From Centroscyllium fabricii (taxonomy: Eukaryota), in contig JBNRSN020000015.1 of the NCBI GenBank assembly GCA_051313645.2, positions 60,946,001 to 61,010,000 on the forward strand: a DNA stretch of 64,000 nt, given 5' to 3'. The number at the start of each line of letters is the position of its first letter. The stretch's first letter is position 1. Below the pieces are notes generated by a model that saw only the letters and a list, made by a program, of their open reading frames with translations, was not told where the DNA came from and searched no databases. A program made the translations under genes and the position numbers. Below are positions 1 to 64,000 of this stretch, piece by piece.

Positions 1-673
1 TTCGCACAATAAATCACTCCATTCATTTAATTGACTCATAATGGATGATGTCCGATCTGACTAACAGGGAGTAATCTGGGTGTAATCTGGGTGTACAACA
101 CTGGTAAAGCCATCACACATCCAGTCACATTGGCTGGGATTTTGCTCGCCTCGGTGGGTCCATGACGGGCAACGCGGTGGCGGGTTCCGGCCCCGCTGCT
201 GGCTCCATCATGCCGTCTGAAAAGAATTTCCCTTGATTAGGCTTGGTAACCCCACCCACAGTGTTGGGAAAGTTCACACTTAACAAGAGCTAGCTCAAAG
301 TTCAGTTCAATCATTTTAAAATGAACTAGTTCAAGTTCATAGTTCATAATTTTGAATTTTGAACTTAAGTTCGCAGCTCAAAAATGAACTAGTTCAAAGT
401 TCGGCGTTTTTTTCGGTTTTTTTAATGCGCTGCCCCGAGCTATTATTTTTCAATAGAACATCCTCTTATCCATCCACTGACAGCCCCCAATCATTGCTAC
501 AGCCCATTAAAGAATAATAGAAGCTGATTACTTTATAAGTTTTATCACTGAATCATTGTGTCAGTAGTTTCCTATTATGCAGGGGGTAGAGTCAGTTTGG
601 AGCAATGCAAATTATGAAGCAGGAGGAACAAATAGAGAACTGTCTGTATGTATATACACAGGCTGAGTATATA

Positions 674-988
674 GGGCGGCACGGTGGCACAGTGCTTAGC
701 ACTGCGGTCTCACAGCACTGGAGACCCGGGTTCAAATCCAGCCTCGGGTACTATCTGTGTGGAGTTTGCACATTCTCCCCATGTCTGCGTGGGTTTTTGG
801 CCAGGATAAATTTACCCTTAGTGTTAGGGGGATTGAATATGTGGGGTTATGGGAATAGGATGGGATATGTGTTGGTGCAGGCTCGGTAGGGATCGAGGGA
901 TATGAGGAGAGGGCAGGTTACAGGGTTTGGATGATCAGCCATGATCTCTTTGAATGGTGGAGCAGGCTTGAAGGGCTCCTATCTTTCT
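674..988 (+). mobile_element. HE1-like tRNA-derived V-SINE, internally deleted
   Basis: gggcggcacggtggcacagtg head with B box gggttcaaatcc; V domain tgtgtggagtttgcacattctcccc; CR1-derived tail. Confidence 0.9.
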
Positions 989-1023
989 AAATAGGCAGGT
1001 ATGTAAGCAATTAATTAATTAAT

Positions 1024-1024
<1 letters not shown>

Positions 1025-1053
<29 letters not shown>
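1025..1053. repeat. (TAGA)n microsatellite
   Basis: About 7 tandem tetranucleotide units. Confidence 0.95.
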
Positions 1054-1055
<2 letters not shown>

Positions 1056-1057
1056 AA

Positions 1058-1323
1058 AAGCACTCACCGTCCGGAAGGCAGCAAAGCAAAGCACTCACCG
1101 TCCCGATGGCGCGGAAGGCAGCAAAGCAAAGCACTCACTGTCCCGATGGCGCGGAAGGCAGCAAAGCAAAGCACTCACCGTCCCGATGGCGCGGAAGGCA
1201 GCAAAGCAAAGCACTCACCGTCCCGATGGCGCGGAAGGCAGCAAAGCAAAGCACTCACCGTCCCGATGGCGCGGAAGGCAGCAAAGCAAAGCACTCACCG
1301 TCCCGATGGCGCGGAAGGCAGCA
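1058..1323. repeat. 40-bp minisatellite, 6 near-perfect copies plus a partial copy
   Basis: Unit gcaaagcaaagcactcaccgtcccgatggcgcggaaggca repeated head to tail over 1081-1320 with one substitution. Confidence 0.97.
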
Positions 1324-2055
1324 GCGATTCAGACTCCACATACCGCGAGAGCGCCGCTCACACCCTCCAAAGCGAGCGACACTCACATTTTCGCTCAGGC
1401 TGCTGGGAAAGAGCACGCTCGTTCAGCGTTCACGAAAATGTGAACGCGCGCTCACGGCCAACACTGCCCGCCCAGCGCGTTTCCCAGCCAATTAGAGGAA
1501 GTGGGTCTGATGATGTGATATGTTGACGCGTCAACAGCCGGTTTCCTTAAAGGGACCATGGCCAAATTTATTTTGACATTTGTACTGTCAGTGTACTACA
1601 GCATTGAGGTGTTGCAAGCACTGCACAGAGGTGCAGGGCTGCACCCAGGCTCTCCCATGATTCCCTCTATTTGCTTATGGAGGGAGTCACAGCACACAGG
1701 GAGATTCTCTTCCCTTCCAGTGGGCAGAAGAGACCACCCCCCCCCACCAGCCACCAGGAGATCAACACAGTCTGATTGCACATTGTAGAGGAGGGCACAA
1801 GCAAGCATGTAGTCAGGAGGACCTGGGTGCAGTGCCACAAATGTTACAATTATCTCATTAGATCACAAAATGTTAGTACAAAGCCATACTCAACCTCATC
1901 CTGCTGTGCCTCTCATCACATCCTCATCACTTTCACTTTCCTACCTTACTCCTGCACATCCTTACTCACACCAACTTACCTTTCACCTCCACCCATCACT
2001 CTCCATCTCACTAGCCACCCCTCACACTCCCCCTCATCACAGTGCAATCATACCA

Positions 2056-2602
2056 AGGCCACAGCAGGAATACTGTGTGCAGTTCTGGTCACCACACTAT
2101 AGGAACGATGTGATTGCATTGGAGAGGGTGCAGAGGAGATTCACCAGGATGTTGCCTGGGCTGGAGCGCTTCAGCTATGAAGAGAGACTGGACAGGCTGG
2201 GGTTGTTTTCCTTAGAGCAGAGAAGGCTGAGGGGGGACCTCATTGAGGTGTACAAAATTATGAGGGGCATAGATAGGGTAGATAGAAAGGAACTTTTCCC
2301 CTTAGTAGAGGGGTCAATAACCAAGGAGCATAGTTTCAAGGTAAGGGGCAGAAGATTTAGAGGGGATTTGAGGAGAAACTTTTTCACCCAGAAGGTGGTT
2401 GGAATCTGGAACTCACTGCCTGAAAGGGTGGTAGAGGCAGGAACCCTCATAACATTCAAGAAGCATTTAGATGAGCACTTGAAACGCCATAGCATACAAG
2501 GCTATGGACCAAGTCCTGGAAAATGGGATTAGAATAGACAGGGCTTGATGGCCGGTGCGGACACGATGGGCCGAAGGGCCTCTTTCTGCGCTGTCTACTC
2601 TA
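2056..2602 (+). mobile_element. CR1 LINE 3' fragment
   Basis: EYCVQFWSPHYRNDVIALERVQRRFTRMLPGL...RRLRGDLIEVYKIM ORF2 C-terminus plus 3' UTR; host element resumes on both sides. Confidence 0.92.
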
Positions 2603-2795
2603 TAACAACACACAAGAGTAACCACTTGGGTGTTTTATGCAATCTTCATGTAAAGTTTCTGTTAATGTGGTGTCAAACATTGAAACCTTTACTTTCAACA
2701 CTGCGTTCTTTGACAAATCTGTGTGCACCTTTGGAAGTGGCTTAGTGAGTTGCAATGAATGGTGAGTCACAATGGTCCCCCCCCCCCCCCGTAAT

Positions 2796-3957
2796 ACATA
2801 GATACATAGATACATAGATGATAGGAGCAGGAGTAGGCCATTCGGCCCTTCGAGCCTGCTCCGCCATTCAATGAGATCATGGCTGATCCTTCAGTTCAGT
2901 ATCCCGTCCCTGCCTTCTCTCCGTAACCTTTAACCCCTTTTGCCTGCAGAAATATATCTAATTCCCTCTTAAATATATTTAATGAGCTGGCGTCCACTGC
3001 CCTCTGTGGCAGTGAGTTCCACAGGTTCACCACTCTCTGGGTGAAGAAATTCCTCCTCATCTCTGTCCTAAATGGTTTAGCCCTTATCCTTAAACTGTGT
3101 CCCCTAGTTCTGTACTCTCCTGCCATCGGAAACATTCCTTCTGCATCTAGTCTGTCCAGGCCTGTCAGAATTTTATATGTTTCTATGAGATCCCCTCTCA
3201 ATCTTCTAAACTCCAGTGTGTACATCCCCAAACTACATAGTCTCTCCTCATAGGTCATTCCTGCCATTCCTGGTATCAGCCTGGTGAATCGCCGCTGCAC
3301 TCCTTCCATGGCAAGAACATCCTTCCTCAGATGAGGCGACCAAAACTGCACACAGTACTCGAGGTGTGGTCTCACCAGTGCCCTGTACAGCTGTAGTAAG
3401 GTGTCCTTGTTCCTGTATTCTAACCCTTTTGATATGAAGGCCAGCATACCATTTGCCTTCCTGACCGCCTGTTGCACCTGCATGCTCGCCTTCAATGACT
3501 GGTGCACAAGAACACCCAGGTCTCTCTGTACTTCCCCATCTCCCAATCTATTGCCATTTAAATAACAATTTGCCCTCCCGTTTTTGCCCCCAAGGTGGAT
3601 AACTTCACACTTATCCACATTATAGTGCATTTGCCATGTATCTGCCCAGTCCCCCAATTTGTCCAAATCGCTCTGGAGCTTCCTGATCTCTTCTTCTGAG
3701 CCTACCCCCCCTCCTAGTTTAGTGTCGTCTGCGAATTTGGAGATGCTGCATCCGATTCCCTGATCTAGGTCATTAATATAAATTGTGAACAGCTGGGGAC
3801 CCAGGACAGATCCCTGAGGTACCCCACTTGTTACTGCCTGCCATTCAGAAAATGAGCCGTTTATTCCAACTCTCTGTTTTCTATCTGCCAGCCAGTTCTC
3901 TATCCACGTCAATACTTTTCCCCTTATCCCATGAGCCTTGATTTTACATGCTAATGA
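2796..3957 (-). mobile_element. CR1 LINE, 5'-truncated, RT C-half open
   Basis: ORF 2896-4113 with GVPQGSVLGP and KFADDTKL; 8-nt tail repeats (acatagat)n at ~2796-2818. Confidence 0.95.
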
Positions 3958-3959
3958 TG

Positions 3960-5470
3960 ATGAGTGTGAAAGGAATGGCTTGGACAAGTGTCGATTAATT
4001 AAGAAAATCAAGCATAGATTTGTTAAAGGAAAATTGTGTTTAACTAACTTGATTGAGTTCCTTGATGAGGTAACAGAGAGGGTTGATGAGTGTAATGCAG
4101 TTAACGTAGTCATAGAATCATAGAATCCCTACAGTGCAGATAGAGGCCATTTCGTCCCATCGAGCCTGCACCGACACATATCCCACCCTATCCCCGTAAC
4201 CCCACATATTTAATCCCCCTAACACTAAGTCAATTTATCATGGCCAATCAACCTAACCCGCACATCTTTAGACATGGATTTCCAAAAGGCGTTCGACAAA
4301 GTGCCACATAGTGTACATGGATTTCCAAAAGGCGTTCGACAAAGTGCCACATAATAGGCTTGCCAGCAAAGTTGAAGCCCATGGAATAAAAGGGACAGTG
4401 GCAGCATGGATACGAAATTGGCTGAGTGACAGGAAACAGAGAGTCGTGGTGAACGGTTATTTTTCTGACTGGAGGAAGGTATACAGTGGTATTCCCCAGG
4501 GGTCGGTTCTAGGGCCACTGCTTTTCTTGATATATTAATGACTTGGACATGGGTGTACAGGGCACAATTTCAAAATTTGCAGATGACACAAAACTTGTAA
4601 GTATAGGGAACAGTGAGAGGGAGAGTGATAGACCTCAGGAGGACATAGACAGGCTGGTAAAATGGGAGGACACATGGCAGTTGAAATTTAACGCAGAAAA
4701 GTGTGAAGTGATACATTTTGGCAGAAAGACTGAGGAGAGGACATATAAACTAAATGGTACAATCCTGAAAGGGGTGCACGAACAGAGAGACCTGGGGGTA
4801 TGTGTGCACAAATCATTGACGGAAGCAGGTTGAGAAAGCAGTTAAAAAGGCTTAAGGGATCCTGGGCTTCATAAATAGAGGTATGAAGTACAAAAGAGTG
4901 GAAATTATGATGAATCTTTATAAAACACTGGTTCGGCCCCAACTGGAGTACTGTGTCCAATTCTAGGCACCACACTTTAGGGAGGGTGCAGAAAAGATTT
5001 ACGAGAATGATTCCAGGAATGAGGGACTTCAATTATGTTGATAGACTGGAGAATCTGGGGTTGTTCTCATTGGAACAGAGAAGATTGAGAGGAAATTTGA
5101 TAGAGGTGATCAAAATCATGAGGGGTCTGGACAGAGTAGATAGAGGCAAACTGATCCCGTTGGTGAAGGGTTGAGAACCAGAGGATACAGATTTAAGGTG
5201 ATTGGCAAAAGATCCAAAAACAACATAAGAAAAAAAAAATTACACACCGAGTGGTTAAGATCTGGAATGCACTGCCTGAAAGGGTGGTGGGGACAGATTC
5301 AATCACTGCTTTCAAAAGGAATTGGATAAGTATCTGAAGGCAAGACATTTTCAGGGTTACGGGGAAAGGACAGGGGAGCGGGACTAGCTCAAGTGCTCTT
5401 GCAGAGAGCCGGCATTGTCTCGATGGGCCAAATGGACTTTTTCCATGCTGTAATCATTCTATGATTCTAT
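3960..5470 (+). mobile_element. Degenerate CR1 LINE (RT region), interrupted by a SINE fragment
   Basis: CLTNLIEF, MDFQKAFDKVPH, GIPQGSVLGP, KFADDTKL across frameshifts; tail attctatgattctat. Confidence 0.92.
4110..4270 (-). mobile_element. HE1-like SINE 3' fragment with short (type A) tail
   Basis: Shares the SINE body 3' part; minus-strand tail gatgggacgaaatggcctctatctgcactgtagggattctatgattctatg. Confidence 0.85.
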
Positions 5471-5540
5471 TGTATGATTGGAAATTTGCCCCAGCATCTG
5501 AGTTACTCCTGCAAACTCACGACCATCCATTGGTTGTACA

Positions 5541-8051
5541 ACAAGATTTGCGCGACAAATAAAGGAAAGATGTGGGGGACAGAGGGTAGTTATAATGGGA
5601 GATTTCAATTTCCCTAATATAGACTGGAATCTAGGTAGGTCAAAGAGTGCAGAGGGTGAGATTTTCCTACAATGCATACAGGAAGGTTTCCTGACACAAT
5701 ACGTGGAGGAACCAACAAGGGGGGGGGGCAACATTGGACCTGGTTCTGGGAAATGAACCAGGCCAAGTGGTAGAACTGGGGGTAAGGGAGCACTTTGGGG
5801 ACAGTGACCACAATTCGGTGACGTTCACAATAGTAATGGAGAAGGATAGGAGCAGGAGGCAGGGTAAGGTATACAGCTGGGGGAGGGGAAATTACGACAG
5901 GGTTAGGCACGATTTAGCTAACACCAATTGGGAACGGGAACTTGCGGGGAGAGGAACGGAAGAAAAATGGAGAGTGTTCAGGGAGAAAATTTTGAAAGCC
6001 CTGGATAAGCATGTCCCGAGTAGGATGGGAAAAAAGGGTAAGATGAGAGAACCATGGATCACGAAAGAGGTAGAACAATTAGTAAAAAAGAAGAAGGAAG
6101 CATATGATAAAATGAGAAAACAGAGTACAGAAGGGGCGGGAAGGGAGTACAAAGAAGCAAGGAAAAATCTGAAAAATGGGCTAAGGAAGGCAAAGGGAGG
6201 GCACGAGAAGGCATTAGCGAGAAGGATAAAGGAGAACCCTAAGGCTTTCTATGCGTACGTAAGAAACAAAAGGATGACTAGGGTAAGAGTAGGGCCGATC
6301 AAAGACAGCAAGGGAGAAACGTGCACGGAGCCAGAGGAAATTGGGGAAGCACTAAACGAATATTTTGCGTCCGTGTTCACAAGGGAGAGGGAACAAAAAG
6401 TAGAGGGGGAGTTCAAGATACAAGGGGAAAGGATGGGGGAAGTAAATATCCAGAGCGGGGAGGTATTAGATATTTTGGAGAAACTAAAGGTAGACAAAAC
6501 TCCTGGGCCAGACGGGATATATCCAAGGATTCTCTGGGAGGCGAGGAACGAAATCGCAGAGCCACTGACCTCTATCTTTAGATCATCGCTATCCTCGGGG
6601 ATAGTCCCTGAGGACTGGAGAGAGGCGAATGTGGCTCCCATATTTAAAAAGGGGAAAAGGGACGTGCCAGGGAACTACAGACCAGTCAGCCTCACCTCAG
6701 TGGTTGGAAAGATGATGGAAAGGGTCCTGAGGGACAAGATCTACGACCATCTAGAAAGGGGCAAATTAATCAGAAGCAGTCAGCACGGTTTTGTTAAGGG
6801 TAAATCGTGCCTGACCAACCTGATAGAATTCTTTGAAGAGGTGACCAAGAGTGTGGACGAGGGAAAGGCGGTTGATGTCATATATATGGACTTCAGCAAG
6901 GCGTTCGACAAGGTCCCGCACGGTCGGCTCATGAAGAAAGTAAGGAGTTGCGGGGTAAGCAGCAAAGTGGTGGGATGGATTGAGAACTGGCTGGCTCAGA
7001 GGAAGCAGAGGGTAGTGGTAGAAGGCCAATACTCGAGCTGGAGACCGGTCACCAGCGGGGTACCACAGGGGTCGGTGTTGGGGCCACTACTGTTTGTAAT
7101 CTTCATCAATGACTTGGAGGAGGGGGCTGAGGGGTGGGTCAGCAAATTTGCAGATGACACAAAGATTGGGGGAGTAGTGGATGAGGAGGAAGGGAGTAGA
7201 ACGATTCAGAGGGATATAGACAGGATGCAGAGCTGGGCTGAAGAATGGCAAATGGAGTTCAACACAGGGAAATGCGAGGTGATGCACTTCGGCAGGGCAA
7301 ATAGGAAGAGGGAATATAGGGTCAACGGCAGGATCCTGAGTGAAGCAGAGGAGCAAAGGGATCTGGGAGTATATGTACACAGATCACTGAAGGCTGCCAC
7401 CCAGGTGGACAAAGCAGTAAAAAAGGCCTATGGTGTATTGGCCTTCATCAACAGGGGAATAGAGTTTAAGAACCGGGAGGTCATGCTGCAGTTGTACAGG
7501 TCACTGGTGAGACCACACGTGGAGTACTGTGTGCAGTTCTGGGCACCGTACTACAGGAGGGATGTGGAGGCACTGGAAAGAGTGCAGAGGAGATTCACCA
7601 GGATGCTGCCGGGAATGGGGGGAAAGTCATACGAGGAACGGTTAAGGGAACTGGGACTCTTCTCCCTGGAACGAAGAAGGAAGAGGGGGGACCTGATAGA
7701 GATGTATAAAATGATGAAGGGGATCGACAGAGTAAATGTGCAAAGACTGTTTCCCCGGGCGGGAAGAACGACAACAAGAGGACACGAGCACAAGATTCAA
7801 GGAGGAAGATTCAGACGGGATGGCAGGGGCAAGTTCTTCACACAAAGAGTGGTTGGGGAATGGAATAGGCTACCATCTGAAATAGTGGATGCGGACAGTC
7901 TGGGTGCTTTTAAAAGGATGATAGACAGGTACATGGAAGGGAAGGAACAGTAGGGGGGACAGGAAAAATCAGAGACGGAATAAGGGCGGCACTACATTGA
8001 GGGCCCAAGAGCCTGTACAGTGCTGTATGTTCTATGTTCTATGTTCTATGT
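5541..8051 (+). mobile_element. Young 5'-truncated CR1 LINE with uninterrupted 739-codon ORF2 segment (end of APE endonuclease plus whole RT)
   Basis: ORF 5734-7953 with SDHN, NYRPVSLTS, QHGF, DFSKAFDKVPH, GVPQGSVLGP, KFADD; upstream MGDFNFPNIDW offset by 1 nt at a G10 run; (tatgttc)n tail. Confidence 0.97.
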
Positions 8052-8589
8052 CATTGATAAGTTCTTTATGTTCTGGATTTTTTTCAGTCAAACCGCTCGT
8101 TTTTGGGTAGTGTAGCAGTGGTAAACAAAGCAAAATGGAGGGAAGGCATATTATCGAAACCCCAAAACCCTCCCCCAAAAAGTGTTAATTAAAATCTTCC
8201 TCCGGTAAACGCAACAGTCAGTAAGGCTGCCCAGCCTGAGCCCATCGTGCCACATGTAAATGGTGGCAGGTTGGTATGGTTCAATTGACCTCACTATTTC
8301 TTTTGGTTTCCAGCTCTTTGCCAACCGCACTACAAAAGCTGCATTCTCAGGACAAGTACTTATCCCAGAGATGGGAGAGCAAATTAAAGGCAAAAATTCC
8401 CGACACGTTTTGCTGTAAATAGAAACAATCCATTTATATTATCTTAGAGGTTTCACGAATTAAAAAGAAAATGAAGTCACAGTCATAGCTGGCAGGTGAG
8501 TAATGCTGCTTGGAGCTACAGCAGGAAAATTAAGCCTGCTGTACATTTTAAACCTGGGACTGGAAATTATTACAAAATGGCTACTTTGC

Positions 8590-10376
8590 ATCATTTGTCA
8601 TCACTGAATATGTTGCTGGATTGCCAATAATTCAACATAGGTTTGATGCTACTATTGAACATATTAAAATTGTTGCAAATATAGTCCTTGCGGGAATTAG
8701 TAATATTAAAACAGTTCGAGCTAATGGCATTCGTCCTCGACTGCTCAAAGAAATGGGGGCTGTGCTCTGTGAGCCACTTGATCATATATTTAATAGCTCA
8801 CTGAAGAAAGCCTATGTGGTAGCAGTATTTAAAAAGTTGGAACAGGGAATCTATTGATCCATTAATTTGACTTTGGTTACCAGCGAGTTGCTGCAAGGAA
8901 CCGTTACAGATGCTTTCCATGAACAACTGAAAAGAGAAAGGGTTATAAAGGAATTTTAGCATGGCTTCTTTTTACTCATTTATGGGATGTGGGCGTCGCT
9001 GGCAAGGCCAGCATTTATTGCCCATCCCTAATTGCCCTTGAGAAGGTGGTGGTGAGTCGCCTTCTTGGACCGCTGCAGTCCATGTGAAGATATTCCTACA
9101 GTGTTGTTAGGGATGGAGCTCCAGGATTATGACCCAGCGACGATGAAGGATCGGCAATATAATTCTAAGTCAGGATGGTGTGTGACTTGGAGGTGCTGGT
9201 GTTCCCATGCACCTGCTGCCCTTGTCCTTCTAGGTGGAAGAGGTCGTGAGTTTGGGAGGTGCTGCCGAAGAAGCCTTGGCGAGTTGCTGCAGTGCATCTT
9301 GTAGATGGTACACACTGCAGCCATGGTACGCCGGTGGTGGAGGGAGTAAATGTTTAATGTGGTGGATGGGGTGCCAATCAAGCGGGTTGCTTTGTCCTGG
9401 ATGGTGTCGATCTTCTTGTGTTGTTGGAGCTGCACTCATCCAAGCAAGAGGAGAGTATTCCATCACACTCCTTACTTGTGCCTTGCAGATGGTGGAAAGG
9501 TTGGTCAGAAGGTGAAACACTCGCCGCAGAATACCTAGCCTCTGACCTTCTCTTGTTGCCACAGTGTCTATGTGGCTGGTCCAGTTAAGTTTCTTGTCAA
9601 TAGTGACCCCTAAAATGTTGATGGTGAGGGATTTGGTGATGATAATACTGTCAAGGGGAGGTGGTTGGACTCTCGCTTGTTGGAGATAGTCATTGACTGG
9701 CACTCCTGTGGCATGAATGTTACCTGCCACTTATCAGCCCAAGCCTGAATGTTGTCCAGGTCTTGTTGTGTGCAGGCATGGACTGCTTCATTATCTGAGG
9801 AGTTGTGAATGGCGCTGAACACTGTGCAGTCATCAGCGAACATCCCCATTTCTGACCTTGTGGAGGGAAGGTCATTGATGAAGCAGCTGAAAATGGTTGG
9901 GCCTAGGACACTGGGAAACAATGTCCTATTTCGCCAACTTGGTTGAAGTTTTTGAGGTTACGATGTTGGAAACTCGGTCAAAGTGGTGTACCTAGACTTT
10001 CAAAAACCTTTTGACAAAATGCTGCACAAAAGGCTACTCAGCAAGGTTGAGTCTTGTGAGATTGGCAGGCAGATTTTGGTTTGGCTAAGGAACTGGTTGC
10101 ATTTGTGCAGATAAAAGATAGTTACTAATTGTAGAGGTTCAGCGTGGGGACCAGTCACCAGTGTTTGGCCCATTGCTCTTCACCATCTTTATCAAAGATC
10201 AGAATTAATGTACTGAGGGAAATATCCACAAATTTCTGAATGACATGAAGATATGTGCAGGTGTGAGGACCTTAGTTGAAAAAATGTTACTGTAGATGGA
10301 TCCAGATGTGATAGGAAAATGGGCCCATGTTGGGCAGATTTCTTTTATTATAGTCAAATGTAACATGATGCATTTC
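8590..10376 (+). mobile_element. Old CR1 RT remnant split by the LINE at 8968-9913
   Basis: Decayed GIRPRLLKEM...EPL, catggcttc (HGF) and gactttcaaaaaccttttgacaaa (DFQKxFDK) motifs. Confidence 0.65.
8968..9913 (-). mobile_element. CR1/L2-group LINE 3' fragment, different family
   Basis: SVLGPTIFSCFINDLP, MFADDCTVF, KAQVRSVMEYSPLAW on minus strand; 3' end gggcaataaatgctggccttgccagcgacgcccacatccca. Confidence 0.85.
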
Positions 10377-10537
10377 ATAGAATCTCTACAGTGCAGATAG
10401 AGGCCATTTCGGCCCATCGAGCCTGCACCGACACATATCGCACCCTATCCCCGTAACCCCACATATTTAATCCCCCTTAACACTAAGGGTCAATTTATCC
10501 TGGCCAATCAACCTAACCCGCACATCTTTGGACTGGG
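10377..10537 (-). mobile_element. HE1-like SINE 3' fragment with short (type A) tail
   Basis: Near-identical to 4110-4270. Confidence 0.85.
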
Positions 10538-11203
10538 GTAGAGTAGGGACAACTCCAAACATATATACACCATGCAGGAACTCTGACATTTGGTGTCACT
10601 GCCTTTGGCCCCATCCACTCTTATACCACTTGCCTTTTGAGGGGTAGGCAGAGATTCTGTTCCTTATATGATCATCCTTTATAAGACCCAGCAAAAAATT
10701 CCATGTAAAGCTCTTCTGGCAGATGCCCACCGAAGCTATGGTAGTCATACAGCAGAAGGTCCATGGATTTTCAGGACAGTTATGTCCAGTCCACATTTTC
10801 TCTGTCACATCACATTTTTAGTGTTACATTTCAGCATGACACATGCTGATTGATTCAGATATTTATGTTCATAAAACAACAATAAATCATAACTGAAGAG
10901 ACTGGGGAGGTATGAATCAAATGTGAGGCAAGCAGGTAGATAAATTTCCAATGAAGAATCACAAAGACTTTATGAAAACAATAAACCAAGCATAAGCAGT
11001 TAACAAAATCTATCAAGAAAAGGAAGAGCAGCCAATTAAATTACCCAGAGGACTTGCTACTGTAAACTTGGTTTGCTACATAGAATGTACGTGCACTGGA
11101 GGAACATATGAAACAATTGTCAGAAATAACTGTAGAAAAGGAATTGGATATGAAAAAATTAGTAGCACACACAGTGGATAAATCAGTGGGACATGATGGC
11201 ATG

Positions 11204-11614
11204 CATAGAAACATAGAAACATAGAAACTAGAAGCAGGAGTAGGCCATTCAGCCCTTCGAGCCTGCTCCGCCATTCAATGAGATCATGGCTGATCATCCA
11301 AACCCATTACCCCGCCCCTGCCCTCTCCCCATATCCCTTGATCCCTATCGAGCCTCCATCAACACATATCCCACCCTATCCCCGTAACCCCACCTATTTA
11401 ATCCCCCTAACACTAAGGGTCAATTTATCCTGGCCAATCAACCTAACCCGCACATCTTTGGACTGTGGGAGGAAACCGGAGCACCCGGAGGAAACCCACG
11501 CAGACACGGGGAGAATGTGCAAACTCCACACAGATAGTACCCGAGGCTGGATTTGAACCCGGGTCTCCAGTGCTGTGAGACAACGGTGCTAATCACTGTG
11601 CCACCGTGCCGCCC
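11204..11614 (-). mobile_element. Full-length HE1-like V-SINE with long (type B) tail
   Basis: tRNA-like head, V domain, CR1-derived tail ending in (tttctatg)n. Confidence 0.95.
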
Positions 11615-12047
11615 ACTCACACTCCAGTCTTGATTTAATAGCGGAGGCTCTTGCCATAATTTTTCAATTCATTTTAAATATGTAAGTTGTGCTGTTGGAT
11701 TGGAAAGTAGCTGATGTAACACCTTTGTTCAAAAAGAGAGAGGAGGATAAACTGGGTAACTATGAATTAGTTAATCTCATGTCAGTATGAGGAAACTTTC
11801 AGAATTCATAATTTGAGAAAACGTTAGTGAGCATTTAGAAATGCATGGGTTAATCAAATATAGCCAGGAAAGACCATGCAAAGGCAAATCGTGTTTGACA
11901 AATTAATGGAGTGTTTTTGAAGAAATGATCAATTGGATAGTAAAGGGAATGCAATAGATGCAGTGTTTATGGATTTTCAATAAACATTTGATAAAGTCTC
12001 TCAGATGACACTTGGTAGGAGAATTCAGGTGTATGAGATAAGAAGAT

Positions 12048-13048
12048 GGGCAGAATTTTCATCGGGGCGTGAGGCGGGTTTTTGGGCGGGACTGCAATGA
12101 AAATTGCAAAAGCAGGGTCCGCGACCCGTCCTGCCTGTTTCCCGTCTGCTTGTCAGTTTCATCCGGCGGGACCAACTGTCCCGCCCGGCATCGGCGGGGA
12201 TGCTCATTAAGCTCATTAGAGGCCCTTAATTGGCATTGGTAATGCCATTTTAAGGGCCCCTTGCAACTTTCACCCTCTTCCCACCTGGTGGGAACACCGC
12301 CACTGAAAGCTGGCAGGCACCCAATCAGCTGGGTGACTATGACCTTCAAGGCATGGGTACAGCAACCACACAGCAGCTTGCAAGCCACCACCATGCTGGA
12401 GGTGCAGCTGGCACCCAAGGGTGCCAAACTTCCGTGCCCAAAGAACTTAAAATCACTTACCTGCAGATGCGTCCCAGTCATTCACAGACATCGTGCTGCG
12501 AGCTATGGCTGTGAAGCAAGCTGTCAATCACCCAGGGGATCTGTTTCTGTTTACATTCCAATGAAACCACAAACAAACAGCCAGCCTACTTAAAGCTGTC
12601 ACTCTTAGACTTGTGGTTTCATCTGTTTACATAGCATTATGACATCATAATTCTGTGAAAACAGAGAAAGAAAACAACCACTTCACAACTGTCAATCAGG
12701 CTTTGTGGTTTCTCAGCTATTGACACAAGCATTAGCCACAATGCATTCTTTCAACATTGAAAGAAAACAACCACTTCGCAACTGCCAATCAGGCTTTGTG
12801 GTTTCTCAGCTATTGACACTACATTATGAATCACAACATAGAAACTCTTCAGGCCTGTCAATCAAAAGCGCACCAGTGGTTCGCAAACTGGCTGAAAGGT
12901 GTGTATTCAAAATGGCTCTGACAGGCGGGGATTTAATTGGCCACTTGAGGCAAAATTGCATTGGCCTCCCAGGCCCTTGAGCGGCGGGTCAGAAACCTGA
13001 CCCGGCCAAAACCCGCCAGGTTCCCGCACCTTGAGGAAAATTCTGCCT
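12048..13048. mobile_element. Harbinger-type non-autonomous element (same family as 51635-52532, opposite orientation)
   Basis: TIRs GGGCAGAATTTT / AAAATTCTGCCT; flanks gat/gac; internal ~58-bp duplication at ~12670-12820; sits inside an old CR1. Confidence 0.8.
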
Positions 13049-13367
13049 GACATTTTGCAGCCTGAATAGAAAGTTGTTTGCTGGACTGGAAGCAAAAATG
13101 TAGATTAAATGAATGTTGCTCAGGATTGAAAAAGATTGGTAGTATCGTATCGCAGGCGGCCATTTAAAAAAAGGCCAACAGCATATTCTTTTTTATAAGT
13201 AGTGGTATAGCTATAATAGTACAGAAGTAATAATACATTTGTACAAAATATTAGTAAAACCAGTTTTTAGCATTCTATAATAGAAAGGACATTAAGCCAT
13301 AGTGAGTGTACCATGTAGATTCATCATAATGATGCAATGGGGAATTTTAGTTATTTGGAGAGACTTA

Positions 13368-14107
13368 GGGGGTGAAATTGGGTATCACCCCATTTGGGGC
13401 GCTAACACTTTAAAAGTTGAGAAAATTAGCACCAGGTGCTAATGTTTACAAACTTTTCAAAAATTCGCCGTTTGCACTCCAGGAAGGAAGTGACGCACTA
13501 AATCAAGCACTCCACTTCCTTCTTGGTGCGCAATCGGCAGCAGGCAGGGTGGAGACTTCAGCAGAGCTGCACACTGGGCCGTGTAGCACTTCTGTATTCA
13601 AAGGCTCCTTGGACGGGCCATCACTGCAGGCTCTGCAATAGAAAAATTACCTACCTGGACCACCAAGATTGCCGCGATCCAACGCGATCAGCCCAGCACT
13701 CAAGCAGAGTGCCGGGCTGATGGATCGTGGGCAGGAACCCGCGAAAAGAATTTCAACAAGAAAGGTAAGGTTTTTTTTTACTTACCTCGGCCACCTCACC
13801 TTTAATCATTGCCCCGAAGCGACTGGCACACCACCTGCAAGTGTCATTGTTACTGACCAGTGCTGCTGCAGGGTGCGAAAGTCAATTTCAGGTCCGGGGC
13901 GCTACCAGGGCGATGCGCACGGCGATGAAGTCACAATCTCTAGGCTAATGAGATCGGGGTATAACGCCGCAGCACCGCTGCAAAACCCCCGCTGAATGTG
14001 ACGCGAGTCAATGTCAGCGCCGCACCTGGTCGCAAAGCAATTTGTACCATGTTAGCACATCCCCCGGGCCGCAAACGGGAGGCGCAACGGCACACAATTT
14101 CTCACCC
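13368..14107. mobile_element. Harbinger-type MITE with TTA TSD
   Basis: GGGGGTGAAATTG ... CAATTTCTCACCC imperfect TIRs, TTA on both sides; related to 44653-45547. Confidence 0.8.
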
Positions 14108-15683
14108 TTAATATATTAGGACTGTTTTTACCGGAATGGAAAAGGCAAAGAAAATTCAATAGAGGTGTTTAAAATTATGGTTTTGATAGCGTGTATAGAG
14201 AAGGAGAGTGAGTGACAAGGAGTGACCAATTTAAAATTGTTCCAAAGAAAGTGAGAAGAGCGATTAAGAAAAAATTCTTCTTGCGGAGGGTTGTTAGTGC
14301 ATGGAATGCTTTGCCACAGGGAATGCTTTAGATAGAGACAATTGTGCCTTTTAAGAGAAACAGTATTAAATATTTGAAGTAGAGGAAGATAGAGGACTAT
14401 GAGGAGAGCGCTGGGAGTGGTATCAGTCTTGGGTTGCTCGAACAAAGAACAGCACAGACATGATGGGCTAAATGGCCTCTTACTATTCTGCAGACTTTTC
14501 AGGTAGCAGGATACACCTTGAAGCATGCACCTGTGCTATTACTTATAGAAATGTTATAATTAACAACTAAACATATTATTAGCTATAATTCACAGAGTGT
14601 GACAAATGTGTTGTTTGGAAGACATATCCTTTCAATAGAAAGTTACTGATGATTAAAAATGATAGGAAAACCATTTTTGGCACAATCAAAATGACCAGAA
14701 CTTGATTTTCTGTGATAAAACATTGAAGACAAAGTAATGTATGAGTTCTTCAACATTTACTGAGGCAACTTGGAAGAGATCAGGCTGGAACAACTTGTTT
14801 TATAAACTATTCTAAATTGTTGCATTAGCAGCATTATATTTATGTTTGTAGGCCTAACAAAAACAAACATATTTCACATAATCAGTAAAAAGTTCTGGAA
14901 GGATGATAATTCAAGTCTGTAGAGATAAAAGTACTGAATTTAAATACCCATTTAAACAGAAGTTTTTAATAACACTATGCACTTTTGCAGTGGTATTTGA
15001 TAAAGAGAAGATACAAATTGGTTTAATATTTTCTTCAGCTTTATATATTTCTTGACATTTGCTATGAAAACCCATACCCTAAACAGATTGGCAGTAAAAG
15101 TAAAAATGTGTACCCCTCCTTTGTGCAAGAGAAGATGGGAATGTGCACTCCCCTCCACCCCCCGCCTTACAAATAACCCCTGACTCACCATGAGCAGTAT
15201 CATGGGGAGTTCCGCATGTTGCTTTGTAAAAATCTGGCATCTTTTATCTTGAGTCACTGGTTGTCTTTTTAGTTTAGTTACAACCTCCCCGCCTCCCCTG
15301 CACCCCCCCCCCCCCACCCCTGCCCCCCCCCCCCCCCCCCCCCGGCCCACTTCAATCCCAATGTGAACTTGCTGCAGGCAGGTTTTTTCAGCTGGCCCCC
15401 TTTTGATTCACCTCCTCTTACAGGATTGATGGGCAATAATATGGCTGTCCAGGAAGCAAGTAGATGCGTAGGCTACTGTGACAGACATGCATCAAGGTAC
15501 AATACAAACGTAGGTGCCCCAAAACTGCAACTAGCCTGTGACAGTTTAGAACATTGGGCCCTGTGTACTGGTAAAATTCAAGCCACATTTCCAGAATGAA
15601 ACACATTTTTGTTGTCTGTTGTAACGGTTAGTACTGAGCTGCTTTCACCTGGTAGCTTCATGAGGTTTTCTCCTTATTTGCAG

Positions 15684-15724
15684 TTTTCATGAATGCAGCG
15701 ATACCCATTGCAGCAGTCCTCACA
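15684..15724 (+). CDS. ABCC8: ABCC8/SUR1 internal exon (human exon 11 equivalent), (x)FMNAAIPIAAVLT
   Basis: tccttatttgcag acceptor, gtaagt donor; 41 bp, the size I recall for human exon 11; peptide resembles SUR1 IFMNTAIPIAAVLI; in frame with next exon. Confidence 0.92.
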
Positions 15725-18349
15725 GTAAGTAGCTGGTATTTAATTTGCTCTGACACAATATTTCCTTTGTATATGTTAGCCTTGCATTACATGAGTTTAA
15801 ATAATCAATGTTAATAATTCAAAAAGTAATGGATTCCTAAAAAAAAATTCTAAGGGCATGACTCCCTTTTTTTAAACTATCTTTGTCCATGTGACTAAGA
15901 TTGCAGGTGGCTGATGTGCTTCTAGGTCTCTACTTATCACACTGAGAACTGAAAAATTGATGAGGCTAGGCTATCTCCAATTTACCCTTTCCCCCATCTG
16001 GAGATAAATCTGGCTTCCATTCAGTGCTCCCACCCCTGTTCCACATTGGCACAGTACTCAGTATTGTGGAGGATTGTGGATAGACACCATTTTGTGACAC
16101 CATAAATTGGTGTGCCAAAGAACTATATTAATGCCGTGCCTAATTTCATAACATCTCTTGTCAAAAAAGTCTTCTCAGGACAGATTTTCAGAACAACACT
16201 CACTTATCTCTGGTTTAAATATTGGGAAGTGCAGCTCAGGTTAGCACTCAAAAATGGAGTTCCCACTTGTCAGACTTCCAGCCATTACCTAAGTTGTTAC
16301 TTTAAGTGAATGGAGCCCTGCTCTCCAATCTTAAACGGTCCTGTAAAATTATAACTGATAATTGATCATTCATGATTTTCTTTGCATGAATGAGTTTATC
16401 AGATGAAATCTTTCTGTAAAAGAAGCAAACATAGAAACATAGCAGGAATAGACCATTCGGCCCCTCGAGCCTGCTCCGCCATTCAATGAGATCATGGCTG
16501 ATCATCCAAATTCAGTACCCTGTCCCTGCTTTCTCCCCATATCCCTTGATCCCTTTAGCCTTAAGAAATATATCTAACTCCTTCTTGAATATATTTAATG
16601 AATTGGCCTCCACTGCCTTCTCTGGTAGAGAATTCTACAGGTTTACAACTCTCTGGGTGAAGAAATTCCTCCTCATCTCAGTCCTAAATGGCTTACCCCT
16701 TATCCTTAGACTGTGACACCTGGTTCTGGACACCCCGGCCATCGGGAACATCCTTCCTGCATCTAATCTGTCTAGTCCTGTTAGAATTTTATAAGTTTCA
16801 ATGAGATCCCCTCTCATTCTTTTAAACTCCAGCGAGTATAAGCCCAATCGACCCAATCTCTCCTCATACGTCATTCCTGCCATCCCAGGTATCAGTCTGG
16901 TGAATCTTCACTGCACTCCTTCCATGGCAAGAACATCCTTCCTCAGATAAGGCGACCAAAACTGCACACAATACTCAAGGTGTGGTCTCACCAAGGCCCT
17001 GCACAACTGCAGAAAGACATCCGTGTTCCTGTACTCAAACCCTCTCGCTACGAAGGCCAACATACCATTTGCCTTCTTAGCCGACTGCTGCACCTACATG
17101 CTTACCTTCAGTGACTGGTACACAAGGACACCCAGATCTCGTTGTACTTCCCCTTCTACCAATCTATTGCCATTCAGATAATAATCTGCCTTCCTGTTTT
17201 TGGCAGCAAAGTGGATAACCTCGCATTTATTCACAAGTTTACCCGTCTATAATTCCCCGTTTTCTCTCTACCACCTTTTTTGAATAGTGGGGTAACATTA
17301 GCTACCCTCCAATCCATGGGAACTGTTCCAGAGTCTATAGAATTTTGGAAGATGACCAACAATGCATCTACTATTTCTGAGGCCACTTCCTTAAGGACCC
17401 TAGGATGTAGATTATCAGGCCCTGGGGATTTATCGGCCTTCAATCCCATCAATTTCCCTAACACCATTTCCATACAAATACTGATTTCTTTCAATTCCTC
17501 CCCCTCATTAGACCCTATATTCCTCGACATCTCTGGGAGGTTATTTGTCTCCTCCTTTGTGAAGACAGAACCAAAGTATGTCTTTAATAGGTGTGCCACT
17601 TATTTGTTCCCCATTATAAATTCCCCTGATTCTGACTGCAAGGGACCTACGCTTGACTTCACCAATCCTTTTCTCTTCACATATCTATAAAAGCTTTTAC
17701 AGTCAGTTTTTATGTTCCCTGCAAACTCACTCTCATACTCTCTTTTCCCCCTCTTAATTAATCCCTTTGTCCTCCTTTGCTGAATCCTAAACTGCTCCCA
17801 ATCCTCACATGTACTGCTTTTTCTGGCCAATTTATATGTCCTCTCCTTGGATCTTATGCTATCCCTAATTTCCCTTGTTAGCCACGGTTGAGTCACCTTT
17901 TTTGCTTTATTTTTATGCCAAACAGGGATGAACAAATTCTGTAGTTCATCCATGTGATCTTTAAATGTTTGCCATTGCCTATCCACCATCAACCCTTTGA
18001 GTAACATTCCCCAATTAATCCTTCCCAACTCATGCCTCATAACATCGTAGTTTCCTTTATTTAAATTCAGGACCGCATGAGTCAACTATTTCACTCTCCA
18101 TCTTAATGAAGAATTCAATCATATTATGATCTCTCCTCCCCAAGGGGCCTCGCACAACAAGATTGCTAATTAATCCTTTCTCATTACATAATACCCAGTC
18201 TAAGATGGCCTGATCTCTAGTTGGTTCCTCAACATATTGGTCCAGGAAACCATCCCGTATATACACCAGGAATTCCTCCTCCACAGTATTGTTACTAATT
18301 TGGTTAGACCAATCTATATGTAGATTAAAGTCACCCATGATAACTCCTA

Positions 18350-18573
18350 GAATCAGAGAATCATAGAAGATAGGAGCAGGAGTAGGCCATTCAGCCCTTC
18401 GAGCCTACTCCACCATTCAATGAGATCATGGCTGATCTTTAGCAAGCTAGTACCCCGTCCCCGCCTTTTCTCCGTAACCTTTAATCCCTTTAGCCTGAAG
18501 AAATATATCCAATTCCCTCTTGAATATGTTTAATGAACTGGCCTCCACCGCCCTCTGTGGCAAGGAATTCCAC
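18350..18573 (-). mobile_element. Short CR1 3' end inserted into the older CR1
   Basis: WNSLPQRAVEASSLNIFKRELDIFLQAKGIKGYGEKAGTGY plus 3' UTR interrupts the endonuclease frame. Confidence 0.88.
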
Positions 18574-19660
18574 ATTCCTGTACCCTTATTGCACACATCT
18601 CTAATTTCCCATTTAATGTCATCCCCAACCTCCGCATTACTGTTTGGCGATCTGTAAACAACTCCCACTAACGTTTTCTGCCCCTTGGTATTTCTCAGTT
18701 CTACCCATACAGATTCCACATCATCAGAGCTAATATCCTTCCTTACAATTGCATTAATCTCCTCTTTAACCAGCAATGCTACCCCACCTCCTCTTCCTTT
18801 TTGCCTATCTTTCCTGAATATTGAATACCCCTGGATGTTGAATTTCCAACCTTGGCCATCCTGGAGCCATGTTTCTGTAATCTCAATCATATCATATATC
18901 CGTTTACATCTATTTGCGCAGCTAATTCATCCACCTTATTATGAATGCTCCTCGCATTAAGACACAATGTCTTCAGGCTTGTTTTTTTTAACACTTTTAG
19001 GCCTTTTAGATTATTATTTACTGTGGCCATGTTTGATTTAAACCCTTGATTTCTCTGCCATCCACTTTTGCTTTTCTCCTTTCTGTCTTTTGCTTCTATC
19101 CTTTTTTCCCTTCCCTCTGTCTCCTTGCACAGGTTCCCAACCCCCTGCCATTTTAGTTTAAACCCTCCCCCACAGCATTAGCGAACACTCCCCCGAGGAT
19201 ATCAGTCCCGGCCCTGCCCAGGTGCAAACCATCGGGTTGGTACTGGTCCCACCTCTCTCAGAACTGGTTCAAATGTCCCAAGAATTTGAATCCCTCCCTC
19301 TTGCACCATTCCTCAAGCCATGTATTCATCTGAAATATTCTTCTATTTCTACTCTGACTGGCACATGGCACTGGTAGCAATCCTGAGATTACTACCTTTT
19401 GAGGTCCTATTTTTTTATTTACCTCCTAACTCCCGATATTCTGTTCTTAGGACCTCATCCCAGTTTTTACCTATATCTTTGTTACCTATATGCACCACGA
19501 CAACTGGCTGTTCATCCTCCCCTTACAAAATGCTCTGTAGCCGCTCCGAGACATCCTTAACCCTTGCACCAGGGAGGCAGCATACCATCCTGGAGTCTCG
19601 TTTGCGGCCGGAGAAGCGCCTATCTATTCCCCTTACAATAGAATCCCCTATCACTATACG

Positions 19661-19980
19661 ATAGCAAAATACTGCGGATGCTGGAAATCTGAAATAACAA
19701 CAGAAAATGCTGGAGAAACTCAGCAGGCCAGGCAGCATCGGTGGAGAGAGGAGCAGAGTTGATGTTTCAGGTCGATGACCTTTTTTCAAAACTAGAGAAG
19801 CCGGGAGGGTGGATAGATTTAAAGCTTGTGGGGGCTGGGAAAAGGGGGGGTGCTGAAAGAACAAAAGAAAGATCAGCGACAGGCTGGAAGGCGGGGGAGA
19901 TAAAAGATTTGCGGAGAAATTGAAGAAACACAGGATGGCTCAGAATAGGTGTGAACAGCTTTAGCAGTTCTTAGGAACCC
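19661..19980. mobile_element. Probable Penelope-like element terminal fragment inserted in CR1 ORF1
   Basis: aaatactgcggatgctggaaatctgaaa...aaatgctggagaaactcagcagg motif, also at ~33105-33155, ~38403-38462, ~41860-41935, ~57150-57260; hammerhead-like remnant on minus strand; family assignment from recall. Confidence 0.6.
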
Positions 19981-20689
19981 CTATCATTATAGCTCTCCCA
20001 CTCTTTTTTCCTCCCATCCTGTGCAGCAGCACCACCTATGGTGCCAGGAAGTTGGCTGTTGCTGCCTTCCCCTAATAAGCCATCTCCCTCACCAATATCC
20101 AAAGCGGTATATCTGTTTGAGAGGGCGATGGCCACAGGGGAACCCTGCTATACCTGCCTGCACCTCCTACTCTGCCTGGTGGTCACCCATTCCCTTCCTG
20201 CCTGTGGAGCCTTTACCTGCGGTGTGACCAACTCATTAAACATGCTTTCCACGATGTCCTCAGCATCGCAAATGCTCCAGAATGTATCCATTCGCAGCTC
20301 CAGTGCCGCAATGCGGTCTGTTAGTTGCTGTAGCTGGATACACTTCCCACACACATAGTCGTCAGAGACACGGGAAGTGTCCCTGATTTCCCACATAGTG
20401 CAGGAGGAGCATATCACGGCACTGAGCCGTCCTACCCTTTAATTAATTTAAATTAACTTAACTCAAATCAATCCCACCAATTACTCTACAATTAAATGAT
20501 ATACTCAAGGGCCCTTGTTTACCAGCAGACCCCACTAAACCACAGACACCCGATAAACTATAAACCACAAAATTTAAGTTTGGGAAAAAGCGAGAAAGGG
20601 AAAAATACTCACCAACCAATCACTTACCTGCTTTCTGGTGACATCACACTTCGATTACTTTTTACTTCTCTCTCAGAGCTCAGATTGGT

Positions 20690-21104
20690 AAACCTACCTG
20701 GCCCTGGAGCTCGCTTTTAAATGCTGCTGCCGCCTCGCTGCTTCTCCTAGGTCTGCTGCTGCCACCACTCTGGGGCCTACCTGGTCCTCGAGCTCGCTTT
20801 TAAACTCCGCTGCCGCCTTGCCACTTCTCTCGGTTCCGCCGCTGCTCTGGGGCCTAGCTGGTCCGGGAGCTCATTTTTAAACTCCGCCGACACCTAACCA
20901 CTTCTCTCAGGTCCGCCGCTGCCGCTGCCGTCACTCTGGGGCCTACCTGGTCCTCGAGCTCGCTTTTAAACTCCGCCGCCACCTCGCTGCTTCTCTCAGG
21001 TCCGCCACCACTGCCGCTCTGGGGCCTACCTGGTCCTCGAGCTCGCTTTTAAACTCCGCCACCACCTCGCCGCTTCTCTCAGGTCCGCCGCCACTGCCGC
21101 TCTC
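20690..21104 (-). repeat. Five ~80-bp tandem monomers forming the CR1 5' end
   Basis: ctggggcctacctggtcctcgagctcgcttttaaactccgccgcc... recurs at about 20691, 20770, 20847, 20936, 21019. Confidence 0.9.
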
Positions 21105-21621
21105 AAGCAAGTGTAAAAGGCTGATGTATTGAAGGTACTAGATATGTTGTCACTCTTCTCTGTCAAGGAAATACACAGGAAATGCTCCAGAGTTTGCATC
21201 CAGGACAAGCGTAGCAATTCAAATGAGAACATGTTTAAGTTGGTGAAGGGACATGAAGACTTTAAATTAATTGTAGCACCAGGTGAGCACCTGGTAGGGC
21301 TGAATATGGGCATGAACATGAGAGTAGAACCAAATGTCTCTGTTGTAAACATGTTATGAAGAGAGTGACCCTTTAAGAACAAAGGCTGCAAGTGACATCA
21401 TCACCACTCCTTTGTGTACTGGGCATTCACTTGCTGGTACAGTTCATTTACAAGATTCAAAGATAAATATAGGAGGGAAAGGCCATTTGGCCCATCTTAC
21501 TTCATCCATCCAGAAAGATCTTCCAGTCCCCCATCATGGCTCCAGTTGTTTTTGAAATTATTGCAGGATTTTACCTCCACTACCCTACTTGGAAGTTCAT
21601 GCCATGTGTTGATCACTCTTT

Positions 21622-21751
21622 GGGGATAATCTTAACTTTTATTGCCAGGTGAACCTGCAGCCCGTTTACACCACGGGGAAAAGAAAATCGGGCAAGGTGT
21701 CTTCACGAGCACCAACTTTTCAGCCAGCGATTAAAAGTTAAGGTTATGCCC
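21622..21751. mobile_element. Small palindromic MITE inside an old CR1 remnant
   Basis: ggggataatcttaactttta ... taaaagttaaggttatgccc inverted ends; similar to 47430-47589. Confidence 0.65.
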
Positions 21752-22138
21752 TTCATGTGATGCTGAATATGCTGTTATGAATCCAAACTTATTTTTTACT
21801 AGTTTGAAGTACACTGCTTTGTCCTACAATCATAATTTCATTCAAAGTACTTTGCCAGATCTATATTTACATTTTCCATACTGTTTACTATCTTGAATGC
21901 CTCTGTAGGGTTACCTGAGTTGCCTCTTTGCAAGGCAAGAAATGCAAGTTTCTCCTATCTTAGCTGTCTAACATAAGGGATCAATCTTGTAGACCTTTCC
22001 TAAACTGCCTCCAAGACTTCAATGTTTCCCTTGAGTCTGAGGGGCAACTTTACATCATTTCACGAACTCAAACATGTCCTTTTGAATTGGTATGCAGAGC
22101 CTGGGGAATTTCCTGTGTATTTCTTTGATAGATATAAT

Positions 22139-22928
22139 GGGGGGGATTTTCCTGCAGGTGCGGGAACCTGCCGGGGATTGGTCGGGGTGGGTTCTTGTCC
22201 CGCCCACCCAAGGGCCTGGGAAGCCGATGCTATTTTCCTTTAATTGCTCAATTAAATCTCCGCGTGCGGGGAGCCCCTGGTAATTGCATCAGTTGAGTCG
22301 GCAATTAAAGAGCTTCAGCGGGGTTGACAGACAGTTGCGGGGACTGTGTGTTTGCAGTTCCCATGGAAACACTCCTTCCATGGAGTGCAACCAATGGGAA
22401 AGGCTAAGTGCTCTGAGTGACAGGTGGGCGGGTGGGCTGCAAATCTTTGACAGCTAGGGACCGTCTGTCACTGGAGCTATCAATGGAGCTGTCAGGTATG
22501 ATTTTTAAGTTTTTCCCACAGCTGGTCTTCACCCAAGGGAGTCACTTACACCTCCACGGTGTTGAAGGCCTGGAAAGCATTTTGCTCTAGGTCCTTCAAC
22601 ACCTTGAAGGAGAAAGTTACCAAGACCACTGTGCTCCCGCTGGATTTTCACCAACCAGGTTTTAGGATGGCGAGGTTTGGGTGGGAAGGGGTGGAAAATA
22701 GGTGAGGGCCCTTAAAATGGCATTAGGCACACCAATTAAGGGCCCTCAATTACTTTAACTAGCATCCCCGCCGGCGGCGGGCAGGAAATTTTCAGGACGG
22801 TGGGACACGCCGCCCGAAACTTACAAGCCGGTGGCAATCCGGCAGGGGGGCCGGGACTCCCCGGTTCTACGATTTTAGGCCCCACCCCACAGGATCGCCA
22901 CTCTCCCGGGCCGAGGAAGATCCCCCCC
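22139..22928. mobile_element. Harbinger-type MITE with AAT TSD
   Basis: GGGGGGGATTTTCCT / AGGAAGATCCCCCCC TIRs; aat on both flanks. Confidence 0.85.
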
Positions 22929-23053
22929 AATGTAACTAAGTAAGTAGCGCCTGCCTGTTTCAGGCAGGAGGCTCCTTCTCAATACAGAATTTTGATTGGC
23001 CTGAACTGGTCACAAGCCTGTGCCATCCACTGTACGAACAGTTTTACTGGAGA

Positions 23054-23922
23054 CACATAGGAACAGGAGTAGGCCATTTAGCCCCTCGAGTCTGTTCCAC
23101 CATTCAGTGAGATCATGGTTGATCTGCGACCTCACTCCATTTACCCGCCTTTGCCCCATAGCCCTCAATAACTTTGGTTATCAAAAATCTATCAATCTCA
23201 GAATTAAATTTAATAATTGACCCAGCATCAATTGCTGTTTGAGGAAGAGAGTTCTACCAATGTGTGTAGAAGTGTTTACTAATTTCACTCTGAAAGGTCC
23301 GGCTCTAATTTTTAGACTCTGCCCTCTAATCCTAGACTCCCCAACCAGCGGAAATAGTTTTTCTCTATCTGTCCTATCTGTTCCCCTTAATATCATAACC
23401 TTCGATCAAATCACCACTTAACCTTCTAAATTCTAAGGAATACAATCATAATTTGTGTAATCTCTCCACGTAATTTAACCCTTGGAGTCCGGGTATCATT
23501 CTGATAAACCTGCGCTGCGCTGCATTCCCTCCAAGGCCAATACATCCTTCCTGAGGTGTGGTGCCCAGAACTGCTCACCGTACTCCAGCTGTGGTCTAAC
23601 CAGGGTTTTGTACAGCCGCAGCATAACTTATACACCCTTGTATTCTAGTCCTCTAGATATAAAGGCCAGCATTCCATTAACCTTTTTGATTATTTTCTGT
23701 ATCTGTTCATGGCATTTTAATGATTATGTACCTGGACCCCCAAGTCTCTTTCGACCTCCGCTGTTTTTAGCTTTTCACCATTTAGAAACTACCCTGTTTT
23801 ATCTTTTTTAGGTCCTAAGTGGTGACCTCACATTTGCCTACATTGAAATCCATTTGTCAGTTTTGACCATTCACTTAATCTATCAATATCCCTTTGTAAT
23901 TTTGTGCTTTCATCTACACTGC
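23054..23922 (-). mobile_element. CR1 LINE 3' fragment
   Basis: Frameshifted ORF2 C-terminus (DREKLFPLVGESRIRG) and CR1 3' UTR. Confidence 0.88.
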
Positions 23923-24460
23923 CGAAGAGGTCCCATAAAGGTAAGTCTTAAATTATTTTTGCAGGGCCTGGAGAAGCACTCCTGCTGCTCCTGGCCCTAC
24001 ATAAGAAAGTAAAAACCTTGCCCAAAGGCCCTCTTCAGCTTCCTAATGCTCTTCACTTTAGCCTTGAGCCGTTGAAAAAGCCATGGCAGTGTAGGAGTCG
24101 GCAGACTACCTACTCGCGTTTTAAAAGTAAAAAGACGCGGGGTGCGGGAGCATAGGTACAACACGTCTTTATTACATCTGCTCAGGTATAAAACTGTTTG
24201 AAAAGCCCACGAATCCGCAAGGTATTCTGGGGCACATGAATACTCATGAGTGGCAGTCTCTTAGGCCACTGAGGGACTGAGGCTGGCAAACCGGTTGTCC
24301 AATCGGACAGTGGGGGCGGGCCTGACTGTGGCATGAGGATTATGTCTGGCAGGGGAAACCCTGGTGGCTTCCCTGGGTAGTGCCGCTACAGCAGCTTCTC
24401 CGCTCAGGCCGACTTTAACTTCGCTGTCAGGGCCTAATGATATCATTGGATCCTGATTAG

Positions 24461-24928
24461 CAGGGCCGGCTCAAGGTATTTGGGGGCCCCAAACAAGGTA
24501 TTTTGGGGGCCCCAAACAAGGTATTTTGGGGGCCCCAAACAAGGTATTTGGGGGCCCCAAACAAGGTATTTTGGGGGCCCCAAACAAGGTATTTGGGGGC
24601 CCCAAACAAGGTATTTTGGGGGCCCCAAACAAGGTATTTTGGGGGCTCCAAACAAGGTATTTTGGGGGCCCTTTCTGTTTGTGTCTGTAGATATGTGTGC
24701 ACAAGCACAAGGGGGGCTTCTTCTGCCGGCACTAAAACCTACTGTACCCAGTATATAATTATGCACCAGTTATGTACCAGTACATTGTGCACAATATTGT
24801 GCAGGGGCAATGTATGTCTATCATGGGCTATAATTTAAGAATGAAAACACTTAGGCCTATGAGGGGCCCTCTCAAATCGGGGGCCCTAAACAAATGTTTA
24901 CATCGTTTATATGGTAGGGCCGGCCCTG
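24461..24928. mobile_element. Young non-autonomous hAT element containing a 23/24-bp tandem array
   Basis: TIRs CAGGGCCGGC/GCCGGCCCTG; perfect 8-bp TSD ctgattag; about 8-9 units of caaacaaggtattt(t)gggggccc at ~24472-24672. Confidence 0.95.
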
Positions 24929-25252
24929 CTGATTAGCATACGTGAATTAGGACCCCATTGGATTTGGCCCGGCCAGAAACATCTGCTAAAATCAATGGGA
25001 TCGGGCAGCCTTCTAGCAGGTAAGTAACCCAGGCATTTTAACTGCCCACCCCCTGGTTTTCACTGGGTGTCTAGAGTTAAAATCCCCCACTAAAGAGTTT
25101 GAACCCGAGACTCATTTCTGTTCAGGCATGACTGAATTGTGCTCGCTCAGTTCTTGGAGTGTGATTGCTTTGCACATCTAATGTTGAATTCGAATGTATT
25201 TTTATTCATTTATAAAGAGCTGATTCCATTTTTTTTTCTAACTTCCCAAAAG

Positions 25253-25398
25253 ACTTTTGTAGTTCACACGCACCTCTATGAGGATCCAGACCTCTCTCCG
25301 GCAGTGGCCTTCGCCTCGCTCTCCCTCTTCCACATCCTGGTCACACCCCTCTTCCTGCTCTCCAGTGTGGTTCGCTCTACTGTCAAAGCTTTAGTGAG
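25253..25398 (+). CDS. ABCC8: ABCC8/SUR1 exon 12 equivalent, [48 protein letters not shown](S)
   Basis: AG acceptor after T-rich tract with ctaac branch motif, gtaaaa donor; 146 bp; [31 protein letters not shown] is the SUR1-type sequence (SUR2 reads STVVRFAVKAIIS). Confidence 0.97.
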
Positions 25399-26804
25399 GT
25401 AAAATACAGTTCAAAGACGAAGTTTGATTGTTTGCTTTACTTAACGCTTTCATAATGCTTGGGTACTAAAACTGAGACGACAATAAGAGCAGCGTGCATT
25501 TATGTAGTGCCTGAGACACAAAGAAGCAACTTGTGTCTGCGAGGGCACAACAATAGTCAATTAATTAGTGGATAGATAATTGGTTTTACAGTCGTTCCCT
25601 TAATATCTTCGTTAGGACCGGAGTGGAAAATTGGCTTGGGAACCTTAGGATGCCAGGGACCCAAAGGAACGGTCCTCGGCATAACCTCAACACTGGCTGA
25701 GGGCTTTCCTAGCAAAAGCGAGAGGCAAGGCTCAGGGCTGGGGAGACCCAAGTACTCCTTTGAGGGGCCGGGAGGGAGCATTCCTGCTCCTCCTGGCCCA
25801 CAAGGATTTCACTGAATAGTAATTTTTTGAAACTTACCTTGGCCTCTTCTGGCCAGTTGGCGCCTCCTGTGTGTGGTACGACTGTCGGGTCCCGCACAGT
25901 GCAGGACTCCACCTGACATAACATTAAAATCACCAATGACATCATCGAGCTACAACTTTTGCATTTAAAGTCAGCCCCTGCCTGCTCATAGCGGGAGCCT
26001 TAGCCGACTTGAAAGTCGGTGAAGATGAAATGGCCCGAGCGGGAACAGAGCAACCTCAGGCTGACAAGTGGACTTGGCCTAATCTTAATCCCTGCCATGC
26101 ACCATTCTCACTGGGTGAGGGGTGTTACAATCAAGGCCACTGATTTTTTTTAATGTAACTGGTTAAAAATAATTCACATTAACTTTTACAACACTTTGTC
26201 TATAATTTTTATGTAAAATAAACAACTGAGTGTTGATGACATCAATGGGGTAGCAGGGAGAAATATCTTAGCGGAGCCAAGCAGGCAACTGAATTGATAT
26301 ACAGATACTAAAGAGAAAATTGGTGTGGGCTCCTGCTTCTGACCACTATGCAGTACATCATGCTGAGTGGTACATGTATAGACATCAATTGGTATGTTTT
26401 TCTCCACATGCCAGTGTTAGCAAAAAAATCAGTGTGGATATAAAGTGAGTTTTGCCAACTTTAGCAAATTAAGGGTTAGAACTGGTTTAGGCTCAGTTGC
26501 ATTTTCTCCCCTCACTCACCCTAGTTTGTTGAATAACCAGTCAATACACACTGCATACAACAAAAATGCATATTTGGGCAAGGTAATGGAGTACAACCAC
26601 CACCTGTGGACCTGTACAGTGACATCTGTCATGGCGTCCAAGAGAAAAGGGGACAACATTTGTAAAAATGTTTGAAACATTTCTTGCATTGGATTGCGCT
26701 GTTTTCAGATATCAATGCATGGATAAGTGAGTATACTTCCACATGTTCTCCTGACTCTCCAGGTGTCTAGTGATTTGCTATAAGTCACTGTATTCTTCTT
26801 TCAG

Positions 26805-26910
26805 TGTGCAGAAACTAAGTGAATTCTTCTCCAGTGAAGAAATTGGAGAGGATCAAAGCAAAGTTGTGGTGCAGCTGAACATCGAAAATAGTAGCAAGTA
26901 CCAGACTGTA
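26805..26910 (+). CDS. ABCC8: ABCC8/SUR1 exon 13 equivalent, VQKLSEFFSSEEIGEDQSKVVVQLNIENSSKYQTV
   Basis: ttcttctttcag acceptor, gtgagt donor; 106 bp; VQKLSEF...SKYQ matches SUR1; phase compatible with neighbours. Confidence 0.95.
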
Positions 26911-27204
26911 GTGAGTACAGTACAAGTTTACATTTCAACAATGCTGCCGGCCAGCTCCTCAGTGCTATCCACCTGTTTTCATCATTCCTGCATCTTCACA
27001 ATCTCCCATACAGTACAGTAACCCAGTAACTGAAATTCCATCACATTCATTCCTTGTATTAATGGCATCCTTACTGCAATGCACGAGCTGTAAAGAATGT
27101 GTTTATTGGATTCAAGCTATATGTGTGTCTGTGTGTATTTATTTTAAAAGCACTTCTCATGCAATGAACACTTACCCTTACGTTTTCCACTCACTCCTGC
27201 ACAG

Positions 27205-27315
27205 CCCCTTAAAGTTATTAACCGCAAACGGCCCACCAAGGAGGAATGGCACAATTATGAACCTCAGTCCAGACAGCAAATAAGCGTCACAGAAGGAGAT
27301 GATGTTTTTATAAAG
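27205..27315 (+). CDS. ABCC8: ABCC8/SUR1 exon 14 equivalent, PLKVINRKRPTKEEWHNYEPQSRQQISVTEGDDVFIK (RKR ER-retention motif)
   Basis: ctcctgcacag acceptor, gtgaaa donor; 111 bp, phase 0-0; PLKVINRKRP resembles human PLRVVNRKRP. Confidence 0.92.
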
Positions 27316-28007
27316 GTGAAATAATTGTCCATTGAATCTACTTTTACAGTAGCTACTGTTCTTGTTTATCTTTCTAAAGATGAGAAATGCTAGTTTAATG
27401 GTGCAGGTTTATTTGTTTTTATGATGCACTTATATTTTAAAAGGAATTATTATTAATGTTGCCATTGTCTCAGGACTGTGAAGACCAAGAAAATATTAGC
27501 AGCCAGATATGTGATCTGAAATAGTGAAGCAGATTACAATCTGATTTGTACAAATGGATCTCTGCTTACTTTAAAGTTATAATGAGTTGCTTTCATCAAA
27601 AATAGATAACAACAGATGTGGACATCATTTTTTAATCAATGAAACTTAACAGGTTTATTCTTAATTTCTTTAAGTGCCAGGTTACTTTTTTTTAAATAGT
27701 CCAATGTAATTTAAGCCATGATGGGAACATAACAAATGCTGAATAACACCCATTGAAGACAAAAGTGTGCAGTGCTACTTGGAATCTCAACAGCTGCCCC
27801 AGCAATAATGCTAGTATGCTTTGGGCCCAGTGTTTCTCTACACATCTGCAAAAGTGGTTACCCCAACATACAATAATTTTCTCTTTAACCATTTTTTGTG
27901 TGTAGTTTAAGTCTGGGGAAACTTCATTTTTAAATTGCAGTCACCAGAGGGGAACTTGGCTCATAAAAATTTGAAATTGCATAGTTACGTGGTACTTAAT
28001 TATCTTG

Positions 28008-29106
28008 CGGCCAAGGTATTGACTTGGATGGAGAACTGGTTGGCAGACAGAAAGCAAAGAGTTGCAATAAACGGCTCTTTTTCCGAGTGGCAGGCAGTGA
28101 CTAGTGGGGTACCACAACGATCGGTCCTTGGACCCCAGCTATTCACAATATATATTAATGATCTGGACGAGGGAACGAGATGTAATATCACCAAGCTTGA
28201 GATGACACAAAGCTGGGTGGGCGTGTGTGCTGTGAGGAGGATGCCGAGAAACTCCAGTATGATTTGGACAGGTTGGGTGATTGGACAGAAGCATGGCAGA
28301 TGTAATATAACGTGGATAAATGTGAGGTTATCCACTTTGGTGTCAAAAACAAGGCGACAGATTATCTGAATGGCAATAGATTGGGAGAAGGTGAAGTGCA
28401 ACAAGACCTGGGCGTCCTTGTGCACCAGTCGCTGAAGGTAAGCAAGCAGGTGCAGCAGACAGTTATGTTGGCCTTCGTAGCAAGAGGGTTTGAGCACAGG
28501 AACAAGGATGTCTTGCTGCAGTTGTACAGGGCCTTGGTGAGACCATATCTTGAGTATTGCATACAGTTTTGATCACCTTATCTGAGGAAGGATGTTCTTG
28601 CCATGGAAGGAGTGCAGCGAAGATTCACCAGGCTGATACCTGGGATGGCAGGAATGATGTATGAGGAGAGATTGGGACGATTGGGCTTGTACTTGCTGGA
28701 GTTCAGAAGAATGAGAGGGGATCTCATTGAAACTTATAAAATTCTAACAGGACTGGACAGACTAGATGCAGGAAGGATGTTCCCAATGGTGGGGGAGTCC
28801 AGTACCAGGGGTCACAATTTAAGGATAAGGGGTAGCCATTTAGGACAGAGATGAGGAGGAATTTCTTCACCCAGGGAGTGGTGAACCTGTGGAATTCTCT
28901 ACCACAGAAGGCAGTAGAGGCCAATTCATTAAATATATTCAAGGAAGAGTTGAATATATTTGTTCAGGCTAAAGGGATCAAGGGATATGGGGAGAAAGCA
29001 GGGACAGGGTACTGAAATTGAATGATCAGCCATGATCGCATTGAATGGTGGAGCAGGCTCGAGGTGCCGAATGGCCTACTCCTGCTCCTATCTTTTATGT
29101 TTCTAT
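28008..29106 (+). mobile_element. CR1 LINE 3' fragment, decayed
   Basis: VTSGVPQRSVLGPQLFTIYINDL and later ORF2 motifs; tail (tttctatg)n continues after the MITE at 30207. Confidence 0.92.
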
Positions 29107-30206
29107 GGGTGGGAAATTCGTGCGTGCATGTATTCGGCGCTAAAATTGGCGCTGTGCTAAAAATTAGCGCCGGCGCTAAATTAGCGCCGAGGCGGCCGAT
29201 TATGGCGTTAGCGCCGTCGTTGCAGATTTCGGTGCTAATTCACGTCTTGCACAGCTTCCAGGCGTCCACTATCTTGCCGCTAATTGCCGTTCCCGAGCGC
29301 AGCATTCCCTCACTAACTGCTTGCTTCCCCATGACCTCTGCAGCCGATTAGATCTTAAATGAGAAGCAGAGCAGCATCCTTTCCTCCCTGCACTCTGATC
29401 AGTTGCCAACCGCGGGCCCCCCTCCCCCCCTCCCCCCCTCCTCGCACTCTGATCAGCTGCCGATCTCCCTCCCCCCTCCTCGCAACCTAATCAGTTGCCG
29501 ATCGGGGGCCGCCCGACCCCCCCCCCGCCCGCGCTCTGATCAGCTGCCGCTCTCCCTCCCCCCTCCTCGCACTCTGATCAGCTGCCGATCGGCGGCCGCC
29601 CGACCCCCCTCCCCGCTCTCTGATCAGTTGCTGGATCGGGGGTCGCCCGACCCGCCTCTCCGCTCTCTGATCAGTTGCTGGATCAGGGGTCGGGCAACCC
29701 CTGATCGGCAACTGATCAGAGAGCGAGGAGGGGGGAGAGAGATCAGCAACTGATCAGAGTGCGAGGAGGGGGGAGGGAGGCCCGCGGTCGGCAACTGATT
29801 AAAGAGCGGGGAGGGGGGTCGGGCGGCCCTACCTCCCCGCTCTCTCATCAATTGGCTGCTCGGGCCGACTCCCCCATCAGCTGGCCGCTCGGACCGAAGA
29901 GGGAGTGTGGCCCTTTTAGCAGCGCTGCAGCGGCCACTCAAACCTGCTGCAGCGCTTGCCGAAGCTGGTGCTGGCAGCGCGGGGTGGGGTGAACTGGCGC
30001 AACAGCAAATTTTGGGCGCAGCCCGGCGGGCGTTGCACACGCATTTCCACGAGGATTGCTGATCGCTAATTAGCGCGCGCTAACGTTTAGTGCTGGCGCT
30101 AATCACTATGCCAATTTAGCACCCGCCGCTAATTTTGGTGCTAGGTCGGCGCTGGCCTATTAGCGCCGATTTTTGGCGCTAATGGGCTGGCGCCAATTTC
30201 GCGGCC
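29107..30206. mobile_element. GC-rich Harbinger-type MITE inserted in CR1 tail, TAT TSD
   Basis: tat on both flanks; GAAATT/AATTTC terminal motif; many GCGCTAA/TTAGCGC subterminal repeats; homologous to 40824-41800. Confidence 0.85.
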
Positions 30207-30331
30207 TATGTTTCTATGTTGCAGAAAAGAGGAGGGAAACTCTTTCGAGTGCTGCTGAATGGACCCTTATGCTGCTGGATAAGTACATCACATGAGCAAC
30301 TCAAACTGTGTTTGGCAATAATTTATCTATT

Positions 30332-30730
30332 AACATAGAAACATAGAAGATAGGAGCAGGAGTAGGCCATTCGGCCCTTCGAGCCTGCTCCACCATTCAA
30401 TGAGATCATGGCTGATCATCCAAACCCAGTATCATGTCCCTGCCTTGTCCCCATATCCCTCGATCCCTATCGAGCCTGCACCGACACATATCCCACCCTA
30501 TCCCCGTAACCCCACATATTCAATCCCCCTAACACTAAGGGTCAATTTATCCTGGCCAATCAACCTAACCCGCACATCTTTGGACTGTGGGAGGAAACCG
30601 GAGCACCCGGAGGAAACCCACGCAGACACGGGGAGAATGTGCAAACTCCACGCAGATAGTACCCGAGGCTGGATTTGAACCCGGGTCTCTATTGCTGTAA
30701 GGCAACAGTGCTAACCACTATGCCACCGTG
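30332..30730 (-). mobile_element. HE1-like V-SINE with type B tail
   Basis: Highly similar to 11204-11614. Confidence 0.95.
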
Positions 30731-31177
30731 GGAAGGACTCTATGAGACTAGAAGAGATCACTGCAGTACCTCTTGCTAGTCCCAGAGTTCAAAACGTGCC
30801 ATACACTGCACTGTCTCCCATTACGCTGAAACACTTTTGCTGATCAATCCAGTTTCATCTTGAACTTGCTGGCATTATCCACAATTGAAACAGTTTTGTT
30901 GATAGTGCATGATGCATACAAGGCAAAACATTTTACACACAGATTTCTCCATATGTTTAGTCACCTGAAACTGCAGATCTGATTATGGCAGGAAGAATTA
31001 CCTTTTTATTTGGCTTGAGTGACAACACCATGGGAGATAGACTGGGCACAATATTTCTTGGTTAGTTAAGTTGTAAGGAACAAATCCAAATGGAGTTCAA
31101 TAGAGGCCTCAGTCATGTACCACACATTTAACAAATCATTGTGCTCTGACAATAAGAAAATAAAAGCAAGGCACATT

Positions 31178-33100
31178 GGACTAAAAATCCGTGGCCGCCG
31201 CGAGAGTTGCCGGTGTCAGCGCGGCCTGGGGTTAACGGCTGATGAAAATAGATGAAGCGCTACAAGAGAAAAATTCGCACTGGTGGCTAAAGATTTTTAG
31301 CTCCGCGCTAACCTACTGTATAATGCCTTCCTGGTGACGTTAGTGGAGGCCTGGGAGTCGAAGTTGCCTTCCAGGAGATAGACAGTTTCCTGGAAGTAAA
31401 GGCAATTAGGGGTTATGGTGAGCGGGCAGGTAAGTGGACATGAGGCTAGGTTCAGATCGGCCATGTGATCTCCTGGACCAGTTTTCGATCGCCTAGATGG
31501 GTCGGAGAGGAATTTCCCAGATTTTTTCTCCCAAATTGACCACTGGGTTTTTTATCTGGTTTTTCGCTTCGCCCGGGTGATCACATGGGTTTGGGCGGGA
31601 TGGAGAGTAAAAGTAAAATTGTGGTTAGGATCAGATCAGCCATGATCTTGTTGAATGGCGGAGCAGGCTCGAGGGGCCGATTGGCCCACTCCTGCTCCTA
31701 TTTCTTATGTTCTTATGTTCTTAGGAGTGGCGTTCCAGCTTCCAATGACCTCTGGATATGAGGCAATAGAGTTCGCTAGACATTGTGGGAAATTTAAAGG
31801 GCAATGCATTAAAAGGACCATGCCTTCTGAACTAATAAAAATAAAAATGAAGTGAAAAAAGAGTTTTCAACCCTTACTGCCTTAAAAAATAATTACATTA
31901 AAAGAAGTCCCAAATGGGAGCCTTCAGCTCTTACAGCTGAATTGTCTTCTGAACCTCAATAAATTGGAAAGGTGCTTAAATACTAACAGGCCAGGGAAGG
32001 GGCACCCAGGGTCACACATGCAGCACTCCAGCTTTGTGCAGGAGCTCAACACTTCGAGAGGTCCTCGACCCACAGGGGCCAGGAGGCCCTCTAGAAAGAA
32101 CAATGTGGGACCACATCACCGAGGCCATCACTGTGTCACCCCCACCACCTGGATCCAGTGCCCAAAGAAGCTTCTTGACCTCAGACCACTGGTCAAGGTC
32201 AGTGAATACATCTTCAAAAGCCGTCTCCTACCAACTGTATCACTCGTAGCCTCACACACTGCTCAATGCATGACGCTTCCCCCTCCCCCACCACAATCAC
32301 TCACCTATCAACAATCTGTGCCAATCACGAGGCACATCTCCCATTCCTAGCCTCACCTCACTCCCATGGAGGAGACGGTGCTAGTCATTTTTGCAGGGGC
32401 ATGGCTGAGTCCTTGACCAGTGGTGGGGCAGCAAGGATATAAGATGCTGGTATCCTCATACGTTATCCTCCCTCTGGCATGCACCTCTTGCTTTCCCACC
32501 CTTCCCTCACCACAACCCTACCCTGTGCCTTCCCCATTGTACACACCCAAGAAATGCAGCCTGCCAAGCCAAAGGTTGACCAAGAAGAGGGAAAGGAGTT
32601 TGAAGAAGAAGAAACTCTTTCACTCGATTTGACACACCCAGCTCCTCATGGGCAACCAGCAAGGCCATTTGCAGTGTTCCCACTGAAAGTCAGCAGACTT
32701 CCACCAGCCATGTTGCAGCCACTGGGGTAGCGCTGAGTGACATCAGTAGGATCGGCAAAGGCACACACAAGACCGTCAATAAGCAAATGCATAAGGAAGA
32801 TGAGTTGATTTCTTGATGTCACATTGGATGGATAGATGTATAAAGTTGGATTGCAATGTTTGCTTTGTGGTGGCTTTTATTTCAGCATCATGGCCAAGAG
32901 GACGCTGTGATGGCCAGTGACAGAGAGAAAGAAAGGTGTGGGGCTAATGTTGAAAGGAGAATTGGGGTTATGGTCACTGGTACCACAGGCGGATGATTCC
33001 ATCACAGATATCCAGGCCAGAAAGGGGCTATCTGGGTTGCATCCTCTGCTTCTGTTTCCTCACGTTCAGCTTCCTCCTCTACCCTCTGCGAGCAGATGTT
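31178..33100 (+). mobile_element. Decayed Harbinger-type element with Myb/SANT-like remnant; CR1 3' end inserted at ~31337-31722
   Basis: Remnant at ~32030-32200 (...TTWIQCPKKLLDL) parallels the Myb-like segments at ~1800 and ~59800; inserted CR1 ends in (ttcttatg)n. Confidence 0.55.
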
Positions 33101-33415
33101 ATTAATCTGAAATTAAACATAAAATGCCGGAAATGCTCAGCAGGTCAGGCAACATCTTGACCTCAGACGTGATGCGAGGTTATCCACTTTGGTGGCAAAA
33201 ACAGGAAGGCAGATTATTATTTGAATGGCTATCGATTGGGAGAAGGGGAAGTGTAATGAGCCTGGGTGTCCTTGTGCACCAGTCGCTGAAGGTAAGCATG
33301 CAGGTGCAGCAGGCGGTTAAGAAGGCAAATGGTATGTTGGCCTTTGTAGCGAGAGGGTTCGAGTACAGGAACAAGGATGTCTTGCTGCACTTGTACAGGG
33401 CCTTGGTGAGACCAC

Positions 33416-33682
33416 TGTGGTAAACCACTGCATATATGTATGTAACCATCTGCATTGTGTGTGACCTCTGCTGTACTGTACATAGCCTTTCATGTGTAGC
33501 TTGCCCGTGCTGACCCCGCCTGCGGCTCCTCCTCCTCGGACCCAGGTATAAAGGTGACTGTCTCCCTCCCCCATTCATTCTGGGCTCAGTCGACTAGCAT
33601 GGGCATGCTCATGTCTTAGTTAATAAAAGCCTATAGTTCACTCCTCAACTTCTAGTCTTTTGAAGTTATTGATTAGGCATCA
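33416..33682 (+). repeat. 5' LTR (267 bp) with TATAAA at ~33547 and AATAAA at 33622
   Basis: Differs from the 281-bp 3' LTR by 4 substitutions and indels of 1, 10 and 3 nt. Confidence 0.95.
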
Positions 33683-36600
33683 ATTTTATTAACTAAGTTT
33701 TCATCATGGAGCAAATGCTGAAACCCGCGACGTTAGAACTAGATCCCCAAGCGGCAGGTGCCTCTAACGCTTTTACGCACTGGTTCTCTTGCTTTGAGGC
33801 GTACCTCGAAGCCTCCGCCGCGATCGTCCAGACGGATAGGGACAAACTGCGCCTCCTCAACACCCGGGTGAGCCCTCAGGTGTACTCAATCATCGCGGAC
33901 GCTACGTCCTAGAACGAGGCGGTCAGAACTCTGAAGAGCGAGTATACCCGGGCACCTAACGTGGTCTACGCCAGACACCTCCTGGCCACCCGAAAGCAGC
34001 AACCCGGGGAATCGAGCGAGGAGTTCCTGCGAGCGCTGAGAGTCCTCTGCCGGGCCTGCGATTGTAAAGTGCAGTCGGCCGCCGTGCACGCCGAGACCCT
34101 CATCAGAGACGCCTATGTCGCCGGCCTCAGGTCAGACTATATCAGGCATAGACTGTTAGAAAAGGATGGCCTGGACCTGCAGGCGACGGTACAGCTTGCG
34201 AGCTCGCTGCACCTGGCTTCCCATAATATGGCCGCCTACAACCCTGACCACGCGGGCACATCGCAGATGCCGCCATCTTGGACGCAGCCGGCCGCACCGC
34301 GACCCACGGACGAGCTGACCGCGGCGACAACCTCGAAGACCCGAAATGCTATTTCTGCGGCCAGGCCCAGCACCCCAGACGGAATTGCCCGGCAAGGGAC
34401 GCGACCTGCTCCAAGTGCGGGAAGAAGGGCCACTACGCCAAGGTATGCAGAGCGGCAGCGCAATCGACCCCCAAACCCGGCAGCGCCGCATGTGGCCCGT
34501 GGGGGCCGCCATCTTGGACACAGCCGGCCGCACCATCTTGGACACAGCCATCTTCAACACAGCCCGCCGCGTGGGGGCAGCGGGGGCCGCCATCTTGGGA
34601 CCAGGCCCCAGAACCCTCCACCGACCCGACGGTCCTGACTCTGGCCTCAATCACCCTCGACCAAGACAAGAGACAACCACTCAACAAATCGATGATGTCG
34701 GTGCAGGTGAATGGCCGCACTACGGGCTGCCTTTTCGACAGCGGGAGTACGCCGAGCTTTGTACATCCAGACACGGTAAAGCGCTTCTCCCTAACAGTAA
34801 CACCGGCAAGCCAAAACAGTTCAATGGCTTCGAGGTCCGAATCAGCGGACGCCTGCGGTCGCTGCGTAGTGACCCTGACAGTGCGGGGTGTAAACTTTGA
34901 ACATTTTAAGCTATTCGTGCTGCTGCAGCTCTGCGCTCCCCTGCTGCTGGGCCTCGATTTCCAATGTCATCTCCAGAGCATGACAATGGCGTACGGTGGG
35001 CCCATTCCCCCGCTCACGGTCAGCAACCAGCGCTCCACACAGTGCCCACAGTGCACTACCTGTGGCCTCTTGACCCTTAAGGTCACCCCTCCCTCACTCT
35101 TCGCCAACCTCACCCCGGACTGCAAGCCCATCGCCACCAAGAGTAGGCGCTACAGTACCGGGGACAGGGACTTTATCAAGTCGGAGGTGAAACGGCTTCT
35201 GAGGGACGGGGTCATTGAGGCTAGTAATAGCCCCTGGAGAGCCCAGGTAGTGGTTGTAAAGACCGGAGCCAAGCACCGAATGGTCATCGACTACAGTCAG
35301 ACCATTAATCGGTTTACGCAGTTAGACGCGTATCCCCTCCCCCGCATAGTGAACCAGATCGCGCAGTATCGGGTCTTTTCGACCATCGATTTAAAATCTG
35401 CGTATCACCAGCTCCCCATCCGCCCAGAGGACCGCCACTATACTGCCTTCGAGGCAGACGGCCGCCTCTATCACTTCCTTCGGGTTCCATTTGGTGTCAC
35501 CAACGGGGTCTCGGTCTTCCAACGGGAGATGGAGCGAATGGTGGATCAGTACGGACTGCGGGCCACTTTCCCGTATCTGGATAATGTCACCATCTGCGGC
35601 CACGACCAGCAGCACCACGACACCAACCTCCAGAAATTTCTCCACACCGCCAAAACCCTGAACCTGACCTATAACACAGACAAATGTGTATTCAGGACAA
35701 CCCGCCTCGCCATCCTCGGCTGTGTTGTGGAGAATGGGGTCATCGGTCCCGACTCGGACCGCATGCGCCCCCTCCTGGAGCTTCCCTTCCCCCACTGCCT
35801 CAAGGCCCTGAAAAGGTGCCTGGGCTTCTTTTCTTATTATGCCCAGTGGGTCCCCAACTACGCGGACAAGGCCCGCCCACTCATTAAATCGACCTCTTTT
35901 CCCCAGTCGGCAGAGGCTCGCATGGCCTTCAGCGGCATCAAACAGGACATCGTAAAGGCCGCGATGCACGCGGTGGACGAATCAATCCCGTTCCAGGTGG
36001 AGAGCGATGCGTCCGACTTCGCCCTGGCCGCCACCCTTAACCAGGCGGGCAGACCCGTGGCCTTCTTCTCGCGCACCCTCCAGGGCCCCGAAACCCGACA
36101 TTCTTCCGTTGAGAAGGAGGCCCAGGCCATTGTGGAAGCAGTGCGACACTGGAGGCACTATCTGGCCGGTAAACGATTTACCCTGCTGACTGACCAATGC
36201 TCAGTCACGTTTATGTTCAACAACAAACAGCGGGGCAAAATCAAAAACGACAAGATATTGAGGTGGAGAATCGAACTCTCTCCGCCTTCAATTATGATAT
36301 CTTCTACCGGCCCGGGAAACTCAATGAGCCCTCAGATGCCCTGTCCCGCGGTACATGTGCCAGCGCACAAGTAGACCGTCTCCAGACCCTGCACAACGAC
36401 CTCTGTCACCCGGGGGTCACCAGGTTCGTTCATTTCATTAAGTCCCGCAACCTCCCTTACTCCATCGAGGAGGTCAGGACCATGACCAAGAACTGCCGGG
36501 TCTGTGCAGAGTGCAAGCCGCACTTCTTTCGGCCGGACCGGGCACAACTGATAAAGGCCACCCGCCCTTTTGAGCGACTCAGCGTCGACTTCAAAGGGCC

Positions 36601-37567
36601 CCTCCCCTCCTCTAACCGCAACATGTACTTCCTCAATGTTATTGACGAGTACTCACGTTTCCCCTTCGCTATCCCCTGCCCGGACATGACCTCCTCCACG
36701 GTCATTAGGGCACTGCACAGCATCTTCTCTCTGTTCGGGTACCCCAGCTACATCCATAGCGACCAGGGCGCCTCTTTTATGAGCGATGAGCTGCGTCAGT
36801 TTCTGCTCGCCAAGGGCATTGCCACGAGCAGGACTACCAGCTATAACCCCCGGGGGAACGGACAGGTGGAGAGGGAGAACGCCACCGTCTGGAAGGCCAC
36901 CCTATTAGCCCTGCGGTCTAAGGGCCTCCCAGTCTCCCGCTGGCAGGACGTCCTCCCCGAAGCGCTCCACTCCATTAGGTCACTTCTTTGTACGGTCACT
37001 AACGCCACCCCTCACGAACGACTCTTTGCCTTCCCCAGGAAGTCGGCTTCAGGGACCTCGCTGCCATCATGGCTATCATCCCCAGGACCTGTCCTGCTCC
37101 GGAAGCACGTGAGGGGCCATAAGTCGGATCCCCTGGTCGAATGGGTCCGTCTCCTCCACGCCAACCCCCAGTACGCCTACGTGGCGTACCCTGACGGGCA
37201 GGAGGACACGGTGTCCATCAAGGACCTGGCACCCTCGGGTGCCCCCGAGACCACCACGACCCGCCAGCCCGCACCCCTCCCACCCCCACCGCCACCCTCG
37301 AGGCACCAGCACCACGGTACGTCCACCCGGCACCTGCAGGAAGCACGGTATGGCCCCCAAATCTGTCGCTACGCACCCGCCGGCCGGACGACGAATGGGA
37401 GAGCGTGCCAGTGACCGTACGGGACTTCGCGTCGGAACAAGCACCGCCGCCGACTCCACCGCCAACTGTACGTCGATCTACAAGGCAGACCAGACCGCCC
37501 GAGAGACTGAACCTCTGATGGTTGCCCTAAATTACCCTGCCGTACTTTGTTTTAAGCAAGGGGTGAA

Positions 37568-37848
37568 TGTGGTAAACCACTGTATATATGTATGTAACCA
37601 TCTGCATTGTATGTGACCTCTGCTGTACTGTACATAGCCCTTTCATGTGTAGCTTGTCCGGGCATGCCCGTGCTGACCCCGCCTGCGGCTCCTCCTCCTC
37701 CTCGGACCCAGGTATAAAGGTGACTGTCTCCCTCCCCCATTCATTCTGGGATCAGTCGACGAGCATGGGCATGCTCATGTCTTAGTTAATAAAAGCCTAT
37801 AGTTCACTCCTCAACTTCTAGTCTTTTGAAGTTATTGATTAGGCATCA
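37568..37848 (+). repeat. 3' LTR (281 bp)
   Basis: Follows the polypurine tract; direct repeat of 33416-33682. Confidence 0.95.
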
Positions 37849-38880
37849 ACCACATCTTGAGTACTGTGTGCAGTTTTGGTCGCCTGATCTGAGGAAGGAT
37901 GTTCTTGCCATGGAGGGAGTGCAGCGAAGATTCACCAGACTGATACCTGGGATGGCAGGAATGACGTATGAGGAGAGATTGGGTTGATTGGGCGTATACT
38001 CGCTGGAGTTTAGAAGAATGAGAGGGGATCTCGCTGAAACTTGTAAAATTCTAACAGGATTAGACAGATTAGATGCAGGAAGGATGTTCCCGATGGCCGG
38101 GGAGTCCAGAACCACGGGTCACAGTCTAAGGGGTAAGCCATTTAGGACTGAGATGAGGGGTAATTTCTTCACCCAGAGAGTTGTGAACCTGTGGAATTCT
38201 CTACCACAGAAGGCCGTTGAGGCCAATTCATTAAATATATTCAAGAAGGAGTTAGATATACTTTTTAAGGCTAAAGGGATATGGGGAGAAGACAGGGACA
38301 GGGTACTGAATTTGGATGATCAGCCATGATCTCATTGAATGTCGGAGCAAGCTTGAGGGGCCGAATAACCTACTCCTGCTCCTATCTTCTATGTTTCTAT
38401 GTGAACTCTGTTTCTCGCTCCAAGGATGTTGCCTGATCTGAGTATTTGCAGCATTTTCTGTCTTCTCGGAGGCCTTCCGTTACCATCCGGAGCCTTGCAT
38501 GCATCCAACAGCACTCCCTACACACTTAAAATCCTTTTCACATCTATTGCAGCAAGCCATTATTTCACTAAAATCAAAGAAACCCAGTCCAAAAGCTTAA
38601 ATGTAAGTGCCTTTCCTCACCCTGAGTTATTCCTTTCCTCTCTGTGCTTTTCCTCGATTTCAGATGTTATCGTATTCTTAAATGTTCTCCTCTCTTTGGT
38701 GTCTCCCCTCACCCCAGTTGGGAACTTTTCACTTGAATTATGAGCAATCACAAGCAGAAATTCATGCTCTACCACAGTAGGACACAGCAGAAAGCATCAA
38801 TGCATTTTTACCACAGAGCCATCCTCATTTTGAAATTAATTATGTAACTATGTCTATAAGTATAGACAGTATTTCATATT

Positions 38881-39071
38881 GGCCCGGGATTTGCGGTCAA
38901 CGGCGAAGCAATGGCACTTGCCTTTGGCCCCGAAATAAGCTTCTCACAAAGATCTTGAGATCTCTGTGTCGAGAAGTTTGAGTTTTCTGACGTAATTCAA
39001 ATCAACGTAGTTTAGTGAGAATCCCATAATGCGAGCTGTCAGTTCAGTCATCAGGACTGCAAATTCTGGGC
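38881..39071. mobile_element. Short MITE (related to the one starting at ~59089)
   Basis: ggcccgggatttgcggtc / gactgcaaattctgggcc inverted ends. Confidence 0.75.
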
Positions 39072-39268
39072 CAATATCTTTGTAAAGCTGAATAAGATAC
39101 AAAGTCATGCAACATTATAACTATGCAGTAAATTACAAAATTCACGTAATATTACCAGTAGTGCACATCCTTGAATGAACTTTGGCCTAGTCTGAAGGTA
39201 CTGTGATTTGATATCGCACTGAATTTTAGTTGCTTTATCAATTATCAGCCAATCTCTACCAACCCTTA

Positions 39269-39998
39269 TGCCCTAGTTTCACTGGAGGCTACGAATTCCC
39301 GAATCGTGCCGATTTTGAAATTTGGCCGATTCGTGGGTCATTCTTGCAATTCGTAGTAGATTCGTAGTGGATTCGTAGTGGATTCGTAGCGGAATCGTAG
39401 AGTTCGCGGTAGTTCGCGGGAGTTCTTTTAGTTTTAAAGAAAGTTTTTGTTTGTCAAAAAATTTCGTAGGAGGGTTCCCGATTTTCCAATTCGTGATAGA
39501 TTCGTAAACAATTCGTGACCCATTCTTACCGTTCGTGACCCTTTCTTACCGTTCGTAACTGATTCGTAGTGGATTCGTGGTGCATTCTTGACTATTCTTG
39601 GGCATTCTTGATTTTTTCAAAATCAAGAATGCACCACGAATGCACCACGAATGCACCACGATTGTCCACGAATGTCCACGAATGCACTACGAATGCAATT
39701 CGTAGATAATTCGTAGCTAATTCGTAGAATTCGTTACTAATTCGTGGAGTTCGTAGTGGATTCTTAATTAATTCTTGCAATTCGTGGTGGATTCGTGAGT
39801 GATTCGTACCTCATTCGTAAAATAATTCGTGATAGATTCGTAACCTTGTCCAGAATCGCCAAGAATTCACCAAGAATCGCCAAGATTCAACCAAGTATTT
39901 TTCGCATTTCATGCAGAATCACCAAGAATCGCCAAGATTTCGATTCTTGACGATTCTTGGGATACTTGGCATACTTAGCCTCCAGTGAAACTAGGGCA
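39269..39998. mobile_element. Non-autonomous DNA transposon with perfect 23-bp TIRs, TA flanks, interior built from ATTCGT/ATTCTT motifs
   Basis: TGCCCTAGTTTCACTGGAGGCTA ... TAGCCTCCAGTGAAACTAGGGCA; superfamily not assigned. Confidence 0.9.
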
Positions 39999-40080
39999 TA
40001 AAAGAACCAAGTACCGTTATATTCAGCTGAACAACTGGGGCACTACAATGCCACGAATTGCAGCATTACTTGAATACACT

Positions 40081-40722
40081 GGCCGGAATTTTCAGAGGTA
40101 AGAACAGGTGGGTTGGAGGCGTGGGAGGAAGTGAAAGTTGTAAAACTGTGAAACCCGACTCCAACCAGCCCACTTTCAACTTTCACCCAGGATGCTGCCT
40201 TATTATAATGAGGCCTGAAGCCCCTACTTTAACCTGCTTTGCAGGTTTTACTGCAGGCGGCCGGGGATCCCAAGCCTCAGGATACCCGATGGCTGCAACA
40301 AGGCGGCCTCAGCCTCGGGGAGCAATCCTTGTGGGCCAGGAGGAGCAGGAGTGCATCCTCCTGGCCCCCCCCAAGCTCCCCCACCATCAGCCTGCACCCC
40401 CCGGGGTCAGGGTTTGGACCCCCCGGGCCTGGAACACCCCCCCAGGATCGCAACTCAGCCCCAGAGTCAGGGATTGGACCCACCGCCGGGGGATCGGATC
40501 ACCCCCTCCCCTTCCCCCCTCCTCCCAATCATCCTGGGCCGAGTACTTACCTTGTCCTGTGGCTGTCTTGTCCGCATTCCCCAATCAGGCTGACTTCCGG
40601 GTGGGGAACCAGCCCTTTCCGTCGCATGCACGCTATGGAATTAAATTTCCAGTGTACCAGGAAACCTGCCATCACCCGGGTCCCCCTGCACCATGTGGGT
40701 GGGATCTGGGAAAATTCAGCCC
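40081..40722. mobile_element. Harbinger-type MITE
   Basis: ggccggaattttc / gaaaattcagcc inverted ends; shares ggaggagcaggagtgc motif with elements at ~23950 and ~25790. Confidence 0.7.
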
Positions 40723-40823
40723 ACCAAAATCTGGCTGCTCAAGTGAGTTAAGTTCAAAGTGAAATACAAATCCTAGTTCATTATCTTCCATGCATATTCT
40801 ATTTGTAACTGGACCAAGTTAAT

Positions 40824-41800
40824 GGGCGCAAAATTCGTGAGCGCACGGATTGGGCGCTAAATTTGGCGATGTGCTAAAATTTAGCAGCGGCGCTAAATTA
40901 GCACCGAGGTGGCTGATATTGGCGCTAGCGGTGGCCTTGAAGATTTTGGCGCATATTCACGCCTTGCAAGGCTTCCAGGCGGCCAATATATTGCCGCTAA
41001 TGGCCGTTCCCGGGCGCAGCGCTCCCTCACTAACTGCTTGCTTCCCCATGGCCTCTACAGCTGATTAGGCCTTAAAGGGGAAGCAGAGCAGCCTCTTTCC
41101 CTCCCCGTTCTCTAATCATCTGCCAACCGCGGGTCATCAGCAGCCGCGATTATCCCTTCCCCCCTTCCCGATCTCCAATCAGCAGCCGTGGCCATCCCTT
41201 CCCCCCTTCCCGATCTCTGATCAGCAGTCGCAGCCATCCCTTCCCCCCTTCCCGATCTCCGATCAGCAGTCGCGGCCATCCCTTCCCAATCTCCGATCAG
41301 CAGTCGCGGCCATCCCTTTCCCCCTCCCCGCTCACCGATTAGCAGCCGATCTCCTCCCCACCCCCCTCCCCGCTCTCCTATTAACAACCGATCTCCTCCC
41401 CCCCTCCCCGTTCTCCGATCAACTGGCCCATTGGGGCGCCTCCGCCGCTCTCTGAGCAACTGGCCGATCTGGGACCGAAGAAGGGGGGTGGCCCTTTTAG
41501 CAGCGCTGCAGCGGCCACTCAAACCCGCTGCAGCACTTGCAAAAGCTGGCGTTGATAACGCGGGGGGCGGTGGAAAGGCGCTAAGCCCAATATCGGGCAC
41601 GGCCCGCCGGGCGGGCATTGCACACACATTGTCATGACGATCGGTGATCGCCAGGCGGCGCAGCGCTAACGTTTCGCACCGGCGCTGACCACTAGGCCAA
41701 TTTAGCGCCCGGCGCTAATTTGGGTGCTACGTCAGCGCTGGCCCATTAGCGCTGATTTTCGGCACTAATGGGCCGGTGCTAAGGCGCCAATTTCGCAGCC
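40824..41800. mobile_element. GC-rich Harbinger-type MITE, AAT TSD
   Basis: aat on both flanks; collinear with 29107-30206; own ~39-bp internal tandem repeat at ~41135-41300. Confidence 0.85.
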
Positions 41801-41995
41801 AATGTGAATTAACGTTTTAACAGGTTGACCAAGAACAATTACAGTTAGACTAGAATCTTCTGCCTGAACTGCTGAGTTTTTCCAGCATTTTCTGTTGTTG
41901 TTTTGGATTTCCAGCATCTGCAGTATTTTGTTATAGTCTAATGGGATTTGTCATTAGTTAGACTTGCCCCCACATCCTTCAACTCAAAACACTGT

Positions 41996-42684
41996 GGCCC
42001 ACAAAATTGCTGAAAATGTGAGCTGATATCAGTGCAGTGAGGGAAACATGGCATCTGGGACCTGAGTGAACAGGGCAATCAACAGGGTATCTCCTTAACC
42101 AATCAGATTGACGGATTGGGAAACAAACACAGGAAGGGCTGAGAAGGAGGGTGAATTAAAGGTGGTGAAATCAATGTCAAATCAGGTACAGAGAGAGAAA
42201 TAAACAGAGGGAAAGAAAGTTTGGATTAAGAGAGAGAGAAAAAAAGAGACAGAAAAGAAAAGTAAAAAAAACAATTTTAAAATTTAAATTTTGCACAGAA
42301 AATTTCCCTGAAATATTAAAAACCTGAAGGAATGAGACTTCACACTTATAATAGTTAATTTTCAGTGCTAGAGAGGTTGTTTGGCAGTCATTAACACTTA
42401 ATCATGTTGATAAAAGGATACTTACGCTTGTAATGACAAGACTTAACTTTCTGTTGCGAGTTTAATGTGAAAATCCAGCAATTTGCTAAAAAAAAATTAG
42501 GATGCTGAGGATGGGATGCCATTATCGGGAAGTTAATGGTGAAGCAACGTAACTTGGACAGCAATTTTTGTATATTCAAGTTTAACCAACAATCTGCTGC
42601 TCACCTGAAGTTGCTGTATCATTTACCTATAAATAACAGTGAGCACCATTAGCCGTGCTGTTATTTTGACAGCAAATTCTAGCC
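41996..42684. mobile_element. Older MITE
   Basis: ggcccacaaaattgctgaaaat / attttgacagcaaattctagcc imperfect inverted ends. Confidence 0.55.
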
Positions 42685-43582
42685 TGAGGGTATTTTCATT
42701 CTTCCCATTATGCCATGTGAGCTACCTCTGACCTATCTGGAGGTGAACAACTGCATGCAATGTTCAACATCCCTTAAGTAGAGATAAGTATCACATTCAC
42801 AGGGCCATCACAACTCCAAATAGAACTTGTTTTACTGATGAGTTCTGGAGCAGGTGTGAATTTCTAGCCGTGGGACTAGATGCAAAAAGAGGAATTACCC
42901 ACCATAGTACTTCAGTTCTATACAGCAGATAATAAATAAGGTGCTGTTGTTGTGCAGAGCCAGAGGACAGGCACACTTAGCTGTTATACGATGACAGTAA
43001 GTCTGCATCAGCCTGAAACCCTTGGAATTATTCACCTAACCATTTTCCAGTCATCATCATGTCAGCTGACTGACGTAGGGCTTCCCAAGCATTAATGCAC
43101 ATATATTCAGGTTGTTATCTTTTACAAGTCCAAAGCCAAAACTGGACAAGTATAGTGGCAGAGCAAGGAATAGGGTGACAATTTAAGTTTGAATGATTGC
43201 TTTGCTGATGCCCAAAAAAGAATTTAAAACTTCAATAACTAATGCCACCACAACATAAGACACTGAAATAGAAAAACTGACTTTTTGGAAGATTGTTAGT
43301 TTGCATTTTAGAAATTTCAGGACAACCTGCTCGAAGAACAAACTGTCAAGTCAAAAATCAGATAGGTGGCAGCCTCTAAATTGAATGGATCTAATGTGGA
43401 CACAGTAGGAGTGATTCTAACTCCCTCTGAATAGGGAGTAACAAATTTAAAATCAAGGTGGTCAACTTAGCAGCCCATTCCAGCTCTGCCACCATTTTAG
43501 CTCTGGCCATCCATTGGGCGGTCCAGGTACTTGCCTGAATCATGCGGGACCCTCATGACTCCATGCTAATTAGGGTTCTAAT

Positions 43583-44223
43583 TGCAGCCAGAACGGTGTT
43601 ACTTACTCCTCTAAGGTGCTGGAGGCATGCCAAGCATTTGGCAGCATGTCCTTCACACCTTGAAGGAGAAAGTAATAAATGCAAGCAGTCACACAACACC
43701 AGGTTATAGTCCAACAGTTATAACCAGCGCTGTGCTCCCGCAGTTCTGGTTTCACCCAGCGGGGTTTAAGGTGATGGGGTTCCCGGGAAACAGGGCAAAA
43801 TGGCTGAGGGCCCTTAAAATGGCATTAAAGATGCCAATTAAGGGCCCTTAATGAGGTGACAACCCATCCCCGCCGCTTTCTCATTTTACCCCGCCCAGAT
43901 TACCCGCCCCGAAACCTTCCCGCCGCTGACCGGCGGGGATGGGTTGTCACCTCATTAAGGGCCCTTAATTGGCATCTTTAATGCCATTTTAAGGGCCCTC
44001 AGCCATTTTGCCCTGTTTCCCGGGAACCCCGTCACCTTAAACCCCGCTGGGTGAAACCAGAACTGCGGGAGCACAGCGCTGGTTATAACTGTTGGACTAT
44101 AACCTGGTGTTGTGTGACTTCATGCATTTATTACTTTCTCCTTCAAGGTGTGAAGGACATGCTGCCAAATGCTTGGCATGCCTCCAGCACCTTAGAGGAG
44201 TGAGTAACTCCGTTCTAGCTGCA
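43583..44223. repeat. Long inverted repeat: two 293-bp arms, 55-bp spacer
   Basis: 43583-43875 is the reverse complement of 43931-44223 with about 6 mismatches by eye. Confidence 0.95.
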
Positions 44224-44612
44224 GCAGCAGCTGTGAGCAAAAATTGAGAAATCTCAGTTCTGCACAGTTCCTGACAGCTGCTGCGAGTTGTGAGGGATTC
44301 TGAGCCCGCCCGCCCACCTGTCAGTCACCAGCACTTGGCCTTTCCCATTGGCTCCACTCCACTGTGATGTCACAGTGGAGTGTTTCCATGGGAACTGACA
44401 ACAACCAGTGCTGGAACTGACAATCAAACTGCTCGCAGCCCCGTTGCAGCCCGACTCGATTGACCTAATTACCTCCCGCTGCCGCCGGCGCAGATTTAAC
44501 AACCTAATTAAACTAAAATTGCGTGGCCTTCCCAGCTGTTTGGGCGGGCAGGGCCCGAGGCAGCCCAGACCAATCCCCGCCAGGTTCCCGCCCTTCCAGC
44601 AAAATCCCCCCC
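43931..44612. mobile_element. Harbinger-type MITE (22139-22928 family, reverse orientation) whose left part forms the fold-back arm
   Basis: Ends in aaaatccccccc; shares aagggcccttaattggca and gtgtttccatgggaact blocks with the family. Confidence 0.75.
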
Positions 44613-44652
44613 ACTATGTGCAATTATTCCTGAAACACTAATGTTGATCCGT

Positions 44653-45547
44653 GGGGGGGGGGGGGAAATTCGGTTGCTTTGCACCTCCCGTTAGCGCCCT
44701 AAGAGGGCTCTAATGGGGCGCAAAGCAACTAGCGCCTGGGCACGGCGATGTTTGCATCACTCGCAAAATTGACCAGATATTTTGCGGTGGCACTAAACAC
44801 TACTGCCACGATCTCCTGCACCCACAGATCATGACGTCAGTCGAGCGTGCAATGCCCCGGTAGCGCCCTGGACCGAATATTGAGTGGCGCCCCTTGCCTT
44901 TCCACCTGCCGCTAGCAACAACAGGTAGAGGGGAACATTTTGCAATTGAGAAGGGACTGGGGGAGCACTATTTAAAGGCAGCTACTTCCTGCCTTTTGTT
45001 GTTGGCGACATTTTTGCACCACGCAGTCTGAGAGAGAGAGAGAGACTTCTGGAGAGATTCAATGTTGTGTGTAGGAGTTTTGGGTACTGAGCAGCACTTT
45101 GCAGGTTCATTTTGATTTGACCTTGTATTGATTTAGAAGTGACTATGTGGGTCGCACTCTGAGCTCTTTCCCTGGGCCTCTCCATTGTTCTTTCCAGCAG
45201 AATTGATGCACAGGTCTCTCCAGGCCAAGATTCAAGGCTGCAATGAGCAGGGTGTGGATAGAGAGCAAGATCGACCCTCCCCTTTAAGAACTGGCTGGCG
45301 CCAGTGTGTCTGTGTTCCATTGCTAACTGACATCACCTGAGCTTCGGTAGCACTCTGAGGTAGCGCCTCACTCCTCGGCGTTAGCGCCTTAAGAGAGGTG
45401 TGTTACGCCTGATTTAGTGCTCCAATCACCTCCAGGGGTGATAGAAGCCAAGTTTGCAGTCAGAGGCGATAATTAACGCCAGGCGCTAAACTTTGTGCCC
45501 GGTCGATAATCGCGCTCCAAACGGGACAATACCGAATTTCTCCTCCC
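44653..45547. mobile_element. Harbinger-type MITE ending ~60 bp upstream of ABCC8 exon 15
   Basis: ggggggaaattcggt / accgaatttctcctccc inverted ends; GCGCTAA/TTAGCGC motifs. Confidence 0.75.
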
Positions 45548-45610
45548 TGATTTTTAAGAGCTCATTATGTTTTACAAATGTTTCTAATACAGTTTTTGAT
45601 ATGAATGCAG

Positions 45611-45686
45611 GTGACAAATGGATTCTTTACCTGGACATCTGATGGAACCCCAACTTTGTCTAACATTGATATCAAGATTCCTCATG
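45611..45686 (+). CDS. ABCC8: ABCC8/SUR1 exon 15 equivalent, [25 protein letters not shown](G)
   Basis: tgcag acceptor, gtagga donor; 76 bp; resembles NBD1 start [23 protein letters not shown]. Confidence 0.95.
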
Positions 45687-47429
45687 GTAGGACAGTGAAT
45701 GAATTAAATTATCAATTATGAAAAATGTATCAATAATAAACCCCTGTTATGTTGATTGGGAAAATACACTAATCAGCTCCTTTTACCTGTGGTTAGTGTA
45801 GAGTTGTAGCTAATGAAATCAGGTGTTGTACTTTCTGTTCTATTAAATCTGGTAGTGCTGTTCAGCTGAGCTGTAGCAATGCCAAAATTCACATTGTGAG
45901 GTGCATAAAATTCTTGCAAATGTGTGGCAAACCATGAAAACAGGAACCAGTGAACTCCCAAGTTCACTTTGCCTTGAACCCCCATTAATGCAACTGCCAC
46001 AAATCTCCATGATCTGTCTTTGTTTATGGATTCTGAAATGGAAACAGAGGTAGCCATGACTCTAAAACTGGGGCTTAGTACCGCCATAGCATTAAACAGT
46101 GAATTGATTTAGAATATTTTATCACTACAACATTGGAATATGGGGTCTGAAAATGTGCAGGATTTCCAGCACACTCCGACTATAACTCTATAAAATGCAT
46201 GAGAAATAAACCAGAATTCAAATATGATAGGTCCAGACCTTCACAGGTAGTTTCCAGGAGGCCTTGGCTGGGGTGGAACCTCCATCCGACCAAACATATT
46301 TCCCCACATCAAAGGAGACAGGGCCAGAGAACGGGGACCCTCTACACTGGAGTCGTCCATTCCATGGCCTCAGTGGGACCCAGTATGAAGGCTGGTACAC
46401 CCAATGAGATGAGACACAGCAGCTTCCTGAAGGGCAAAAATGGACCCCACCTAAAGTGGGTCATTTAAAAAAAAAACAATTAAAACCCTCATTATCAGCC
46501 ACCTGTAAGAGGACTAAAAGAACAAAAAAAAATCATTACTCCATTGCAGCGCAGGGTGGGGTTGAGGGAAGCCAGGTACCCGCACCCCTAGATGGCAGCA
46601 GATGGCAGAGCTTTTGGCCTGTTTCGGCTAATGGGCACCCAAGGTAAGCTCATAATAGCACAGGTGCCTGCTGGGCCCATGCTAATTGACAGTGTTTGAC
46701 AGGATTGAGGTACTGTCAAACACTGACAATCACTGTACAAAGGTGAGCCCTTGCACCCAGACTCTCCAATGACTCTCCTTCGGATGAAACAGGTGGCAGC
46801 TGTAGGTGAGGGTACAGGAGTGATCTGTCACTTCTCACAATGAAGTGAGGCCACACAAACACTTCAATGCTTGTCACCTACAGAAAAATCTAAACACATT
46901 AACAATGACTTTCCCAACATTTCCTTACCTCTGATACTCACCAGTGTCCCATTGGATCCTTCACACCACTTCTGCAGCTGTCATCTATACACAAACATTG
47001 CACCAGACCCACAGTACACCTCACTTACCCTGGCGGGGTTGTCCGACATCGGGAAGCCTGCAGCAGAAGTCTCAAATTGGGAAAAAGCCTCTTAACTGCC
47101 TGTTAACAGGCAGTTAGGAGGCGATAATCCTCTTCCCGCCGCTAGGAGTCGGGTCCCTGTGCAAATCAGGGACCCGACTCCCAGGAAGATTGGGTGGAAG
47201 TGAGTTGGGAGCAGGTTTGGGACCCATCCCCATTCTTTTTGATTTTCCCTGCAGTCCCACCTCCAAACCCACCTCCTCAGGGCTGGTAAAAGGATTGAAT
47301 CTAGCCAGCACCGATAGTGTGAATATCTCCTGTTTGTGCTGCCTGGCAGAGTCCTGTGCAGAATGAGTTTGTCCAGTTTAAAGTCAGTTTCTAGTTAGTC
47401 AAAAACTGCCGACAGTTTAACATATATTC

Positions 47430-47589
47430 GGGTCATTTTAACTTTTGGCGAAAGTGTAAAATGGGCAATATCTGATTGGCTGCCTGTTATGCACCTCTCC
47501 TGATTTTCTGGAAACAAAAAGTGGGAGAGACGTATAACAGGCAACCAATATCATTTGTTTTACTCTATCACCAAAAGATAAAATTACCC
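47430..47589. mobile_element. Small palindromic MITE
   Basis: gggtcattttaacttttggcga / tcaccaaaagataaaattaccc. Confidence 0.7.
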
Positions 47590-49284
47590 TCATGGACCTT
47601 TAAACTGTAGTCACCTAAAACATCAAGGTGCCAGGCACATTGCAGGTTGAATTGCACGGATCCTTTGACCATGTGGAAAGATGATGACTGTCATATAACT
47701 GATGAAGAAAGTCTGCAACTTGGGATGACGGCAGTTGGAAGGTGTTAACTGGAGGCTGGGCATGAGAATATGTGTTTGTGTATATACAGGATTCAGTACC
47801 TAACATGATACCATTGTAAAGAGGTAAGGACTTGCTGCTCGGCACATCATTGTTCAATGGGTTATGCAGTGTATCATTGATAATGTTAGGAGGATTGTGG
47901 TTATGGACTTTCAGATTTTACAGTGAGTAATGCTGCCTACCATACCACTCAAGAGAAGTTCATTGTGTCCACTGTCTGCCTAACAAGGAATTAACCTGGA
48001 GTTTTTCAGTTGCCTATAACCAACTAATGACAGTCCTCCTTGAAGGGAGGTAAACAGGGTTTCTTTGGGGTCAAGGTGGCTGTAAGAGGCCATGCCTGGT
48101 GATAGAACATTAGAAATGAGTCAACCTTCCATGGTAGATTCAGTTATCTGCTCCTTGAGCTAGGCAGCTCCAGATTGCTCCAGAATACTGCTGGTCACTG
48201 ACCAGCCAACCTGGCTCAGGAATAAAACTTGGAGGGATAGACCAGGCATTAGGAATCTTTCCACATGGTTACAGATAACCCTGTAAGCCAATGCCCAAAT
48301 GGGGGAGAGTGATCCCACCTGGACAAGCAGTGGAAAGCTTGCCAGTGGTCTGTGCTGGTAAATTGCATAATTTTAACATGTTAACCTCCAGACGTAACCC
48401 TATGCTCTGCCAACCTATGCCTAAGCTTTCTGCTGGGGTGATGGGAAGAAGGTTTGCACTCCATACAAGCAAACAGAAACTGTACCTGTGTAGTTTTCTA
48501 AATAGCTCAGTTTGGAAACTGTTAAGCATAATAGGTTTCTGCATGTTTTAGATCAAAATAAAAAGTGTGTATCCAAAATGGGAAATGGTGTAGAGGAAAC
48601 TATTAGGTTGAGCACTGAAGAAGGCCATCATGGATGCTGTTGTCCTTTTGAACTCGGGTGAACTGCTTGAACATTTGGACAACAGTAGTATTTTTCAGAT
48701 GGCTCAAATAGAACCTCTGATGATCCTGGAGATGGTGTTGAGCTTAACTGCCCTGGTGTGTTTCTTCAAATATTCTAGTAGTATTATTCTTGAATGACAG
48801 TTGGTCCACTGGAACTGTCATCACCATGTCACTAAACACGTTTATAGAAGGGATGGTTTATGGGTGCAAGGTTACATTTTGTAGCTCATGTTTCAAGATC
48901 ACAAGATATTTATGGATGAGGATGGTCACTCAACCCGTTCTAACACATCCATCCAGAACAACCCTACTCACTCGCCCCATTGCTGCTTCTAGTTGTTTCT
49001 TAAATAATTCCAGGATTTCCACCTCTACCACTCTGTCCAGAAGTCCATTCCAAGTGTTGATCATTCTCTGCGAGAAGAAGAATCTTCTGATATCAGCCCT
49101 AAAGTTACCTTTTACTAGTTTGAACCTGTGTCCCTTGTTCTACTCTCTCAGTTTAATTTATAGCAGTATTGTCCAATACATTAGCCACTAGCCACATGTG
49201 GCTAATTGGGAATCCAGATATGAATAATTGTATTTATGATTAGTAAATAAAAAATGAGTAATAGACATTGTCCATATCAGTACC

Positions 49285-49537
49285 ATAGAATTACGAAACA
49301 TAGAAACTAGGAGCAGGAGTAGGCCATTCGGCCCTTCGAGCCTGCTCTGCCATTCAATGAGATCATGGCTGATCATCCAAACCCAGTACCCTGCCCCTGT
49401 CCTCTCCCCATATCCCTCGATCCCTATCGAGCCTGCATCGACACATATCCCACCCTATCCCCGTAACCCCACATATTCAATCCCCCTAACACTAAGGGTC
49501 AATTTATCGTGGCCAATCAACCTAACCCGCACATCTT
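49285..49537 (-). mobile_element. HE1-like SINE, 5'-truncated, type B tail
   Basis: Matches the 3' half of 30332-30730. Confidence 0.9.
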
Positions 49538-49772
49538 GTATGGAGAGGGGAGCTGTCATCGTGCTCAGCTTGACCAATCAGAATAATCACTCCAGGCCAG
49601 CAGAAGAAAGCAAGCCGAGCCAATAATGAGCATATCCAATAGGACACGCCATGACAGCGGGCAAGCAGCATCCAACCGTGTTCTGAATAGATATTTTTGT
49701 TGTGCAAGTCAACATTCTCATCAATGAATGTGAGGAAGTTAAAATACCACTCGCGGCTGCTGGTCAAAAATC

Positions 49773-50176
49773 TAGAACATAGACATAGACATAGAAGATA
49801 GGAGCAGGAGTAGGCCATTCGGCCCTTCGAGCCTGCTCCGCCATTCAATGAGATCATGGCTGATCATCCAAACCCAGTACCCCGCCCCTGCCCACTCCCC
49901 ATATCCCTCTATAGCCTGCCCCGACACATATCCCACCCTATCCCTGTAACCCCACATATTCAATCCCCCTAACACTAAGGGTCAATTTATCCTGGCCAAT
50001 CAACCTAACCCGCACACCTTTGGACTGTGGGAGGGAACCGGAGCACCCGGAGGAAACCCACGCAGACACGGGGAGAATGTGCAAACTCCACACAGATAGT
50101 ACCCGAGGCTGGATTTGAACCTGGGTCTCTAGTGCTGTAAGGCAACAGTGCTAACCACTATGCCACCGTGCCGCCC
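49773..50176 (-). mobile_element. Full-length HE1-like V-SINE, type B tail
   Basis: tRNA-like head, V domain, tail. Confidence 0.95.
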
Positions 50177-50785
50177 TGGAAGCTGCACAAAGATGTGCTG
50201 TGTCTGATAAATTCATGGCAGAATTTCAAGAGAAAGTCTAAAGTTTTGCACTGAATAATGGTAAATGTTTATAAAGTAAATACATACATGTGAAGTACAT
50301 TTACCTATATTGTGTGAGTGCGTGTAAGGCATTTTGTACTTAGATTCATGCATGTGGGCCAAAACAGTGTCACTGGAGACATACCTGTGGCTAGTCAGTG
50401 ATTTCTATTCGACAACACTGATTCATAGTAATTTTTTGGATTAGCCGTTTCCATACAATTTACGATCATATATCCTTTATAAGATCAGCTCTCAGATGCC
50501 TCATTTACAGGCTGAAAATGCCAAACCTTTCCAGTCCTTCCTCATAACTCAGACCCCTGACACTAGCCCCGTGACTCTGTGTTGCCTCCATCACTTGAAT
50601 GTTTCCTTTCTTTCACATCCAAGTCCACATTTTCATGAGTATTTATGCATTTCGGTTATTAGAATATGAGCTGTATAGAGAAACTAAACACGAGCCAACA
50701 TTCCATCCTCATTACATGTTCACTGGCCAGAAACAACCCAAACTGCAGTAAGCGCTGAAGTAATGTATAGGTAATGTGAAGCTGA

Positions 50786-50926
<141 letters not shown>

Positions 50927-51291
50927 TGAATGCTATTAAGTTGTGTCCTGAATTCTCAGGGCTTCAGTAATATGTTGAATCCGTTGTAATTAACCATAGG
51001 TGTGTGCTTCATGAATGGTCTTGATATCTTGATAGTCCAGAGCCAGTTTTGCTTTACTCTGTAAACTAAATGATATTCACAAACTACGATCCCAGATTGT
51101 AATTTTAGCAATAAGGAGACAAAACAATTGTAATCAGTGAAACCTTGCCCCTACTCTCCCAAGCTCTTTGGGCTGAGCGCTTGTTTCCTGCCAGTGTTCA
51201 CTCTGCCCTCACGCCAAGCACTTTTATATGGTATCTTTATTCATTACACCTGTCTTTTGGATGAGATGTTAAATTGAGGCCTTGTCTGCCT

Positions 51292-54190
51292 TTACATTAC
51301 ATTGGATTACATTACATAGGATATACGGCACAGAAACAGGCCATTCGTCCCAACCAGTCTATGCCGGAATGTATGCTCCACTCGAGCCTCCTCCCCTCTT
51401 TCCTCATCTAAATCTATCAGCATAACCCTCTATTCCCTTCTCCCTCAGATGTTTGTCCAGCCTCCCCTTAAATGCATCTATACTTTTCGCTTCAACCACT
51501 CCCTGTGGTAGCGAGTTCCACATTCTTTCCACTCTTTGGGTAAAGATGTTTCTTCTGAATTCCCTGTTGGATTTCTTGGTGACTATCTTATATTAATGGC
51601 CTCTAGTTATGCTCTTCCCCACAAGTTGAAACTATGGGGGGGGATTTTTACAAAGGTGTGGGAAGCTGTCGGGTTTTGGGCGGGTCAGCTTTCTGTCCCG
51701 CCCACCCAAGGACCTGGGAGACCCGAACGATTTTGGCTCAAGTGGTCAATTAAATCCCCGTCGGTCTGCTCGGCTTGCAATACACACAATTGAGTCTGGA
51801 ATGCTGTGCTTTCCATTCACAGATTGAGTGGGGCGGGCTGTTGATTGACAGGCCTGAAGAGTTTCAGTATGTAAGAAACCACTAAGCCTGATTGACAGTT
51901 CTCAAGTGGTTCCTTTCTTTCAATGTTGACACAGCATTGAACTGTCAAAGCCCAAAGTACACATTGAAACCACAAAGCAAACAGTTCAAGAGGCTCACTA
52001 TTTGTTTGTTGTTTCAATGAAATGTAAACAGAAACTGATCCCCTGGGTGATTGACAGCCTAGCTCACACAGACACAGCTCCGCAGTGCCTTCTCTATGGC
52101 AGGGACGCAGAAGAAGGTTAGTGATTTCATGTTTTTGGGGCACTGCATTTTCCCACCCTTGGGTGGCAGCTGCACCTCCAGCATGGTGGAGGCTAGCAAG
52201 CTGCTGTGTGCCTACTGTGCCCATGCCTTGAAGGTGGCAGACACCCAGCCGATTGGGTGCCCGCCACATTTCAACGGCGGGGTTCCCACCAGGCGGCTTT
52301 TGGGTGGGAAGAGGGTAAAAATAGGATTAACCATCCAATTAAGGGCCCTCAACAAGCTCATTCTGTATCCCCACCGACGGCCGGCGGGAAACATTTGGGG
52401 CGGCAAAACTCGCCCGAGGAAACTGGCAAATGGGCGGGGATCCGACGGGGTGGCTTCCCGCCCACCGGAATTGCAATTTTACCCCCCGCCCCGCCGGAAA
52501 CCCGCACTCACGGCCCTCTGAAAATCCCCCCCATTCTCTCTGTATACACTCTATCAAAACCTTTCAGAATTTTGAAGACCTCTATAAGGTCACCCCTCAG
52601 CCTTCTTTATTCAAGAGAAAAGAGACCCAGCCTGTTCATCTTTTCCTGATATGTATTTCTGGTATCATCCTTGTAAATCTTCTCTGCACCCTCTCCAGTG
52701 CCTCTATATCCTTTTTATAATATGGTGACCTTTCGAAATCGATGCTGACTATTCATTATTATACTTTTTGTTTCTAGATGTTTTTCTATTCTCTCCTTTA
52801 GTAGGGATTCTATTATTTTTCCTACCAATGATGTTAAGCTGACTGGTGTATAATTCCCTGGGCATGTTTTATCCCCCTTCTTAAATATAGGTATTACGTT
52901 ATCTATCCGCCAGTCCTCTGGCACTACAGCTTTTTCTAACAAATTATTAAATATGTGTAGTGATGCCTCTGCTATCTCTTCCCTAGATTATTTTAAAATA
53001 CATGAATGCAATCCATCCAGACCAGGAGTTTTATCCTCTTTGAGTTTGATTCGTTTATTTAATATATCTCCTTTTTTATTTTAAATGCACTTAACTCATT
53101 ACTCATTTCATCATCCAATGTTATGTCCACCTGTTCCATCTCCTTGGTAAGTACCAAAGCGGAATAATGATTTAATATTTCTGCCATCTCCCTATCGTTA
53201 CCTGTGGTATTGTCCTGTCCATCCCTTAATGGCCCTATTCCCATACCAACCTTCCTTTTTTTTATTGATGTGCCTGTAAAATATTTTACTATTTTGTTTC
53301 ATGTTCCTTGATAATTTAATGTCATAGTTCCTCTTTGCCTTCCGTGCCTGTGAAATATTTTACTATTTTTATGTTCCTTGATAATTTAATTACTTAGTTC
53401 CTCTTTGCCTTCCTAATTGTTTTTTTGACTTCTCTCCTAACCTCTTCATATTCTCTCTTATCATGCACTTCTCTGCTGTCTATGTACTTAATGTATGCCT
53501 CTTTCCTTATCCGCAATTGTTTCCTTATGTGTTTATTTATTCATGGAGTCTCATTAGTGTTTCGTTTGTTCTTTCCTTTTAGCGGAATATATTTTTCCTG
53601 CACTCTGTTGAATATTGTTTTAAATGTTTCCCATTGTCGTTCTACATCGTTGTTTGCCAATATTGTTGGCCATTTTATCTTCCCAAGTTCTATTTTCAGC
53701 CCCTCAAAATCAACATTTCTCCAATCTATTAACTTGTTTTTTGTCATTCTTATGTCCTTCTCTATTGTCATCTTAAAGCATATTATATTATGGTCACTAT
53801 TGCCTGTATGTTCCCCTACTTTTACTTCTCTTACCTGCTCTGGCTCATTCCCCATATCTAGATCTAATAGTGAATCCTCTCTTGTTGGGCTTTTTACATA
53901 TTGGTTTAGAAAGAAGTCCTGTGGACATTGTAGGAACTCCATTCCCTTCACCCCTTTACCAATCTCTTCTGTCCAATTAATATTGGGGTAATTGAAATCC
54001 CCCATGATTATTATTCTATGTTTTTTACTCATTTTTCTAATTTGTCTGTATAGTTCTTCCCTCATCTCCCTTTCACTATTAGGTAGTCTGTAGGCTATGC
54101 CTATTAGTGTAATTGATACTTTATTCTCTTTTATCTCAATCCATATGGATTCTATTTTTGTCTTGCTAATATTTACGTCCCTTCTCAATT
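51292..54190 (-). mobile_element. Decayed CR1 LINE (3' end at ~51292, endonuclease at ~53540-54190, internal deletion), interrupted by a MITE
   Basis: IESIWIEI, IIMGDFNYPNINW, SDHN, NYTPVSLTS on minus strand; ~75-bp tandem duplication at ~53270-53413. Confidence 0.85.
51635..52532. mobile_element. Harbinger-type non-autonomous element (12048-13048 family)
   Basis: GGGGGGGATTTT / AAAATCCCCCCC TIRs; interior is the reverse-complement homologue of 12048-13048. Confidence 0.82.
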
Positions 54191-54194
54191 GAAC

Positions 54195-54465
54195 CGGAAA
54201 AGATCCCAAAGCACAATTCGCTGAATAGTTGGGGATTTTTCCCAGTGTTCTGGACAACATTTATTCCTCAACTGACATCTAAAAATAAATGATCTAGTCA
54301 TTTATTTATTTGCTATTTGTGGGTCCTTGCTGTGCGCAAATTGGCTGCTGTGTTTCCTACATTACAATAGTGACTACACTTCAAAAGTACTTCATTGGCT
54401 GTAAAGCACTTTGAGACATCCTAAAGTTGTGAATGGCGCTATATAAAGGCAAGTTCTTTCTTCTT
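54195..54465 (+). mobile_element. Deu-domain SINE (SacSINE1/AmnSINE-like) 3' part; 5' piece at ~51252-51291
   Basis: ttgctgtgcgcaaattggctgc...cttcaaaagtacttcattggctgtaaagcactttg...ggcgctatataaa tail; ggatgagatgttaaattgaggcc on the far side of the CR1; family from recall. Confidence 0.7.
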
Positions 54466-54531
54466 TGTTTCTATTTGTACATGAAAAAACATTGCTCTTT
54501 TTCTAACTTGTCCTTCTTTATGCTCCTCCAG

Positions 54532-54567
54532 CATTCCTGACAATGAACCCATGGAAGGCGAAGGCAG
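54532..54567 (+). CDS. ABCC8: ABCC8/SUR1 exon 17 equivalent micro-exon, (S)IPDNEPMEGEG(S)
   Basis: ttctaac branch motif, long pyrimidine tract, ccag acceptor, gtatgg donor; 36 bp, phase 2-2; resembles human SLPDSEIGEDPS. Confidence 0.85.
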
Positions 54568-55395
54568 GTATGGTCTCCAATTCTGTTTACTATACTTCAC
54601 TGCCCCAATTTCCTTCAGCTTTAGGTGCACAATTACAGGACAAGCTTAAAAAATGTTTTTCTTCAACTTCTCTTTATCAGACTCCGACTTGTTCATCACC
54701 ACATGCTGTTTATTTCCATGGATTGGTGGTTTATAAACAGATGGAGTTGTTTTTTTTCACTGTGTTCCTCTATAAATGATTTATCACTTCAGTTTAATGC
54801 TTGCTCGTGCCCTTGGTTCTGTAAGAAGAGGAGCGGTTGCTGGCAGTGTACAATCTGGACGACACTGAGGTGGTCCTGTCAAATGCTGTGATTTTTCTTT
54901 GAACATTCTGATATAATTCCAGCCTAGCAATTCTGCTCAACACTCTTGCCCCCACCCCCATTCATCTGAAACACCTCACTAAAGTTTAAGAACTGTCAGC
55001 TTCCCTTTATTTTGGTGTTTGAGTAATTGATGACCATTTAAAAATGTTAATGCAACTTTCCAAGATAAATTAGTTAAGTATGGGAAATTGATACTAACCT
55101 TTTGTATGTGTATCTAGATGGATTTTCAACAGGCTAAAGATAATTCTGTTGAATAGGATATCTTGTGAAATTAGGCTTGCATTAAAAAAAAAGATGTAAA
55201 TTTTCCATGTCTGCACTCCCAGTGCACATCACCTGTGACGTTTCATTCATTAAAATTAATGGTTGGAAAATCACATGCCGTGATGTGCAATTTCCCAATA
55301 TGTGCTGCAAGCATTTTGCTCTCTAATTCATATACTCAAGATTTTGCTCATTGTGCATCATTGTTTGGGAGAATGGAAATGGATAGAAAGATATG

Positions 55396-56223
55396 GGGCC
55401 AGAATTTCGGGTTTGCCGGTTGGTGGGGAACTAGGACCATGCGGATCCCGAACGAACCGCACCAACATCGGACTTTTTTTACTCCCAGCATTTTGGCTCG
55501 GCTCCGCCCCCTACCTGCGCAACATGGCAGTCCAGCCACGCTAGGAGCGCAGTGTATGCCCTGCCCACAGATCCCAAATTTAAATTTAAAAACGCCCACA
55601 GATCCCCAATTTAAATTTTAAAACGGCCATAGATCCCGAGTCGGACCTTTGTGAGAGCAGGGACGTGAGGCGCTGCACTCACAGACTCGGCAGTGAGCAG
55701 CGCGGCCAGACCAGCTTTTGACCGAAGGTAAGTCAGCGATTTTTTTCTCTTACTTTTTTAACTTCACTAAATTAGTTAAAAATTTCAGAACTCTAAATTT
55801 TAAAATTAGCGATTTGGAATAGGTATAGCAATTGAAAATCGGATTTGTAATTAAAAAAATAATAATTTAACATCCAAATTTAATGATACCGATCTGGCCA
55901 CATTACTCCCAAAAACTGTTAAAACTTAAAATTAAAGGTAAAAAAGTAACTTACCTTGTTTAAGAACGTTTTTCTCTCCCTCACGCACGAGTTACTGCAA
56001 CTTTTCTGAAGTGCATCTCAAGGCTCCGTTGCCCACGGAATCACGCAGCAAATTGACCCTTTTGCACGGGAAATCTTGAGTGCAACTCACTCCTGCGTTT
56101 GATGCTGAGGGCCCTTCTCCCTCAGCATCGGAAATCTCGGATCCGTGGGCATCTCCCGTGCGTTCATCGCACGGGGCATTTCGTCCGTGGGCATCTGGTT
56201 TGAGGCACCCGAAATTCTGGCCC
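55396..56223. mobile_element. Harbinger-type MITE with perfect 17-bp TIRs and ATG TSD
   Basis: GGGCCAGAATTTCGGGT / ACCCGAAATTCTGGCCC; atg on both flanks. Confidence 0.92.
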
Positions 56224-57580
56224 ATGGTAATGCATTGAGCATAATATGGGATGAAGACCAACAGATATAACCTTACATTTGTATCTGTTGTAGTTAAAAT
56301 GAAGTAAACTAAGATTTCTTACATAGAATTATATCAAATTTACAGCACAGAATTAACTTCTTTGTGTGCCATTCGGCCGTCTATGCTGGTGTTTATGTGC
56401 CACATGAGCCTCATCCAGGTCCATTTGTTTCATCCCATTTGTTTCATCTCACCCTATCATCATAGCCTTCCATTCTTTTCTCCCTCATGTACTTATCTAG
56501 CTTCCCTTTAAATGCATCTATGCTATTCACCTCCATCACTCCACATGGTAGCAAGTTCCACTTTCGCACGACTCTTGTTAACACAAGTTCATAAAAATTA
56601 CTCTTAATTCTACCTATTGCAGCATACTAACTGGGAACTTTGTTGTAAAACATGTCACCATAAAATAAATTGGGACGGTCTAATTTTAAGGAGTTCAATT
56701 ATATTGTACTGAGAGGTTTATTATTTCAAAGGATGAGCTTCCATTGACTGATTTTATAAACTGAGCGGTAGGTTTGGAACAGATCAGTTGAAGCAGATGA
56801 ATTCATTTCATAATACAGCATTTTATCTGTAAGACCTTTAATACTTTAATCTTAAAATCACTATAACGTGTTCCACCCAGTGTTCTTGCAAACCTCAAAT
56901 GATTATTTCAATTTGAGCTTAGGACATGTTAACAGTACTCTTCCTCCAACCCTCCCCAAAAGAAAATGGCAGATACTGAAGAATGTTAGCAAAATGGTCT
57001 AATGAATGCTGTAATGTGTATTTAAAACACAACTTTTCAATATTTTACAACTGCAGCACCAAATCCCCTCCCTCTCGATAAAACACTCTGGAACAGCACT
57101 GCCGCTGGTGTGAAGCTGGAGTATGGGCTGCATGTTTGAGGGATAACAAGAGAAACTGCAAATGCTCGAATTCTGCAATAAAAGCAGTAGAAGCTTGAAA
57201 TGGTCAGCAATTCAGTCAGCATCTGAAATAGAAACATTGGTTAATGTTTAAATGGGACCCTTTGTCAATTTATTTTCCAAAACAGAGGGGTGGGGAGAAC
57301 AACAAGTGATGAGTACAATTATACTAATTTCTTTTACAAAGAGGCAACTAATGTGTTTGACTGTCTGTAAAAAGATTGGAAAGGTGTGTAATGAACTGCA
57401 CATTTATCCGAAAGCTATCCTCATTCTGTTGAAGGGTGCAGATTCTGACTGGATTGCTATGTATTTCCTGCATTTTCTGTTTGTATTTATGCATTTAGGA
57501 GGATTTAACTGAAGTAATAAATGCTTCACTGTCCTAAAGAGACATAATGCTTTGTCCTCTTTTTGTTTAAAATATTGCAG

Positions 57581-57619
57581 CAGTACCGAGGAGGACACGG
57601 CTGTTGATGTTGAAGTGAG
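57581..57619 (+). CDS. ABCC8: ABCC8/SUR1 exon 18 equivalent micro-exon, (S)[S]TEEDTAVDVEV(R); alternative start 57584
   Basis: ttgCAGCAG tandem acceptor, gtatat donor; 39 or 36 bp, phase 2-2; resembles human PERETATDLDIR. Confidence 0.8.
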
Positions 57620-57736
57620 GTATATCAAGTCGTTCTTTCCCAATCACTGGAAAGCTATTCAATTGCCCAAATTCCTCCTAATGTTACTTCACGATTTCAG
57701 ATATTAGCAGACTGTGTTGGGTGTGTCTCCTGGGTT

Positions 57737-58110
57737 TAGGGTTGCCAACTCTCTGGGATTGTCCTGGAGTCTCCAGGAATTGAAGATTAAACTCCAGGAC
57801 ACTGCTATGAGCAAACCCAGGAGAAAAATCATAGGGACATTAAAAAAATATTGTTTGTGATTTTTAAAATTTTCTTTGAACATTTATTAGTTTAAAAAAT
57901 ATTGGAGACGGGATAAAAAAAAGGCTATTTGACTGAGAGTCAAGTGTCATCCAATTGGGTAATTAAGAGTCTGTTTGCTTTCCATTTGGTGTGGGAAGAC
58001 AGTGTGCTGCAAGGATGCACATGTCGGGCGACCAATGACGGAAGAGTTGGAGGCTGGATGACATGTGATGAAACCTCCCGGAATACATCCTACTAAAGTT
58101 GGCGACCCTA
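57737..58110. mobile_element. Non-autonomous hAT (Blackjack-like) element
   Basis: TAGGGTTGCCAAC / GTTGGCGACCCTA TIRs; 8-bp flanks cctgggtt/cctggact (6/8). Confidence 0.78.
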
Positions 58111-58314
58111 CCTGGACTGCACTTACTCTCTGACATATCTTTGCATCCTTTGTCTACTTGCCTGTCATTAATACTTTTGTTGCAGTACTTCACTGGCCCT
58201 TATCTGTGTTCCGTGTAAAGATTAATTCTTAACATTCATTTTAGCTTTTTTGTGCGCTGTGCCGCACTGCTGTGTTTTGTTGTGTATTAAACAAATATAT
58301 ATATTTTTTTATTA

Positions 58315-58707
58315 TATAGAAGATAGGAGCAGGAGTGGGCCATTCGGCCCTTCGAGCCTGCTCCGCCATTCAATGAGATCATGGCTGATCATCCAAACCC
58401 AGTACCCTGTCCCTGCCTTGTCCCCATGTCCCTTGACCCCTATCGAGCCTGTATCGACACATATCCCACCCTATCCCCGTAATCCCACATATTCAATCCC
58501 CCTAACACTGAGGGTCAATTTATCCTGGCCAATCAACCTAACCTGCACATCTTTGGACTGTGGGAGGAAACCGGAGCACCCGGAGGAAACCCACGCAGAC
58601 ACAGGGAGAATGTGCAAACTCCACACAGATAGTACCCGAGGCTGGATTTGAACCCGTGTCTCTAGTGCTGTAAGGCAACAGTGCTAACCACTGGCACCGT
58701 GCCGCCC
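58315..58707 (-). mobile_element. Full-length HE1-like V-SINE, type B tail
   Basis: Highly similar to 30332-30730. Confidence 0.95.
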
Positions 58708-59361
58708 TTTGTAAATATTTGTAAATTGTTTTTTGAAGTTTAGGTTCTGCAGTGTCACAAGCAGATTACTACACTTGGGAGCTATAATTATAGGCCAGTG
58801 AAACAAACACCTTTCAAAACAACCTGATTAATATTTTGCATTGTAGCTTTATTTTTTCCCGCAATATCTTTGCTTCAACAGCAAGTCTCGATAGCTTTTT
58901 CTGTGCAATTTCATTTGAACCCAAGTCTAAAAGTGCAGAAGAATTAGATTAAAACAAGCACATGTACACATTCTTAAAATGACAAAGGTATGTGAGGCAT
59001 CTGGTTAAATGAATATATCATCAGCTTCCTCATGCCGCTGAGTTCTGTAAGTCCTCCCAGGAAGTGCAAATCCTTTCTGTAAAATAATGGTCCAGAATTT
59101 GCGGTCAGCGGCAAAGCCACTGGCCCCAAAATAAGCTTTGCATAAAGATCTCGCAAGATCTGTATCGATAATTTCAGGTTTTCCAACGCGTGGTTGAAAT
59201 CAATGGAAGTTAATGGGGGTTCCCAGCAAAGAGCTGCTGTGACATCAACAAGCTGTCTAAGCAGCCAATCAAAATGTAGAATTCTCACAGGCAGCGAACC
59301 AGGAATTGGATAAGCTCCTAAAATTCTAACTTTTTAGTAATGTTAGAGAGAACAAAACAAA

Positions 59362-61112
59362 GGGCAGGATTTTTCCAACCTCAGTGGGTTCGGGGCGGGC
59401 AACATCAGTGATGTGTGGGGACCTCGCCTCTGTCTCAATCCTGGCCCCTAACAAGATTTTACGATGATGGGGCTTGTTAATGCAAGGTTCCTGGCCAATT
59501 AAGAGGAAGCGGGCCTGATGATGTCATTTGATGACGCATCATCAGCCGGTTTCCTTAAAGGGACCATATCCACATTGATTTTGGCAGTTCTGCTATCATT
59601 GTTCTGCGGCATTGAGGTGCTGCAAACACTGATGAGCACAGCACAAAGGTGTACAGCTGCATCCCGACTCTCCCATGACTCCCTGGAGGGAGTCACAGCA
59701 CGCAGGGAGGTTCTCTTCGCTTCCAATGGGCAGAAGACACCTCCCCAGGACACCAATGCAGCCCGGTTGCATATTGCACAGGAGGGCACAAGCAGGGATG
59801 TCATCGGGAGGACCAGGCTGCAGTGGCGAAGACCTTTCAATGATCTTAGTAGATCACACATGTTGCTGCAAAGCCACAGTCAACCTCATCCTGCTGTGCC
59901 ACTCATCACATCCCCATCACTCTGCCTTCCCTACCCTACTCCAGCACATCCTTACTCACACTAACTTACCTTGCACCTCCACCTATCCCGCTCTATCTAT
60001 ATTATCACTTCTCCATCTCAGTATCCACCCCTCACATTCACCTTCATCCTAGTCCAATCATACCAACTAACAACACACAAGGGTAGGCACTTAGCTGATT
60101 TAGCCAATGTTTGTAAACTTTCTGTTAATGTGCTGTCAAGCATTGAAATCCTTGTCACCATTTTGCATTTTTGGACAGATTTGTGTGCACCTTTGCAAGT
60201 GTCCTGGTGAGTTCCAGTGAATGGTGAGACATAACGTCCCCCGCCCCCACCCCAAATAGTGATGAGTGTGACAGGAATGGCTTGAACATTGTAGGGATGT
60301 TTTATGATGCTGGTGTGGGGTGGTGCCAACCTGGTGCATCATGTGGCAGCCAGGGTGTTCAGTGTTAAGTGAAGCAAATCTGGACATGGTGAGGCCATCG
60401 CTGGTGGCCCAGGCAGCAATATGCATGGGTGATGAAGTCTTGTGTCCAGTGCAGCATCAGTTGATTGCGGAGAAGGCTGGTGTGGATGTTGGTGCTGCTG
60501 GTGTGCCCGGTGATGCTGGTGTTATGACTGATCATGTTGGAATTCTGAAGACCAAGGTGCGATTTTTTCAAGGGCACTGATGCTGATGGAATAGATGGCA
60601 GGTGTGGTTGAGATGACAGAAGTAATCTGTCAATGTTGAGATAGGTTGTTCCTAGGAAGTGACAGTGGATAGAGAGATTACTCCAAACACCTCAAGTGCA
60701 TAAAGCTCAAAAGTGGGTTCCAAATACTGAAGGCTGAAGCTTCTGAGATTGGAAAGTGACCAGCTGTAAAATGGTAGCTTTTATACCACTTTTGCAGCTG
60801 TCACCTAATTAAAGAAATGGAGAGTTGTTCAGAACCCGACACACTTACCTGGTGTGATCCCCGAGCGACGGGAACCTCATGGAAAACTTGAGAAAATGCT
60901 TTATACCTGGTAAAATGGTGATTAAATTGCTTTAAACACCCTCTTAACTAGCACAATTGAATGAGCCACCGCTTAGTGCCGGGTCAGCAAAGCGCAGGCA
61001 GAGCCGACACTAGGGAAACTCACAAGGAGGCAGATTTAGAGCGGGATCTTTTGGATTTTGACAGTGGACGCATCTCTGAACCTGCTCTCTGAGTGCCGGC
61101 AAAATTCAGCCC
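59362..61112 (+). mobile_element. PIF/Harbinger deletion derivative with Myb/SANT-like remnant, nested in another MITE
   Basis: GGGCAGGATTTT / AAAATTCAGCCC TIRs; aaa on both flanks; ARREVLFASNG...GRTRLQWRRPFNDLSRS at ~59640-59860. Confidence 0.8.
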
Positions 61113-61204
61113 AAAGATTGGGGCTCTCACATGGGGAAAAGGCAAATCTGAAATAAAGGTGAACAAACAACATTTTTTTTCAAAGTTCCTTAAAAATGTA
61201 AAGT

Positions 61205-64000
61205 TGTAGCGCCGGCAGGGCCTAGGAACCACACGTGAGCCAGAGCTAGAGAAAACACAGCTTTAATATACTGGTCCAAAACAAGAAAGAGAGTGAACCA
61301 CTCGCAACAAGCGTATTTAAACAGTCCCACGGTTGGTGACGTCATCGCGTCGGCCGACGTGGTGGCGTCGTCACGTCACCCGGATGAGCGGGGCTTTGCT
61401 CCGCGGAGTTCCCGTGGCGGATTCGATGTCCCAGTGGGCGTGCCGCCACACAGCTCCCCCCAGAATCCGTCCGGGGAGAAATAGTAACAGTGTCTATGTG
61501 TGCCGTTGGGGTGGCCGGATGATGCGGCCGGACCGTGTTGTCTGTTGCTCCTGGTTCTGCGGTGGAGTGTGGGCGGGTTTTGTTGCGGGCGGGCGACCGC
61601 GTTGTGGTGGTTGTGCGGGGACCGTTGTCTCACCCGCTATAACGTGTGCCGGCTTGAGCCGGTCTATTGTCACAGTGTCAGTCCTGTTGCCCATTTTTAG
61701 TTCAAAAGCTTTAGCTCCCGCCCGAAGCACTCTGTAGGGGCCATCGTACGGTGGCTGTAGTGGGGATCGGTGTCCGTCGCGCCGGACGAACACAAATTTC
61801 ACGTTTTTAATGCCGTCCGGCACCCGAGCTGCCGGCTCTCTGTGCCGGGCCACTGGTAGTGGCTGGAAAGCTCGTGCCGGGTTGGCGAAGTCTTTTAAAT
61901 ACTGGTCGGCTGACCAGGGAGCGTTGGGCTCAGCCAGAAACTCGCCCGGCAGCGTTAAAGTTTGGCCGTAGACGAGCTCTGCTGCCGAGGTGTTTAGGTC
62001 TTCCTTGACTGCCGAGCGCAGCCCGAGGAGAACCCATGGAAGGCGGTCGGTCCACGACGCGTCCTTGAGCGTGGCTCGTAGTGATGCCTTCATTGAGCGG
62101 TGGAACCGTTCGCATAGCCCGTTCGCTTGTGGGTGGTATGCGGTTGTTCGGTGTAGTGTCACCCCAAGGTCGCGGGCGATGGCCGCCCATAATGCCAACG
62201 TAAACTGGGGTCCTCTGTCGGAGGTGATGTCTGTGGGCACGCCGAAGCGGGCGACCCAGGTGGCGATGAACGCCCTGGCCAAGTCCATGGTGCTGGTGGC
62301 GGTGAGGGGGACTGCTTCTGGCCAGCAAGTGTTGCGGTCGACCATGGTCATTAGGTGCGTGTGGCCCCTGGATGGCAGTAGTGGCCCGACGAGATCGATA
62401 TGGACGTGGTCAAAGTGTCTGGCCGGCACTTTAAAAGTCTCCAGCGGTGCCCTGATGTGCTTATGCACTTTGGAGCGCTGGCAGGCAATGCAGGAGCTGG
62501 CCCAGGCGCGGACGTCCTTGCGCAGGCCGCGCCATACGAACCGGGCCGAGATTAATTTGATGGACGCGCGGGCGCCGGGGTGGGACAGGTCATGGGGGGT
62601 CCTAAATATGTGTCGCCTACAAGCGTGGGGTACGACTGGCCTGGGCTGTGGCAGGGATACATCGCAGCAGACGATGGTGGCAGCGGGGCCGTGCGCGATA
62701 TTGGCCAAGTGGAGGCCGGGGAGATTAGCTGCTGGGCGTAATCGACCGCCATTTGGGCGGCGTTAATGGCGGGGCGTGAGAGGCAGTCAGCGACCACGTT
62801 GTCGCGGCCGGAAATGTGCTGAATGTCGGTTGTAAATTCCGACACGGCCGCGAGTTGGCGCTGCTGCCTGGCCGACCAGGGTTCGGCGACCTTAGCCATC
62901 GCAAACGTGAGTGGCTTATGGTCGCTGAAGGCTGTGAAGTGGCGGCCCTCCAAGAGGAAACAAAAGTGTCGCACTGCCAGATGGAGAGCGAGAAGCTCCC
63001 TATCGAAGGCGCTGTATTTGACCTCTGGGGGCCGGAGTTGCCGGCTGAAAAAGGCCAGGGGCTGCCACGAGTTGCCGGTCCACTGCTCAAATACGGCCCC
63101 GACCGCATGGTCGGAGGCATCGGTGGTGAGGGCTACTCTGGCGTTGGGCCTAGGGTGGGCTAGGAGGGTGGCGTTTGCCAGGGTGGTTTTAGTTGCGGTG
63201 AAGGCGGTGGTGGCGTCGGCCGTCCACTCGACCGCAGCCTTGTTGGACTGCCCGCGGGTGGCCTGGTATAAGGGGGCCATGAGGGCGGCTGCTCCCGGGA
63301 TAAAGCGGTTATAAAAATTAACCATGCCTAAGAATTCCTGCAGCCCTTTAATGGAGTGCGGGCGGGGGAATTCCTGTACCGCCTGCACCTTGGAGGGCAG
63401 GGGTATGGCCCCTGTTTGGGAAATGCGGTGGCCGAGGAAGTCAATGGTATCGAGGCCGAATTTGCACTTGGTGGGGCTTAAGATAAGGCCGTGTTCGGCC
63501 AGGCGCTGGAACAGGGTCCTGAGGTGCAGGAGGTGTTCCTGGGGGGAGGTGCTGGCCATGAGGATGTCGTCTAAATAGACGAAAATGAACTTCAAGTCCC
63601 GTAGGACCGAGTCCATGAGGCGCTGGAAGGCCTGGGCCGCGTTTTTAAGGCCGAAGGGCATCCTAAGGAACTCGAAGAGCCCGAAGGGGGTAATAACGGC
63701 CGTTTTAGGAATGTCCGCCGGGTGTACCGGAACCTGGTGGTAGCCACGCACCAGGTCGATCTTGGAAAAGATCGTACAACCCGCTAATCTGGCGGAAAAA
63801 TCCTGGATGTGGGGTACGGGGTACCTATCCGGGGTGGTGGCGTTGTTTAGGCGGCGGTAGTCGCCGCAGGGGCGCCAACCTCCGTCGGGCTTGGGAGCTA
63901 TGTGGAGAGGAGAGGCCCAGGGGCTGTTGGAGCGGCGGATTATACCGAGTTGCTCCATGGTGCGGAACTCGGTGCGCACTATCTCCTGCTTGGCCGGGTC
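61205..64000 (-). mobile_element. Ty3/Gypsy LTR retrotransposon, 3' half (RT-RH-IN plus 3' LTR), truncated by the window end
   Basis: ORF 62552-63979 with [23 protein letters not shown]; ORF 61494-62708 with HxxxH..CxxC, HIDLVGP, SDRG, GLCER, GPY; frameshift near 62730; PPT ggggggag; LTR 61450-61205 with TGTGGCG...CGCTACA ends. Confidence 0.95.

Follow-up and report, generated by a model that had tools for sequence, protein, structure and literature searches.

Self-priming of reverse transcription has been demonstrated experimentally only for fission-yeast elements of the Tf1 type, and among animal elements only the related sushi group has been inferred to use it, as far as the available text of the sources extends (PMC7175516, PMC4600332, PMC6317226, 10.1101/2022.12.06.519325). 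In the accessible part of the Tf1 literature, the RNase H is described as cutting the leader of the element that encodes it between nucleotides 11 and 12 (PMC7175516). The excerpts dealing with Tf1 and Tf2 of Schizosaccharomyces pombe, Tj1 and the Tf1/sushi chromoviruses depict elements devoid of a tRNA primer-binding site (PBS), in which the PBS pairs with the element's own LTR-encoded RNA, extra helices lie beside the duplex and a cleavage is required for a free 3' end (PMC7175516, PMC4600332, 10.1101/2022.12.06.519325); the animal Gypsy clade described here resembles them in pairing and helices and would resemble them in the need for a cut. Self-priming has likewise been inferred from LTR/PBS complementarity for plant TAR (copia) and Tcn1 (gypsy), which differ from this clade in belonging to another superfamily or to a chromovirus branch, in their plant hosts and in that the text available states no link to a poly(A) signal (PMC6317226).

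The window analysed here (64,000 nucleotides from Centroscyllium fabricii) contains a Gypsy provirus for which a sequence-only reading had claimed that the PBS position, lacking TGG, exactly complements the element's own LTR at its AATAAA. The claim is confirmed. Read as its exact reverse complement, the primer-binding position at 33684-33697 (TTTTATTAACTAAG; on the forward strand, like all features below) is identical to 33615-33628 (CTTAGTTAATAAAA), the LTR arm of the priming duplex and the predicted 3' end of a self-primer; both assignments are supported by complementarity and by covariation. The AATAAA occupies 33622-33627 inside the arm, a single spacer A (33683) separates the CA of the LTR from the first paired base, and no TGG directly follows the 5' LTR. 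The 14-bp complement is flanked by mismatched pairs on both sides, the partner of the PBS is present solely in the two LTRs (33615 and 37781), and none of the best-supported 40 of 831 contig differences falls within 33615-33697.

The window element and its clade

The window element is a broken copy from a widespread animal Gypsy clade whose hosts range from cnidarians to vertebrates. It displays the Ty3/Gypsy traits of TG...CA LTRs, target-site duplication (TSD), polypurine tract and PR-RT-RH-IN domain order, and among PDB entries it matches Ty3 Gag-Pol best (E 7e-103). The 5' LTR spans 267 nt (33416-33682) and aligns to the 3' LTR (37568-37848, with an arm copy at 37781-37794 and AATAAA at 37788-37793) with 263 matches, 4 substitutions and 14 gap columns. 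Between them lie gag-pol (33706-37414), encoding a twin CCHC (read in frame at 34248), PR, RT with YLDN, RNase H and an integrase with G-P-V in its C-terminal module and no chromodomain, and the polypurine tract (37554-37567). The coding region is interrupted by a stop at codon 69 (33910) and by frame changes between 34218-34344 and near 36280. The surrounding host repeat is taken here, by its sequence features, to be a CR1-type LINE. Within the window ARAGORN detected no tRNA gene, and an Rfam scan of 33300-34000 gave 4 weak matches, every one far under the gathering score. A scan of viral contigs revealed no relative of the element, and a protein atlas search with gag matched unnamed gag clusters only.

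The boundaries of the insertion could be fixed from empty target copies found in four public runs (34, 31, 20 and 2 contigs), in which 33410 is joined to 37849 with five letters that fit either side. This joint therefore defines a 5-bp TSD, ACCAC, at 33411-33415 and 37849-37853, places the LTR end at the CA of 33682 and leaves A33683 as a 1-nt spacer. In the relatives, whose LTRs mostly measure 150-290 nt, a 5-bp TSD together with a CA end was observed in 18 of 20 two-LTR loci (window included; 20 examined out of 29 LTR pairs). The caveat initially attached to this boundary, that the LTR might be one nucleotide longer and end in CAA with a 4-bp TSD (ccac), is ruled out by the empty-site joint and by the 5-bp TSDs of the relatives.

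By marker features alone, the clade has the markers of Mag-like elements. The Mag cluster (A, B and C clades, with Mag, SURL, DRM, SPM, Hydra2-1 and Gulliver) is characterized, in the available portion of the source, by two CCHC arrays, a GxV/I form and the absence of chromodomain and env (PMC2774666), all of which are shared by the present clade. Two CCHC arrays occur in 69 of 73 homologues of at least 1170 aa, and their presence in gag distinguishes the clade from Tf1/sushi. The window integrase contains ...WLSSPGPVLL..., assigned by eye to the GPY/F module in its GxV/I form. The chromodomain usual in chromoviruses was not detected by Pfam Chromo in the window integrase frame, nor in any of 30 full-length homologues at E <= 0.01. 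According to the text available on Culex, Mag elements there have 5-bp TSDs and short LTRs, as in the clade, features that are typical and not exclusive, and the mosquito Mag elements described carry a tRNA-Leu, -Ser or -Arg PBS, whereas the clade has none (PMC3286476). Flatworm Saci2/lennie also combine a single gag-pol ORF with a PBS that varies between families, and in the accessible text their author reads this PBS as tRNA-directed (PMC12471100); a 4-bp TSD and a CCCH gag motif, reported in the part of the source available (PMC2582038), set them apart and rule out that the clade is Saci2. Peptide motifs of the clade gave no match in the searchable supplement text, and a literature search, with Repbase and paywalled papers outside its scope, retrieved no description of its priming. 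Some Repbase entries reportedly mention self-priming for Gypsy families.

Covariation of the LTR arm and the primer-binding position

The conservation of the duplex was evaluated on a starting set of 88 sequences (87 loci and the window), from which 26 without a gag N-terminus and 5 with a gag match too near the contig start were dropped. The remaining 57 regions form 28 families, 19 of them single loci, with RT identities of 47-88% (26 pieces). A perfect duplex of 9-19 bp is present at the same position in 27 of the 28 families, each represented by its member with the longest stem, a choice that favours the duplex result; the 28th is cut by the contig end. Duplexes of at least 11 bp were found in 25 of 28 families versus 13 of 2800 shuffles. 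At the copy level, 52 of 57 regions carry a stem of at least 9 bp, and the five shorter ones comprise four copies with deletions or decay (L016, L017, L043 and L063) and one (L022) in which the contig start cuts the LTR arm. RNAalifold on a plain MAFFT alignment predicted 14 pairs, 13 of them with two-sided changes. The covariation sought in related proviruses is found as compensatory changes across the clade, and two of the outcomes that had been named in advance as refuting the idea, loss of complementarity or a TGG PBS in relatives, do not occur at the level of families, TGG being present in 0 of 27.

The sequence of the PBS varies and its position does not. Among 27 families there are 25 distinct 11-nt PBS sequences, beginning with TTT (24), TTA (2) or TCT (1), and in every case a single nucleotide separates the end of the duplex from the CA of the LTR, the position that a primer end must occupy, with A (24 families) or T (3) as the spacer base. 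The 25 different PBSs, each matching its own LTR, argue against an internal tRNA segment as the PBS target. That the complement is a product of chance or of a local inversion in one decayed copy has a practically negligible probability: in its favour, 41 of 9096 positions in the window (0.45%) have a complement of at least 14 nt in the preceding 267 nt; in the dinucleotide-shuffled LTR such a complement arose in 0 of 5000 trials (best 13, once), and the recurrence of one geometry, accompanied by compensatory changes, in 27 of 28 divergent families refutes this explanation. The earlier claim of priming without a tRNA is strongly supported by this clade-wide covariation, and, judged from sequence comparison, self-priming in some form is very likely for the clade.

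Two copies, L008 and L014, bear a possible signature of primer copying. In L008, which shares about 99% identity with its siblings, each LTR arm carries the same G>T substitution and the PBS the corresponding C>A, the pattern that copying of the primer into the PBS would produce. In L014 the arms of the two LTRs are altered and the PBS is not, the state expected in the first generation.

Leader fold, primer origin and competing explanations

A second helix, P2, missed in the first reading, is conserved at the 3' end of the arm. In the window its predicted strands are GCCTA (33629-33633), directly after the arm, and TAGGC (33674-33678). Across the clade it has the consensus RCCW/WGGY and begins at the first base 3' of the arm: the summed P2 energy is -172.7 kcal/mol versus -73.9 +/- 14.7 kcal/mol in shuffled loops, and the z for the start position reaches -6.9 at +1 and -5.1 at +2, staying at or above -1.4 from +3 to +9. 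In the five families that start with ACC, the loop always contains GGT and never GGC. The partner position is variable, at a distance of 1-54 nt from the PBS inside the LTR, and in 3 of 27 families P2 does not reach 3 bp. In Tf1, by the available descriptions, the pretzel is built from two further duplexes of PBS-adjacent sequence, whereas the second helix of the clade begins just 3' of the arm and has its partner strand in the LTR. The 91-nt region of the window folds at z = -4.0, with 0 of 200 shuffles as stable. Of two extra stems described initially, aacttc/gaagtt (33647-52/33662-67, within 33647-33667) belongs to the predicted fold and is not conserved in the clade, and attgat/atcaat forms only when the PBS has not yet been made, being replaced by GCCTA/TAGGC (33629-33/33674-78) in the full leader. 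On this modelled fold, the arm/P2 junction at 33628/33629 is the likely cut site.

We consider it reasonably probable that the clade primes with a piece cut from its own RNA leader at this internal helix junction. Transcription would begin upstream of the arm, at 33577 in the window element, and the folded leader would bring both helices together at 33628/33629, where a nuclease, by analogy with Tf1 the RNase H of the RT, would cut and leave a primer of about 50 nt on the PBS, ending in ...UAAA. The RT would then copy 33683 back to 33629 and jump to the 3' end of the RNA by way of the 10-30 nt between poly(A) signal and poly(A) site. Later, plus-strand synthesis would return the primer sequence to the PBS, and in this way the arms would stay matched automatically.

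Alternatively, transcription might start within or immediately upstream of the arm (A33618 being one candidate), so that the RNA's initial 11-16 nt would form a Tf1-like primer of convergent or ancestral origin. The arm of the window element holds an Inr-like TTAGTT, and 11 nt separate its A (33618) from the arm end; 18 of 27 families have an A at exactly this distance, often in an Inr-like YAG context, and 21 of 27 a G at -10. In the available text Tf1 uses the 11 nt at the start of its RNA as primer, the stem of L056 consists of exactly the 11 nt from A at -11, and a primer as long as the duplex would allow a clean second-strand transfer. In the clade the duplex measures 9-19 bp, is likely internal and terminates in TAAA, in most cases as part of a hexamer that resembles a poly(A) signal. 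Against a start at the arm, Watson-Crick pairing reaches 48/54 at -12/-13 (permutation mean 24.5) and 47/81 at -14 to -16 (29.4 +/- 3.6), returning to chance level only at -17 to -20; stems of 16-19 bp exist in nine families, and 7 of 27 have T, not A, at -11. Such pairing above chance beyond -11 implies that the RNA carries more than 11 nt of the arm. Moreover, a candidate TATA box (TATAAA, 33547-33552) and an Inr-like TCATTC (33575-33580), whose A at 33577 is the predicted transcription start, stand at textbook spacing, this A being 30 nt past the TATA start and 41 nt upstream of 33618. In relatives, 9 of 27 families have a TCAKTY at 16-80 nt before the end of the arm, versus 3.4 +/- 1.6 expected (p = 0.002), for a word picked after data inspection, and TATA is not enriched upstream of the arm (2/27 versus 2.4 expected). 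A start at the arm is thus a minority possibility, and an internal primer with a start 20-80 nt upstream is favoured on sequence grounds. The earlier suggestion of a different self-priming design, with the start upstream of the arm, is favoured to the same degree, by the pairing to -16, the Inr enrichment and the 33547/33577 elements, with a start that is predicted. The AG at -11/-10 was also considered as a splice acceptor and ruled out, as several families have TG there and the pairing runs across.

The primer could also be the element's own RNA in a form other than a cis-cut 5' leader, either the 3' arm copy (in an RNA circle or from a second genome copy) or a short LTR transcript trimmed as far as the edge of the duplex. 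Each LTR holds the arm upstream of the poly(A) site, so that it occurs at either end of the RNA, and such a primer would account for pairing past -11; we regard it as improbable, given that the local 5' fold is strongly preferred (mean pair probability 0.87-0.99 in all 27 families), that use of the 3' copy would destroy the strand-transfer acceptor and that L014 fits a PBS copied from the parental 5' arm. It has further to be asked whether the duplex chiefly masks the 5' poly(A) signal or controls translation from the nearby gag AUG, a host RNA (tRNA fragment or oligo-A-ended RNA) acting as primer. An A[A/T]TAAA ends the arm in 19 of 27 families, in 18 of which no further such word lies between -100 and the end of the LTR, and the median P(unpaired) of the six signal bases falls from 0.55 to 0.04 once the PBS is included; but 8 of 27 families keep the duplex with no such word in the arm (in at least one, L001 and L038, AATAAA lies in the loop instead), the duplex end is fixed 1 nt from the CA, one host RNA could not follow 25 PBS sequences, and neither TGG nor any other PBS is present. 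This explanation is very improbable, and masking of the 5' signal, as originally claimed, would apply to those 19 families, probably as a side benefit and not as the core function. The companion claim of an open signal in the 3' LTR does not hold up robustly for the window element, where an imperfect partner within the LTR (33666-33678) pairs with the arm and brings P(unpaired) in the 3' LTR to 0.08-0.15, versus 0.73-0.81 in other fold windows. Returning to the internal-cut model, it must tolerate an unpaired primer tail at second-strand transfer, the primer being longer than the duplex. Selection acting through the 3' arm copy could also maintain the pairing at -12 to -16.

Meaning for retroelement priming

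The most inclusive reading, to which we give a less than even chance, is that tRNA-free priming evolved independently of Tf1/sushi, and with another design, in a Mag-like clade whose hosts include corals, molluscs, insects, nematodes, sharks and rays. A junction cut after the LTR poly(A) signal would there give a primer of about 20-80 nt ending in that signal, and the structure would silence the 5' signal and keep itself matched, the primer being copied back into the PBS in each cycle. The 27 natural variants place the predicted cut site (TAAA^RCC, at the helix junction) to a single nucleotide, a precision that brings the mechanism within direct reach of tests on short RNAs. Annotation tools needing a tRNA PBS would overlook or mis-assign such elements, which would also be without the tRNA-complementary site targeted by tRNA fragments. 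It has been proposed, in the portion of the source available, that hairpin priming is older than tRNA priming (PMC3601003), a proposal on which a self-priming clade would bear. If true, self-priming in a second, non-chromovirus animal clade would mean that this mode of priming arose or persisted more widely.

Boundaries and affiliation of the provirus

The provirus, both LTRs included, occupies 33416-37848; an alignment of its 5' LTR with its 3' LTR shows 4 substitutions and 14 gap columns. In contigs of four public runs the target is found empty, with 33410 joined to 37849 and five letters at the joint fitting either side, so that the target site duplication (TSD) is ACCAC and the LTR ends with the CA at 33682. 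This joint rules out the LTR longer by one nucleotide that the sequence-only reading had allowed for, and 18 of the 20 two-LTR loci examined concur in showing a 5-bp TSD and a CA end. Its gag-pol comprises gag, which has two CCHC knuckles, together with protease, reverse transcriptase (RT), RNase H and integrase; a stop at codon 69 interrupts it, as do two frame changes. At least three copies of a unit containing GCCGCCATCTTGG, a word resembling a YY1 site, lie in gag around the zinc knuckles (34248-34620), and one of the frame changes falls within this stretch.

The named homologues of highest identity (67-83%) come from rays and catsharks, and further ones from corals, sea anemone, mussels, sea cucumber, insects and whipworm. 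A cartilaginous fish is therefore the probable host. Elements of the clade are also located in contigs of bacterial MAGs (L081-L087), and some homologous proteins are labelled bacterial; these MAG copies are most likely host DNA binned into MAGs. The twin CCHC is present in 69 of 73 long homologues, a chromodomain was found neither in the window element nor in 30 full-length homologues, and the integrase tail of the window element carries G-P-V. Together with the 5-bp TSD, these features resemble the Mag cluster as tabulated in supplement 3 of PMC2774666, and the clade thus fits a Mag-like placement, made by markers only. The mosquito Mag elements described in PMC3286476 use tRNAs.

Other repeats share the window. 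A second Gypsy pol on the minus strand (61494-64000), which continues past the window end and has its 5' LTR outside it, is 27-30% identical to the clade under study, carries the RT motif YLDD and has motifs of CsRn1/Kabuki-like appearance. A near-perfect inverted repeat at 43583-44223 (293-nt arms, 98% complementary, 55 nt between) is possibly a MITE or foldback element. Finally, a repeat in two copies about 82% similar (29105-30196 and 40822-41782) contains GC-rich tandem units of 38-49 nt, partly as an inverted pair.

Covariation between the LTR arm and the primer-binding position

One base past the CA, at the primer-binding (PBS) position, 33684-33697 is, as had been read from the sequence, the exact reverse complement of an LTR arm at 33615-33628 that contains AATAAA (33622-33627); the base pairs flanking this 14-nt duplex are mismatched on both sides. 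A complement of at least 14 nt was found in 0 of 5000 LTR shuffles and at 41 of 9096 window positions, and the fold of the 91-nt region has z = -4.0. A 44-protein alignment brought in 80 of 460 loci from metagenomes and another 7 from genomes; 88 sequences yielded 57 examinable regions upstream of gag, grouped into 28 families, each represented by the member with the longest stem. An unbiased search of this region for the longest inverted repeat returned a perfect stem of 9-19 bp in 27 of the 28 families, the sole exception being L022, whose sequence begins inside the arm. Stems of at least 11 bp occur in 25 families versus 13 of 2800 shuffles, and per copy 52 of the 57 regions pass. The stem begins one base past the CA in 25 of 27 families, the remaining two having a variant LTR end. 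RT pieces of the families are 47-88% identical, and the 27 families display 25 different 11-nt PBS sequences, with TGG at the PBS in none of them. Independently, RNAalifold predicted 14 pairs, 13 with two-sided changes. The compensatory covariation proposed as a check is therefore found, and of the outcomes named as contrary, loss of the complementarity or a TGG PBS was seen in none of these 27 families. Because no host RNA could track 25 PBS sequences, and because the duplex ends at the required primer end, RNA of the element itself very likely serves as the primer.

Two copies of a young family (ten copies, about 99% identical) bear on primer copying: L008 carries G>T in both LTR arms and the matching C>A in the PBS, and L014 an arm change in both LTRs with the PBS unchanged. 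If progeny LTR arms originated at the RNA's 3' end and the PBS were templated anew on the primer in the following round, both states would be expected, although they come from two copies only. One further locus has the PBS-side sequence twice before gag (L056, 148-300) and another a deviant LTR end with a stem of only 9 bp (L057, 110-230); both are possible variants of the design.

Predicted start of the RNA and release of the primer

With a Tf1-like 11-nt primer, the RNA would start at an A 11 nt from the end of the arm, and 18 of 27 families have such an A, which frequently has Inr-like surroundings. However, pairing extends further, with 48 of 54 positions paired at -12/-13 (24.5 by chance) and 47 of 81 at -14 to -16 (29.4 by chance), falling to chance level beyond -16. 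An Inr-like TCAKTY lies 16-80 nt upstream in 9 of 27 families versus 3.4 expected (p = 0.002, in a test chosen post hoc), and in the window element an Inr A at 33577 follows the TATAAA at 33547 with a spacing of 30 nt; no TATA enrichment was detected in relatives. An internal primer is thus clearly, if not decisively, preferred on these sequence patterns. Self-priming as first suggested is supported by the covariation, and the internal start is favoured only to that extent; a design in which the leader begins upstream of the arm and is cleaved at the arm's 3' end appears somewhat better than an even bet.

A conserved TAAA closes the arm; in 23 of 27 families the next three bases are RCC, and these begin a second helix with (W)GGY inside the LTR (GCCTA/TAGGC in the window). 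Its summed energy is -172.7 versus -73.9 +/- 14.7 kcal/mol for shuffled loops, an excess restricted to starts +1 (z -6.9) and +2 (z -5.1), with none lower than -1.4 further in. GGT is present and GGC absent in all five ACC families; three families have no second helix, and the partner distance varies in the others. The cut freeing the 3' end of the primer would fall at the junction of the two helices. Since RNase H cleaves Tf1 RNA between bases 11 and 12 (PMC7175516), RT is, by analogy, the likely nuclease.

Poly(A) signal and significance of the structure

In 19 of 27 families the arm terminates in AATAAA or ATTAAA, and 18 of these have no other such word near the LTR end. Masking of the 5' signal by the duplex, as proposed earlier, is plausible because inclusion of the PBS lowers the predicted median unpaired probability of the hexamer from 0.55 to 0.04, but it is dispensable, since the duplex is retained in 8 families whose arm lacks the hexamer. 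With a start just 45 nt upstream, cap proximity could likewise suppress this signal. GTTAAA terminates the arm in the subfamily of L001, L003, L038 and L047, and in L001 and L038 an AATAAA is located in the loop, so that signal and primer end appear uncoupled. The claim that the 3' LTR signal stays open does not hold reliably for the window element, because an imperfect second partner inside the LTR (33666-33678) pairs with the arm in some folds (unpaired probability 0.08-0.15, versus 0.73-0.81 with other boundaries). In the 3' LTR this partner could give rise to an alternative hairpin and thereby serve, together with the PBS duplex, as a switch.

A literature search, with subscription journals and Repbase outside its scope, returned no published account of priming in this clade; some Repbase entries mention self-priming, and an earlier mention is possible. 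Published work demonstrates self-priming in Tf1 and predicts it for Tj1, sushi, Tcn1 and the TAR elements of plants (PMC6317226, PMC4600332, 10.1101/2022.12.06.519325). Like Tf1/sushi, the clade would work by self-priming, but it is kept apart from them because neither a chromodomain nor the pretzel, with its two additional PBS-adjacent duplexes, was found. The RT catalytic motif is YxDN and not YxDD in the window element (34248-36374) and in 81 of 120 homologues, long open frames among them; such an active site is unusual and may be relevant to priming. The arm/PBS pairing is a real, clade-wide RNA structure; self-priming in the clade is highly probable, and the structure is most likely a self-priming device, a variant of the known mechanism.
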